Source: an uncultured Nitrospiraceae bacterium (GTDB taxonomy: Bacteria; Nitrospirota; Nitrospiria; Nitrospirales; Nitrospiraceae). Taken from it: a DNA stretch of 64,000 bases. Of this stretch, positions 1-64,000 are shown piece by piece (position 1 is the first letter of the stretch; each line of letters starts with the position of its first letter). The stretch lies in the NCBI GenBank assembly GCA_963846575.1, contig CAWJWJ010000002.1:512001-576000 (forward strand), given 5' to 3'. The notes beneath the pieces were generated by a model. It saw nothing but the letters and a program-made list of their open reading frames with translations. It ran no database searches and was not told the origin of the DNA. The translations under genes were made by a program, and so were the position numbers.

Positions 1-364
1 ACAACTCACTGACTTTTGTGAGCTCAAGTTCCGAAGGGTGGAAGACCGTGGTTCGTGCCTCCGGTCGTATGAGGGCGTCGATTGCTGACAGTTCGAACAG
101 CGCGATGGAGTTCAGCGACCAACTATGCGAACGGGCGACCTTGAGGAGCTCCTCCTTCGTCTCCGAGAGGGTGATATAAAGATTTTTTTCTCCCCGGCGT
201 ACGCCTTCAAGAAGGAACTGAAGAGCTAAGGTGGTTTTACCAGACCCCGGGTCTCCCTGAACCAAGTACAAGCAATTGCTCGGTAGCCCTCCCCCGAGGA
301 CTTCATCCAGCCCATCTACGCCCGTGTCGCAGCGTTTGTCTGGCTCTGTGTTGTGTGCGTCCAT
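1..364 (-). CDS. KaiC-like RecA-superfamily ATPase (5' part; runs off left edge)
   Basis: Translated by hand: MDAHNTEPDKRCDTGVDGLDEVLGGGLPSNCLYLVQGDPGSGKTTLALQFLLEG...YITLSET. TGxxGLDxxLGGG plus Walker A is typical of KaiC/ATPase domains. Confidence 0.85.
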   Translation of the reverse strand, partial: MDAHNTEPDKRCDTGVDGLDEVLGGGLPSNCLYLVQGDPGSGKTTLALQFLLEGVRRGEKNLYITLSETKEELLKVARSHSWSLNSIALFELSAIDALIRPEARTTVFHPSELELTKVSEL

Positions 365-544
365 AGTCCAGCTGTAACTCCAATTAGAATTCCGATTAGA
401 ATTTATAACCGCCGCACTCGTTAGGCGAGCTAGGATAATCCCTAGTCAGGATTTGCTTTGTCTTTGCCGACGCAGCGGCCGGTTGTCATGTCGGAATCGC
501 TCCCGTTAAGACACTGTGCCCGGTTGGCTAACAGAGAATGAGGA

Positions 545-785
545 CACGGGGCGGGGAGTGGCCCAGTTCTGGCGCCGCGAGGCTGAGTGAAGGTGCGCCC
601 TCGAACGGTGAAGGTCCCTCCATAAAAAAAGAAAGAGGTACGGAAACGCGCTGAACCAACCAGTACTGGATTCGCCCGCACCGAAACGTGAGTAGAGGAG
701 TGGAACAACCGGGATTCAGAACAGGACGCTGTGTTCGTGAGTCAATCTTGTGCTCCGGTGGATTGGCAATCTCCGTCGAAGGTTT
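545..785 (+). pseudogene. Degraded tyrosine integrase fragment, homologous to the intact integrase at 13955-15040
   Basis: DNA aligns by eye with ~14528-14770, e.g. gaacaggacgctgtgttcgtgagtcaatct vs gaacaggatgtcgtcttcgtcagtcaatct, plus shared agaggagtgga and cgtcgaaggttt. Many indels. Confidence 0.8.
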
Positions 786-807
786 GCGCCGAACCGCTTT
801 GAGAATG

Positions 808-852
808 TGGTGTCCCCGGGCTGAATTGAACCGGCAACCTTCGGTTCAGGAA
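808..852 (-). repeat. att core: degenerate 3' half of tRNA-Arg(CCT), 5 mismatches in 45 bp
   Basis: tggtgtccccgggctgaattgaaccggcaaccttcggttcaggaa vs 15046-15090. Confidence 0.9.
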
Positions 853-1150
853 TGTGCTACGTAGTTTGAACGCCATAACTCATTATGCTACACCTGGACA
901 CATTAGCCCTTTCGCTTAAGTAGGATAGGTGTACAGCATCACTCATGATGACATGAGGCAGGGGTTCTCCGGCACGAACCGTCCGACTCTCCAGCGCCGG
1001 ATCGAAGGAGATGAGACCGACAAGTCGGTCCCCGGCATCGGATCTCAGGCAGCACCGGCGGTGTCAAGGATGAGCGGCAAGTAATTCTAGAACGAGCTGA
1101 GCAATGACGGCATTGTCTCAGGTGCCGTAAGCGGCATAGAGGAGGACATT

Positions 1151-1510
1151 ATGCGGCTGGTGGCACTGATTATCACGTTCGCTTTGCCTCTATGTGCCCA
1201 TGCCCAAAACGTGGGCGATCTTAGCCCGAACCCGAATAACAGTAGCACTAGCGGCAATCCCTTCAGTCCGGGCGGATCGTGGAGCATTAGTCGTCAGGGC
1301 AGTTCTGGCATTGGGCGGGCTGCCCCGACCGGCCCGTATTCCTGGTCCAACGTGTCCCCAATACCCGGACCGTCAGCGGGGTACGACCGTCCTCACTCTT
1401 CGCCACTACGCACCCCAGAGATTATGAGTCCGAACGTACCGGGCAGGAGTCTTGGGCCTTATGGCATCACGCTGCCTTCCAACCATCCGCTGGGTCTTGG
1501 TACCCGATGA
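1151..1510 (+). CDS. Putative secreted Pro/Ser/Gly-rich protein
   Basis: GAGGAGGA RBS, signal peptide MRLVALIITFALPLCAHA, low-complexity mature part. Confidence 0.55.
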   Translation: MRLVALIITFALPLCAHAQNVGDLSPNPNNSSTSGNPFSPGGSWSISRQGSSGIGRAAPTGPYSWSNVSPIPGPSAGYDRPHSSPLRTPEIMSPNVPGRSLGPYGITLPSNHPLGLGTR

Positions 1511-2426
1511 GATGATGATTATCAGATGCCTGTGGGCGCAGGGAAGACGGCATGTGATACACCATATTCCCACCTCAGCCTCTCCATTCAGACAGCCCGC
1601 AATCCCTTTTTCACCAGACTGCGAGACGAGATGGCGAGCGATCTTGTAATCCTGTGTCCTGTGTCATCTTTGACAAGGCTGTACCCCTGCTACGCGTAAC
1701 TCGTGGTCATCCGCTTCTGAAATGACTGTGTGCCCTCTTTCTCGCAGTCGTTCTTATTGGACCGTCGGTCCTGGCATTTATTAGGGATGGGGGACCGTTG
1801 GTTCTCTGGTCAGGGGGCGGCAACCCAATCGGTAGGCGGCCGCTTATCCCTAGCTCGCTGACGCAGTTCCTTGGATGGCGTTAGGTTTCTGGGTTTGACC
1901 AGCTGTCTCGCAGTCATCACCAGTGGGTCACCGATCACTGAGATGGCTGTGGTTTCTCGCCGTGACGCTGTTGTACTGCCTATTACCCATCCCGTTTCAG
2001 CATCGTTATGACTGGTGTGTCCCTCGGGCATTCGCCCCATGACTTCTCAGTCAATCGAATGGGCGCAAGAGCTAACCTGGCGCGACTTACGGCGAATTAC
2101 CCACGTTCTAACAGCCAGAGCCAAAGCCAACGGTGGAGTTGCGTGTCCGGTCGATGACCTGAAGATCCTCAGCCGCTTCATGTTGGGCGGCCAGATACTG
2201 ATGTACGATGTGCGATGCGTAGACTGAGGTACACGGTCGGCTCCCAGTCCACCAATGCATCCTGGATCGATAGTCATGAGGGTGAGTGGAGACCGTCAAG
2301 AAGCGTGGCTTCAGGTCACGACATTGGCACGTGACATCGGGGAGGTCGTTACGTGGGTATCAAATTATGGCGGACAGGAATCGTACTTCATGAATCCCTT
2401 AAACCGTCTTAGGATGGACGGCACAG

Positions 2427-2605
2427 GCGACACTGCAACGGCGATGCAGACTGTGGGCCACAAGTCGGAGAGGATGTTGAAGCGGTTCAATGTCATCGTG
2501 AGAAGGACTTCGTCACAACAGCATCACGAAGTAACACGTATCTCGAAGCTGATACATCAGTATCGCCTGCCCATTCAGCAGCGCTGTCCATTCCTATAGC
2601 TGCTT
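2427..2605 (+). pseudogene. Tyrosine integrase C-terminal remnant (same lineage as 5338-5610)
   Basis: DTATAMQTVGHKSERMLKRFN matches DTATAMRIVDHKSEKTWKRHN. A 1-bp deletion follows; downstream ttcctat(a)RCTGCTT is shared. Confidence 0.8.
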
Positions 2606-2607
2606 AT

Positions 2608-2652
2608 CGGTGCCCCCGGCCAGAATTGAACAGGCGACCTTCGGTTTAGGAA
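2608..2652 (-). repeat. att core: 3' half of tRNA-Arg(CCT), 2 mismatches in 45 bp
   Basis: cggtgcccccggccagaattgaacaggcgaccttcggtttaggaa. Confidence 0.95.
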
Positions 2653-2784
2653 TCAGTGGAGAGGGGATGCTCAAGTTGTTGAAGACCTGGGCATTCCCCG
2701 CCCCCCGCGCTATTGCTGCAAGCCCATTCTTTCCCCTCCAGTAGTCTCAATTCTTTTCAAATCACCTCACTTTGTTCCTCTTCT

Positions 2785-2804
2785 TAACACTGTAATAACA
2801 CCTG
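2785..2804 (+). repeat. Putative integrase arm-type site, element B left end
   Basis: taacactgtaataacacctg: TAACAC repeated with 11-bp period; near-identical copy at 5526-5545. Confidence 0.7.
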
Positions 2805-2808
2805 TCCA

Positions 2809-2881
2809 GCCACCCCCGGGGGGTGCCTTGCGCGACCTTCCGCCCTCACCGATCCGGCGTACATGGGACCCGCGTGTTAAG
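2809..2881 (+). repeat. Bipartite motif copy 1 (GCCRCCCCCGGGGG-N~35-TACATRGGACCCGCGTGKTAAG)
   Basis: Second copy at 4878-4948. Confidence 0.7.
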
Positions 2882-3161
2882 GACTCACCTTGCATGAGAC
2901 AGCTCCTGCTAGCCTGACCCCGTCCATGCACCATCCATTCCACGCTGGTTGCCTTGAACTTTCCCAACCGCGATGTTACGGTCCCGTTTGCTTACCCGCG
3001 GGACGCGGCTATCAGGAATGGCTATACGGCACGAGCTTTTCTATGCGAACGCGGAGAAAGAAGCCCTGTTGCAAAGTCCAACCAATAGCGGGGCGGGCTG
3101 GGCACCCTAACGAAGAGCGTTGAGTCTGCGCGTGCTCGCCTTCACGCCATTTTCTTGACCA

Positions 3162-4481
3162 ATGGATAATGCCACTCTCTGGTTCATCCTCGTGGGCTCT
3201 CTATTCCTCGGAGTTGCCGTAGTCGGCTCCTATGTGCGGCGTCTGCCGCTATCGACCGCGCTGCTGTATCTGGCCGTGGGCGTGGCCCTCGGTCCCATTG
3301 GCCTGGGAGTGATCCGGCTTGACCCTTTCGAGGATGCCGCGTTTCTCGAACGGGTCAGCGAGGTGGCGGTTATCATCTCACTGTTTACTGCCGGGCTAAA
3401 ACTTCGCATTCCCCTGTCGGATTACCGATGGAGGCCGCCGCTGCGGCTTGCGTTCGTTTCCATGACCGCGACTGTGTTCGCTCTTGCGTTCGCAGGTGTG
3501 TATTGGATCGGGTTGTCCTGGGGCGCGGCAGTTCTGCTTGGCGCCGTGCTCGCGCCTACAGACCCAGTTCTCGCCAGTGACGTTCAAGTGGAGCATCCTT
3601 TTGATTACGACCCCCTTCGATTCTCTCTGACAGGTGAAGCCGGATTCAACGATGGCACGGCCTTCCCGTTCGTCATGCTTGGCTTAGGTCTCCTCGGACT
3701 GCACCCGATGGGAGACTGGGGAGTCCGATGGTTCGTGGTAGACGTGGTCTGGGCCATCGTCGGAGGCCTGCTCATCGGCACCTTATTAGGGACGGCGGTT
3801 GCCCGAGGCGTTCTTTATTTGCGGCGGGTTCATCGTGAGGCAGTCGGGCTCGATGACTTTCTCGCATTGGCCTTGATAGGACTTTCATACGGCCTGGCGC
3901 TGCTCTGCCATACGTACGGCTTTCTGGCGGTGTTCGCCGCCGGGTTAGCCTTACGCCGTATCGAACGCCACCAGAGTCCGGAGGAGGACAACGAGTCAGA
4001 ATCGGTCTTTGATGCGGGCCAGTCAGAAGAGGAGGTGGCAACCGATCCGGAAAAGGCGCCCGCCGCCATGGCGGAAGTTGTGCTCCACTTCACTGAGCAA
4101 CTGGAACGGATGGGCGAACTCGTTATCGTGGTGCTGATCGGAGCAATGTTGTCGTGGAGGTTGGTGCCCTGGCAGGCAATCTGGTTTGTTCCCCTGTTGC
4201 TGCTGATCATCAGGCCTGTATCGGTGTATCTGGGACTGCTCGGAAGCTCAGTGCCTGCGCTGGAAAAACAGTTTACCGGCTGGTTCGGCATCCGAGGCAT
4301 TGGATCCGTTTACTATTTGATGTATGGACTAGTTCATGGAGTTCCGGAGGTGGAAGCCCGAACGCTGATCGGATTGACGCTTGCGACCATCGTGGTGTCT
4401 GCACTGGCGCATGGGATCACGGTCACACCTTTGATGAAGTTGTACGCAAATAGAACCTCAGAAGCTCGGGCCGTGTCGTGA
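3162..4481 (+). CDS. Cation:proton antiporter, CPA1/NhaP-like
   Basis: 439 aa polytopic membrane protein with APTDPVLA, GEAGFNDG and WFGIRGIGS motifs. Confidence 0.92.
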   Translation: MDNATLWFILVGSLFLGVAVVGSYVRRLPLSTALLYLAVGVALGPIGLGVIRLDPFEDAAFLERVSEVAVIISLFTAGLKLRIPLSDYRWRPPLRLAFVSMTATVFALAFAGVYWIGLSWGAAVLLGAVLAPTDPVLASDVQVEHPFDYDPLRFSLTGEAGFNDGTAFPFVMLGLGLLGLHPMGDWGVRWFVVDVVWAIVGGLLIGTLLGTAVARGVLYLRRVHREAVGLDDFLALALIGLSYGLALLCHTYGFLAVFAAGLALRRIERHQSPEEDNESESVFDAGQSEEEVATDPEKAPAAMAEVVLHFTEQLERMGELVIVVLIGAMLSWRLVPWQAIWFVPLLLLIIRPVSVYLGLLGSSVPALEKQFTGWFGIRGIGSVYYLMYGLVHGVPEVEARTLIGLTLATIVVSALAHGITVTPLMKLYANRTSEARAVS

Positions 4482-4877
4482 GGGTACCGGGCAGTGTGCC
4501 ACGACACTGGTAAGGAGCTTTGCTAGCCAACGGATGGGTGAAATCCCCAGCGGGCGCTATGGAACATATAGGACCTGAATGTTGTATGCGGCTAGAGCAA
4601 GGATAGAACGCCCTCGCCTCTACCAAGGAACCCCCGACATCATCGTTTACAGCCTGGCATGCGCCCATTCACGTCATTCTGAGGCAGGCCGTCCCGGTAA
4701 GACGTTCTTTCCAAGAGTCCATCTCCCCGCACCTCCCCATGCTCCAGAGGAGGTAGCCGAAGCTCAAAGGGAAACTAGAGTTTGTCAGATTGCACTGAGT
4801 TACGTTGCGCGTGACGGTTCTATGCTGATGCAGGGCACACTTTCGAGCACGCCTGTCAATTCAGGCTCCGCAGACAT

Positions 4878-4948
4878 GCCGCCCCCGGGGGACGTTGTAC
4901 GGCCAGGGCTCTGTATCACAAGCCCTTACATAGGACCCGCGTGGTAAG
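4878..4948 (+). repeat. Bipartite motif copy 2
   Basis: gccgcccccggggg...tacataggacccgcgtggtaag. Confidence 0.7.
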
Positions 4949-5337
4949 CTAGGATTCCAAGCCGGTGTGCATCGTACGTATGTCAGTCAAATTGAACGTG
5001 GCTTGGAATCACCAACAATGAATACCATTGTGCGGATTGCACGGGCACTTAACATCCCGCCAGAAAAGCTAGTTTCCGTTGTTGATCGTTAAAATTTACG
5101 ACCTTAGGATGATTCTGTCCGCCAGCTTTCATCTAGAAATCGGATGCCACGACAAGATACTCCATTAACCTACTACGCGTTCATTGAGATTGCTTTCCAC
5201 AGGCTTTTTGGATACACCTTGCCATGAAGATAGGTACATGACGCAAATGAAACCTAAGATTAAGAGTTAAGGTGTCAGAAGAATCGATCTCCCTGAGAAC
5301 GGTGTTGACCTGGATTGGTGCCAGATAGGTTTCCGGT

Positions 5338-5610
5338 GTGGAAGGCTTGCGATTCCATGACCTACGCCACTGTGCCGCGACGAACCTCCGAAGAGCGGGA
5401 GTCGATACGGCCACTGCAATGCGGATTGTGGATCACAAGTCGGAAAAGACGTGGAAGCGGCACAACGCTATCGATGAGAAGGACCTGACCACGGCAGCGG
5501 CTAGACTGAACACTTACCTCGAAGCTAACACTGTATTAACACCTGCCGATTCGACTCCATTACCGATTCCTATAACTGCTTCATTATTTGGTGCCCCCGG
5601 CCTGAATTGA
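5338..5610 (+). pseudogene. Tyrosine integrase C-terminal remnant
   Basis: LRFHDLRH box II present; the expected catalytic Tyr position reads His (KRHN); no N-terminal part. Confidence 0.88.
5526..5545 (+). repeat. Putative integrase arm-type site, element B right end
   Basis: taacactgtattaacacctg, 43 bp before the att core. Confidence 0.7.
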
Positions 5611-5633
5611 ACAGGCGACCTTCGGTTTAGGAA
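5589..5633 (-). repeat. att core: exact 45-bp copy of tRNA-Arg(CCT) 3' half
   Basis: Identical to 15046-15090. Confidence 0.97.
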
Positions 5634-5763
5634 TCAGGACAGGACAGTTTTTAAAATGCTCGGTGTTTCAAATGGTTTCCCCGTTTTTACAGCGAAAGCA
5701 GGTACTTGCACGCGTTCCATTGATTCGATGAATTCGAGGTGTATAGATCGGTTTTGAAGTTTT

Positions 5764-5782
5764 TTAGCACAAATTTAGCACA
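5764..5782 (+). repeat. Putative integrase arm-type site, element A left end
   Basis: ttagcacaaatttagcaca, identical at 14982-15000; 1 mismatch at 8299-8317. Confidence 0.75.
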
Positions 5783-6308
5783 GTGGTTTGGGGTGAACCC
5801 CTCCGGTGAGACAGATTGTGATCGCGCACGTGGTGGTTTAATGATGCTGCTCCTCACGGTGCTCCTCGTGCCTAGCGTTTTACGGGCGGCGCCGCATACC
5901 CCTGAGTGTACTGTGGATCATGTATCGCCCGGATGGGTGCTGAAGTTGCGCCTAGTCTCCCTCACCTAGTCCTTGAGTCTCATAGATCCGAGTTCCCCTC
6001 GTGTCCGCTGCTATCTACCGGGGCTATGCCCAGTGCACCAAAAGCGAAGTCGGGGCTAAAGTCATAGGGTGGTGCTCGAATGAGCAGGTCCTGTAGCTGT
6101 GCTCCGATGCCTCCGCATCGTACCGGCAGCAACAACGCGGACCTTTACTTCCCTGAGTCTGCAGACGGAACGTCCAATCTCCCACGCCTGTGGTCGATCA
6201 GGAGAGCATCCTGTTCGGTTGTTGCGGCAACCGTTCCACGGACGCAGATATCACCGAGCCTGACGAGACCTTGCGAGCACCATCTCGATCTATTTGAGGA
6301 ATATACCC

Positions 6309-7151
6309 ATGCAATCAAACTTCATAGACTCGATGCGTACTGACGGTGGCGACCTCCTCAGACGCGATAGGTGCCTTTGGAACCCCCTGACGATCGATCC
6401 CGTGGCAAGCCAGTTCTCGAGTTACGCGGCCTTCCAGGACACGGCGGTCATCAGGCCCCTGGTACCGGACGTACCTGTCGGCGCCGACCTCACCGATGCG
6501 CACGATCAACTGAGACAACAGATGTTTGGCGAGTACTACCCATGCGCTGGCGCGATCTCGGTGTTCGCTCAAAAAAGCTATCGTTTCGGATTATTCCCAG
6601 AACTCGCGGGCGACAGTGCCGTCCGTGCCGTCTGTCACGATCTCTATGAGTTCTGCCACGAATTCCCGATCATGGACGACCAGCTCACGACCTTTATCGC
6701 GATGTTCCGCGGACCCGCGATCGAATCAGAACAGCATTTTGAGGATCTGCTTTGGACTCAGCTACAGGCCATGCACGTCATTGATTCCGATTTCTTTGCC
6801 TGGGACAAGAGCGTCGACTCCAACCCACAGAACAATAACTTTTCATTCAGCATCGGCGGGCGAGCGATGTTCATCATCGGCATGCACCCCAAGGCCTCAC
6901 GTCTCGCACGCACCTTCAGGTATCCGACCATGGTGTTCAACCTGCATGCACAGTTTGAGCGCTTGCGCGCTCGCGGTAAGTTTGAGACGATGCAGCAGCT
7001 CATTCGGGCACGCGAGATGGCGTTCCAGGGCTCGATCAACCCGATGCTGAAAAACTTTGGCAAAGGCTCCGAAGCGAATCAATATTCCGGGCAGGCCGTT
7101 TCAGACAATTGGCCATGCCCGTTCCATGCACACACAAAGGACGAACCATGA
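6309..7151 (+). CDS. YqcI/YcgG family protein (GntA/DcsA-like heme-dependent guanidino N-hydroxylase family)
   Basis: YPCAGA, FSFSIGGRAMFIIGMHP.ASRLAR, VFNLHAQFE and C-terminal CPF motifs; GAGGA RBS before ATG 6309. Confidence 0.82.
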   Translation: MQSNFIDSMRTDGGDLLRRDRCLWNPLTIDPVASQFSSYAAFQDTAVIRPLVPDVPVGADLTDAHDQLRQQMFGEYYPCAGAISVFAQKSYRFGLFPELAGDSAVRAVCHDLYEFCHEFPIMDDQLTTFIAMFRGPAIESEQHFEDLLWTQLQAMHVIDSDFFAWDKSVDSNPQNNNFSFSIGGRAMFIIGMHPKASRLARTFRYPTMVFNLHAQFERLRARGKFETMQQLIRAREMAFQGSINPMLKNFGKGSEANQYSGQAVSDNWPCPFHAHTKDEP

Positions 7152-7741
7152 CCACTCATCAGTGGACCCGTATTGCCCCACAGAGTGGCTGCTCATTCAA
7201 TATCAAGCGTGGGCAAGTGCTGCGCGTTGTCGATCCGCTGGGCGAGCAGGTCTCTGACCTGTTCGCCTTCGACGAGCACGATCACCATTGCCGATTGTCG
7301 TCAGGTCGTTCGCTGGACTATGCGAGCCGGATCTACCTGACGACGAGCGACATCCTCTACGCCAGCAATAGCAAGCCGATGTTCACCATCGTCGAAGACA
7401 CCGTGGGGCTGCATGACTTCCTCCTGACGCCCTGTAGTCAAGAGATGTTTCAGATTCTGTACAAGCATGAGGGTCACCATCCGAGCTGTTTCGAGAACCT
7501 CGTTAACTCGTTAAAAGCGTACGGTATCTCCGGCCATCAAATCTCGACAACCTTCAACATCTTCATGAACGTCAAGGTCGATCCGCAGGGAACAGTGACG
7601 GTGGGCGTGCCTATGTCAAAGCCGGGGGACCACATCGACCTGCGGGCCGAGATGGACATGGTGTGCGGCCTCACAGCCTGCTCGGCTGAAGGTTCGAACA
7701 ACGGGAGTTTCAAACCTATCGACTTTTCAATCCTTGATTGA
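7148..7741 (+). CDS. DUF1989 / urea carboxylase-associated family protein
   Basis: GEQVSDL, HDFLLTPCS, SCFENL, FNIFMNV and ACSA motifs; ATGA overlap with upstream gene. Confidence 0.88.
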   Translation: MTTHQWTRIAPQSGCSFNIKRGQVLRVVDPLGEQVSDLFAFDEHDHHCRLSSGRSLDYASRIYLTTSDILYASNSKPMFTIVEDTVGLHDFLLTPCSQEMFQILYKHEGHHPSCFENLVNSLKAYGISGHQISTTFNIFMNVKVDPQGTVTVGVPMSKPGDHIDLRAEMDMVCGLTACSAEGSNNGSFKPIDFSILD

Positions 7742-7868
7742 CGTCTGGGGGACCGCCACATTTCTCTTCTTTCTAAACCTGTACTAATACATCGATGCGA
7801 AACATGCTGAGGTAAACGGGGGCAGCAGAATCAAGAAGAGCGCTCTGTCTCGGAAGCAGTGGAAGAAA

Positions 7869-7915
7869 CGATGAACCATACTGGTATCGAACCAGTGGGG
7901 TCTTCTGTGTGAAGG
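7869..7915 (-). repeat. Degenerate att-like 3' half of a tRNA-Val(CAC)
   Basis: Minus strand reads ccttcacacagaag..actggTTCGATAccagt: CAC anticodon loop plus paired T-arm. TGAC repeats follow at 8044/8055/8066. Confidence 0.6.
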
Positions 7916-8127
7916 CAAAAGCGAAGATTTCTTAATTGCTCGCTGTTGCAATGGTTTCCCCATAAAGATTCAAAATTCAAGTGGTTATGAGTTCTCTATA
8001 GCTTCTATTCTCTGCATTACGTTTCAGGAGATCAGATGATTTCTGACACAAAAGTGACCACAGGGTGACTACCTATATGAGCTGGCTGGATTAAAATACC
8101 GCGCGTTAAGACCCACGACAGAATAGT

Positions 8128-8170
8128 CGGTTGCGAGAAGAGATTGAACCTCTGACCTGGGAGTTAAGAG
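8128..8170 (-). repeat. Degenerate att-like 3' half resembling initiator tRNA-Met
   Basis: cggttgcg..gattgaacct..gacct..gttaagag resembles revcomp tRNA-fMet (tggttgcg..ttgaacc..gacct..gttatgag); A-type arm repeat follows at 8299-8317. Confidence 0.5.
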
Positions 8171-8584
8171 ATGCCTAATGTGCAGTTCTCTAATGCCTTG
8201 TTCCTACGTCTTGTTTCTAGCTTTATAAATAAAATCAGCGCTTTATCGGATCTAAGGGCTCCGATTGATTCAGCAATTCTGTTCTCTTTTGGCGAGGTTT
8301 AGCACAAATTTAGCGCAATGATTTGGGAGAACCCCACCTCGATCTTGCGTATGCCTTCACAGGGAAATAGGAGCTAGACCTATGTAACACTGACCTCCAC
8401 TCCTCCAGGACAGCCTTCAGACCCTGAGGATAAGTTGCAAAAGAGCCACTCCATGAATGTGACCGCACGCATATATTCGGGTGGAATACTCTGCTTCAAT
8501 CTGGCAGAGTACCAACCTCGAGCGGTACTGATGTCGTCACTAGACAGGTCCGTTTAGAATTGACTCCCTTTTGTCGCTCTGCAC

Positions 8585-11341
8585 ATGCCATCTTTGCTAC
8601 CACCGAATGACCAAATCCAGGCGGCACTATATCTAGCCGCCATCGTCGATTCGTCCGACGACGCCATCATCAGTAAGAATTTGTCCGGAGTCATCCAGAG
8701 TTGGAACCGAGCCGCTGAGCGCATTTTTGGTTATACGCGCGAAGAAGCCGTCGGACAATCAATTCTGCTCGTGATCCCGCCCGACTTGCAACACGAAGAA
8801 GCATATATTTTGGAGCGCTTGCGCAAGGGAGAGCGCATCAGCAATTTTGAGACGACGCGACGTCGAAAAGATGGAACCCTGGTTGATATCTCGTTAACCA
8901 TTTCACCGATTCGTACAAACGAGGGGCACATTAGCGGAGCGTCGAAAATCGCACGTGACATCACCGAGCAAAAAGCAGCCCGGGCCCGATTGGAGGAAAC
9001 TCAGGAACGACTGACCGTTACCTTGCAAAGCATCGGCGACGCTGTCCTCGCCACAGACGCGGAGGCCCGCGTGACATTTGCCAATTCGGTGGCTGAAACA
9101 TTACTGGGTCGCTCCAAACATGAAATGCTGGGCCAACCGCTAGCGACAATCTTTACTATCGTTCATGAAGACACACGACAGCCTATTCAGAGCCCAGTGG
9201 ACGACGTCTTACAAAATTCTAAAGCAGCCAGTCTTGCCAACCACACAATTTTGGTGCGTCCCGACGGTTCGGAACTGCCTATCGATGATAGCGCCGCACC
9301 TATTTTGAACTCGAGAGGACAGTTATTGGGCGTCGTCTTAGTGTTCCGGGATGTGACGCAGCGGCGCAGTATGCATCGCTTGGCCACGCAATTTTCCGCA
9401 ATCGTCGCCTCTTCCGACGATGCCATCATCAGCAAGAACCTCAGCGGGATCGTATTGACCTGGAATCGCGGCGCGGAGCGGATCTTTGGATATTCTGCCA
9501 ATGACATGATCGGGCAATCCATCACTAGAATTATTCCGGCAGATCGGCTAACGGAAGAACGGGAGATTCTCACACGGTTGGCACGAGGCGAGCACATTGA
9601 CCACTATGAGACCGTGCGGCAAAAACAGGATGGGACCTTATGCAACATCTCGCTCACCGTCTCGCCTATTAAGGATGAGAACGAACGAATTATTGGTGCG
9701 TCTAAAATTGCCCGGGACATCACCGTCCAGAAGCTCGCCAAGCGAACCATCGAGGAAGCACAGGAGCGGTGGCTAGTCACGTTAGCCAGCATTGGGGATG
9801 CCGTGATTGCGACCGATGCGGAGGCGAAAATCACATTCGCCAATGCCGTTGCAACACACCTCATGGGCCGCACCTTGGATGAGGTCGTAGGGAAGCCGTT
9901 AGTTGATCATTTCCACATCGTGAATGAAGACTCACGACACCGCGTCGAAAGCCCAGTGGACCGTGTGATCCGGGAGGGCGTGGTGGTGGGCTTAGCTAAC
10001 CATACGGTCCTAATTCGCCCCGACGGCACTGATGTGCCTATCGACGACAGTGCGGCACCGATTCGAGATGCGAAGGGGCAACTATTGGGAGTGGTCTTAA
10101 TCTTCCGTGACATTACGGAACGAAAGCGCACGGAGAAAGAGCTATCCCAGTGGCGGACCGAGTTAGAACGGAGGGTAGAGGAACGCACCGAGCAGCTAGT
10201 TCGCTCACAGGACCGACTTCGCGCATTGGCGATTCAATTAAATCGGACTGAGCAACGTGAGCGACGTCGCCTGGCGACAAATCTTCACGATTATCTGGCC
10301 CAACTCCTTGCCTTGGCTCGTATCAAACTAGGTCAAGCCAGGCGCCCATCCAGTCGGGTTTCAGCCCAAGATCAGCCGACACTCACAGAAGTTGATACTC
10401 TGCTTGAGGACTGCCTCCGGTATACCCGCACGCTGATGGGTCAACTGAGCCCGTCTGTATTGGTTGACATTGGATTCGTCCCAGCTCTTCAATGGCTGGC
10501 TCAACAGATGGGGCAGCAAGGGCTCACTGTCGCCGTGCAGGTGCTCACGCCCAATATGCCGCGGTTACCTGACACCACGGCCGATCTACTTTTTCAGTCG
10601 GTTCGAGAACTCCTGTTTAATGTGCTCAAGCACGCCCGCGTATCCGACGCCATCATTTCCGTGGAGCAGCGTGAGGGCGGCGATTGGGTCATTTCATTGG
10701 AGGATCAAGGAGTAGGCTTCGATCCGGCTTTAATGCGACAACGACTCGGTGATGGACATTTCGGGCTATTCAGCATCCAAGAGCGAATGGAAGCCATAGC
10801 CGGTTGGTGTCATATCCACTCGGCTCCGGGAGGTGGCACCCGCATCGAATTAGGTCTAGCCGTGCCGAATGACGCTGAGAGGCCTTCCCCTGCAAGGCTA
10901 CCATCTAAGCCCCGCGCAACCGATCACGGCATCAAGGACATACCTGTTTCTTGCACGCGCGTGTTACTTGTAGATGATCATGCCATGGTCCGACAAGGGC
11001 TTCGTAGTATCCTTGATAATTATGATGATTTGGAAATCGTCGCCGAGGCCGTGGATGGCGAAGAAGCTGTGTCACTCACGCACCGGCTCCAACCGGATGT
11101 CGTCCTGATGGACATCAACCTTCCTCGTCTCAATGGAATTGATGCTACACGGAAAATAAAGCAGGCGTGGCCGCACATCATCGTTATTGGTTTGTCGGTG
11201 CAATCTTCGCCCCAAACGCTCCAAGCTTTTGTTGAAGCTGGAGGAGCCGACTTAATCAGTAAAGAGCAAGCAACGGAAGACTTACATTCCACAATCCAAG
11301 AGTTTGTGGAATCATCGGGCCGGAGGGGAGAGATTAACTGA
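8585..11341 (+). CDS. Hybrid sensor kinase: 4 PAS/PAC, HisKA_3, HATPase_c, C-terminal receiver
   Basis: Repeated SSDDAIISKNL and SIGDAV PAS units; ERRRLATNLHD; DQGVGF; VLLVDDH...DVVLMDI. Confidence 0.93.
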   Translation: MPSLLPPNDQIQAALYLAAIVDSSDDAIISKNLSGVIQSWNRAAERIFGYTREEAVGQSILLVIPPDLQHEEAYILERLRKGERISNFETTRRRKDGTLVDISLTISPIRTNEGHISGASKIARDITEQKAARARLEETQERLTVTLQSIGDAVLATDAEARVTFANSVAETLLGRSKHEMLGQPLATIFTIVHEDTRQPIQSPVDDVLQNSKAASLANHTILVRPDGSELPIDDSAAPILNSRGQLLGVVLVFRDVTQRRSMHRLATQFSAIVASSDDAIISKNLSGIVLTWNRGAERIFGYSANDMIGQSITRIIPADRLTEEREILTRLARGEHIDHYETVRQKQDGTLCNISLTVSPIKDENERIIGASKIARDITVQKLAKRTIEEAQERWLVTLASIGDAVIATDAEAKITFANAVATHLMGRTLDEVVGKPLVDHFHIVNEDSRHRVESPVDRVIREGVVVGLANHTVLIRPDGTDVPIDDSAAPIRDAKGQLLGVVLIFRDITERKRTEKELSQWRTELERRVEERTEQLVRSQDRLRALAIQLNRTEQRERRRLATNLHDYLAQLLALARIKLGQARRPSSRVSAQDQPTLTEVDTLLEDCLRYTRTLMGQLSPSVLVDIGFVPALQWLAQQMGQQGLTVAVQVLTPNMPRLPDTTADLLFQSVRELLFNVLKHARVSDAIISVEQREGGDWVISLEDQGVGFDPALMRQRLGDGHFGLFSIQERMEAIAGWCHIHSAPGGGTRIELGLAVPNDAERPSPARLPSKPRATDHGIKDIPVSCTRVLLVDDHAMVRQGLRSILDNYDDLEIVAEAVDGEEAVSLTHRLQPDVVLMDINLPRLNGIDATRKIKQAWPHIIVIGLSVQSSPQTLQAFVEAGGADLISKEQATEDLHSTIQEFVESSGRRGEIN

Positions 11342-12150
11342 TTAGTGTCTGGAACTAGTCAATTGGTCAATTGAGGAAGAAGCGTTGCGCGCGCAGTGAG
11401 GCACATACCACAAATGGATTCGTGTCGGTGCAGAAGTCATTTGCCCTGGAGTGCTGATTGCCGTATATAACAAACCAGCCTGCAGGATTGTTGGATGAGC
11501 CCACTCAGCCCAACTAGTAGATATATTCTCTTTTCTCATCAAAACCGGTCCTATTGGCCTCCTCGTCCAGGAGGCAATTTAGTCGCAGCCATAAGCGCCT
11601 CTCAGCGGACTAACGCTTACATGCGCGTCTTTACGCTCACTTTCAATTAGCTTGCTCATGGACAATTTGTCCGCTGCTCTCACACCTGTAGACCTCCGGT
11701 GCGGCAGTGGATTATTTTAAATAGAGAGCTCTGCCTAACAAGATCAGCGCTCTATGGCGCACACTGGGCGGTGCTGGGCGAGTAACTGGTCCGAACGCTA
11801 CGCCTTTTCTCAGAGAGTCCGGCATTTGTGCAAGGTCAAGGCTGACTAGCGTTAGCTTTTGGCACGTTGCATGATATCCAGTCTGTTTGCCTAAGCACAT
11901 CTCAGAGTCCAGTTTTTCCTCGAAGCATCTGCCTTCCGTTCAGATCAAGTCGATTGATGATCCTTATCTTCTGGATTCCCGTTAAGAGGATGAACATTGA
12001 TTCCGGTCTGACCTCCGGTATGGGGCACAGAGTGATCCTCGACTAGGACACTACAGGATGTCATGCGAAGGGGTTTCCCATGCCTGGCTCTTTGACGACA
12101 AGAATGTTTCTACATGCATATTTTATTGAGTGGAAGTCCAGTCTGTCGAA

Positions 12151-12179
12151 TTGACATATAATATAAAGTATATTAGTGT
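12151..12179 (+). promoter_or_regulatory. Sigma70-type promoter for the mobile core operon
   Basis: TTGACA-17 bp-TAGTGT with AT-rich spacer, 20 bp before ATG 12200. Confidence 0.6.
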
Positions 12180-12199
12180 AAGGTCTAGTCACCTGGAGC

Positions 12200-12457
12200 A
12201 TGCTTAAAATGAAGGTTGAAGGCGCCAAGAACGAAACTTTGCAATTCAAAGTCACCGAGCACGAACGTAAGCTGATTGAGAAGTGCGCTCAGGAGGAAGG
12301 GACAACCGTATCCAAATACGTGCGCGGGGCGGTTCTCATGAGCATGGTGATGGATGGGAAGGCCGAGGCGATCAAGATTGTGGCGAGAGAAGTGGGCGAG
12401 AAGGCGTTTGCGGTGGTGCGGCAGAAATTAACCCGACCGGCACAGGAAGGACGCTGA
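12200..12457 (+). CDS. Ribbon-helix-helix DNA-binding protein (CopG/MobC/DUF1778-like)
   Basis: TLQFKVTEHERKLIEKCAQEEGTTVSKYVR strand-helix-helix pattern; upstream of rep. Confidence 0.7.
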   Translation: MLKMKVEGAKNETLQFKVTEHERKLIEKCAQEEGTTVSKYVRGAVLMSMVMDGKAEAIKIVAREVGEKAFAVVRQKLTRPAQEGR

Positions 12458-12493
12458 AAAGAGTGCTTTTCGGTTCACCATCAGCAGGCAAAG

Positions 12494-12563
12494 CCGGTCC
12501 GCGCCCCATGCCGGCAGGCTGGGGGGCGGACCGGAATGGCCCCCGTCTTGGTAACACGGGGGC
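12494..12563 (+). other. Putative rolling-circle nick site (dso/oriT) hairpins
   Basis: GCCCCCGT-cttggtaac-ACGGGGGC perfect 8-bp stem at 12539-12563, preceded by ccggtccgc...gcggaccgg stem; directly upstream of Rep_trans gene. Confidence 0.7.
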
Positions 12564-12602
12564 GCTACCTACAGCGCTCCGTACAGGAGGTCGATAGGTT
12601 CC

Positions 12603-13614
12603 ATGGATTCTACCTTCACGCTCTCCATTGATTGGTTGGCCTTTACGGTCCTGGCCAGCAATCCTCAAGAGACCATGAAGGTCCTCGGTGGAGAGTGGAG
12701 TCGGGCCAAAGGTGGCTTTCGAGGCTATCCCCTCTCATGGGTCAAGACAGATGGACTGCGAGGAGTGGGCAAACTGGGCACGAACGCGCCTCGTCGTCCG
12801 AATGAAATCCATGTCGATCTCTCTGGCGGTTTGGTTTCTGCGCTCACACTCGATCAGATTCGAGTGCTTCTGAAGTGGGTCCATGCCCAGCAAGGGCACG
12901 TGACTCGAATCGACTGTGCCCTCGATGATCGAGCTGCAACCGTCTCCGTCTCGACGGTTCGAGAGGCCGTCGCTGCTGGTCAGTGTGTGACCCGTGCAGC
13001 TCAGGTTCGACACATTGTCTCCAACCTGACGCATGGGAACGGAGCGACGACCGGCGAGACGATGTATTTCGGCAGTCCACAGAGCCAGACCCTCTTGCGC
13101 ATTTATGACAAACGGCTCGAACTTAAGAGTAAGGGCCAAGAGAACTGGCAGGACTACGGTACTCGGTGGGAACTAGAACTCAAGAAGGATCGGGCTGACC
13201 AATGTGCCCGCGCATTGGCCACCTTAGACGAAGCCGACTGGAAGGAGTTGGTGATCGGCTTACTCCGGTCCTATGTGGATTTCCGGCAGATCCCGAAGGA
13301 TGCCGAGGATGAAGAACGCTACCGGGCTCCCAGTGCTGGAGTGGTACGCCATTCTGACGGAGGGATTTCAGAAGGGGCGATTAGCCCAGGAGACGCAGGT
13401 GCAGACCCTGCAAGATGTGAAACGATGGGTGAGCGACACCCTGACGCCAATGCTGGCGGTCATCTGTGCCACCCCTGGAGGGGAAGAATGGCTACAGCAC
13501 GAAATAGTCAGGGGCATCTCCCGGTGGAAAGACCGGCACCGGAACTTGCTCAAACAACCACCCACTCGGTTTCACACGTCGTCTGCCGGCGGGAACGCGG
13601 GCAGGCCATGTTAG
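12603..13614 (+). pseudogene. Rep_trans family replication initiator / MOBT-like relaxase, with one frameshift near 13330
   Basis: IDWLAFT, TRIDCALDD, GETMYFGS, LRIYDK and RWELELK motifs; C-terminus (VLEWYAIL...KRWVSDTLTP) continues in another frame. Confidence 0.85.
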
Positions 13615-13656
13615 GGGGACTGGGGGTGTCGCGAGACGCCCCCGGTGTATGTGCAC

Positions 13657-13968
13657 ATGCTCACCGTCAAAGAGCTCTCGGCTTGGCTCAACATCAAGTC
13701 GTCCACACTCTACCTCTGGGTTTCACGGAACAAGATTCCGTGCTGTCGCATTCATGGGCTCATCCGATTCGAACCTGAGGCCATACAAGCCTGGCTGAAG
13801 GGCTTTGGGGCCAACCCCGTCAAGCCGTGCCCACTGCCGACCCGCCAGGATTCCAACGACGTAGACCACCTGATTGCCGCGGCCAAACGTGCCGTCTATA
13901 CTCCCCGCCACGGGGAAACCATCACACCGAGCCCACGCACGAAGGAGGAGCAGCATGGGGCTCGTTAA
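13657..13968 (+). CDS. Excisionase-like HTH protein (HTH_17)
   Basis: MLTVKELSAWLNIKSSTLYLWVSRNKIP..RI..LIRF; overlaps integrase start. Confidence 0.85.
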   Translation: MLTVKELSAWLNIKSSTLYLWVSRNKIPCCRIHGLIRFEPEAIQAWLKGFGANPVKPCPLPTRQDSNDVDHLIAAAKRAVYTPRHGETITPSPRTKEEQHGAR

Positions 13969-15040
13969 ACGGAACAATACATGGTGGATGTCATTTACGT
14001 ATCAGGGGCAGCAAGTCCGAAGGTCGACAGGGACGGCGGACAAGCGAATGGCTGAGGCGATTCTCGGCAAAGTGAAGGCTCAGGTTATTGAAGGGCGCTT
14101 CTTCGAGAAACCGAAGGAAAATTTAAAAACGTTCACCGAACTGATGGATCGGTATCTGAGGGAACATGCTAGCCGGCGAGCGAACTATCGACGGTATGTG
14201 GACATGGTGAAGAATTTGAAGACCTTCTTCGGGAACCCCAGTCTAGTGCAAGTCACGCCAAAGACCATTGTGGCATACAAGAACAAACGGTATGCCGATG
14301 GGGTGAAGCCTGCCACGATAAATCGGGAACTCGCGTTACTAAAAAAAGCCTTCAATTTGGCCTGCCGCGAGTGGGAATGGACAGAGGACAATCCCGTCTG
14401 CCGAGTTTCTATGGAGAAAGAGCAGAACGCGCGAGACCGTTGGTTGACTGAGGATGAGGAGGCGAGGCTGTTCGCAGTTGCTCTGCCGTGGGTCAAAGAA
14501 GTCGTGATCTTTGCCATACATACTGGTATGCGGAGAGGCGAAATTCTGGCACTCACGTGGGCTGGAGTGAATTTCACTCGTCGAACCGTGACTGTCTTTC
14601 AATCGAAAAACGGAGAGCGGCGCACAATTCCGGTGAACCAAACGGTCTTGGATTTGCTCGCGCAGAAACGTGCGCAGAGGAGTGGATCGACAAGGATTCT
14701 GGAACAGGATGTCGTCTTCGTCAGTCAATCTGCCACTCCATTGGATAGCAGCAACCTTCGTCGAAGGTTTATCAGCTCTCTCAAAACCGCACAGATCACG
14801 GACCTTCACTTCCATGATCTTCGCCACACTTTCGCAACGCGGCTGGTTCAGGCTGGAGTAGATCTTTATAAGGTTCAACGACTGCTGGGGCATAAGTCAC
14901 CGACGATGACTCAGCGGTATGCCCATCATTATCCTGAAAGTTTGCGGGATGGAGTAGAGGTGTTGGACCGAAAGGGGAGGATTAGCACAAATTTAGCACA
15001 GCGAGGAGAAGCGGCAACTTCTGTTTCTCTAAATTGTTGA
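13955..15040 (+). CDS. Tyrosine recombinase/integrase (intact)
   Basis: N-terminal arm-binding region; TGMRRGE, HDLRHT, LGH and RY catalytic motifs; GGAGG RBS. Confidence 0.95.
   Translation: MGLVKRNNTWWMSFTYQGQQVRRSTGTADKRMAEAILGKVKAQVIEGRFFEKPKENLKTFTELMDRYLREHASRRANYRRYVDMVKNLKTFFGNPSLVQVTPKTIVAYKNKRYADGVKPATINRELALLKKAFNLACREWEWTEDNPVCRVSMEKEQNARDRWLTEDEEARLFAVALPWVKEVVIFAIHTGMRRGEILALTWAGVNFTRRTVTVFQSKNGERRTIPVNQTVLDLLAQKRAQRSGSTRILEQDVVFVSQSATPLDSSNLRRRFISSLKTAQITDLHFHDLRHTFATRLVQAGVDLYKVQRLLGHKSPTMTQRYAHHYPESLRDGVEVLDRKGRISTNLAQRGEAATSVSLNC
14982..15000 (+). repeat. Putative arm-type site, element A right end (inside integrase 3' end)
   Basis: ttagcacaaatttagcaca, 45 bp before the core. 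Confidence 0.75.
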
Positions 15041-15045
15041 AAGAT

Positions 15046-15122
15046 TGGTGCCCCCGGCCTGAATTGAACAGGCGACCTTCGGTTTAGGAAACCGCTGCTC
15101 TATCCAACTGAGCTACGGGGGC
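15046..15122 (-). tRNA. tRNA-Arg(CCT)
   Basis: GCCCCCG TA GCTC..GAGC A GCGGT TTCCTAA ACCGA AGGTC GCCTG TTCAATT CAGGC CGGGGGC ACCA. Confidence 0.95.
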
Positions 15123-15940
15123 ATTCAGAAATGTTCGCTACCTTACACCACTGCATTCGTCGCCTCAAGGGCCGATTGCGCTATATCGCAACAAATGATG
15201 ACAGGTGACCAGATGCCCCCTATGGAGAGGCTCGGGGTCTGCCCGAAGACTCGGGGCAATGGACTGGTGGCGCAGCACCATGCCAGATCGGATGTTCAGA
15301 CTGTTGGTTCCTGACTTGATGATTTCCTACAGGGAAACGAGTATTCTTCCGCCGACGAACGGCTGCCCGTGCAGCTCAAATGAGGATCACCGCCAGGAGG
15401 CAATCCCATTCTCGACCAGGCCTCCGTCTTTTCTTCGAGGCAGAGGAGCTTGATACCATGCTCAACCGATGCAGCCTGTTATCGACGTTCCCCGACCAGC
15501 GTGATTCAGCAGTCCTATCCCGAAGCCGGCCTATAGCCGGCTGGCCTCCAGAAAAACCGGCACCGTTCGTCGTTAACAGCGGAAGGTGGCGCGCAGCACA
15601 GGCACATCCCCCAGCAGCGCTACAGCCATTCAGGTTTGTCCGCGTGAGTCTTCGTACAACGGCCTCTGATCCGGACGCAGACTCGCAGTCCGATCCATGT
15701 TTGTTAGTTGCCAAGCTCCATGCTTCGGCAGGGCTTTGACGTTGACCGGATAGGCAGGCGCTCCCGAAGGCGGCGGACACGCTCCTGGATCACACTCTTG
15801 ACCTTGATCGTGCGGAGGACAGATCGTGATGCGTTATCGTCCCAGTAAGCATGACAGATCAGGTGGGAGACTGCCGCCGCGCAGCGGCGGCTTTGTCACC
15901 CTCCCGGCACACCCACCCGGGGAGCAGTGATCCACAACAC

Positions 15941-17158
15941 ATGTCCACTCCAGCCATTGAGGACAGTCGCGGTGCAAAGGTGAGTAGGCCGCACACGGTG
16001 ATTCTGGTCGGGGCTGGCCACGCCCATTTGTATGTGGCTTCCCGAGCGGAACACCTCGTCGAGCAGGGGGCGCGTGTCATCCTTGTCGATCCGACGGGGT
16101 TCTGGTATTCAGGGCTGGCCACAGGGATGTTGGGAGGGATGTACGAGCCTGAGGCGGATCAGGTGGATGCTCGAGCATTGATCGAGGCGCATGGGGGGGA
16201 GTTCCTCCAGGACCGGGTCGATGCGGTGGACGCGGGGGCGAGGAAGGTGCATCTGGCCTGCGGGCTTACTCTGGCCTATGACTATCTGTCAATCAATGTC
16301 GGCAGTCGAGTGAATGTCGATGCCATTCCCGGCGCGATGGACGATCCCAATGTCTGGTCCGTCAAACCGATCCATAATCTGTGGAAACTACGTGAGCATT
16401 TGGAAAGTCGGTTTCGCGCGCGCGAGATGCCGCGGGTCGCCGTGGTGGGCGGCGGCCCGACAGGCTCGGAGGTAACGGCTAATTTGGCCGCGCTGGCCGC
16501 ACGGTATGACATGGCGATGCGAGTGACCCTCATTACCAGTAGCGAGCGGCTGATCCCGGAGGCTCCGCGGGGCGCCGCGCAGGCGCTGCAACGAAAATTG
16601 ACCAGCCGCGGGGTGATTATCCGCACACAGACTCATGTGGTCCGCCGCGCGGCCGGTTTTTTGCTCGTGGAAGATGGCAGCCGCATCGATGCCGATCTTG
16701 TCGTGCTGGCGCTTGGATTAGAAGCCCAACCGCTCGTGTACGCCACCGGCCTGCCGACCCATCCCAAGAACGGGCTGCGTATCAACGCCATGTTGCAATC
16801 GATCGCTGACGAGCGGGTGTTCGCGGCCGGCGATTGTGCTTCTATGGAGGGTTTCGATCTCCCCAGGCTGGGCGTGTTCGGTGTGCGCCAAGCGGTGTGC
16901 CTTTATGCCAATCTCTTGGCCAGCTTGAGAGGGAAACCGCTGACCGAATACGAACCTCAGACGCGCTATCTCGCCATCCTCAATCTTGGCGACGGCTCGG
17001 CGTTGTCGACGTGGGGACCGTTCTGGTGGAACGGACGCTCCAGCATGTGGCTGAAAGACTGGATCGACCGTGACTTTCTCGAAGGCTACCGGCGGCAGTA
17101 CGACCAGACGCCCAAGGACCAGCGCCTAAAACCGGATCGGAAAGGGGATCAGTCGTAA
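15941..17158 (+). CDS. FAD-dependent pyridine nucleotide-disulphide oxidoreductase (NDH-2/SelD N-terminal-like)
   Basis: VGAGHAH, VVGGGPTGSE, FAAGDCA motifs; start uncertain (15851 possible). Confidence 0.85.
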   Translation: MSTPAIEDSRGAKVSRPHTVILVGAGHAHLYVASRAEHLVEQGARVILVDPTGFWYSGLATGMLGGMYEPEADQVDARALIEAHGGEFLQDRVDAVDAGARKVHLACGLTLAYDYLSINVGSRVNVDAIPGAMDDPNVWSVKPIHNLWKLREHLESRFRAREMPRVAVVGGGPTGSEVTANLAALAARYDMAMRVTLITSSERLIPEAPRGAAQALQRKLTSRGVIIRTQTHVVRRAAGFLLVEDGSRIDADLVVLALGLEAQPLVYATGLPTHPKNGLRINAMLQSIADERVFAAGDCASMEGFDLPRLGVFGVRQAVCLYANLLASLRGKPLTEYEPQTRYLAILNLGDGSALSTWGPFWWNGRSSMWLKDWIDRDFLEGYRRQYDQTPKDQRLKPDRKGDQS

Positions 17159-17898
17159 CGCTCATCATGACATCGGCAAGTTGCCGCTGGAGCAACGGTG
17201 ATGATGGCAGCGCTGTGGCCGGCTCTGAGTCATTCAAGTCCTTGCCGACCCTGTCACCCGCCAGAATTAGAGTGACGGATTGTCCCCGAATCTCACCACC
17301 TCTGTCTCGCCTTGATATCCGCCTTGATGGGATCGCTGGGTTCCGTCATAGATCAGCAGTTCGGCTCTCATCGGTATCTTGATGTTGATGGGTGTCCGCA
17401 CCGAGCCGCCTGACGGGCTTTAGATGATGATGGGCGTATGAGAATGCGGCATTGGGGTGTGAATGCCCCTCAAGCCTGCGACGGGAAGCACGGATCCATT
17501 CGTTCAAGTGAAGCTCGGAGGCAGCGACCTGCCGACTATCAGGTTGTGTCAACTATCGCCGGCCGTCTTTTGTTCAGATGCTCCCCTCCCGTCCTCGAGG
17601 GGCCGGAGCGTTCCATGCACGAGTTCTTAAGTCAGCGGCGCTCCCCGGTAATACAGCTCCACGTCGAAGTCCCTGGAGGTTGGCCAGGTTTTTACCCTGA
17701 GGCGCTATGGCAGAACGTTTGGATAAAATTGCTCCCTCGTACAAGCATTTGTCGAGGGTTGTCCAGGGGCTTCCCTAGCTGGGATTCTGTTGACGAACCT
17801 TTAGCATACTTCCAGGTAGCCGACAGATAGTGCACAGGTCGCTATTGGGCATAGCGGTGCAAGGCGCTGAAAGAGTGATATCCAGGAGGCATGCGACC

Positions 17899-19161
17899 AT
17901 GTCGAGTGAGGAGCCAGGTTTAAGCGTTAGTCGTGGATGGCGTCTGATCACCACGAGAGACTTCGGGTTGCTCTGGTGGGGACAAACCACCTCCCAGATC
18001 GGTGAAGGTCTTAATAAGGTCGCCCTTCTATGGTTTGTCTATGATCTGACGGACTCGGTCATGAAAATGACCATGGTGGGACTGTTACAGACCATTCCCC
18101 CATTGTTGTTTGGTCCGATGATCGGAGTTTACCTGGATCGCCTGCCCAAGAAGCCGGTGATGGTATGGGTGGATGTGGCTCGTGCGCTTCTGACATTTCT
18201 TATCCCAGCCTTGTATGCGGCGAATCTCCTCTCCATCGAAGTCTTATATGGCCTCATTTTTTTCACGTCCGTGGTATCGACTGCATTCGGTCCCGCCTTG
18301 GTCTCGGCTGTTCCCTTGCTGGTCCGGCCGTCTGAACTCATGTCGGCCAACGCGCTCATTCAAGGCACGAATAATATCGGCATGTTGCTGGGGCCGGCGA
18401 TCAGCGGAATCATGATCGCAATGATCAACGCCGAAAATGTACTGTTCGTCAACTCCGCAACGTTCTTGGTTTCGGCGATCTGCCTAATGCCTATCCGGTT
18501 CTCCCTGCCGCAAGTTCGAGCGGCGGACGGGTCATCGTCGGTGTGGGAGGAGCTGAAAACCGGATTCCGCTTCGTGTTCGGTCAACAATCGATGGTGCTC
18601 ACCCTGGTCATCATTTCCTCCCTGTACAATCTCGGAGTCAGCGCCTTTGTTTTCATACTCCCCGTGTACGCAAAGGAGTTCTTGCAGGTAGGACCGGTGC
18701 AACTGGGGTGGCTCTGGTCCGCCCTCGGGGTGGGAATGTTGGCGGCCTCGACCTGGCTGGCGTGGAAAAAACACAGTGACATGCAGGATCGATTGCGTAT
18801 TGTTGTGGCTGGCATGACGATCGGGGGAATTGCGGTGGGCAGTTTAAGTTTACTCGAGACGCCCTTGGTCGCGGCGGGCGTCGTCATTATTGTGGGCGGC
18901 AGCACGGCTGTGCTTAATCCTATAGTGTGGGCGCTTTTGCAGGAAGTGACGCCGGCCCATCTTATCGGTCGGGTGCTCACGACCTTCAGCGTGGGGTCGA
19001 TGGCCTCTGCCATGGCAGGCATGACGGGCTTCGGATGGATGACGGAGACGGTCGGTCCCGCAGCGAGCTTGATAGGGCTTGGCCTGGTCCTGCTCATCAC
19101 TGCAGGGGTCGCGATGCAATGTACGTACAGCACGAATGGAGTTCGTGTGGCGACCGCGTGA
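17899..19161 (+). CDS. MFS transporter (DHA3/MFS_3-like)
   Basis: About 12 TM; GVYLDRLPKK motif; AGGAGG RBS. Confidence 0.9.
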   Translation: MSSEEPGLSVSRGWRLITTRDFGLLWWGQTTSQIGEGLNKVALLWFVYDLTDSVMKMTMVGLLQTIPPLLFGPMIGVYLDRLPKKPVMVWVDVARALLTFLIPALYAANLLSIEVLYGLIFFTSVVSTAFGPALVSAVPLLVRPSELMSANALIQGTNNIGMLLGPAISGIMIAMINAENVLFVNSATFLVSAICLMPIRFSLPQVRAADGSSSVWEELKTGFRFVFGQQSMVLTLVIISSLYNLGVSAFVFILPVYAKEFLQVGPVQLGWLWSALGVGMLAASTWLAWKKHSDMQDRLRIVVAGMTIGGIAVGSLSLLETPLVAAGVVIIVGGSTAVLNPIVWALLQEVTPAHLIGRVLTTFSVGSMASAMAGMTGFGWMTETVGPAASLIGLGLVLLITAGVAMQCTYSTNGVRVATA

Positions 19162-19250
19162 TGGACCGTAGATACGCATATTCGCCTGCATTGAGGGCGG
19201 GTTATTCAGACCTGCCGGCGGGCAGCCTCTGGCGAATGGAAGGATGATGC

Positions 19251-20573
19251 GTGGCACGCTATCAGGGACCCCCCATTCTGATCGAGCCGGAAAATGCCGC
19301 GGCACTCCATCTTGACCATATGGCCGCACCCCCCAAGGCAACCCATCGATGGCTGCTCACGCGCGATTTCAGTTTGATGTGGTGGAGCCAGGTCCTGTCG
19401 CAGATCGCCGATGGGGTCAGCAAGCTGGCCTTATTGTGGTTTGTGTATGCGATCACCGGCTCGCCGCTCAAGACTACGATGATCGGGCTCCTGCAGACGC
19501 TGCCACCGATTCTCTTCGGGCCGGTGATTGGCGTCATCGTCGACCGCCTCCCGAAGAAAGCGATCCTGATCGGGAGCGACCTGGCGAGGGGGGTCTTAAT
19601 CGGGCTGATACCCTGCTGGGTATCGGTTGAGAACTTCACTGTCGAATCGCTCTATGTGCTCACCTTCCTCTACGGCCTGGCGACTGCGCTATTTGTTCCC
19701 ACGCTCTCCTCCGCCGTGCCATTCATGGTACGCCGGCCGCAATTTACGGCCGCGAACGCGCTCTTACAAAGCACGACCAGCCTGGGGATCATTATCGGAC
19801 CTGCGCTGAGCGGCATCGGGATCGCGTTTTCAGGCTCGCAAGACGTGCTGTGTCTGAACGCCGTGACCTATTTAGCTTCCGCTGCCTGTCTCATACCGAT
19901 TCACTTGCGAGCAACCGAGCCGGCTCAGACCGACTCTGTAGGCGCGGGGCAGTTGGTCCGGCAGTTGCTCGAAGGATTGCGGTACGCGCTCTTCGCCCAC
20001 CGCAACATATTGATTCTCATCGTGCTGGCCTCGATCTATACCTTCGGTACAGGGGCTTTCACGACCCTCTTTCCGGTCTTCGGGCGGCATATGCTTGGCG
20101 TCGGACCGGTCGAGATCGGATACCTGTGGTCTTGGCTCGGTGTGGGTCTGTTTGTCACCTCACTTGGTTTGATTCGGTTGAGCGGTTTGGGCCTTCGTCA
20201 GCGGCTCTCAGCCATCACGGCATCGTCTGCAATCGCAGGATTGTCCGTGATTGCACTCATCTGGACTCAAGATCTGCGTGTAGCGGCACTGCTCATCGCC
20301 TGCGTTGGAATCGGGTTCGGCGCATGGACGCCTATCGCCTGGGGGATTATTCAAGAGGTCGCGCCTCCGGGAATGGTGGGGCGGGTCATGGCTGTTTATA
20401 CGGCAATTGCTACGGCCACTTCGATGGTGGGCATGAGTTTCTTCGGATGGCTGACTGAATCGTTCGGATCGATGGTCAGCGTGATTGGGATTGGCGGGGT
20501 GATGCTGGTCCTGGCATCGGGAAGCGCCTGGTTTGGTCGGCGGATCCCTGATTCCGAAGGGGAGCGAGCGTAG
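19251..20573 (+). CDS. MFS transporter, paralogue of upstream gene
   Basis: GVIVDRLPKK; clear similarity to 17899-19161. Confidence 0.9.
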   Translation: MARYQGPPILIEPENAAALHLDHMAAPPKATHRWLLTRDFSLMWWSQVLSQIADGVSKLALLWFVYAITGSPLKTTMIGLLQTLPPILFGPVIGVIVDRLPKKAILIGSDLARGVLIGLIPCWVSVENFTVESLYVLTFLYGLATALFVPTLSSAVPFMVRRPQFTAANALLQSTTSLGIIIGPALSGIGIAFSGSQDVLCLNAVTYLASAACLIPIHLRATEPAQTDSVGAGQLVRQLLEGLRYALFAHRNILILIVLASIYTFGTGAFTTLFPVFGRHMLGVGPVEIGYLWSWLGVGLFVTSLGLIRLSGLGLRQRLSAITASSAIAGLSVIALIWTQDLRVAALLIACVGIGFGAWTPIAWGIIQEVAPPGMVGRVMAVYTAIATATSMVGMSFFGWLTESFGSMVSVIGIGGVMLVLASGSAWFGRRIPDSEGERA

Positions 20574-20795
20574 GAGTGGACAGCGCCTTGAACGATCCGA
20601 TGCTACCCGTCAACCCTGTTGGCGGGAATCGTGGTCTGTTTGAGGGACGAGCACCTGAACATGCATGGTGAAATTTGGAGACTCGGATCCTGTGGGGTGC
20701 GAGTACTCCTGTGAAAGCGGGCCGGGAGAGTGGGAGATGCTTGGCCTCCGAACGTTCGTGGCTCTTCGGAGGCCAAGCACTACAGCGTGGCTGTC

Positions 20796-21209
20796 CTAAC
20801 GCTTCCTCGGGTTATCGCGCTCGCAGGTTTCGGTGGCTAACATCCGTTGCCCTGCGGATCCATCCTTCGGAATCCGTGCCATGCAGGCTTCCAGGCTATC
20901 TTCTACACTGCCGGCCGCGACACGGTTGCGAGTCTTCGAGTCGGTTGAGAGAAGTGAAGAACTGATCGCTCCTTCCCGTCGGCAGCTGTCTTCGGCGAGC
21001 ATACGCGTCCCGGGTGTGCCCCCAGCGGGAATACGCGCCAGACAAGCCTGCACCGGGTTTTGGGCAGGCGCAACGGCTTTGGCCGGGGCAGCCGAGGGAG
21101 AGGCCTGTGTGGATCCACTGGTAACCCTCGCCTCATCGGTAGCACAGGCGCTAAGTAGGAACAAGGATAAGGACAAGACAAGAGCACCGGACGACTGCGA
21201 GTACATCAT
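20796..21209 (-). CDS. Lipoprotein with two Cys-pair repeats
   Basis: LSAC lipobox; ACLARIP..RMLAEDSC and ACMARIP..RMLATETC. Confidence 0.75.
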   Translation of the reverse strand: MMYSQSSGALVLSLSLFLLSACATDEARVTSGSTQASPSAAPAKAVAPAQNPVQACLARIPAGGTPGTRMLAEDSCRREGAISSSLLSTDSKTRNRVAAGSVEDSLEACMARIPKDGSAGQRMLATETCERDNPRKR

Positions 21210-21289
21210 TGAACGATCCTCCTTGATCAAGACAATGCCGGCACAGTAGCACAAATCGCCCCTGCCTGGAAACACCTCTGCTCGCCGAC

Positions 21290-22660
21290 TTAAGGATTGG
21301 GTCCGGATCCCTGTCCGAGCAGGGCCAGCCGTGAAGGAATTTGGGTCAGCAGGTCTGGGCGAACTTGGAACACACCCGGAATACGCTGGCCGGTAGCGTA
21401 GATTAGGCCGCCGACCTGCTTACCGAGTGCGAGGCGGCCCACGACCCGTCCGTCCTTACCAGTCGCCACAAACTCCGCCACGGGTGACACCAGTCCGTAG
21501 GGCGTGAGGGGACCGGCTTGTTTCAAGACCCGCTCCTCCGCAGGGAGATTAACGATGCGGCTGACAATGAGGTCTGCAATTTCCTGACGGATCTTGTCCG
21601 TCGGCTGATCCTCGAGGACCCATTCGTTCTGTTGGTGAATCAGCACATACTGCTCGTCCCGTGTTTTGATGGACAGCATTGCGATGTCGCCGCTGTCTAC
21701 GCCCAGTAGCCTTTTGTCTTGCAGCGTGAAGAGGTCTTTGGTGAGGTCCTTAATGACAGAAGGGCTGACTTTGTAGATGGGACCGTCGGCGGCCGTCTGG
21801 GCATAGGCTTCCCCGCTGGCCGGGTCCGGCTGATATAGCCGGATGACTTGGTCGTTGCCGGCGGCGTGCAGCGTAATTTTGACCTTGGGCTTGGTGAGGG
21901 ATGAAATCAGTTTCTCACGTTCTGGTCCGGGATCGACAATGGCCAGGGCCTTCAAATCTTCCAGACGGAAAATCAGGGCTTGGATTTGGGTCCGGTCCCC
22001 CTCGGCCTCGATGGGATAACGGATCTTCCATTTCTTTTTTGGTTTTTCATCCTGGGCGTAGAGCACGATTTCCGTGGTCGGATAGGTGAGGCGGAGCCGC
22101 TCCACATCCTGCTGGGCAAACTGCATCAATTCTTTGCGGCGAAGCGAGAGCAGTGTCTTGTTCAGAAAGTCCTTGGGTGCGAGATCAGTCAGGATGACCG
22201 CTTGGTCGGAGGCCCTGAGCACATAGAGACTGGAGGATAAAGGCCCGGCATCACCGATCGACAGCGTTTCCTGCTGAGCGCCGGTCCCCACCGTCACCAC
22301 CGTGAATGGCCGATCGAGGCCGAATGGCGTCAACGACACCGGATGCTCCTCAACGAGTCTCGTAACTTTGCCCGTGACGAGCGCGCGCAGGAGTCCCTGT
22401 ACCTGTCTCTGATCGGCGCTGGTTTGAATGGGCGATGTGATTGCCCATTCCTGAGCTGGTGCCTGCGTCAGGACGACTTCGCCTGATTGACTCCGAACCG
22501 TTATCGTGGTGATTTCCGCCTCCTTGAACGCCAGAATCTGCCTGGCCTCGGTGGCAGTCGTTTCTTGGGTGCGTTGCTCGGGAAACTCGACGAAATAGAG
22601 ATAGAGTCCGAGACTTGCAAACACGCCCGCCAGTAGTACGGTCGGCCAATAGCGACTCAT
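21290..22660 (-). CDS. DUF4340 domain protein
   Basis: N-terminal anchor, repeated periplasmic units (FGLDRP/YGLVSP), downstream of GldG-like gene. Confidence 0.75.
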   Translation of the reverse strand: MSRYWPTVLLAGVFASLGLYLYFVEFPEQRTQETTATEARQILAFKEAEITTITVRSQSGEVVLTQAPAQEWAITSPIQTSADQRQVQGLLRALVTGKVTRLVEEHPVSLTPFGLDRPFTVVTVGTGAQQETLSIGDAGPLSSSLYVLRASDQAVILTDLAPKDFLNKTLLSLRRKELMQFAQQDVERLRLTYPTTEIVLYAQDEKPKKKWKIRYPIEAEGDRTQIQALIFRLEDLKALAIVDPGPEREKLISSLTKPKVKITLHAAGNDQVIRLYQPDPASGEAYAQTAADGPIYKVSPSVIKDLTKDLFTLQDKRLLGVDSGDIAMLSIKTRDEQYVLIHQQNEWVLEDQPTDKIRQEIADLIVSRIVNLPAEERVLKQAGPLTPYGLVSPVAEFVATGKDGRVVGRLALGKQVGGLIYATGQRIPGVFQVRPDLLTQIPSRLALLGQGSGPNP

Positions 22661-22664
22661 GGCA

Positions 22665-24194
22665 TTACAAACGACGCCGTTTTCGCCAGACCAGGAGGCC
22701 GCAGAGGACGGTCATCGTGGGCAGGAGAATGACCTGGACGTAAAGCAGAATGCGTTCCTGGAGCGGATTGGGCGTGAAGGGTCGGAACGCAGGATCTTTG
22801 GGCGTAAGAGAAATGATATCCCCTTCTTCCGTGAGCCATCCAACCGTGCGCTGAAAGAAATCGCTGTTCCCGACGAAGTTGATAAACCCGTTGCTGGCGA
22901 ATGAGGAGTTTCCGACGACAACCAAGGCCGGACGGGGTTTGCCTTCTTCAGGAGCTTGTTTCGGAGTCAATGCCGCCGCCAGTGCGAGAGGACCTTGTAT
23001 GTCCTCCTTCTCGGTGTAACTGACGACTCGACCCTTCATGTCAGTCTCGGCCCAACTGCGGGGCGATGTGCGCGCAAGCGGGACATAGTCCCAATCCTTT
23101 CCCTTTTCTTCATGGAAGACCAGATGACGAGCCAGCGGAAACAGGACGGCGGCTGTCAATTCATGGGTAATTTCATGGTCGGTGAAGGTGCGGACCAGAA
23201 GGGCGGTCAGATCGCCTTGTGCCAGTCGATCTTGTAAATCCACCAGCACGCCAGGGCCCAGTTCCATGCCCCAAGTATTCAGCAGATCATCCATGCCGGC
23301 CTGTGTGTCAGGATCCACCAGGACGAGCAGGCGACCACCCTTGGCGACATAGGTTCGAATGCGGTCCTTCTCTTCCTTAGTTACTGCTCGGCGCGGTCCG
23401 GCGATGATCAGTAAGGCCGCATTCTCAGGGACGACGGATTCCTGAAGCAGAGACAATGTACCGATCTCGTATCCCTGTTTTTCCAACACTTCTTTTGTCA
23501 GCGCCAATCCGCCCCGGTCCTTGTCGTCCAGACTCCGCTCACCATGACCCTCCAGGAACAGGATTCTTTTTTTTGTATCCTTGGAGACACGGACGAGAGC
23601 GCCGGTGATTTCCACCTCCGCCGGGGAGGTGATGCGCACCGACTGCGGGCCGCTTTCGAAAATGGCGATGTCGGTCCTCGTGATGCCGTAATTCTGCGCT
23701 ACCTTGGGTTGGCGTTCCGGATCGATGAATTGCACGGTCAGTTTGGAGCTGGCCTGTTTATAACTATCGAAGCGTTCCTTGTAGGCCTGGTAGCCGGGAT
23801 CCTTCTCTCTCGTGAAGACCGTGACACTGACGTCTCGGGTCAGGTTCCGAAGCACGCGATGGGTTTCAGGAGCGAGCGTGTAGTTCTGATTCTCGGAAAA
23901 ATCCCAGCGGGTCGAATGGCGCGTGCCGAGGAAGTTGATGATCGCGAGAATAGCCACAAAGAGGGCAATCATGAGCGCGCTATTCGCGCCAAGACGAGTT
24001 GAGCGTTGGGCGGAGAAAGTCTTCAGGCGGTGGAAATGGTTCGCAAAAAACCAAATGAGGCAGACCAGCGCCGACGCTTCCAGCATCGTGACGAGCCAGA
24101 GCATTCCGGGCACAAGAGAGTAGGCTATCAAGCCGGCCACGGCCAGTCCGATCCCTAGGGCGCCCACGGGAATGGTGCGGCGCGTTACTTCCAT
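22665..24194 (-). CDS. GldG-like ABC transporter auxiliary component
   Basis: RWDFSEN.YTL, FLEGHGE, N- and C-terminal TM segments. Confidence 0.8.
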   Translation of the reverse strand: MEVTRRTIPVGALGIGLAVAGLIAYSLVPGMLWLVTMLEASALVCLIWFFANHFHRLKTFSAQRSTRLGANSALMIALFVAILAIINFLGTRHSTRWDFSENQNYTLAPETHRVLRNLTRDVSVTVFTREKDPGYQAYKERFDSYKQASSKLTVQFIDPERQPKVAQNYGITRTDIAIFESGPQSVRITSPAEVEITGALVRVSKDTKKRILFLEGHGERSLDDKDRGGLALTKEVLEKQGYEIGTLSLLQESVVPENAALLIIAGPRRAVTKEEKDRIRTYVAKGGRLLVLVDPDTQAGMDDLLNTWGMELGPGVLVDLQDRLAQGDLTALLVRTFTDHEITHELTAAVLFPLARHLVFHEEKGKDWDYVPLARTSPRSWAETDMKGRVVSYTEKEDIQGPLALAAALTPKQAPEEGKPRPALVVVGNSSFASNGFINFVGNSDFFQRTVGWLTEEGDIISLTPKDPAFRPFTPNPLQERILLYVQVILLPTMTVLCGLLVWRKRRRL

Positions 24195-24955
24195 CGGGCA
24201 GAATCCACAACACGCTGGGCGAGGAATAACATCAAGACAGTGCCGCTTCCGTAATAGATCAGGTCTTTGGTGTCGATCAACCCGCGGACGAGATGGTCGA
24301 AGTGTTCCATAAACGATAGATAAGAGACGACATGGCCCGCTGGGGTATCGCCCAGGAGTGAGCCGAGACCGGAGAGGAGCCAGCACATCAGGAGCAGGCC
24401 AAAACTGGTAAAGGCGGCTACGATTTGATTCTCAGTGATGGATGAAGAAAACAAACCCACCGCGAGGAACAACCCTCCGAGGAGTGTCAGCCCCAGATAC
24501 CCGGTCAGGACGGGATACCAGTCGAAATCGCTAAAAAGAGCCAAGGTGAGCGGGACGAGTGCTGTCATTAGCAGCATCCCGAGAAACACAAGATAGACGC
24601 TCACGAACTTTCCGACAATAATGTCGCTGATACGCAGCGGAGCGGTCATCAGGAATTCGAAGGTGCGCAGTTTTCGCTCTTCCGCGAGGAGGCGCATCGT
24701 CAAGATAGGCAGGATCAACAGCAGGACGAATCGCATGCTGGTAAACAGGTTGCGAAACACCAGGTCGTTCAGGTTGATCTGCGCCGTACCACCCTGCATT
24801 TGCATCAATTGAATGGCCTGAGCTCCGGTAAAAACGATATAGAGGTAAGCCAGGAAACCAAAGGTCAGAAGAAAGACTCCGGCCACCACGTACACGATCG
24901 GAGAAACGAAGTAGGAGCGCAGTTCCTTTGCGATTATGGCTTGAACGGGTGTCAT
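24185..24955 (-). CDS. ABC-2 permease (GldF-like)
   Basis: KELRSYFVSP, EERKLRTFEFLMTAP. Confidence 0.88.
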   Translation of the reverse strand: MTPVQAIIAKELRSYFVSPIVYVVAGVFLLTFGFLAYLYIVFTGAQAIQLMQMQGGTAQINLNDLVFRNLFTSMRFVLLLILPILTMRLLAEERKLRTFEFLMTAPLRISDIIVGKFVSVYLVFLGMLLMTALVPLTLALFSDFDWYPVLTGYLGLTLLGGLFLAVGLFSSSITENQIVAAFTSFGLLLMCWLLSGLGSLLGDTPAGHVVSYLSFMEHFDHLVRGLIDTKDLIYYGSGTVLMLFLAQRVVDSARWK

Positions 24956-25923
24956 CAGTGCTGGTTAATCTCTGTGGTGGGAGCCGGCTGCGACAAGCCG
25001 TCTTCATGTTGAGTGAGCCGGAGGAAGACGTCCTCCAAGGTCATAGAGACCGGCTTCATTTCGAGCAGTCCCCATTCGTGGTTGACGGCGAAACGGGCCA
25101 CTTCTTCTCGGATATCCTTGCCCAGGGCACACTCGATAAGGACCGTCTGAGGATCGGACGTCGTCAGCACGTGTTCCACTCCGGCAACCCCTCGCAACTG
25201 CTCGAGTAGATCGACGGGCGGCGTTTTTACCGTGATACTGATTTTCTCCGACCGCCGTAATCTGGCCGAGAGCTGGTCCGGCGTGTCTTCGGCGACAATG
25301 CGTCCACCGTTGATGATCACCACACGTTGGCAGACTGCTGTGGCCTCGGGAAGTATATGAGTGCTCAAAATGACGGAGTGCGAACCCGCCAGGCTTTTGA
25401 TCAGTTCGCGGATCTCAATAATCTGTTTGGGGTCCAAGCCGACCGTGGGCTCATCCAAAATCAGCACAGGCGGATCGTGGATCAACGCTTGGGCCAGGCC
25501 GACTCGTTGTCGATATCCGCGCGATAAATTGGCGATGAGGCGTTGCCGCACGGATCCTAACGACAGCCGATCCATCACACGATCCATGCCGGCAGTGAGA
25601 CCGGCTCCGCTGAGACCGCGCACCCTCCCGACAAAGGAGAGATACTCAAAGACGGTAAGCTCCTGATACACCGGCGGTGTTTCCGGCAGATACCCGATTC
25701 GTTTCTTGACCTCATCGGATTGGTCCGCACAGTCGAATCCTGCGACATGCGCCGACCCTTCTGTTGCCGGCATGAAGCAGGTGAGAATGCGCATGGTCGT
25801 CGTTTTCCCTGCACCGTTCGGGCCCAGGAACGCCAGCACCTCACCTTTTTCCACGCGAAAGCTCACGCGGTCAATCGCAGTGAGATTCCCATACCGTTTC
25901 GTAATATTGCGAACTTCGATCAT
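24955..25923 (-). CDS. ABC ATP-binding protein (GldA-like)
   Basis: GPNGAGKT, LSRGYRQR, LDEPT. Confidence 0.93.
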   Translation of the reverse strand: MIEVRNITKRYGNLTAIDRVSFRVEKGEVLAFLGPNGAGKTTTMRILTCFMPATEGSAHVAGFDCADQSDEVKKRIGYLPETPPVYQELTVFEYLSFVGRVRGLSGAGLTAGMDRVMDRLSLGSVRQRLIANLSRGYRQRVGLAQALIHDPPVLILDEPTVGLDPKQIIEIRELIKSLAGSHSVILSTHILPEATAVCQRVVIINGGRIVAEDTPDQLSARLRRSEKISITVKTPPVDLLEQLRGVAGVEHVLTTSDPQTVLIECALGKDIREEVARFAVNHEWGLLEMKPVSMTLEDVFLRLTQHEDGLSQPAPTTEINQH

Positions 25924-26147
25924 GCAGTCGAAAGAATGGCTGGACGGGTCTGAGTTCTGCTGTTCGTTGATTAAGACGTGGCGCGGCAAACCGGCGCTGA
26001 TCTTAACGGTCGCTTACGGTCCAGTCAAGAGACGCGTCTCCCTCATTGCCTGGGGGAGGGGGAGGCCTTCGTTTGGCTTTACAGGGTGATTGGTAACTGC
26101 TAAAGTTCCGCGACTTTTCTGTCAGGGTTCGCCAGACGACGGATGAG

Positions 26148-26519
26148 GTGAGGATGATTCAGTCGCGATCCAGTTTGCTCGGGGCGTTGGTGATTGGCGC
26201 GGTTCTCTGCGTGGTTGCCGCAGGTCTTAGCAGCTTTCTGAGTTCAGTCTATGCTGCCAGCAATACCGTGCATGAATTTAGAGGTACGGTGCGGTCTGTC
26301 AGTCCAGGGGAGACCCCTCCGGTCATCGTCGTTACCAGCCTTTATGGGTCCAAGGAAGAAGTCGTGGTAGGCGCGATCGTCAAGCAAGGCGCCCATGTTT
26401 TGCGCGGGAAAAGAAAGGTCGGCCTTGATCAGATTCATCCGGGGGACGACGTGACCTTGAAATACGTCAAGACCCGTGAGGGTTTGTCCGTTCGATCTAT
26501 TGTGCTCCACCGAAAGTAG
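26148..26519 (+). CDS. Hypothetical exported protein
   Basis: Signal-like N-terminus, beta-rich small domain; start uncertain. Confidence 0.65.
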   Translation: MRMIQSRSSLLGALVIGAVLCVVAAGLSSFLSSVYAASNTVHEFRGTVRSVSPGETPPVIVVTSLYGSKEEVVVGAIVKQGAHVLRGKRKVGLDQIHPGDDVTLKYVKTREGLSVRSIVLHRK

Positions 26520-26543
26520 ATAGCTAACTGGTCACGCCGTGGT

Positions 26544-27230
26544 GTGGTCATGAGGAGGAAAAGATATTCTATGATTCGACATGACGGGGCGAAGGGTATG
26601 ACTGCGTCGGTTGTGGTGGGGTTGCTGTTTCTTTGCGGATGTTCAGGAAAAAGCGACGTCATTCCGATGAACCTGAACCCTACGCCTTCTATTATGGATG
26701 GCAGTGCCAGTCAGATGGGGAAGGCGATGTCGGGACCCCGGGTTACAGTCATTCCATTTCAAGATGGGCGGGCTGATCCAAGTAAAGTCGGCAGCAGGAC
26801 TTCATTGTGGGGCGGAGAAAGCTATTTTAATGTCGCGGGTGGCAGTGCAGGAGAGGCAACGGCTCAGGCATTCGTCGATTATTTGAAGGGCAGGGGGTGG
26901 CAGGCTCAATACGCGAAAAGCGAACCGCCCCAGGCAGAAGATGGCCCAGACATTATTTTGTCCGGTAAAATCCTGGATCTAGCAGTCGAGGCGAAAAAGG
27001 GCGTGTTGCTTACGGATATCGAGGCGAAAAGTAAGCTGGTTATTCAGGCAAGCAATCGGCAGGATAACAGTTCTCTGACAAGAACGGATGCGCATTCAGG
27101 TAGTCATGACAATGTGTTGTGGTTTGAACCGCAGGATGGCGAGCAGATTCTTTCCGAAGTGTTGGAAAAGAATTTTGAGCGATTTGTCGTCAACACCAAG
27201 TTTGAGGATCGGGCCATTCGGTTCCGCTAA
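26544..27230 (+). CDS. Hypothetical lipoprotein
   Basis: LCGC lipobox; true start probably somewhat downstream. Confidence 0.7.
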   Translation: MVMRRKRYSMIRHDGAKGMTASVVVGLLFLCGCSGKSDVIPMNLNPTPSIMDGSASQMGKAMSGPRVTVIPFQDGRADPSKVGSRTSLWGGESYFNVAGGSAGEATAQAFVDYLKGRGWQAQYAKSEPPQAEDGPDIILSGKILDLAVEAKKGVLLTDIEAKSKLVIQASNRQDNSSLTRTDAHSGSHDNVLWFEPQDGEQILSEVLEKNFERFVVNTKFEDRAIRFR

Positions 27231-27562
27231 ACTCTGTCCGTACCCTCGTGGCCAAGGCCTACTCTCAGGTTGTCTTGTTCTAACTGGCCGCTCGGTTCAG
27301 GCCGGGCTATGCACATACGGGACCCGGGCCGATCTGTCCCCCCTCGACCTGAGGCGGCATGTCGTTGTATCACTGGTACATGACATTCGGTGACACGTCG
27401 GCTTAGATCTCAGGGAAGGGCGGATTGTTTGCTCGTATGTAGGGGAGCTTGCCTACCCTAGATGGTATTGTCGCGAAGCGGGATACTCCGTAGCCTGAAA
27501 CTACCTTGTACGACGGCGGTTGGACAGCTCTAGACGTTCAGGCTTACACACGAGGTACTTCC

Positions 27563-28222
27563 ATGAACCAAGCAATCAGAAGCGCTTTTCACGGTAGGAC
27601 TGGATTAGCGGTAGTTCCCATGGCCGCTTGCCTATTCTTGAGTGCTTGTTCTTCCTTGCCGAAGGGCGAACTCCCTCTGGATCTCGGGATCAAGGATCGT
27701 GGAATCGCCTCGTGGTACGGGAAGGAGTTCCATGGGAAGCTCGCTGCGAATGGGGAAGTATTTGATATGATGGCCTATACGGCCGCCCATCGCAAATTAC
27801 CTCTTGGCAGTATCGTGCAGGTCATTAATCTAGAGAATGGAAGATCCGTTCAGGTTCGTATCAACGATCGCGGTCCTTATGTTCCAGGTCGAATGTTGGA
27901 TCTGTCCCAAGCAGCAGCTCGAGAACTTGGCATGGTGGAAGCTGGTACTACTGCTGTGCAGATTGAGGTGATGGCGAACCACCGCGTCGTCGCCCCCGTT
28001 CCCGCTGGGGAGATTTCCGCTGTCGCTGGTATGCTCCTGAACAGAGAGATGCGTCCGGTTAGACAGCGAAGCCGGACGACGGATGGGTTCGAGGTGCCAG
28101 CCGCTCCTGTCCGAATGATGCCTCAAGAGGCATTGTATGTGCGGCGTGAACGCCGTATTGCTAGCATGCTTGCCGCGGATCATACGGCGCACAATACCGT
28201 TCCTGTGTTGATCGTCTCCTAG
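27563..28222 (+). CDS. rlpA: Septal ring lytic transglycosylase RlpA family lipoprotein
   Basis: LSAC lipobox; GIASWYG, TAAHRKLP, RINDRGP motifs. Confidence 0.9.
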   Translation: MNQAIRSAFHGRTGLAVVPMAACLFLSACSSLPKGELPLDLGIKDRGIASWYGKEFHGKLAANGEVFDMMAYTAAHRKLPLGSIVQVINLENGRSVQVRINDRGPYVPGRMLDLSQAAARELGMVEAGTTAVQIEVMANHRVVAPVPAGEISAVAGMLLNREMRPVRQRSRTTDGFEVPAAPVRMMPQEALYVRRERRIASMLAADHTAHNTVPVLIVS

Positions 28223-28350
28223 ATAAGGAACGCTACCCGCGTCAGTTGACACTCTCGTAGGCACTTGATTAGACTGCCCTCTTAGGGGGATGACGTTGAC
28301 ATCGTCATTCTGCATTTTTATTGATTTAACTGTTGGAGGCTAAAGGCTGC

Positions 28351-28554
28351 ATGGCAAAGAAACCGACCGGCGAGTCAGATGAAACCCGCCTCAAAAAGAA
28401 AATTTCGGTGCGGCTACAAGATGAGAAAAAACTTTCAGGGGATTCTGCTGCGCGTGCCTTGCGAAAGCGACTCAAGCGAGTGCAGCGTAAACGTCGCGCA
28501 ATCTCTTCGCGAAAGAAACATGCAGCGGGGAGTCAGGCTGAGACCAAAGCCTAG
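28351..28554 (+). CDS. Small basic hypothetical protein
   Basis: K/R-rich 67 aa; GGAGG upstream; candidate promoter TTGACA-18-TAGACT at 28246-28275. Confidence 0.6.
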   Translation: MAKKPTGESDETRLKKKISVRLQDEKKLSGDSAARALRKRLKRVQRKRRAISSRKKHAAGSQAETKA

Positions 28555-28616
28555 TCGGATCCTGCTTCGGTCGTGATGACGCTCTCCATTTCCGTGCGTA
28601 ATTAAGGAAGATTGCA

Positions 28617-29447
28617 ATGGAACAAGCTGGTGAAAAAGAACAAAAGGCCCAGACTGATTCCCCCGTTGGACAGGACGCGGATGAGTCTTTGACGGATCAG
28701 CTCTCTGACCAACTCGCAGCAGTCTCTGATCCATCCAATGCTGCCCAGGACCTTGTTGACCCGCTCCAAGAGGTTCCGCTTGAGGAAGAGCAGGTCAAAG
28801 ACGAGATCGATATTCAGATTGATCTTCTCAAGGATCCCGACTGGGTCGTCAGGAGAGAAGCCGCGATTACGCTCGGCGAAATGGGCGATGAGCGATGCGT
28901 GGAGCCACTTGCCAACGCACTTCGAGATGGCGATTGGCAGGTTCGAGAGGTAGCAATCGATGGCCTTGGTCAGATCGGGTCCCCGGCGGTTGAGGTACTT
29001 CTCAAGTTACTGCGCGATTGGGACGTACGTAAGTCCGCTATTTTGGCGTTAGGAAAGATTCGCGATGAAAGGGTCCTCGAGCCGCTCATGCAGCAGCTCC
29101 GCAATGATGAGTTTATGGAGGACGCCACCGATGCATTAGTGAACCTGGGTGAGCCATCCTTGCCTGGCTTAATCAAGGCTTTAAAGGACAAAGAGGAGTT
29201 GGTGCGGAAACAGGCGGTGATTGCATTGGGGCGGATTAAATCGCCCGAAGCTATAGATCCATTGATCGAAATGTTACAGAATAAAGACTGGTTTACTCGA
29301 TTAACGGCTGCCGCGGCGCTGGAAGCTATCGGTCATGAACGTGGTCGAGAGGCCATTAAGCCTCTGCTGAAAGATAGTGATATGGTAGTCAAGATGAGGG
29401 TTGAACGCATTCTCGCCAAGTGGAAAAAGCAGCCGGCTACCGTATAA
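28617..29447 (+). CDS. HEAT repeat protein
   Basis: Tandem LKDPDWVVRREAAITLG-type repeats; acidic N-terminus. Confidence 0.9.
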   Translation: MEQAGEKEQKAQTDSPVGQDADESLTDQLSDQLAAVSDPSNAAQDLVDPLQEVPLEEEQVKDEIDIQIDLLKDPDWVVRREAAITLGEMGDERCVEPLANALRDGDWQVREVAIDGLGQIGSPAVEVLLKLLRDWDVRKSAILALGKIRDERVLEPLMQQLRNDEFMEDATDALVNLGEPSLPGLIKALKDKEELVRKQAVIALGRIKSPEAIDPLIEMLQNKDWFTRLTAAAALEAIGHERGREAIKPLLKDSDMVVKMRVERILAKWKKQPATV

Positions 29448-29895
29448 AGCGGCCGTCACTTTTGGACAAATGCATTCAGGTCTTATTGACCTACTCAAGT
29501 TAGAAGGAAGCACTCTTTCCGGCCCGAGATAATTCAAGCTGCGGCTCTTTAAGTTTACGTATTAAAATCCTGCCCGTGCTGTGCAGTTATCTTTTCCTTA
29601 CCCGTGTGATAGTTTCCAGCGAATCACGGCTTCGTTTAATTCCGTCACAGTTTCTGTCAAATTCTTATGGAATGTTCAGCCTTCGCCTGTAGTGCTGGGC
29701 CTGTGACCACACGGCTGCAACTTACTCAAAACACTCCTGATTCAGATTGCGATTCCCACCATATGGGGGATAAATCCCTTACTGTTTGCTCCGGTCATTC
29801 GCCGGTTTTCTCCAGAGGAAGCCAGAGTCGTAGGTCAGCGAATAACACAAGCAGCCCCATACACCACACCTAAACATGGCAGGCTTTAGTCCTCC

Positions 29896-31341
29896 CTAGC
29901 GGACGCTGGCTGGTTTTGCCTTTCGTGATAGCACTTGGAAGAGACTTCCGGCTGAGGCGATACGGACGGCAGCATCCGAATCCTGTAGCCCCATTTTTAG
30001 GATTGGAACAGTGGAGTGAAGGCGTGCTTTGCCTAGTGCACGCGCGGCCATAAGCCGCGGGAGTGGTTGCTGGTCTTTAAGTAAGCCCTCCAGAATGGTG
30101 AGGGCATTCGGTGTCGTTGCGGCCGACAATGCCTGTGCCGTCCCTCCACGAATCGATGGATCAGGATGTCGAGCCAAGTCCGCAGCATTCAAAATCATGC
30201 TGTTATCACCCAAACGCAGGAGGGCTTCCACCGCATTGATGCGTACATGCTCGTCTGGGTCCTGTAGAAGAGGCTGAAGGATGCTGCGTGTTTCTGAAGC
30301 ACCCAGACGACCAAGGCTGGACGCGGCTACGGCACGAACGCGTGGATTATCGTCACTCACGGAATGCGTAAGAGGAGCAATGCCCTCAGCACTGCCAAAC
30401 TCACCTAAGGCTCCCGCTGCAAAGGCGCGAACAGCGGGGTGCGGATCGTACACCGCTTGACTGAGGGCGGATATACTGGACGGGCGGCGCAACCGGCCCA
30501 AGATGCCTACTGCAGCCATGCGCACTTCGGGATCCGGGAGGGTGGCGGCGCCGGTAATATCCGTCAGAACGTCCGCGCGCCCGAGTTTATACAATCCTGC
30601 GAAGGCAAAAATGGATTCCGGCCCTTCATCGACCCGTGCGATTTCAGTGAGCTGATCCGCAATGCTCGACACTTTGGCGTCACTGAGGGCATTAATGGCC
30701 GCGATACGGACGCCCGGCGCTTCGTCGCGGAGCGCTCTTCTCAATGCCGAGGAGCGCTCCGCCAAGCCGCTTCGACCAATTGCCTCCGCCGCGCGTGCAC
30801 GGACCAGTGCGGATGAATCCAGCAGGCCATCCTCCAAGATCGGCAGCGTGTCGCGCTCGCCCATTTCTGCCAGTGCTGTGTAGGCGGCAATGCGGATATA
30901 TTCCTGAGAGTCTCTCACTCGGGTGACGATAAAGCTTCGCGCGAGTTCCCGTAATAGGCCCACTTCATCGGGGTGATTTGCGGGGACAAGCGTGGGGTAT
31001 CGTTTCCATGCTGCCTCGGGCTTCCCGAGCTTCAATTCACTCAGGAGGGCATAACGCACCAATTCTCGACTGGGTTCCTTGTCGGCAGGGAGATTCTGCA
31101 GGAGCTGTAACACGCCGTCATATTCTCCGGATTGGTACCGGGTCATTGCCTGTCGCTCCAGCGGGATGAGAGTAGATTTTTGCGAAACAGGAGCTCCCGT
31201 CGCCTGGAAGGAATCGACGCATGTCAGAAGCAGTACTCCGGCGAGGAGAGTTCCGACCGTGAAGTAAGGCTGGCGCCAAGTCGCATGACTCCGAGGGATC
31301 ACACTACCATTTGTTCGGAGTACGTGCGGTGGCGGGCGCAT
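29896..31341 (-). CDS. HEAT repeat protein, probably exported
   Basis: Many VRAxAAxALG repeats after a hydrophobic segment; start uncertain. Confidence 0.85.
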   Translation of the reverse strand: MRPPPHVLRTNGSVIPRSHATWRQPYFTVGTLLAGVLLLTCVDSFQATGAPVSQKSTLIPLERQAMTRYQSGEYDGVLQLLQNLPADKEPSRELVRYALLSELKLGKPEAAWKRYPTLVPANHPDEVGLLRELARSFIVTRVRDSQEYIRIAAYTALAEMGERDTLPILEDGLLDSSALVRARAAEAIGRSGLAERSSALRRALRDEAPGVRIAAINALSDAKVSSIADQLTEIARVDEGPESIFAFAGLYKLGRADVLTDITGAATLPDPEVRMAAVGILGRLRRPSSISALSQAVYDPHPAVRAFAAGALGEFGSAEGIAPLTHSVSDDNPRVRAVAASSLGRLGASETRSILQPLLQDPDEHVRINAVEALLRLGDNSMILNAADLARHPDPSIRGGTAQALSAATTPNALTILEGLLKDQQPLPRLMAARALGKARLHSTVPILKMGLQDSDAAVRIASAGSLFQVLSRKAKPASVR

Positions 31342-33463
31342 ACAGATGCCTCATATATTCTTTGACCATGCGTTTCGTGCAGAAGCGAGGTGCGACGGTC
31401 TTGATGCTTTCCTTGACGATGTGAAGCCATCCCCTGGGAATGCCATCGAGATCCCGTTGATAAAACAATGGCACGACTTCTTGTTCTAGTAGACGGAACA
31501 ATTGTTCGGCATCGTGAGCGTCCTGTGCCTGGGTGTCCGCTTCCTCAGTGAGGGGCTGAATGCCCCACCCGTTGGCACCGTTGTACCCCTCCTGCCACCA
31601 GCCATCCAGTACGCTCAGGTTGATGACCCCGTTCAGCGCAGCTTTTTGTCCACTGGTTCCGCTGGCTTCGAGCGGGGCTCGGGGGGTATTGAGCCAGATG
31701 TCCACACCTTGAACGAGGTACTTCGCCATATGCATATCGTAGTCTTCTAGAAAGGCGATGTGTCCACCGATCTTGTGATCGGTACAGAAATTCAGGACTT
31801 CGTGGATGAAGTATCGGCCAGGTTCGTCGGCTGGATGCGCCTTACCGGCAAACACGATTTGGACGGGCCGCCATCGATTGTGAAGTAACTGTTTGAGGCG
31901 TTCGAGATCCCGGAACAGGAGCGTGGCTCGCTTGTACGTTGCAAAGCGTCGGGCAAATCCTATGGTAAGGGCTTCCGGGTCAAGGAGTGTTCCCCTGGCG
32001 ATGGCTTGCATAGGCTGGAGGTGGCCGCGAATCCATCCATCGCGTGCACGCTCTCGAATGAACCGCATGAGTTTTCGCCTACTGGTCTGGCGGACAGCCC
32101 ACAACTCCTGATCAGGCAGATCAGTGACCCGCTGCCAGATCGTTGGGTCATCGATCCGCTCAGCCCATTCGGCACTGAGGTATTTGGCATAGAGAGAATT
32201 GGCTTCCGGCGAAATCCAAGTCGGCGCGTGGATGCCGTTCGTCAGGTGTCGGATGGGGATGAGGTCCTCCGCCAAGCCCGGCCACAAATGTTGCCACATA
32301 TGACGAGATACCCGGCCATGCTCGCGACTTACGCCATTGACATGAGCGGAGAGTCGCATGGCGAGGGCCGTCATGTTGAAACCGTGGCCTGTGCTTTCCG
32401 GGGTCTCGCCGAGACGGAGAAACTCCTCTCTGGACAAGCCAAGTTGTCCCCAGTAGTTCGAGAAGTAGCGGTCCATGAGATGGAAGGGGAAGATATCGTG
32501 CCCGGCTGGGACCGGAGTGTGTGTGGTGAAAACCGTGCTTTGTCTTACCAGGTCACTGGCCTCGGCATGGCTGTGGCCAGCAGCGACGAATTCACGGATA
32601 CGTTCCAAGGTCAGAAATGCCGAATGGCCTTCGTTACAATGCCAGACAGCGGGAGTGATGCCGAGGGCGCGTAACATTCGCACGCCCCCGATCCCTAATA
32701 GGAATTCCTGACAGAGCCTCGTCTCTTGATCCCCGCCATACAAACGTGCGGAGAGGGCGCGATCCTCCGGTGTATTTTCGGGCACATCGGTATCGATCAA
32801 GAACAGCGACATCCGGCCGGCCCGAACCTGCCAGACAAGGACGTTGACATGGCGGTGGCCGATCTCCACCGTTATGGAGCAGGGGGTGCCAGCCGGGGTC
32901 AAGGCCTGGTGGATAGGTGAGTCGTGTCGATTGAATGGTGCATAGGTGGCTTCCTGCCAGCCCTCGGGATTGATGCGCTGTTTGAAATAGCCTTGTGGGT
33001 ACATGAAGCCGATACCGACGAGGGGAATTCCCAGATCGCTGGCCTCTTTGCAGTGGTCACCCGCCAGAATACCCAGTCCTCCACTGTAAATCGGAATTGA
33101 TATGTGGAGACCGAATTCTGCCGAGAAGTAGGCGATTGGAGAATTCTGAAGCGCCGGGAACTCCGTAGCCGCCCAGGTTTTTTTGTCGCTCATGTAGTCG
33201 TCGAATGCGCGCAGGACGGCAGAATATTGCCGTACGAAATTCGGATCGCTTGCTAAAGTCGTGAGCCGCTCAGGTTTCACACTGGAAAGAAGCTGGACGG
33301 GATTGTGATGGGTCAGAAACCAGAGCGTCGGGTCGATAGATTCAAATAGTTGCCTCGCCGTGGGAGTCCAACTCCACCATAAGTTGCGGGCCAGCTCACC
33401 CAAGCGATGGAGATTGTTCGGAACCGTCTCATGAGGGAATTGTCCTTGATCGGGTGCTTGCAC
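31304..33463 (-). CDS. glgP: Alpha-glucan (glycogen) phosphorylase
   Basis: YSGGLGILAGDH, FARRFATYKR, EASGTSGQK PLP motif. Confidence 0.95.
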   Translation of the reverse strand: MQAPDQGQFPHETVPNNLHRLGELARNLWWSWTPTARQLFESIDPTLWFLTHHNPVQLLSSVKPERLTTLASDPNFVRQYSAVLRAFDDYMSDKKTWAATEFPALQNSPIAYFSAEFGLHISIPIYSGGLGILAGDHCKEASDLGIPLVGIGFMYPQGYFKQRINPEGWQEATYAPFNRHDSPIHQALTPAGTPCSITVEIGHRHVNVLVWQVRAGRMSLFLIDTDVPENTPEDRALSARLYGGDQETRLCQEFLLGIGGVRMLRALGITPAVWHCNEGHSAFLTLERIREFVAAGHSHAEASDLVRQSTVFTTHTPVPAGHDIFPFHLMDRYFSNYWGQLGLSREEFLRLGETPESTGHGFNMTALAMRLSAHVNGVSREHGRVSRHMWQHLWPGLAEDLIPIRHLTNGIHAPTWISPEANSLYAKYLSAEWAERIDDPTIWQRVTDLPDQELWAVRQTSRRKLMRFIRERARDGWIRGHLQPMQAIARGTLLDPEALTIGFARRFATYKRATLLFRDLERLKQLLHNRWRPVQIVFAGKAHPADEPGRYFIHEVLNFCTDHKIGGHIAFLEDYDMHMAKYLVQGVDIWLNTPRAPLEASGTSGQKAALNGVINLSVLDGWWQEGYNGANGWGIQPLTEEADTQAQDAHDAEQLFRLLEQEVVPLFYQRDLDGIPRGWLHIVKESIKTVAPRFCTKRMVKEYMRHLYAPATARTPNKW

Positions 33464-33532
33464 GACGCCTCCGTGGAATTATGAATGATGGCTGAGGAAG
33501 AAGACCGCGAGGTCACGCTTCCGGAATGTGCG

Positions 33533-34369
33533 TCAGGCGTGTCCGGCTTTATGCCAGGATGCCCACTGGTCAGAAAAGGCGACGGCGGCGTATCGTTCCC
33601 CGAGGATTTTGGCGACACGATTCATGGTCGCCGTGAGTTGTTTCGTCTCCTCTTGCGTTAAATCTTGACGAAAGCGTGGATGTAACCCCCATCGGGTTTC
33701 GACCTCTTCGCCTTTGATGCTCGACATCACACTGACCAGTTTGATGTCGGTGCCCGTAGTTCCCCGAGGTGCTGCGGTTGCTGCGGCCATTCCGTCATTC
33801 GCAGGGGCCTCGGCGGCGGCGGGCGGAGTCTGCCCTTCAAATATGCCGATGAGCGCGGGAATGACCGCGCTGATACAGAGCGTGGCGGCCGCGGTCACTC
33901 GCGGATTTCCAGGAGCCGCAACCAGGCGGGCGATGCGATCGCTGAAGTCGCGGTACATGTCGTTCTTGGCTGCGCTGTCCTCGGTCACCAGGAAACGATA
34001 ACGCTCGTAGGTCTGACGGCTTTCTGCCACAGCTGTTCCGATGGTCAAGACAATTTCCGTCTGGTCGCTCCCGGCCCCGAAGGCCGGCTCCAGCGCTTTT
34101 TTGAGTTGATCGATCACCATGTCTGTCAACTCATCCATGAATTGAGGCTGTTCCTTGAGTGGAATGTGCAGCATCGATACACGATCAGCCAGATTGAACA
34201 TGACGCGCAGGAACTCGAGATAGATGGTCCACTCGTCTTGACGTTTGAGTTTCAATGCCTGTTCCGGCACGGCCTTTTTTATCACCGAGACGGATTCACC
34301 CGCGACCGCAAGCATCAGCTCCGCCACGATCTGCATTTGTTGAGCGAACGGCATTTGTCTGGTTGGCAT
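33533..34369 (-). CDS. Hypothetical protein
   Basis: Long ORF with host-like composition; AGGGGA before ATG 34369. Confidence 0.75.
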   Translation of the reverse strand: MPTRQMPFAQQMQIVAELMLAVAGESVSVIKKAVPEQALKLKRQDEWTIYLEFLRVMFNLADRVSMLHIPLKEQPQFMDELTDMVIDQLKKALEPAFGAGSDQTEIVLTIGTAVAESRQTYERYRFLVTEDSAAKNDMYRDFSDRIARLVAAPGNPRVTAAATLCISAVIPALIGIFEGQTPPAAAEAPANDGMAAATAAPRGTTGTDIKLVSVMSSIKGEEVETRWGLHPRFRQDLTQEETKQLTATMNRVAKILGERYAAVAFSDQWASWHKAGHA

Positions 34370-34546
34370 ACAAGTCCCCTGTCTGCTCGGCATTATATAC
34401 AACTCGATTTGAAGGTCCAAGTGCTCATCTCGTTCTGTAGGGAGCACGGCTCGGCAGGGGCGGCGCTATCGTTGCAAGGTATCAAGTGGTATGTTATACA
34501 GCGCGACCGCTTTTGCATGTCTCTCACTGCCAATTCGGATGTCGTC

Positions 34547-36574
34547 ATGGATCGAGACATAAAACCTTACATTCTGAAACGGACCGCGGATCAGGACATC
34601 GTCCCGAAGCTCTCGCTGGACTATGCACGGGCTCTCAATCCGCAGCAGTATGCAGCCGTGACGGCAGGCGAGGGTCCTGCCCTGGTCATTGCCGGCGCCG
34701 GAAGCGGCAAGACGCGCACCCTCGTCCATCGTGTCGCTTACTTGATCGATTCGGGAGTGGACCCGTCCCACATTCTGCTTCTGACCTTTACGCGCAAGTC
34801 TTCGGAGGAGATGCTGGAGCGGGTTGGGATTTTGATCGGGTCGCGCTGTCAGAGAGTCTGCGGAGGCACCTTTCACTCGGTGGCGAACATGTTGCTTCGA
34901 CGCCATGGGCGGGTCCTGGGCATCGAGCCGGGATTCACGATTATGGATCGGGGCGATGCCGAAGATCTGATCGCGCTATTGCGCGCCCAGATGGGTCTCC
35001 ATGAGAAAAATAAGCGATTCCCTCGCAAGGGTACGATCGCGGAGATTTACAGTAAGTGCGAAAACACACTGCGAGGTCTGGAAGAGATCGTCCTCGACGA
35101 ATTTTCGCACTTCGCGGACCATCTTGATGATCTTGGGACGTTGCAGCGAGCCTATCGCTCGGCCAAACGCCAGCGACAATTACTCGATTACGATGACTTG
35201 CTCGTATTGCTGCTCGATCTCTTGACTCAACATAAGGACACCCAGGGAGCCATTGCGCGCCAATTTCGCTATATCCTCGTTGATGAATATCAGGATACCA
35301 ATCGGTTGCAGGCCGAACTAATTCGCAAGTTGGCGGCCACGCACGACAACGTCATGGTTGTCGGGGACGATTCGCAATCCATTTATGGCTTCCGTGGCGC
35401 GACGTTCCGCAACATCATGGAATTCCCTTCGTGGTTCCCTGGCGCCACCATCTACAAGTTGGAGGAGAACTATCGCAGTACTCAGCCCATCCTCAGTGTG
35501 GCCAATGAAATAATTCAAGAAGCGCCAGAAAAATATACGAAGCATCTGTTCACACGCAAACTGGATGGGCCGTTGCCCGCCCTGGTTGAAGCGGCCGGCG
35601 AGAACGCGCAGTCTCGATTTGTGGCGCAAAAAATCCTGGAACTGCGCGAAGAAGGCGTGCCGCTGAGTGAAATCGCCGTACTCTTTCGTTCTAGTTTTCA
35701 CTCCTTCGATCTGGAAATCGAGCTGTCCCGTTGTGGATTGCCGTTTGTGAAGCGAGGCGGAATCAAATTCATCGAAGCAGCGCATGTGAAGGATCTTCTG
35801 GCGCATCTGCGCGTGGTCATCAATCCGCAGGATGCGGTCAGTTGGCATCGCGTGCTCATGCTGATCGAGGGAGTGGGCCCCAAGAAAGCCCACGATCTGG
35901 TTGCGTCGATGCTGCATAGTACTGATCCCTATCAGCGACTGCGAGACAGCAGCGGTCGTTCAGGTAAGGGGTTACGAGAACTGGCAGTCATGCTCGAGAA
36001 TCTCTCGCAGAGTGACGACCTGAGTCCGACCGAACAGGTCAACCGGGTGTATGAGTACTATGTGCCGATTCTCAAAGATCTTCATGACGACTATCCGAAA
36101 AGGATCCGGGATTTAGACCATCTCCATACCATTGCAGAGAGCTATCCTGGTCTAACCGAGTTTCTGGCTGATCTGGCGCTGGCGCCGCCGGATGGCAGTG
36201 CGGTGGGGGTGGAGCCATCAGGGCAGGATGACGAGCAAGTCGTGCTCTCCACAATTCACTCGGCCAAGGGTCTCGAATGGCAGTGCGTCTTTCTTCTGTG
36301 GGTGGTGGATGGCAAGTTTCCCTCGGTCTTCTCATTCAATACGGATGAGGAACTAGAGGAGGAGCGCCGGTTGCTGTATGTCGCAGTCACCCGGGCGAAG
36401 CGATACCTGTTTTTAATCTATCCGATCAATGTGTATGATAGAAGTTCAGGCATGCTGCTGTCGAAGCCGTCCCGGTTTCTCGACCACGTCTCCCCGCGAT
36501 TATTTGAGACGCTGGCCCTCGTCGAAGAAGGGGGCGCGTATGAATGGGGTCACGACCGTGACCGCTTTGTGTAG
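34547..36574 (+). CDS. UvrD/PcrA/Rep family ATP-dependent helicase
   Basis: AGAGSGKT, VDEYQD, LEENYRS, TIHSAKGLE, YVAVTRAK. Confidence 0.95.
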   Translation: MDRDIKPYILKRTADQDIVPKLSLDYARALNPQQYAAVTAGEGPALVIAGAGSGKTRTLVHRVAYLIDSGVDPSHILLLTFTRKSSEEMLERVGILIGSRCQRVCGGTFHSVANMLLRRHGRVLGIEPGFTIMDRGDAEDLIALLRAQMGLHEKNKRFPRKGTIAEIYSKCENTLRGLEEIVLDEFSHFADHLDDLGTLQRAYRSAKRQRQLLDYDDLLVLLLDLLTQHKDTQGAIARQFRYILVDEYQDTNRLQAELIRKLAATHDNVMVVGDDSQSIYGFRGATFRNIMEFPSWFPGATIYKLEENYRSTQPILSVANEIIQEAPEKYTKHLFTRKLDGPLPALVEAAGENAQSRFVAQKILELREEGVPLSEIAVLFRSSFHSFDLEIELSRCGLPFVKRGGIKFIEAAHVKDLLAHLRVVINPQDAVSWHRVLMLIEGVGPKKAHDLVASMLHSTDPYQRLRDSSGRSGKGLRELAVMLENLSQSDDLSPTEQVNRVYEYYVPILKDLHDDYPKRIRDLDHLHTIAESYPGLTEFLADLALAPPDGSAVGVEPSGQDDEQVVLSTIHSAKGLEWQCVFLLWVVDGKFPSVFSFNTDEELEEERRLLYVAVTRAKRYLFLIYPINVYDRSSGMLLSKPSRFLDHVSPRLFETLALVEEGGAYEWGHDRDRFV

Positions 36575-36639
36575 GACAAGCCCTCCCGCTGCCTAATGTC
36601 CGGCTGCCTCTCGCGATCCAGGCCACTTCGGTACAACCC

Positions 36640-37575
36640 ATGCGTATCCTCTGTTCATATGTCCGCCGTCTGGGTAACCTGGTTGCCTTGACCCTTGCCG
36701 GAATATTGCTGGGATTTCCGATATCCCAACACGTAGAGGCGGAAATCGCGACGGCGCCCAAGCAAGAGGGGAGGCTTTGGCAGGCTCTGGTGTCAGAGGC
36801 GAAATCGCTCACCCTCCCCACCCGATTTCTGGAACAAATCCCTCCAGAGTTTGTAACCTTCGAGTTTGAGGATTTGCGCGCATTTGCCGCGGAGTACCAT
36901 CCGAAGGATCACCGCATGGTGTTGGACCGGTCGCTCTCCCTGAACGCGGCAGGCGGAACATTACGGCCATTGGGACGGCTGACGCATAAGGAGTTGGAGA
37001 CCCTGTATCACGAGCTGTTCCATGCCTATATGGATTACTTGGAACAGGGGAATGGGAACAGTGTGGGGGATACCCCATTGATGGCGTTCGCTCGCGAGCA
37101 GCAACAGTGCCGGTATCAGCATGTCTTTATTACACCGGTGCTCCAAAAAAAGGACTTGAAAGAAGAACGATATCTGAGTGAGACCGAATCTTGGGAGGCT
37201 TTGAATGAGACATGGGCAGTATTCATCGGATGGGCCGTGTGGACTCAGCTTGAGGTAGGTAGTAAGCAAGGGGATGCCCTCCGGCGGTCCAGCAGCCCTC
37301 CTAATTTCGCCGGCTGGCTGAAGCGGCTGAAGCGGGCCGATCAGGATGCGGCACTGAAGGGCTATTACGAGCCCGAAGACCCGAGTGAAAAGCTCATGGC
37401 CCGTAAGCGATATTTAGCGCCTGAATTCAGGCTGTCCGTACCTGAGTTGACTGTTCTGATGCGCGAAGTCCTGGGAAGCCAGCCGGAGTCAATCCTGGAG
37501 GCTCGCCGGGTGATTAATCCCACTAGTCCGGTATCCGGCAGTCCAAAGACCTGCGGTGCCCCGCTTTCCCATTAA
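36640..37575 (+). CDS. Hypothetical exported protein with HExxH motif
   Basis: Signal-like N-terminus; LYHELFHAY and downstream EALNE. Confidence 0.7.
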   Translation: MRILCSYVRRLGNLVALTLAGILLGFPISQHVEAEIATAPKQEGRLWQALVSEAKSLTLPTRFLEQIPPEFVTFEFEDLRAFAAEYHPKDHRMVLDRSLSLNAAGGTLRPLGRLTHKELETLYHELFHAYMDYLEQGNGNSVGDTPLMAFAREQQQCRYQHVFITPVLQKKDLKEERYLSETESWEALNETWAVFIGWAVWTQLEVGSKQGDALRRSSSPPNFAGWLKRLKRADQDAALKGYYEPEDPSEKLMARKRYLAPEFRLSVPELTVLMREVLGSQPESILEARRVINPTSPVSGSPKTCGAPLSH

Positions 37576-37602
37576 AATCATTCCTGCACAGAACATACCC
37601 CC

Positions 37603-37631
37603 TTGACAATGGAGCGTGTCGCAAATAAAAT
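37603..37631 (+). promoter_or_regulatory. Sigma70 promoter of tRNA-tuf operon
   Basis: TTGACA-17 bp-TAAAAT. Confidence 0.75.
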
Positions 37632-37810
37632 CGGCTGCTTTCAAAGCCAGGTCAATCCTCATTTCATCAGTACCCCAGCCCTGTCGTTTTGCTGGGAAGC
37701 TGTGCGTGGTGGGGCTTACTTTCATTCTCCGACTCCAAAGGAATGAAATCGCTTCGGTTAGAGACTTGCCTGGGAAGAGGTCTTTGTTTGGTGTGACTAT
37801 TGTGAGAAAC

Positions 37811-37896
37811 GGGCAGGTACCCAAGTGGACAAAGGGGGCAGACTGTAAATCTGCTGCCTGATGGCTTCCAAGGTTCGAATCCTTGCCTGCCCACCA
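37811..37896 (+). tRNA. tRNA-Tyr(GTA)
   Basis: Cloverleaf with long variable arm; gcaga ctGTAaa tctgc; CCA end. Confidence 0.95.
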
Positions 37897-38016
37897 ATAC
37901 TTGAATTAATTCTGCCTGTGCGGAGTGTGGTTCGTGAGTGTCTGGCGAAGCGAAACGTGGACTTGTTCTCGGCGAGACCGCGGGCAAGCCGTGGATAATT
38001 GGCAGGTTCACCGTGG

Positions 38017-38091
38017 GCGGGCGTAGCTCAGTGGTAGAGTTCCAGCCTTCCAAGCTGGCTGTCGTGGGTTCAAATCCCATCGCCCGCTCCA
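38017..38091 (+). tRNA. tRNA-Gly(TCC)
   Basis: ccagc ctTCCaa gctgg; CCA end. Confidence 0.95.
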
Positions 38092-38156
38092 AAATGAGCG
38101 CACTCGGTCAGGGGTGTTCCGGGGGCGTGCGACTGGAAACAAATTGTGAGTTGATG

Positions 38157-38232
38157 GCCCACGTAGCTCAGTTGGCAGAGCACGTCCTTGGTAAGGACGA
38201 GGTCACGCGTTCGATTCGCGTCGTGGGCTCCA
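38157..38232 (+). tRNA. tRNA-Thr(GGT)
   Basis: cgtcc ttGGTaa ggacg; CCA end. Confidence 0.95.
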
Positions 38233-38330
38233 TACTCTAGGTTGGCGCGGCCGGGCTCTTCTGCCGGATGGCTATCCAGCATCCAGGGCAATGTTTCGAG
38301 AAAACAGTGTTTCGACAAAAGGAGTGAATC

Positions 38331-39536
38331 ATGGCGAAGGCGAAATTTGAGCGACGAAAGCCCCACGTGAACATCGGGACGATCGGGCACGTGGACCATG
38401 GAAAGACGACGCTGACGAGTGCCCTGACCAAGATCTGCTCGGAGCGGGGCATGGCGAAGTTCATCAGCTACGACGAAGTGGCGAAGGCGAGCGAGAGTCA
38501 GGGGCGGCGGGATGCCAGCAAGATCATGACCATCGCGATCAGCCATGTGGAATATGAGACCGACAACCGGCACTACGCGCACGTCGATTGCCCGGGCCAC
38601 GCCGACTATGTGAAGAACATGATCACGGGCGCCGCGCAGATGGACGGAGCGATTTTGGTGGTGAGTGCGGCGGATGGGCCGATGCCGCAAACGCGAGAGC
38701 ACATTTTGTTGGCGCGCCAAGTCGGCGTCCCCTACATTGTCGTGTTTCTCAACAAGGCGGACAAGGTCGACGACAAGGAATTGCTGGAGTTGGTCGAGTT
38801 GGAAGTGCGGGAGCTGCTGACCAAGTATGAATTTCCGGGCGACAAGATTCCCATCATTCAGGGCTCGGCCTTGAAGGCGATCGAGGGGGATCAGGGGCCG
38901 TTGGGTGTGCCGTCCATTCTGAAGTTGTTGGAGGCGGTGGACACCTATATTCCGACCCCGACGCGGGCGATTGACAAGCCGTTCTTGATGCCGATTGAAG
39001 ATGTGTTCACGATCAGCGGGCGCGGGACGGTGGTGACGGGGCGCTGTGAGAAGGGCATCGTGAAGGTGGGCGACGAGATCGAGATCGTGGGGTTGAAGCC
39101 GACGCAGACGACCATCGTGACCGGGGTGGAAATGTTCCGCAAGGTGCTCGATGAGGGGCAGGCGGGGGATAACATCGGGGTGTTGCTGCGCGGGACGAAG
39201 AAGGAAGATGTGGAGCGCGGGATGGTGTTGGCGAAGCCCAAGAGCATTACGCCGCACACGAAGTTCAAGGCGGAGATTTATGTGTTGACGAAGGAAGAGG
39301 GCGGGCGGCATACGCCGTTTTTTAACGGGTACCGGCCGCAGTTCTACTTCCGGACGACGGACGTGACGGGCATCGTGACGCTGACGCCGGGGGTGGAGAT
39401 GGTGATGCCCGGAGACAATGTGACGGTGACGGGCGAGTTGATCAGCCCCATCGCCATGGATCAGGGGCTCCGGTTTGCGGTGCGCGAGGGTGGTAAAACC
39501 GTCGGCTCGGGCGTCGTCACTGAAATTCTAGCGTAG
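38331..39536 (+). CDS. tuf: Elongation factor Tu (copy 1)
   Basis: [17 protein letters not shown]. Confidence 0.99.
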
Positions 39537-39625
39537 GAGAGGGGAGGCGTGAAGCGTCGGGCGTCCTAGGTGCGTGAGATCCCTGATCTCGTGCCCTGTG
39601 CGTTGCACGCTTCGCGGGATGCGAC

Positions 39626-39775
39626 ATGCGAGACATTATCGATTTGGCCTGTACGGTCTGCAAGCAGCGGAACTATACGACCCGCAAGAACAAGAAGAAT
39701 GATCCAGACCGGCTGGAGCGGAACAAGTTCTGTAAATTCTGCAGGAAGCACATAGCCCATAAAGAAGTGAAGTAG
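39626..39775 (+). CDS. rpmG: 50S protein L33 (Zn-ribbon form; below ORF-track cutoff)
   Basis: [49 protein letters not shown]. Confidence 0.97.
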
Positions 39776-39834
39776 TTCTTTCGTGCTGGGTGAGGGCATT
39801 GACCTCCGCTCGGCAGCGCTCATGTTCCGCATGG

Positions 39835-39909
39835 AGGGGCATGGTGTCAACGGCAGCACATCGGTCTCCAAAACCGAGAGTCTAGGTTCAAATCCTAGTG
39901 CCCCTGCCA
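39835..39909 (+). tRNA. tRNA-Trp(CCA)
   Basis: tcggt ctCCAaa accga; located between rpmG and secE. Confidence 0.95.
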
Positions 39910-40073
39910 AGCCGGCCGCCCATGATCGGCACAGGGATGGTCGTGGTTGCTAAAGTTGCTGATTTAGAGGTGGGGCCCTGTCCCTGGCGGATTGTCTTGG
40001 TTGCTGGCGCGGCGCAAAGCGATGGGTCGTGGCGGATGACGCGTCTGGATAGTTCCACGAGAGGATTGTAATC

Positions 40074-40268
40074 GTGTTTCAGCGAATGACCGCATCTGTT
40101 CGAGAGTTCATCGAGGGCGTCCACGGAGAATTGAAGAAAGTATCATTTCCGACGAAAGCGGAAACGATCGGCGCCACCACGGTTGTGATTGTATTTTGCA
40201 TCCTTATGTCCTTGTATCTGTCGATGATGGATTCCGTGCTCGGCTGGCTGATGCGCAAGGTCATTTAG
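40074..40268 (+). CDS. secE: Preprotein translocase SecE
   Basis: ELKKVSFPT plus one TM; synteny. Confidence 0.93.
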   Translation: MFQRMTASVREFIEGVHGELKKVSFPTKAETIGATTVVIVFCILMSLYLSMMDSVLGWLMRKVI

Positions 40269-40338
40269 TTGCGTCGTGCGGCTGGACAGGTCCGGCATTG
40301 CCCGGACGATATGATGCTGGATGTTCAGCTGAGAGGAG

Positions 40339-40881
40339 ATGATGAACAATAAGAACTGGTACGTCATCCACACCTATGCGGGCTTTGAGGGCCGCGTAAA
40401 GACCAGTCTCCTTGAGCGCGCAAATCAAATGGGGCTCACTGAGCGGCTGGGGCAGGTCTTGGTGCCGACGGAGGATGTGATTGAAATCAAGGATGGCAAG
40501 CGACGGACTTCTCGACGGAAGTTCTTCCCCGGTTATGTTTTGATCGAATTAGAGTCGCCGCTGGCAGACGAAACACTGCAGATGATCAAGGAGACCCCGA
40601 AGGTGACGGGGTTTGTCGGCGGCGGTGCCCAGCCAACGCCTCTTTCGTCTGAAGAAGTCGATTCTTTGCTGAAGCAGGTGGATGCCGGTGCGGCCGGTCC
40701 GCGCGAGCAGGTTCGCTTCATCAAGGGTGACAATGTCCGAATTGTGGACGGTCCGTTTCTGGGTTTCAATGGCGCCGTGGATGAGGTGGATGCGGATCAT
40801 AGCCGCGTCAAGGTCTTTGTGAGTATCTTCGGCCGGTCCACGCCGGTCGAGCTTGGGTTCTTGCAGGTTGAGCGTATTTGA
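40339..40881 (+). CDS. nusG: Transcription factor NusG
   Basis: WYVIHTYAG, FPGYVL, KOW motif. Confidence 0.98.
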   Translation: MMNNKNWYVIHTYAGFEGRVKTSLLERANQMGLTERLGQVLVPTEDVIEIKDGKRRTSRRKFFPGYVLIELESPLADETLQMIKETPKVTGFVGGGAQPTPLSSEEVDSLLKQVDAGAAGPREQVRFIKGDNVRIVDGPFLGFNGAVDEVDADHSRVKVFVSIFGRSTPVELGFLQVERI

Positions 40882-40955
40882 GGTCATTGGATTGGCGGAG
40901 TTGGATGAGAATCGCTCTCAGCCTGCCCTAGTCCGCAGTTCTCAGGGAGTAACTC

Positions 40956-41378
40956 ATGGCTAAGGAAGTTTCGGCACAGATAAAATTGCAGATCCCCGCT
41001 GGCAAGGCCAATCCTGCGCCCCCTGTCGGCCCGTCGCTGGGACAGCACGGCGTAAATATCATGGAATTCTGCAAGCAGTTCAATGCGAAAACGCAGAAGG
41101 ACGGGGACAGCATCATCCCGGTGATTATCACGGTCTATAAAGACCGCAGCTTTACCTTCATCATGAAGACGCCCCCGGCTTCTGATTTGCTCAAGAAGGC
41201 TGCCGGCATCATAAAGGGCTCTGGGGTGCCGCATAAGGACAAGGTGGGGAAGGTCAGCCAGGACCAAGTTCGTGAGATTGCGCAAAAGAAATTGTCCGAT
41301 CTGAACGCGGCGGACCTGGAGGGTGCCATCAAGATTATCCAAGGCACTGCGCGCAGTATGGGCATTGCCATCCAGTAA
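40956..41378 (+). CDS. rplK: 50S protein L11
   Basis: ANPAPPVGP. Confidence 0.99.
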
Positions 41379-41422
41379 GTCTGTGCAGAGTGAACCTCCG
41401 GCGGATGTGAAGGAGTAGTAGT

Positions 41423-42115
41423 ATGGGAAAGAAGATGGCCGCGGCTCAGGAAAAGCTCGAGCCCAGGTTTTATGGATTGAAAGAGGCGGTTGAGGCCGTC
41501 AAGCAGGCGGCGTTCGCCAAGTACGATGAATCAGTTGACCTGGCGATCCGCCTAGGGGTCGATCCGAAGCGCTCGGACCAGATGGTCCGTGGAACCACTG
41601 CCTTGCCGCACGGAACCGGAAAGAAGCTCCGCGTCCTGGTGTTCGCTAAGGGCGAGAAGGAGCAGGAGGCTCGACAGGCAGGTGCTGATTTCGTGGGGTC
41701 TGATGACTTGATGGAGAAGATCAAGGGCGGATGGATGGAATTCGATTGCGCTATTTCGACGCCTGACCTCATGGCGTCCGTCGGCAAGCTCGGAAAGGTG
41801 CTGGGGCCTCGCGGCCTGATGCCGAATCCGAAAACCGGTACCGTGACATTCGAGGTGGGCAAGGCCGTGAGCGAGATCCGCAAGGGACGTGTGGAGTTTA
41901 AGGTCGAAAAGGCGGGGATTGTGCAGGTGCCGGTGGGAAAGGTGTCGTTTGATGCCCAAAAGCTGTACGACAACGCTCATGCGGTGCTGGAGTCTGTTGT
42001 GAAGGCAAAGCCCTCCTCCTGTAAGGGGCGCTATCTCAAGAGTGTGACGATGTCGAGCACCATGGGGCCGGGGGTAAAGCTGGATCCTGTGGCCTTGTCG
42101 AAGTTGTGGAGTTGA
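41423..42115 (+). CDS. rplA: 50S protein L1
   Basis: [11 protein letters not shown]. Confidence 0.99.
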
Positions 42116-42146
42116 GAACAGTCAGGTTCTCAGTAAGGGGAAAGGC

Positions 42147-43082
42147 ATGAAGAAAGAAGAGAAGGCAACAGCGATCGGTGAATTGACGGAAAAATTCGGT
42201 CGCGCCCGCTTGGCTATTCTGACGGAATGCGCCGGAATGCCCGTCAATCAGATGACCGAGTTGCGCAGGCAGTTGCGCGGAGCCAAGGCAGAATACTGCG
42301 TGATCAAGAATACCCTGGCCGTGCGCGCGTCGGCCGGTACGATCCTCGCGGATGCCAAGCCCCATTTCAAGGGACCGACGGGCCTGGTGATCGGGTATGA
42401 CGATCCGGTGCTTCCGGCGAAAATTTTGCGGGACTTTATTCTGGCCGAGAAGCGAAGCGAGAAGATCAAAATCACCGTCGGAGTGCTTGAAGGTAAGCTT
42501 GTGCAGCCAGCGGAACTCGCGGCGATTGCGCAGTTGCCCAAGAGGGAAGTGCTGATTGCCATGCTGCTATCGGCCATGCAGGGTCCGATTCGCGGCGTGG
42601 TGTACGCGTTAAGCGGAGTGTTGAGCAAGTTCGTACGAGTCATTGCAGCCATTCAGGATAAAAAGAAAGGGGAGGGCGACATGTCAGCAGCAGCAGGAAC
42701 GAAATTGTCACAAGATGAAATGATCAAGGCAATTGAGGGTATGAGCGTGTTGGAATTGGCCGACCTGGTCAAGGGATTGGAGACACGTTTTGGGGTGACG
42801 GCAGCGGCCCCGATGGCCATGGCAGCACCGGCCGGCGGTGGAGCGGCGGCAGCTCCCGCAGAGGAAAAGACGTCCTTTGACGTGATTTTGGTCAGTGCTC
42901 CGGCGGACAAGAAGATTCAAGTCATCAAGGTCGTGCGCGAGCTCACCAGTCTCGGTCTCAAGGAAGCGAAGGACTTGGTCGAAGGTGCGCCGAAGCCCGT
43001 CAAGGCCGGTGTTACAAAGGAAGAGTCAGACGCCATGAAGAAGAAGCTCGAAGAAAGCGGTGCCAAGGTCGAAATCAAGTAA
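42147..43082 (+). CDS. rplJ: In-frame L10-L7/L12 fusion ORF (178 aa L10 + 133 aa L12)
   Basis: L10 (VIKNTL, FKGPTG) runs with no stop codon into L12. Confidence 0.93.
42681..43082 (+). CDS. rplL: 50S protein L7/L12, probable internal start within the fusion ORF
   Basis: AAGGGGAGGG SD-like sequence immediately before ATG 42681; [19 protein letters not shown]. Confidence 0.85.
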
Positions 43083-43166
43083 TTCTGCGCTGATCTGCGG
43101 TGTGCGGGGTTGTCCGGTGGGATGGCGCGATGCCGTCATCTCCTTATGAGCTTGGAGGGCTAACGA

Positions 43167-46100
43167 ATGTCGGAATCGACTCTTTCGGAGTTTGTCGAAC
43201 GCAAAGATTTTTCTCGGATTCGTACGAGCATCGACATTCCCGATCTCATTGAGATCCAGAAGCGGTCCTACGAGGAATTCCTCCAGATGGAGGTCGAACC
43301 GGATCGTCGCAAGGATCAAGGGTTGCAAGCCGCGTTGGCCAGCGTCTTTCCCATTACGGATTACAACAACACCGCGGCGCTCGAGTTCTCCAATTATTCT
43401 TTGGGGACCCCGAAATACGACGAGCGGGAATGTCTTGAGCAGGGGATGACCTATGCCGTTCCCTTGAAATTGCGGGTTCGGCTGATTGTGTTCGACAAGG
43501 AAGACAAGGGGCCGAAAAAGAAAGTCCTCGACGTCCGGGAGCAAGAGGTCTACGTCGGGGAGCTTCCCCTCATGACCGAGCGCGGCACGTTTCTGATTAA
43601 CGGCACCGAGCGAGTGGTGGTCAGTCAGTTGCACCGCTCGCCTGGCGCATCGTTTACCCATGATAAGGGGCGGACACACGCCAGCGGAAAGGTATTGTTC
43701 TCCGCACGGATCATTCCGTATCGTGGATCTTGGCTCGATTTCGAATTCGATGCTCGGGATATCCTATATGTTCGAATCGATCGACGCCGGAAGATGCCGG
43801 CCACCATCCTGCTGAAGGCTTTCGGCTATAGCACGGATGACTTGCTGCGCATGTATTATCCGGTGGAGGAGATACGTGTTTCCAAAGGGAAACTTTATCG
43901 AAAGCTCGATGCTGAAATCCATCATGGCTTGAAGTGTACGACGGAAGTGACGGAGAAAGGCGGGAAGGAACCTCTCGTCCGCGAAGGCGCCAAGCTGACG
44001 AAGGTTTTGATCGCCAAGCTCAAGGCGGCCGGAATCAAGGAGATTCCTGTGACCCCGGCCGAACTCGTCGGGCGTGCGGTCCTGACGGAGCTCGTAGATG
44101 CTGGCAAGAAGCAGTCGTTGGCCGAAAAGAATCAGCGTCTCACCGAAGAGATTCTGGAGAAGATACTGGACAGCGACATCGATGAATTCAAGGTCATTTA
44201 CCTGGATACGACGAATGCCACCCTCGTCATCCTCGACACCCTGGATATGGAGCATACCGTCTCGAAGGAAGAGGCGATGGTGGAGATTTATCGCCGTCTT
44301 CGGCCGGGCGAGACGCCCTCTGTGGAGACCGCGCGAGCTCTGTTCGACAATCTGTTTCTAAGTCCCAAGCGGTATGATTTGTCGCCGGTCGGTCGGTTGA
44401 AGCTTAATAAGAAGTTGGGCCTCGATTTTGCGCTCGAACAGCGAACCTTGACTGCTCAAGACATCGTGGAAGTCGTGCGCTATCTTGTGAATCTGAAAAT
44501 TGGTCGCGGTGAGATCGACGACATCGACCATTTGGGTAACCGCCGCGTACGGTCCGTCGGCGAATTGCTGGAGAATCAGTTCCGACTTGGTCTCGTTCGA
44601 ATGGAGCGGAGCATCAAGGAGCGTATGAATCTCCTGGACATGGAGACGGTGCTGCCCCATGACCTCATCAACGCTAAGCCGGTCGTGGCGGCGGTGAAGG
44701 AGTTTTTCAGCAGCAGTCAGCTGTCCCAGTTCATGGATCAAACCAATCCCCTGGCTGAAATCACGCACAAGAGGCGCCTCTCGGCCCTTGGGCCGGGTGG
44801 TTTAACGCGCGAGCGTGCCGGTTTCGAAGTGCGAGACGTGCATCCTTCCCATTACAGCCGTATCTGTCCGATCGAAACGCCGGAAGGCCCGAACATCGGC
44901 CTCATTACCTCACTGGCCACCTATGCGCGTATCAACGAATTCGGTTTCATCGAGGCGCCCTACCGGAAGGTGATCAAAGGCCGGGTCAGCGATGAGTTGG
45001 AATACCTCTCGGCGATCGAGGGTGACAAGTATGTGATTGCGCAAGCCAATTCAAAGGTCGATACGGCTGGACGACTCGTTTCCGAGACAGTATCGGCCCG
45101 ATCAGGAGGGGATTTCATTACGGCCACGCCGGATAAAGTGGAATACATGGATGTCTCCCCGAAGCAGGTCGTCAGCGTGGCCACGGCACTGGTACCGTTC
45201 CTTGAGCACGACGATGCCAACCGCGCCTTGATGGGTTCCAACATGCAGCGACAAGCGGTCCCTCTCCTCAAGGCGGAATCGCCGTTGGTGGGAACGGGTA
45301 TGGAAGCCGTCGTCGCGCGCGATTCTGGTTATGTTGTGCAGGCCAAGCGTGAAGGTGTAGTCGAAAGTGTCGATGCCACGAGAATCGTGGTGCGTGCGGA
45401 TTCCAAGGAAGGGCGCAAACGAAACGATGCCGGTCTCGATGTCTATGAGATGATCAAGTTCCAGCGGTCCAACCAGAATACTTGCATTACTCAAACCCCA
45501 GTAGTCCGGGTTGGAGAGCCTGTCAAGAAGGGGCAAGTACTCGCGGATGGCCCGGCCATTGATCACGGAGAACTCGCGCTCGGCAAGAACGTGCTTGTCG
45601 CGTTCATGCCCTGGGGCGGATATAACTTCGAAGACGCCATTCTTCTCAGCGAGAAGCTGGTGCGGGAAGACGCGTTCACCTCCATTCACATCGAAGAGTT
45701 CGAGGTGGAGGCGCGCGATACGAAGTTAGGGAAGGAAGATATCACGCGCGATATTCCTAATGTCGGCGAGGAAGCGCTTCGAGATCTGGACGAGAGCGGA
45801 ATTATCCGGATTGGTGCGGAAGTCAAGCCTGGCGACATCCTGGTTGGTAAGGTGACGCCGAAGGGCGAAACCCAACTGACGCCGGAAGAGAAATTGTTGC
45901 GCGCAATTTTTGGTGAAAAGGCCGGGGACGTCAAGGATACCTCTCTCACGGTTCCCCCTGGCGTGGAAGGCATTGTCGTCGACGTGAAGATCTTCTCTCG
46001 CAAAGGTTTGGACAAGGACGAACGGTCCAAGAGCATCGAGAGCGAAGATCACATGAAGCTGCAGCGCGACCATCAGGAAGAGCTGCGGATTATCGAAGAC

Positions 46101-47126
46101 GAGAAGACGAAAAAAGTCCGCAAGCTGTTACTCGGGAAAGTGGTCGGTCGGGATCTGATGGATCCTGAGACTGGCGACGTCATCCTGAAAAAGAAGGGCA
46201 AGTTAACTGCCGAAATACTCAAGCGCTTGCCGGACGACATGGTTCGACACATCATTCTCAGTGATCCTGATGAGCAGAAGGAGCTGGAAGATGTGGAGCG
46301 CCGGGCCAAGGAGCAGATCGAAATTCTTCAGACCTTGTACGATGAGAAGGTTGGTCGGCTGAGGAGAGGTGACGAACTTCCTCCCGGGGTAATCAAGCTC
46401 GTTAAGGTCTACATCGCGATGAAGCGGAAGATTCAGGTCGGCGATAAGATGGCCGGACGCCACGGGAACAAAGGCGTGGTGTCGCGAGTGCTGCCGGAAG
46501 AGGATATGCCGTACTTGCCGGACGGGACGCCGGTGGAAATCGTTTTGAATCCGTTGGGCGTGCCGTCTCGTATGAACGTGGGCCAGATTTTGGAGACTCA
46601 CTTGGGCTGGGCGGCGCGCGCATTGGGCATCAAGGTGGCAAGCCCTGTGTTCGACGGTGCGTCGGAGAAGGAAATCAAGGAACTGCTGAAAAAGGCAAAG
46701 ATTTCTCCTAGTGGGCAAACGATGTTGATGGATGGCCGCACAGGCGAATCGTTCAGCAGTCCCGTGACGGTTGGATATATGTATGTGCTGAAGTTGCATC
46801 ATTTGGTCGATGATAAGATTCACGCCCGGTCCATTGGTCCCTACTCCCTCGTGACCCAGCAGCCGCTGGGAGGGAAAGCGCAATTCGGCGGTCAGCGTTT
46901 GGGAGAGATGGAGGTCTGGGCACTGCAGGCGTATGGAGCCGCCTCTATCCTGCAGGAATTCCTGACCGTGAAATCCGACGACGTGCCGGGACGTTCGCGT
47001 ATGTATGAAGCGATTGTAAAGGGGGAGCCGTTCCTGGAACCTGGATTGCCGGAATCGTTCAACGTGTTAGTCAAAGAGCTGCAGAGTCTGGGGCTCGATG
47101 TCGAGCTGGTTAAATCGAAGGACTGA
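43167..47126 (+). CDS. rpoB: RNA polymerase beta subunit
   Basis: [12 protein letters not shown] and other conserved motifs. Confidence 0.99.
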
Positions 47127-47210
47127 TTCTAGTGCTGAGTGTCCATGCCCTATACGAATTACCTCACCACTTAGAACTGCGCTCAGGCGACCGTTAAGGA
47201 GGGATCAACC

Positions 47211-50200
47211 TTGGAAGGTGTATACACATTATTCGAAAAACCGCGGGACTCGGTGTCGTTCGACTCGATGCGAATTCGCATTGCGTCGCCCGAAAAAATC
47301 CGATCGTGGTCTTATGGCGAGGTCAAGAAGCCGGAAACGATCAATTATCGATCCTTCAAGCCTGAAAAGGACGGGTTGTTCTGCGCCAAGATCTTCGGCC
47401 CGATCAAGGACTGGGAATGCAATTGCGGTAAATATAAACGCATGAAGCATCGCGGTATCGTGTGCGACAAGTGCGGTGTGGAAGTCATTCAGTCCAAGGT
47501 GCGTCGCGAACGGATGGGGCACATCGAATTGGCTGCGCCGGTGGCGCATATCTGGTTCCTCAAAGGTGTCCCGAGTCGCATCGGAACCCTGTTGGACATG
47601 AGCCTCAAGCAGCTCGAGAAGATATTGTACTTTGAGAGCTACGTCATGGTCGATCCGGGCTCCACGAGCATGAGCGAGCAAGAGCTGGTGACGGAGGAAA
47701 AGCTCCGGGAGTTGCAGTCCGAGTATGGAAGCGGCGCTTTCAAGATCGGAATCGGGGCTGAGGCTATCCGTGAGCTGCTGCGCAAGGTGGACATCAATAC
47801 GCAATGGGATGAGTTGCATGTCAAGGCAAAAGCCTCGGCGTCTGCGGCATTGAAGAAAAAATATGCCAAGCGTTTGAAGGTGCTGGAAGCATTCCGCCGT
47901 TCGGGCAACAAGCCGGAATGGATGATCATGGACGTCATCCCGGTCTTGCCGCCGGAACTCCGTCCGCTTGTGCCCTTGGATGGGGGTCGGTTTGCGACCT
48001 CCGACCTCAACGATCTCTATCGTCGCGTGATCAATCGGAACAATCGTTTGAAGCGCTTGATCGAATTAAAAGCGCCCGGCGTCATCATTCGCAATGAAAT
48101 GCGCATGTTGCAGGAGGCGGTGGACGCCCTGTTCGACAACGGCCGCCGCGGCCGTGCGATTCGTGGGCCAAACAAGCGTCCGCTGAAGTCGCTGAGCGAT
48201 ATGTTGAAGGGTAAGCAGGGACGATTCCGTCAGAACCTTCTGGGTAAACGCGTCGACTACTCGGGCCGGACCGTCATCGTCGTCGGACCGGAGTTGCGAT
48301 TACACCAATGCGGCTTGCCCAAGAAAATGGCATTGGAATTGTTCAAGCCCTTCATTTTTCATAAGCTCGAAGAGCGGGGCGCAGCCACGACAATCAAGAG
48401 CGCGAAACGACTGGTCGAGAAAGAGCGGCCCGAGGTTTGGGATGTGCTGGACGAAGTTATTCGCGAACACCCCGTTTTGCTCAATCGTGCGCCGACACTG
48501 CACCGTTTGGGTATTCAAGCGTTCGATCCTGTGTTGGTCGAAGGTAAGGCAATCCGGCTTCATCCGCTCGTCTGCGCTGCGTTCAACGCCGACTTTGACG
48601 GTGACCAGATGGCCGTTCACGTGCCTTTGTCCGTGGAGGCCCAGGTCGAAGCACGCGTCTTAATGATGTCGATCAACAACATTCTTTCCCCTGCGAACGG
48701 CAAGCCGATTGCCGTACCATCCCAGGACATGGTCCTTGGCTGCTACTGGCTCACGAAGGAGCGAGTCGGCGCCAAAGGAGAAGGAAAGTTGTTCGGTTCC
48801 ACGGAGGAAGCAAGAATCGCCTATGATGCGGGTGCCCTGGATGAGCATGCACGGATCAAAGTCCGATGTAATGGCACGATGGTGCAAACGACCGCCGGCC
48901 GGGTCATCTTGTCTGAAATTCTCCCCACCATGATGCCCTTCGCCGATGCCAACAAGCTGATGACGAAGAAGGAAATGTCGAAACTCATCGACAACGTCTA
49001 TCGGCAGGCCGGGCATCGTGAGACGGTGACGTTTCTGGATAAAATCAAGGACCTTGGCTTCCACTATGCGACGAGGGCCGGAATGTCCATTTGCATCGAT
49101 AACATGCACATTCCGTCACGTAAGGAAGATCTCATCGGCAAGGCGCAGCATGAGGTTAACGAAATCGAGAAGCAGTACGCCGAAGGTCTGATCACCAACG
49201 GTGAGCGGTACAACAAAGTCATCGACATTTGGGCGCACGTCACCGAACAGGTGGCCAATGAGATGATGAAGGAACTGGGCGCCGGCGGAGATCCCGCCAA
49301 GGTCGAATCGTTCAATCCCATTTTCATGATGGCCGACTCGGGGGCGCGAGGAAGTTCACAGCAGATCCGTCAGCTTGGCGGTATGCGAGGACTGATGGCG
49401 AAACCGTCTGGCGAAATCATCGAGACTCCCATCACGGCCAATTTTCGTGAAGGGTTGACGGTGTTGCAGTATTTCATTTCGACGCACGGTGCTCGAAAGG
49501 GTTTGGCTGACACTGCATTGAAAACCGCCAATTCAGGCTACCTGACTCGTCGTTTGGTCGACATTGCGCAGGATGTCATCGTCACCGAGGAGGACTGCGG
49601 AACGACCGACGGGATCTTGGTCAGCGCTCTGCTTGAGGGCGGGGAAATCATCCAACCGTTGGAGGAGCGTCTTTTGGGGCGTCTCGCCGGCGAGGATATT
49701 CGAGATCCGGTGACCGGGGAAATTATCGTCTCCTTCAATGAAGAAATCGATGAAGAGCAGGCCAAAGCCGTGGTGGAGGCCGGTGTCGACCGCGTCAAGA
49801 TCCGTTCCGTGCTGACCTGTCAGTCTCCTCGCGGGGTCTGCCGACTGTGCTACGGTCGCGATTTGTCCCGCGGTCGTCTTGTGGAAAAGGGAGAACCGGT
49901 CGGAGTTATTGCCGCGCAATCAATTGGCGAACCAGGCACACAGTTGACCATGCGCACCTTCCACATCGGAGGTACTGCCAGCAAAGTGGTGGAGCAAACC
50001 GTGTTGGAGGCCAAGCATGCCGGTAGTCTGAAGTTCATGAGTTTGGACGCAAAGAAGAACGCGGACGTGCACAACGGCGGTATTGCGGTGAGGAATAAAG
50101 AGGGTGAGTGGGTCGTCATGAATCGCAACGCGAAAATTGCGATTGTCGACGACAGCGGTCGAGAGAGGGAAAAGTACCCGGTTGTCTACGGGGCGAAGAT

Positions 50201-51398
50201 CAAGGTTAAGGACGGGGACCGCATTGAGGTTGGCCAAAAGCTGGTCGAGTGGGACCCCTATTCCTTGACGATTCTCACGGAGACCGGCGGGAAGGTCGCC
50301 TACGGGGACATCCTCGAAGGCGTCACCATGAAGGAAGAGTTTGATGAAGTGACCGGCCTGTCACGGAAGGTCATCATCGAGCAGAGTGGTGCCACGCTGC
50401 GTCCGCGCGTGTCAATTAAGGATGACAGCGGCAAGACCGCCAAAGTCTCTGGATCGGGAGCGCCGGTGGCGCGCTATCTGTTGCCCGTGGGTGCGCATAT
50501 CTTTGTGGAAAAAGGCGCTATGGTCCACCCGGGCGATGTGTTGGCCAAAATCCCTCGTGAAACCACTAAGACGAAGGACATCACGGGTGGTCTTCCGCGT
50601 GTGGCAGAGTTGTTCGAGGCTCGCAAGCCGAAGGAGCAGGCGGTCATCAGCGAAATTGACGGAGAAGTGTCCTACGGCGGTTTCGTCAAGGGGATGCGAA
50701 AAGTTCTGGTCGATAACAAAATGGGGGATGTAAAAGAGTACTTTATCCCCAAGGGCAAGCACGTCAACGTGCATGAGGGTGACTGGGTGCGTGCCGGTGA
50801 GCCGCTGATGGATGGTTCCGCCAATCCTCACGACATTCTGGATGTGCTTGGTCCTAAAGAACTGCAGAAGTATCTTGTCGATGAAGTGCAGGACGTCTAC
50901 CGATTGCAAGGTGTGTCCATCAACGACAAGCATATTGAGATCATTGTGCGACAAATGCTACGGAAGGTTCGGATCGAAGATCCGGGCGATACGTCGTTCC
51001 TGCCTGGCAGCCAGGTCAGTAAGGGGCTGTTCGACGTCGAAAATCAGCGAGTGCTGGACAAGGACGGAAAGCCCGCGCTTGGAAAGCCAGTCCTGCTTGG
51101 TATCACCAAAGCTGCCTTGACCACGGATAGCTTTATTTCTGCGGCATCGTTCCAGGAGACCACTCGTGTATTGACCGAGGCCGCCATCAACGGACGAGAG
51201 GACAATCTTCTCGGATTGAAGGAAAATGTGATCGTTGGTCGCCTCATCCCAGCAGGAAGCGGATTCGAGGAGTACAGAGAGACCTTCGTCGCCAGTGCCA
51301 AACCTGCCGCTGAGCTTCAGGGAGGTCAAGTGCAACCCGTGGCAGTGGGGCAAGCACCGGCAGCTTCTACGGGAGCTGCAGGCGAAAATAATGAGTGA
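47211..51398 (+). CDS. rpoC: RNA polymerase beta' subunit
   Basis: NADFDGD; TTG start after AGGAGG. Confidence 0.99.
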
Positions 51399-51413
51399 AT
51401 TAACAGAAGCTTC

Positions 51414-51442
51414 TTGACATAAGTAGTGATGGTCTCTATAAT
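51414..51442 (+). promoter_or_regulatory. Consensus sigma70 promoter of str operon
   Basis: TTGACA-17 bp-TATAAT, perfect match. Confidence 0.88.
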
Positions 51443-51505
51443 CCGACGGCTTCGCTCATGAACATATTCAGCAACCGATTGTTTTATCGAGAAAGAGTAT
51501 AGTGC

Positions 51506-51877
51506 ATGCCAACGATTAATCAGCTTGTGCGAAAGGGTCGGACGCTCGTCAAGTCGAAAACCAAGAGCCCGGCGCTTAAGCGCTGCCCGCAAAAGCGCGG
51601 AGTCTGTCTTCGCGTATACACTACGACTCCGAAAAAGCCGAACTCGGCTCTCCGGAAGGTGGCTCGCGTGCGGCTGACGAACGGCATGGAAGTGACCACT
51701 TACATACCTGGCGTTGGCCACAACCTGCAGGAGCATTCGATTGTTCTGGTTCGCGGCGGTCGAGTCAAGGACTTGCCTGGTGTGAGGTATCACATTGTGC
51801 GTGGTTCTCTCGACGCTGTGGGCGTTGCCGATCGGAAACAGGCGCGTTCTAAGTACGGAGCCAAGCGGCCCAAATAG
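51506..51877 (+). CDS. rpsL: 30S protein S12
   Basis: [11 protein letters not shown]. Confidence 0.99.
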
Positions 51878-51936
51878 CATGATTGTGTCATTGCGCCTGT
51901 GCGCAGTGGAAACTGAATTCACTTTATAGGATAACG

Positions 51937-52410
51937 ATGCCACGCGGACAATTTTTCGGCCATCGAGAAGCGCAGCCAGATTCGAAGTATCGTGACAAGC
52001 TCGTAGGAAAATTCCTGAACGTTCTTATGGGCGGAGGGAAGAAGAGTACCGCGGAGCGTATCTGTTACGGTGCATTTGACTTGATTCAGGAGAAGACCAG
52101 CGGTGGTGACCCGATGAAGATCTTCAAGTCGGCAATCGACAATGTGAAGCCGGTTGTGGAGGTCAAGTCGCGTCGGGTTGGTGGTGCTTCGTACCAGGTT
52201 CCTGTCGAGATCCGTCCGTCACGCAGGGTCTCATTGGCTCTGAGGTGGATCACTGAATATTCGCGTTCCCGGGGAGGGAAGAGTATGCAGGATCGTCTCG
52301 CGGCTGAACTGCTTGATGCTTCGAACAATACTGGTGCCTCGGTAAAGAAGCGTGAGGACGTGCATCGGATGGCCGAGGCTAACAAGGCTTTCGCTCATTA
52401 TCGTTGGTAG
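51937..52410 (+). CDS. rpsG: 30S protein S7
   Basis: [11 protein letters not shown]. Confidence 0.98.
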
Positions 52411-52531
52411 GTAGTTGATATCGTGTCGTGCTGCTGTTGAGCCGGGCTGCGACGGTGCTGTGTAGGCACCCATATCGCGGCGGAAGGTTTGCGGCTCGGA
52501 TGGCGGCACGTTCGTTTTTTCTGGGGGAGTT

Positions 52532-54613
52532 GTGGCTAGGCAAACACCGTTAGAGCGTACTCGGAACATCGGCATCATGGCTCACATCGATGCCGGAAAA
52601 ACTACGACCACGGAGCGAATTCTCTATTACACGGGAATGACGCACAAGATGGGCGAGGTCCACGAGGGTGCGGCGACGATGGATTGGATGGAGCAGGAGC
52701 GGGAGCGTGGTATTACCATCACGGCGGCCGCTACTACGTGTTTCTGGCGAGATCACCGTATCAACATCATTGATACGCCTGGTCACGTGGATTTTACCAT
52801 TGAAGTCGAGCGGTCCCTTCGTGTCCTGGACGGTGCGGTTGCGGCGTTTGACTCCGTGCAGGGTGTTGAGCCTCAGTCGGAGACTGTTTGGCGTCAGGCG
52901 GATAAGTATGAAGTGCCTCGAATCGCGTTTATGAATAAGATGGATCGGGTGGGGGCTGACTTTTACGCCAGTGTTCAATCGATTATCGATCGCCTGGGCG
53001 CGAATCCTGTGCCGATCCAGATTCCTATCGGGCGGGAAAGTGAGTTTCGAGGGTCTGTCGATTTGATCACGATGAAGGGCTTCTTTTACGACGACGAGAC
53101 GCTTGGCGCAAAATACAAGATCGGTGATATTCCTGAAAATATGTTGGAGCAGGCAAGGGAATATCGCGAGAAAATGCTCGATGCTGTGGCTGAGTTCGAC
53201 GATCAGGTTATGGAGAAGTACGTCAATGGTCAGCCTTTGACGGAGGATGAGGTGCGCCGTGTTGTGCGGGCCGGCACAATTGCCATGAAAGTCGTTCCGG
53301 TGTTGTGCGGATCTGCCTTTAAAAACAAGGGCGTGCAGCAACTTCTGGACGGCGTTGTTGATTTTCTTCCTTCTCCTATTGATATCCCCCCGGTTATGGG
53401 TGTTGATCCCAATACCGGAAAGGAGTCGCAGCGTAGCCCGTCAGACTCCGACCCATTTTCGGCTCTGGCATTTAAGATCATGACCGACCCATTTGCCGGG
53501 CAGTTGACGTTTTTTAGGGTCTACTCCGGAACGTTGAAGACCGGAACGCCAGTTCTCAATGTAACGAAGGGTACCAAGGATCGAGTCGGGCGACTCTTGA
53601 AGATGCACGCAAACAAGCGTGAGGAGATCGACATTGTCTATGCGGGAGATATTGCTGCGGCCGTAGGCCTCAAGGGCGCGACCACCGGCGACACATTGGC
53701 CGACGAGAAGCAGCCGGTTCTGCTGGAGATTATGAAGTTCCCCGAGCCTGTTATTGCGATGGCGATTGAGCCGAAAACGAAGCCTGACCAGGAAAAGATG
53801 GGATTTGCGCTGCAAAAGTTGGCTCAGGAAGATCCTTCGTTCCGAGTTCGGACGGATGAGGAAACGGCTCAGACTATTATTGCCGGTATGGGCGAGCTGC
53901 ACCTGGAAATTATTGTGGACCGTCTGCTGCGGGAATTTAAAGTCGAGGCCAATGTCGGTAAGCCTGAAGTCGCGTTTCGCGAGACCATTCGCCGTAAGGC
54001 GGAGGCTGAGTCGAAATATATCAAGCAGACTGGCGGCCGTGGGCAGTATGGGCATGTCGTGATGACGGTAGAGCCGTCAGAGTCTGGCAAGGGGCTGGAG
54101 TTTATAAACAAAACGGTCGGTGGCTCCATTCCGAAGGAATATATCCCTGCGATTGAAAAGGGTGTGAAGGAGCGAATGGAGACCGGAGTGGTGGCTGGAT
54201 TTCCGTTGCGCGATGTCAAGGTGACGGTGATTGACGGTTCCTATCATGACGTCGACTCCAACGAAATGGCCTTTAAGATCGCCGCCTCCATGGGATTTGC
54301 CGACGCATGCAAAAAGGCTGATCCGGTACTGCTTGAGCCCATCATGAAAGTTGAGGTCCTGGTGCCGCAGGAATTCATGGGGGATGTCATTGGTAATTTG
54401 AATGGTCGTCGCGGAAAAGTGCAGGGGATGAAGGTGCGCGCTGGGGCCCAAGCAATTGAGGCAACTGTCCCGCTTATGGAAATGTTCGGCTACGCCACGG
54501 ATTTGCGATCGCGAACCCAGGGGCGTGCTACCTATAGTATGGAGTTCGATCGTTACGATCAGGTGCCTAGGCAAATCGCCGAGGCCATTACTGCCAAGCA
54601 TCGTGGCGAGTAG
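52532..54613 (+). CDS. fusA: Elongation factor G
   Basis: [19 protein letters not shown]. Confidence 0.99.
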
Positions 54614-54647
54614 ATTTTTCGGTTCAGTGAACTAGGGAGGATTGGGG

Positions 54648-55853
54648 ATGGCGAAGGCGAAATTTGAGCGACGAAAGCCCCACGTGAACATCGGGACGAT
54701 CGGGCACGTGGACCATGGAAAGACGACGCTGACGAGTGCCCTGACCAAGATCTGCTCGGAGCGGGGCATGGCGAAGTTCATCAGCTACGACGAAGTGGCG
54801 AAGGCGAGCGAGAGTCAGGGGCGGCGGGATGCCAGCAAGATCATGACCATCGCGATCAGCCATGTGGAATATGAGACCGACAACCGGCACTACGCGCACG
54901 TCGATTGCCCGGGCCACGCCGACTATGTGAAGAACATGATCACGGGCGCCGCGCAGATGGACGGAGCGATTTTGGTGGTGAGTGCGGCGGATGGGCCGAT
55001 GCCGCAAACGCGAGAGCACATTTTGTTGGCGCGCCAAGTCGGCGTCCCCTACATTGTCGTGTTTCTCAACAAGGCGGACAAGGTCGACGACAAGGAATTG
55101 CTGGAGTTGGTCGAGTTGGAAGTGCGGGAGCTGCTGACCAAGTATGAATTTCCGGGCGACAAGATTCCCATCATTCAGGGCTCGGCCTTGAAGGCGATCG
55201 AGGGGGATCAGGGGCCGTTGGGTGTGCCGTCCATTCTGAAGTTGTTGGAGGCGGTGGACACCTATATTCCGACCCCGACGCGGGCGATTGACAAGCCGTT
55301 CTTGATGCCGATTGAAGATGTGTTCACGATCAGCGGGCGCGGGACGGTGGTGACGGGGCGCTGTGAGAAGGGCATCGTGAAGGTGGGCGACGAGATCGAG
55401 ATCGTGGGGTTGAAGCCGACGCAGACGACCATCGTGACCGGGGTGGAAATGTTCCGCAAGGTGCTCGATGAGGGGCAGGCGGGGGATAACATCGGGGTGT
55501 TGCTGCGCGGGACGAAGAAGGAAGATGTGGAGCGCGGGATGGTGTTGGCGAAGCCCAAGAGCATTACGCCGCACACGAAGTTCAAGGCGGAGATTTATGT
55601 GTTGACGAAGGAAGAGGGCGGGCGGCATACGCCGTTTTTTAACGGGTACCGGCCGCAGTTCTACTTCCGGACGACGGACGTGACGGGCATCGTGACGCTG
55701 ACGCCGGGGGTGGAGATGGTGATGCCCGGAGACAATGTGACGGTGACGGGCGAGTTGATCAGCCCCATCGCCATGGATCAGGGGCTCCGGTTTGCGGTGC
55801 GCGAGGGTGGTAAAACCGTCGGCTCGGGCGTCGTCACTGAAATTCTAGCGTAG
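54648..55853 (+). CDS. tuf: Elongation factor Tu (copy 2)
   Basis: Same protein as 38331-39536. Confidence 0.99.
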
Positions 55854-55893
55854 CGATGTCGCGGTCAATAGACCGGTATGTGAGGAGTTGAGC

Positions 55894-56205
55894 GTGAAAG
55901 TCGATCAAAGAATTCGTATCAGGTTGCGCGGGTTTGATTATCGCGTGCTTGATCAATCGGTGGTGGAAATTGTTGAGACTGTGCGGCGCAGTGGGGCGCG
56001 AGTTGTGGGCCCGATTCCATTGCCGACAAGAATCGAGAAGTTTACGGTGCAACGGTCGACTCATGTAGACAAGAAGTCGCGCGAGCAATTTGAGATCCGC
56101 ACGCACAAACGGTTGCTCGATATCATGGAGCCGACTCCAGAAACGATGGATTCATTGATGAAGTTGAATCTGGCTGCCGGTGTAGATGTGGAGATCAAGC
56201 TCTGA
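55894..56205 (+). CDS. rpsJ: 30S protein S10
   Basis: GPIPLPT; GTG start after GAGGAG. Confidence 0.97.
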
Positions 56206-56247
56206 CGGTTGGCTTGGCCAACCGTATCCTGAGCTGACAGGAAGACG

Positions 56248-56868
56248 ATGACAAACGGATTGTTGGGAAAAAAATTGGGAATGACCCAGATGTACGACGA
56301 GAGCGTCCTGGAGCCGGTCACGGTGATTGAGGCTGGTCCCTGTCGGGTCGTTGCCATTAAGACGAAAGAGCGGGATGGATATGAAGCGGTTCAGCTGTCC
56401 TTTGGTGAAGTTAAGGATCGTAAGCTTTCCCGCGGTGAGCTTGGCCACCTGAAGAAGCAGCAGTCTCCAGCCAGTCGATGGCTCAGGGAATTCCCGAAAG
56501 TCGGGGATGGCGCTATTGGAGAAACGATCAAGGTCGATATCTTCAAAAAGGGCGACTGGGTTGACGTGGTTGGGGTGTCCAAGGGTAAGGGCTTCCAGGG
56601 CGTCATGAAGCGTCATAACTACTCTGGCGGACCGGAGTCCCACGGCTCCATGTTCCATCGGGCGCCTGGCTCCATCGGCGCCAGTTCGTATCCTTCGCGG
56701 GTGTGGAAGAATAAGGCCTTGCCTGGTCACATGGGGGACGAGCGGGTGACCGTGCAGCGTTTGAAAGTCATCGATGCTCGTCCTGAGGAAAACCTGTTGT
56801 TTGTCCGCGGAGCAGTGCCTGGTGGTCAGAATGGCCTGCTAATCGTGCGGAAGTCGAAGAAGAGCTGA
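56248..56868 (+). CDS. rplC: 50S protein L3
   Basis: GKKLGMTQ, KGKGFQG. Confidence 0.98.
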   Translation: MTNGLLGKKLGMTQMYDESVLEPVTVIEAGPCRVVAIKTKERDGYEAVQLSFGEVKDRKLSRGELGHLKKQQSPASRWLREFPKVGDGAIGETIKVDIFKKGDWVDVVGVSKGKGFQGVMKRHNYSGGPESHGSMFHRAPGSIGASSYPSRVWKNKALPGHMGDERVTVQRLKVIDARPEENLLFVRGAVPGGQNGLLIVRKSKKS

Positions 56869-56870
56869 TT

Positions 56871-57494
56871 ATGCCGACAGTTGACGTGATTGATTCCAAA
56901 AAGAAGAAAATCGGTACGGTCGATTTGCCTAATGACGTATTCGGCTGTGAGCCTCACGAGAGCCTCGTCCATGAGGTGGTCGTAATGCAGCGTGCCTGTG
57001 ACCGTCAGGGTACCGCGTCGACCTTGCGTCGAGGTGAAGTGAGTGGATCCGGGAAAAAACCCTGGAAGCAAAAGCATACGGGTCGGGCGCGTTCTGGCTC
57101 TATCCGCTCGCCTGTATGGCGGCATGGAGGGACCGTGTTCGGTCCTAAGCCCAGGAGTTACGCATTCGGAATGCCGAGGAAGAAGTATCGGGCGGCACTC
57201 CAGAGCGCCCTCTCCGCAAAGGTGCTTGAGGGGAATGTCCTGGTGGTATCAGATTTGGCAATCGAGCAGGCGAAGACTAAATTGCTGGCGAAGGCTTTGA
57301 CGCAACTGGGAATCTCAGGGAGTGCGATTCTCGTGATTGGCGATGAAAGTTCTAATGTTGCTCAAGCGGCAAAGAATCTTTCGGAAGTTATGGTATTGCG
57401 GCCGGAAGAGTTGAACGTATACGACATTGTCCGTTGCCAATCTATCATTATCCCTCAGCGTGAGCTGGACCGTGTCCGGGAGGTGTGGTCATGA
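56871..57494 (+). CDS. rplD: 50S protein L4
   Basis: KPWKQKHTGRAR. Confidence 0.98.
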   Translation: MPTVDVIDSKKKKIGTVDLPNDVFGCEPHESLVHEVVVMQRACDRQGTASTLRRGEVSGSGKKPWKQKHTGRARSGSIRSPVWRHGGTVFGPKPRSYAFGMPRKKYRAALQSALSAKVLEGNVLVVSDLAIEQAKTKLLAKALTQLGISGSAILVIGDESSNVAQAAKNLSEVMVLRPEELNVYDIVRCQSIIIPQRELDRVREVWS

Positions 57495-57784
57495 AGGGCG
57501 ACCTCCATCAGGTCCTCATCCAGCCGTTATTGACTGAAAAGCTTACGGCGCTGCGTGAGCAGACCAACACTGTCGGCTTCCTTGTTCATCCGGATGCCAA
57601 CAAGATCCAGATCAAGCAGGCGGTAGAGACCCTTCTGAAAGTAAAGGTTTCGCGCGTCAATGTCGTGAATATCCGTGGAAAGATGAAGCGGTTGGGGCGA
57701 TTTGTCGGTAAGCGTTCAGATTGGAAGAAGGCGTTCGTCACCCTGAAAGAAGGCGAGAAGCTGGAGCTGTACGAAGGCGTGTAG
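57491..57784 (+). CDS. rplW: 50S protein L23
   Basis: WKKAFVTL. Confidence 0.97.
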   Translation: MKGDLHQVLIQPLLTEKLTALREQTNTVGFLVHPDANKIQIKQAVETLLKVKVSRVNVVNIRGKMKRLGRFVGKRSDWKKAFVTLKEGEKLELYEGV

Positions 57785-57817
57785 CGTGCGGTCATCTCGA
57801 TAGAGTGAGAATCTCCT

Positions 57818-58645
57818 ATGGCACTAAAGGTATATAAGCCGACCTCTCCAGGGCGGCGTGGCATGACTGCGATACAGGGCGAGTTGCTCACCAAGAAGAA
57901 GCCTGAAAAGGCGTTGACGGGGTTTCATCTCCGTACGGGCGGCCGAAACAATGATGGTCGTCAAACGATACGTTTTCGCGGGGGTGGCCATAAGCGTCTG
58001 TATCGACAGATTGATTTCCGTCGAGACAAAGTCGATGTGCCAGCTAAAGTTGCGGCGATAGAATATGATCCTAATCGTTCATCGCGAATCGCCTTGCTGC
58101 ACTATAAGGATGGGGAGAAGCGTTATATCCTGGCTCCAGTTGGCCTTTCTATCGGCGATGAGATTCAGGCTGGCGCTGGTGCTGAGGTTCGGCCGGGCAA
58201 TGCGCTTCCATTGCTTAACATTCCTCTCGGAACCACTATCCACAATATTGAATTGAAGCCCGGCAAGGGCGGTCAGCTCATTCGCAGTGCAGGTGGGTCT
58301 GCCCAGGTCATGGGCCGCGACGGGGCATATGTCCAGATTCGTCTCAAGTCTGGTGAAATGCGGAAAGTGTTGTCGACCTGCATGGCCACCGTGGGGCAGG
58401 TTGGTAACGTCGACCATGAGAATGTTGTTGTGGGGAAGGCCGGGCGCACGCGATGGAAGGGCAAGCGTCCTCATGTTCGTGGTGTGGTTATGAATCCGGT
58501 CGATCACCCGCACGGTGGCGGTGAAGGTAAGTCCGGGCAGGGTAACCCGCATCCAGTTTCTCCTTGGGGTACTCCGGCTAAGGGATATAAAACCCGCAAG
58601 AACAAAGCGACCGACAAGTTCATCATCGCGCGCAGAAAGAAGTAG
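57818..58645 (+). CDS. rplB: 50S protein L2
   Basis: [13 protein letters not shown]. Confidence 0.99.
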
Positions 58646-58655
58646 GAGAGGACCT

Positions 58656-58943
58656 ATGCCTCGTTCAGTTACGAAGGGCCCGTTTGTCGACGATCATCTG
58701 ATGAAAAAAGTAGAGCAGATGAATCAGACGAAAGACCGGAAACTTATTAAGACCTGGTCGAGGCGATCGACTGTGGTTCCGGATATGATCGGGCATACCT
58801 TTGCGGTGCACAATGGGAAAAAATTCATTCCCGTGTTTGTCACGGAAAATATGGTCGGCCATAAGCTTGGAGAATTTGCTCCAACGCGCTTCTTCAAGGG
58901 GCATGGGCAGGCAAAGACTGAAAAGGCAGTGGCGCTAAAGTAA
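58656..58943 (+). CDS. rpsS: 30S protein S19
   Basis: [11 protein letters not shown]. Confidence 0.98.
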
Positions 58944-58986
58944 TCGCTGGCTTGTTGAGGGCCGGCAGGTTTGGGTGGGGTCAGCT

Positions 58987-59328
58987 ATGGCAGAAGCAAA
59001 AGCAAAGTTACGGTTTGTACGTGTGACGCCTCGAAAGGCTCGCGTCGTAATTGACATGATTCGCGGTCAGCAGGTTCCGAAGGCACTTGCGATGCTTAGG
59101 CATACTCCGAAGCATGCCGCTCGGGTGATCGAAAAACTTCTGAGATCCGCAGTGGCGAATGCGGAGCAAAAGGAGTTGGGCGATACCGATGAAATGTGGG
59201 TCTCCGAAGCGGTTGTGAATTGTGGGCCAATCTATAAGCGGTTTCGCGCAAGATCAATGGGTCGGGCGAACTCAATTCAGAAACGCACGAGTCATATTAC
59301 GATTGCGGTTGCCGCTCCTGGGGCGTGA
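58987..59328 (+). CDS. rplV: 50S protein L22
   Basis: SAVANAE, KRTSHIT. Confidence 0.98.
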   Translation: MAEAKAKLRFVRVTPRKARVVIDMIRGQQVPKALAMLRHTPKHAARVIEKLLRSAVANAEQKELGDTDEMWVSEAVVNCGPIYKRFRARSMGRANSIQKRTSHITIAVAAPGA

Positions 59329-59372
59329 CCGGATAGTTAGCGGTATTACACTTAGACTGAGGTTGATTTTCA

Positions 59373-60041
59373 ATGGGTCAGAAGACACATCCAATTGGTT
59401 ACCGCATCGGCTATAACTACACTTGGAGCTCCCGGTGGTACGCAGATAAGGACTATGCCAGGCTGCTCCATCAGGACATCAAAATTCGCAAGATGGTCAA
59501 GGCCAAGCTATATCATGCTGGAGTGGCCAAGGTGGAGATCGAGCGATCCGGCGATCAAACAAGAGTCATTATTCACACCGCTCGACCTGGTATCATCATC
59601 GGTCGTAAGGGTGCCGAAGTCGACAAGCTCAAGGCTGCGCTAGAGAAGGAATATTCCGGGCAGGCTTATATCACTGTGAAGGAAATAAAGAAGCCTGAAT
59701 TGGATGCGCAGTTGGTCAGTGAAAATGTTGCGACTCAGTTGGAGAAGCGGGTGGCTTTTCGCCGCGCGATGAAACGCAGCGTGCAGTCGGCGCTCCGTTT
59801 GGGCGCGCAAGGGATCAAGATCATGGTTGCTGGACGTTTGGGTGGCGCGGAAATCGCCAGGACCGAATGGTATCGCGAGGGACGAGTGCCGCTTCACACG
59901 CTCCGAGCCGAGGTGGATTACGGTTTTGCTGAGGCGCACACCACAATGGGCCAAATTGGAGTGAAGACGTGGATCTATAAGGGTGAGCTGCTGCCTGCCC
60001 TCCAGTTAAAACCTGACTCGGCGTTGGGCCGACTTGGATAG
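59373..60041 (+). CDS. rpsC: 30S protein S3
   Basis: [19 protein letters not shown]. Confidence 0.99.
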
Positions 60042-60069
60042 AGAACCTCGATAAGGAAAAGGTGGGTTT

Positions 60070-60492
60070 GTGTTAGCGCCAAAGAAAGTTAAGTTCAGAA
60101 AAATGCAGAAGGGTCGGATGCGTGGGAAGGCCTACCGTGGCGGCGCAATTACGCTCGGAGAGTTCGGCCTGAAGGCACTTGAGCCTGGCTGGGTCACCAG
60201 CCGTCAAATTGAGGCTGCCCGTATCGCTATCACGCGTTTCGTCAAGCGCGGTGGGCAAGTGTGGACGAGAATATTTCCTGATAAACCCATCACTAAGAAG
60301 CCTGCTGAGACACGCATGGGTAAAGGTAAGGGGAACCCGGAGTATTGGGTGGCCGTCGTTAAGCCTGGGCGAATCATGTATGAAATGGGTGGAGTGGCTC
60401 CAGATGTAGCGAAACAAGCCTTGAAACTGGCTGCCTACAAGCTCCCCATTGCGACAAAGTTTGTGGTGCGTGGCGAATTCAGTAACCTGTAG
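60070..60492 (+). CDS. rplP: 50S protein L16
   Basis: RMGKGKG. Confidence 0.98.
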
Positions 60493-60513
60493 CACGTGTT
60501 GAGTGGTGATGTG

Positions 60514-60735
60514 ATGGATGTGAAAGACCTGAGTGGGCTTACGATCATCGAATTGTCCGACAAGGAAAAGCAATTGCGGCAGGAGCTGTTCAATTTTCGT
60601 TTTCAGCTTGGTACCGGGCGACTGGAGAATCCCATGCAAGTTCGCGGCACCAAGCGCGACATCGCTCGGGTCAAGACTGTGAGGCGTCAATTGGAATTGT
60701 TGCAGACACAACCCGCCAACACCGGTGGGAAGTAA
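60514..60735 (+). CDS. rpmC: 50S protein L29
   Basis: [17 protein letters not shown]. Confidence 0.96.
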
Positions 60736-60749
60736 GAGAGAAGAGGCGT

Positions 60750-61019
60750 ATGAAGGAAGGTCAACAGCACCGGCGCGAGTGGTACGGTAACGTCGTCAGC
60801 AACAAGATGAATAAGACGGTGGTTGTCGCTGTCGAACGATCGGTCATTCACCCGGTCTACAAAAAAGTTCTCCGGCGAGTGACGACACTTAAGGCCCACG
60901 ACGAGGGGAACGTGTGTAAGGTGGGAGACCGGGTTCAGTTGACTGAAACCCGTCCTATCAGTAAAGACAAGCATTGGCGCGTGGTGCGCGTCATGGTCAA
61001 GGGGCAGCCTGAAAAGTAA
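60750..61019 (+). CDS. rpsQ: 30S protein S17
   Basis: [11 protein letters not shown]. Confidence 0.97.
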
Positions 61020-61083
61020 CTCCGGATTACACTTGAAAAGCCAAGGGACTCTTCCTGTTTGGCATGGTGAGTAGGGCAGGGGC

Positions 61084-61452
61084 ATGATTCAGAATTACAC
61101 ATACATGGATGTAGCCGATAATTCCGGCGCGAAGCAGGTCATGTGTTTCCATGTGCTTGGTGGAACACGGCGACGATATGGATCTCTTGGCGACATCGTC
61201 GTTGTCGCAGTGAAGGAAGCCATTCCTCAGGCTGGTGTGAAGAAGGGCGACGTGAGCCGCGCGGTGATTGTGCGTACGACGAAGGAAGTCCGGAGAGATG
61301 ACGGCTCCTACATCAAGTTTGATCGTAACGCCTGTGTGTTGATCAATGCTCAGGGCGAGCCAGTCGGCACTCGTATTTTTGGACCCGTCGCACGCGAGCT
61401 GCGTTGGAAAAAGTTCATGAAGATCATCTCGCTTGCGCCGGAAGTCTTGTAG
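61084..61452 (+). CDS. rplN: 50S protein L14
   Basis: [15 protein letters not shown]. Confidence 0.99.
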
Positions 61453-61478
61453 GTGGAGAAAGAAAGGCTCTAGTAGGG

Positions 61479-61805
61479 ATGGCACGAATAAAAACGAAAA
61501 TTCGCAAGGGCGATACCGTTGTAGTGGTCACCGGTCGGGAGCGTGGCAAGTCCGGTAAGGTCTTGTCGGTTGACACAGTGAACGCCAAGATCGTCGTGGA
61601 AAAGCTCAATATGCTCAAACGCCATACGAAACCGAATCAAAAGCTTCGGCAGGGCGGCATTCTTGAGCGAGAGGCACCGCTGGCCATCTCAAATGTCATG
61701 TTTTTATGTCCAGTAACAAAGAAGCCTACTCGGTTGGGTATCAGACGCAAAGACGATGGCGGACGCGCCAGACTGAGTAAGAAGTCAAAAGAAATCGTTG
61801 AATAG
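61479..61805 (+). CDS. rplX: 50S protein L24
   Basis: [12 protein letters not shown]. Confidence 0.97.
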
Positions 61806-61825
61806 TCGGAACAGGAAACACGTTC

Positions 61826-62479
61826 ATGGCAAAAGTAGAGAAGGGTAAGGGCGGCAAAGGGGCTAGTCCTCGGTCGTCAGCAAAAAAAGAAGCCGCCGCG
61901 CCTGAGGTGTCCCAGGATTCCGGGACTGAGCATCAGTTCGCACCGCGACTTCGGGAAACGTATCGCGATCAAGTTGTGCCGGCTCTCATGAAAGAGTTCG
62001 GATACGGCAACCTGATGCAGGTGCCGAGGTTGGAGCGCATCGTCCTTAATGTGGGCATGGGCGAGGCCATTCAGAATGTCAAATTGCTGGAGAGTGCCTC
62101 TACGGAATTAGGCATTATCACCGGACAAAAGCCGATTACCACCAGGGCCAAGAAAGCGATCGCAGGTTTCAAGTTACGCCAAGGTATGCCGATTGGGGCG
62201 AAGGTGACCTTGCGGAGTCGACGGATGTGGGAGTTTCTCGATCGTCTGATCTCGCTCGCGCTTCCCCGGATTCGTGATTTTCGTGGTGTGTCACCAAAAG
62301 CCTTCGATGGTCGCGGCAATTATACGCTGGGATTGAAAGAGCAATTGATCTTCCCTGAAATCGAATATGACACTGTGGCTTCCATTCACGGAATGGATAT
62401 CACTATCGTCACCACCGCCAGGACGAATGATGAAGGTAAGGCCCTTCTCAAACATTTGGGCATGCCTTTCCGGGCCTAA
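61826..62479 (+). CDS. rplE: 50S protein L5 with N-terminal extension
   Basis: LPRIRDFRG; about 38 extra N-terminal residues. Confidence 0.97.
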
Positions 62480-62522
62480 TGAGAGCTCATAGTTTATGCC
62501 ATGATTTAGTGAGGGGGATTGC

Positions 62523-62708
62523 GTGTCAAGATTAGCGCTTAGAAACAAAGCTGCCGCCAAGCCCAAGTTTGCCACTCGCGAGTACCATCGCTGTGCACTG
62601 TGTGGTCGTGTTCGTGGTTTCTTGCGTCGCTTTCGAATGTGCCGAATCTGCTTCCGATTCCTCAGCCTAAAGGGTGAAATTCCAGGAGTCAGGAAGTCAA
62701 GTTGGTAA
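62523..62708 (+). CDS. rpsN: 30S protein S14, type Z (Zn-binding)
   Basis: CALCGR..CRIC, 61 aa. Confidence 0.97.
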
Positions 62709-62754
62709 AGGTCGAGGTGGCAGGCTTGCCTGTGCAGGCACAGAAGAGGATTGC

Positions 62755-63150
62755 ATGATTACTGATCCAATTGCTGATTTGTTGGTGAGATTGGGGAACG
62801 CTGCCAGTCGCCGTCAGGATGTTGTAAAAGTGCCGGTGTCCAAGGTCAAACGCCAGATTCTTAACATTCTTGGAAAAGAAGGATTCATCCAGGGGTTTGG
62901 CGAGATGGAGGTGGACGGGCATCCTTTTTTCTCGGTCCAGCTTCGTTATGTTGAGGAATCCAGGCCGATGATCACGGGTATGCGCCGGATCAGCAAGCCT
63001 GGGCGCCGAGTGTACGTAGGCAGAGATGATGTGCCGAAGGTTCGAAACGGCATTGGTGTGGCCGTGATTTCCACCTCGAAAGGTCTCATGACCGACAGTG
63101 AATCCAGGCGCTCTGGTTTAGGTGGTGAGGTGCTTTGTTCCGTCTGGTAG
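62755..63150 (+). CDS. rpsH: 30S protein S8
   Basis: DPIADLL, ISTSKG. Confidence 0.98.
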   Translation: MITDPIADLLVRLGNAASRRQDVVKVPVSKVKRQILNILGKEGFIQGFGEMEVDGHPFFSVQLRYVEESRPMITGMRRISKPGRRVYVGRDDVPKVRNGIGVAVISTSKGLMTDSESRRSGLGGEVLCSVW

Positions 63151-63207
63151 GATCGTCGGCTAAAGACGCAGTACTAATTAGAATCGCAGCAACGTAACGG
63201 GGTTCGC

Positions 63208-63744
63208 ATGTCGCGGATAGGACGAAAACCAATTCCAGTTCCAACGGGAGTCGACATTAAAGTCGCCGGTCAGCTTGTATCGGTCAAGGGGCCAATGGGT
63301 AAGCTTGATTGGAAACTAACTGAGGGCGTAAGCGTGGGGATGGCTGATGGGCAGCTTGTGGTAACCCGAGCCGGCGATGCTCGGCAGCTCAGGGCCATGC
63401 ACGGGTTAGTGCGTGCTGAACTCAGCAATATGATTCAGGGTGTGACCAAGGGCTATGAGAAAGCTATGGAAATAACTGGGGTTGGTTATAAAGCCCAACT
63501 TCAGGGAAGAGAAATGAGCTTTAACGTCGGCTATATCAATCCTGTGAACTACACGGTTCCTCAGGGCATCGATGTGAAGGTCGACAAGCAGACGCTGATT
63601 TCAATCCGTGGTGTGGACAAACGACTCGTAGGTCAAGTTGCGGCGAACATTCGCTCGATCAAGCCCCCTGACGTCTATAAGCAAAAAGGAATTCGATACG
63701 CCGGTGAAGTCTTGCGGAAGAAGGCAGGCAAGACCGGGAAGTAG
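63208..63744 (+). CDS. rplF: 50S protein L6
   Basis: MSRIGRKPI, PDVYKQKGI. Confidence 0.98.
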   Translation: MSRIGRKPIPVPTGVDIKVAGQLVSVKGPMGKLDWKLTEGVSVGMADGQLVVTRAGDARQLRAMHGLVRAELSNMIQGVTKGYEKAMEITGVGYKAQLQGREMSFNVGYINPVNYTVPQGIDVKVDKQTLISIRGVDKRLVGQVAANIRSIKPPDVYKQKGIRYAGEVLRKKAGKTGK

Positions 63745-63753
63745 AGGCCTCTC

Positions 63754-64000
63754 ATGAATACTCAAGAAAAAAATCAGAAACTGGAACGTCGTAAACGACG
63801 CGTGCGTAAATCGGTGATCGGCACGGATGACCGACCAAGATTGAACGTGTTTCGCAGCCGGTCCCACATTTATGCGCAAATTATTGACGACCTTCGTGGG
63901 CATACCGTTGCCGCGGCGTCCACCCTGGATGAGGCCTTGCGGAAATCCGTCAAGTCTTCCGGCAGCATCGAGGGGGCTAAGGCGGTTGGGAAACTGATTG
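63754..64000 (+). CDS. rplR: 50S protein L18 (partial; runs off right edge)
   Basis: [20 protein letters not shown]. Confidence 0.96.

Follow-up and report, generated by a model that had tools for sequence, protein, structure and literature searches.

An rplJ-rplL fusion shared across sampled Nitrospirales, with signs of selection on a predicted internal start for free bL12

Among the parts of the ribosome, only the stalk is present in more than one copy. In its canonical bacterial form, uL10(bL12)4-6 (E. coli and B. subtilis; T. maritima structures 1ZAV/1ZAX), it is encoded by separate rplJ and rplL genes in the order rplK-rplA-rplJ-rplL-rpoB, with a stop codon and a spacer between the two stalk genes. 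How many bL12 dimers a stalk carries is dictated by how long the C-terminal part of uL10 is, and why several dimers are needed is described as still a mystery (PMC4592705, in the part available). Two other described systems carry a second start inside a single gene. Salmonella SpaO is made in a long and a short form (1:2), the latter being a C-terminal part that arises from an internal start, dimerizes, and binds the full-length form in a fixed ratio (PMC13515050, in part). In cyanobacteria, one gene likewise gives the full-length scaffold CcmM58 and its internally started C-terminal part, CcmM35 (10.1101/648071, in part).

The locus described here, in a window that comprises the whole 64,000-nucleotide stretch of DNA analyzed, is not a canonical rplJ-rplL operon. 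It has the same domains and the same gene position but neither the stop nor the spacer, and the claim of an earlier note on this DNA that uL10 and bL12 share one uninterrupted frame is borne out by the 311-residue translation of 42147-43082. Compared with the canonical operon, the fused locus makes uL10 only with bL12 attached, and any free bL12 must start within a translated frame. Since there is no stop codon at the junction, coupling by termination and restart cannot supply it. We conclude that this is a real, clade-wide stalk variant that appears to be unstudied and for which dual translation is strongly indicated by the sequences.

The fused frame and its parts

The features of the locus, with the evidence for each in parentheses, are as follows.

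42147..43082, + strand: fused rplJ-rplL frame, 311 aa, 32.9 kDa (ORF list, translation, Pfam, NCBIfam)
42147..42680, + strand: uL10 part, aa 1-178 (Pfam, NCBIfam, alignments)
42537..42674, + strand: uL10 helix 8, aa 131-176, of T. maritima length, with three predicted bL12-dimer sites (1ZAV alignment, model)
42666..42676, + strand: internal Shine-Dalgarno (SD) sequence AAAGGGGAGGG, core GGAGG at 42671-42675, within the K-G-E-G codons (anti-SD pairing)
42681..42683, + strand: internal ATG, predicted start of free bL12 (97/97 fused genes)
42681..43082, + strand: bL12 part, or predicted free bL12, 133 aa, 13.7 kDa (Pfam, NCBIfam)
42669..42707, + strand: tether from helix 8 to the first bL12 helix, aa 175-187, predicted disordered (pLDDT)
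41423..42115, + strand: rplA (uL1), upstream in the rplK-rplA-rplJL-rpoBC cluster (translation, gene order)
42116..42146, + strand: rplA-rplJ spacer, 31 bases, with the ribosome-binding site of the fused frame (sequence, pairing)
43167..47126, + strand: rpoB, the downstream gene (ORF list, translation)

Both halves of the 311-aa protein are recognized by family models. Pfam places L10 at residues 1-97, L12_N (PF16320) at 189-235, and L12 (PF00542) at 244-311, with PF00466 (Ribosomal_L10) scoring 91.2 bits against a cut-off of 22.8. The NCBIfam equivalogs for L10 (4-173) and L7/L12 (185-311) are both above their cut-offs, the uL10 equivalog NF000955 reaching 161.3 against 85, and TIGR00855 is above its cut-off with the 133-aa bL12 part by itself. 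The bL12 part has an N-terminal extension, a dimerization domain, an Ala/Gly hinge, and a C-terminal domain. Close homologs of the fused protein bear Nitrospira names in their source records. The 42147-43082 frame is the sole match in the genome both to the fused protein and to the bL12 C-terminal family; there is thus no second rplL, and any free bL12 must derive from the fused frame.

Across the junction the codons are cag gat aaa aag aaa ggg gag ggc gac ATG. As the earlier note had proposed, the linker codons themselves spell an SD sequence, GGAGG at 42671-42675, which ends 5 bases 5' of the ATG at 42681. The same note had likened the C-terminal helix of L10 to the Thermotoga type, and this likeness holds: helix 8 (query 130-174) gives a gap-free alignment with T. 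maritima uL10 (1ZAV) that runs to residue 179 of the latter, and the alignments to B. subtilis and Listeria uL10 stop at query residue 158. Given the rule that links uL10 length to dimer number, a helix 8 of T. maritima length predicts three bL12-dimer sites. Counted from Pro131, the uL10 part matches the unfused uL10 of sister lineages in length (47-48 aa), which suggests that its last codons were replaced by the ribosome-binding site.

A single-chain structure model shows helices at 133-145 and 147-176, pLDDT below 50 at 175-187, and then the bL12 helices; with a pTM of 0.42 it is of low confidence and uninformative on docking. A fold search with this model returned the expected uL10 and bL12 folds and nothing else. 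In all 97 fused genes compared (see below), the distance from Pro147 to Val201 measures 53-55 residues. In most genes of family f3 an earlier junction is compensated by a longer bL12 N-terminus, an offset that is essentially one event. From the junction Met to Val201 there are 21-23 residues in the fused genes versus 14-17 in 150 of 165 split loci. The corresponding distance is 19-24 residues in 13 of 19 split relatives from the same class, and the idea that the long bL12 N-terminus evolved as a tether was rejected on this account; the extension is older than the fusion.

The region upstream is compact. In E. coli and B. subtilis an autoregulatory leader lies 5' of rplJ (PMC4538822, in part). 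No Rfam match was found in 18 loci, and the 31-base spacer here is too short for a separate rplJL leader. The spacer measures 12-46 bases in most fused genes and about 280 in three sister genomes. We considered whether loss of the leader accompanied the fusion and rejected this, as many split relatives in the class have short spacers too.

Two observations concern other parts of the window. An ORF in 12603-15040 has a weak MobT/replication-initiator-like match (E 1e-8, far under the cut-off) and is followed by a tyrosine recombinase; together, to judge by their sequences, they are probably a small integrated element. In rplE (uL5; 61826-62479), 217 aa by its predicted start, an approximately 35-residue Lys/Gly/Ala-rich N-terminal stretch precedes the usual start of the fold.

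Spread of the fusion

The junction recurs in material independent of this assembly. The earlier note had proposed mapping raw reads over it; a 151-base record from a soil DNA run (X1), spanning 42595-42745, is identical to the window, with 0 differences, 0 gaps, and no stop; a contig from an RNA library (X19) crosses the junction of a relative without gaps. The sequencing runs matched in this search were all contigs, which carry no information on RNA starts or levels, and none contained half of the query's words.

A search of 41 relatives found the full-length stop-free frame in 33 genomes. The remaining 8 comprise 6 without a match, 1 broken at a contig end, and 1 frameshifted within uL10, and the last two both retain the fused junction. 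The frameshifted locus (L030, G023:C12), from a 79% complete genome, departs from frame near residue 125-136 of uL10 and has an intact junction; the frameshift is probably an assembly error. When five no-match genomes were rechecked (four from the 41-genome search and one from family f2), rplA proved to be missing too, so the whole locus is unassembled there. In the window, two tuf copies at 38331-39536 and 54648-55853, identical across 1206 bases, bracket the rplK-rpoBC-fusA block, and such identical copies probably explain why the whole block is missing from the assemblies of several "complete" relatives.

Searches by family matched 19 of 21 genomes in f3, 5 of 5 in f4, and 78 of 81 in f2, with zero stops inside the matches. 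In a search of the phylum (301 genomes), all matches listed from the order were stop-free and, among the matches listed, every one from outside the order that covered both domains had a stop. The comparison of the rplJ-rplL junction across Nitrospirota that the earlier note had suggested therefore found no stop at any Nitrospirales junction examined. All eight outgroup loci that were read directly are split, as are 19 of 20 further loci from other orders of the class. In one of the outgroup loci (L058) rplJ and rplL are in frame and separated by a single TAA plus 10 spacer codons, so the step to fusion is a short one. On these sequences, the sampled members of the order Nitrospirales have the fusion in common, the order being assigned from the names of homologs.

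A fused rplJ-rplL from another order of the class (L282; G433:C122:783-1706) joins its two halves by another linker, which likewise has a purine-rich site and an ATG. It comes from a single genome, the only one of its family, and may be an error.

For comparison among genes we used 97 distinct fused genes (41 from f1, 36 from f2, 15 from f3, and 5 from f4); L027, L030, L082, L084, and L087-L091 were left out for contig ends, frameshifts, or the motif filter, as were duplicates. In their last eight uL10 codons, 4-8 single-base changes per gene could restore a stop, and none was observed. Two f3 genes (L075 and L086) have the junction K-G-E-G-E-M, as in f1 and f2, and not P-K-E-x-x-M, which suggests that the usual f3 form of the junction is derived.

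Fusions also occur at much greater distance. A search of 1.84 billion representative sequences gave, among its best 150 matches, about 21 full-length uL10-bL12 proteins of 32-47% identity besides the Nitrospirales one; P0171, P0188, P0233, P0267, P0172, P0177, and P0179 were excluded because they look frameshifted or incomplete, and incompleteness also removed P0157, P0161, and P0214. Nineteen of the distant fusions were looked up: 7 have 2-16 members per 90% cluster, and the 12 others are singletons, which may be errors. Armatimonadota, Chloroflexota/Dehalococcoidia, Bipolaricaulia, and Fervidibacterota are among the source names. All 21 have a long helix 8, although the query favors such matches. 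By eye, a Met directly precedes the bL12 helices in 17 of the 21, mostly after GG or EG, and the Val or Leu found at that place in the other 4 could represent GTG or TTG starts. Among the proteins seen, P0125, P0136, P0155, P0162, and similar ones are 320-1050 aa long and carry many tandem repeats like the bL12 C-terminal domain; P0125 has 7 stretches that match TIGR00855.

In a uL10 tree of 110 rows (quick search), a branch separates the Nitrospirales from the rest; the other 21 fusions are scattered among split genes and need 8 changes. An AU test on 66 rows did not reject a single clade of all 32 fused rows (p 0.218), so the case for independent origins rests on source names and unlike linkers, not on the tree. 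On this taxonomic basis, separate origins of the distant fusions are likely. Two DNA scans returned 160 diverse loci. Together with the eight outgroup loci, 167 were scored, of which 166 are split and 1, a Nitrospirota record, is fused; one further locus is incomplete. No Fervidibacteria or Chloroflexota fusion locus was among the 160 returned.

The internal start

Several lines of evidence point to selection on the internal start. Because the 97 fused genes are related, counts over them do not represent independent events and overstate their number. All 97 have the junction ATG, followed in every case by S, A, P, or T. These are small residues that permit removal of Met. Most other internal Met residues vary among the genes, Met199 being near-invariant (96/97), and the bL12 part keeps a length of 130-134 aa.

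The codons ahead of the ATG are constrained beyond their amino acids. The Gly four codons 5' of it is encoded by GGA or GGG in 83 of 83 cases, against 1124 of 2244 for other Gly codons in the same genes. Family f3 differs: 13 of its 15 genes encode P-K-E-D/E/G-x-M at this place, and the motif AAGGAGG appears in the other register, its Lys-Glu being written AAG GAG in 13 of 13. At the level of sequence, this change of codon register between families is the strongest single sign of selection on an internal SD.

Anti-SD pairing, computed against the genome's own 16S tail, averages -10.2 kcal/mol at the junctions, compared with -8.1 at 95 rplJ starts and -4.5 at 574 other internal ATGs. For the locus in the window, the junction ATG pairs at -11.6 kcal/mol and has a local fold of -2.0 kcal/mol, versus -7.3 and -3.2 at this genome's rplJ start. 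None of 3000 random internal in-frame ATGs of this genome equaled both junction values (30 did so for pairing and 33 for folding). Across 30 genes the junction is the least folded 40-base window of the frame, 2.5 kcal/mol weaker than in codon shuffles. The start of an ordinary rplL is likewise reported to be weakly folded (PMC13001810, in part). Codons ending in A cluster 3' of the ATG in f1-f3: over the three codons that follow it, third-position A rises from about 0.11 to 0.81 in f1 and 0.49 in f3. Family f4, with only 10 codons to compare, shows no such enrichment, and its internal site is weaker (-7.1 kcal/mol). Codon adaptation gives no clear sign of excess bL12. Unfused rplL is reported to be better codon-adapted than rplJ (PMC13001810, in part); the bL12 half here exceeds the uL10 half by +0.039 (95% interval -0.035 to +0.114, not significant), and in relatives the difference is mixed, being positive in 25 of 41 f1 genes and 9 of 36 in f2.

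These patterns are signs of selection at the RNA level on an internal SD and its ATG. E. coli with one bL12 dimer grows poorly (PMC3299993, in part), and helix 8 here keeps three sites; on both grounds, free bL12 would very probably be made from 42681 by internal initiation.

The proposed stalk and its relation to known systems

We propose that an ancestor of the Nitrospirales lost the rplJ stop and spacer, which would have left the ribosome-binding site of rplL inside the last uL10 codons, and that, as the earlier note had inferred, one gene and its mRNA now give two proteins. Initiation at 42147 would yield the uL10-bL12 chain of 311 aa and 32.9 kDa. Fresh initiation at 42681 would yield free bL12 of 133 aa, probably in several-fold excess because the internal site has the stronger pairing with the 16S tail and the looser fold. 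The uL10 domain would bind 23S rRNA as usual, with helix 8 presenting three sites for bL12 dimers. Held by a flexible tether of about 12 residues, the attached bL12 N-terminal domain would most likely pair with one free bL12 at the outermost site, and four further free copies would occupy the other two, giving uL10-bL12(bL12)5 with one factor-recruiting arm unable to leave. Both products, their ratio, and the docking place of the tethered domain are what we infer from the locus, and we regard this particular placement and composition as somewhat favored. A model of the complex (aa 118-222 with three free bL12 N-terminal domains) lends weak support, scoring 0.36 against 0.15 for the best control, and, the pair being a textbook one, may do no more than echo 1ZAV. 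Its runs share at least 82% of contacts, with partner pLDDT of at least 63. Of the solved complexes, 51 of 78 attained the mark used, as did 2 of 108 mismatches, and the range at or below 0.60 holds just 5 of the 78 solved complexes but all 4 mismatches that passed. The likeliest benefits would be that one arm is never lost and that the two nested starts fix the ratio, although the fusion may be a tolerated accident.

The last of these, in its full form, holds that free bL12 fills all three sites and that the fused copy is an undocked extra arm, the loss of the stop having been neutral or nearly so. We consider it rather unlikely. The long bL12 N-terminus that forms the tether predates the fusion, the tether is predicted to be disordered, and fusion recurs in distant lineages with a tether span of 48-69 residues, much as an easily tolerated accident might. 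Yet the four families show zero reversions despite 4-8 stop-restoring single changes, and within the order the span is fixed at 53-55. Moreover, an unpaired bL12 dimerization domain exposes a hydrophobic surface, as this undocked arm would.

The 311-aa chain could also be a polyprotein, cut at the tether into an ordinary uL10 and one bL12, with the remaining copies initiated internally and the stalk canonical. The bL27 of Firmicutes is a ribosomal protein matured by cleavage. Ubiquitin fusions are a further case (PMC5027506, in part), and the tether is flexible and exposed in the model. What makes cleavage quite unlikely is that the residues before the Met vary by family (K-G-E-G-D, P-K-E-D-S, K-G-M-G-E) while the RNA motif persists. 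This variation of the linker peptide, the retention of the RNA motif, and the lack of a shared frameshift site together suggest that the long uL10-bL12 chain probably stays whole.

Very little probability attaches to a minimal stalk built from the fusion only, with no free bL12 and one tethered arm per ribosome. In its favor, gene callers see one frame, the 133-aa product has no exact-sequence entry in the protein collection, and nitrifiers grow slowly. The signs of selection on the internal start and the full T. maritima length of helix 8 speak against it, bL12 acts as dimers (PMC4592705, in part), and the poor growth of E. coli with one dimer makes a fusion-only stalk unlikely.

Hardly more can be said for the idea that programmed frameshifting, or cutting of the RNA near the junction, provides free uL10 or a separate rplL message and leaves the fusion a minor product. 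An A_AAG run lies just 5' of the junction in 58 of 97 genes, and cleavage between rplJ and rplL is reported in Streptomyces (PMC13001810, in part). However, a slippery heptamer is present in just 7 of 97 genes, A_AAG in 0 of 15 from f3, and the out-of-frame stops lie at no common position; with no conserved site, a programmed frameshift was rejected. As to a separate message, no sigma-70-like promoter was found in 40800-43300, although this is weak evidence. That a sequencing or assembly error removed a stop between rplJ and rplL has practically no chance of being true, being refuted by the same junction in the independent soil DNA record and by the 97 distinct fused genes in four families, single-contig genomes among them.

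The fusion is not new to annotation. The earlier note had supposed that it might already appear in records of relatives, and the N. defluvii protein CBK41052.1 (UniRef D8PCU3), with the same fusion and 93% identity, is indeed named [quoted passage not shown]; the UniRef name is "Multifunctional fusion protein." This is a label only, silent on the internal start, the clade-wide spread, and function. Other records call the fused protein plain L10 or plain L7/L12, and genomes annotated with only one of the two can skew marker-gene sets and proteome quantification. We found no study of an L10-L12 fusion in the literature searched, which lay mostly outside subscription papers; the available part of PMC7203096 has no mention of L10 or L12, and 12 of the 15 supplementary files of PMC11410670 hold no entry for rplJ, rplL, or L12. 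Among 50 matches to solved structures, no chain has both uL10 and bL12 domains.

Because a whole order of nitrifiers apparently ties one arm to the stalk base, nature here offers a way to test how arms exchange, what their number means, and how the stalk is assembled. In addition, translation of one core ribosomal protein would begin inside the gene of another, with no possibility of restart after termination.

By sequence, the fused rplJ-rplL would work like the nested starts of SpaO and CcmM, with which it shares a conserved in-frame start and a ribosome-binding site inside the frame. SpaO and CcmM serve in secretion and in carboxysomes, whereas here two once-separate core ribosomal genes have merged; the ratio predicted here is 1:5, and the internal start, unlike theirs, is the old rplL start. 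In the part available, a 2026 review of nested starts (PMC13515050) never uses the terms rplL, L12, or ribosomal protein.

In archaea and eukaryotes, P0 has a factor-binding C-terminal tail like those of its P1/P2 partners, so that the stalk base itself bears one arm. P0 and P1/P2 together make up the stalk in the layout described in PMC3089481 (in part). A stalk base with an arm of its own resembles the tethered arm predicted here, but P1/P2 are not homologs of bL12 and have separate genes. Archaeal L10 models match the fused protein over residues 5-94 only, and the PRK04019 models give 20-25 bits against cut-offs of 331-547. The likeness to P0 is thus one of convergent design, not of membership. 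In its widest form, to which we give an even chance, our reading is of a second bacterial stalk architecture, in which a covalent uL10-bL12 with a non-exchangeable arm is joined by five free bL12 from a nested start. It would be fixed across the Nitrospirales, reached separately in Fervidibacteria, other Armatimonadota, Chloroflexota, Bipolaricaulia, and one more Nitrospiria family, and combined with a long helix 8 in every example seen. If this is true, a core ribosomal stoichiometry is set by the ratio of two nested starts, in a bacterial stalk that has converged on the P0 design.
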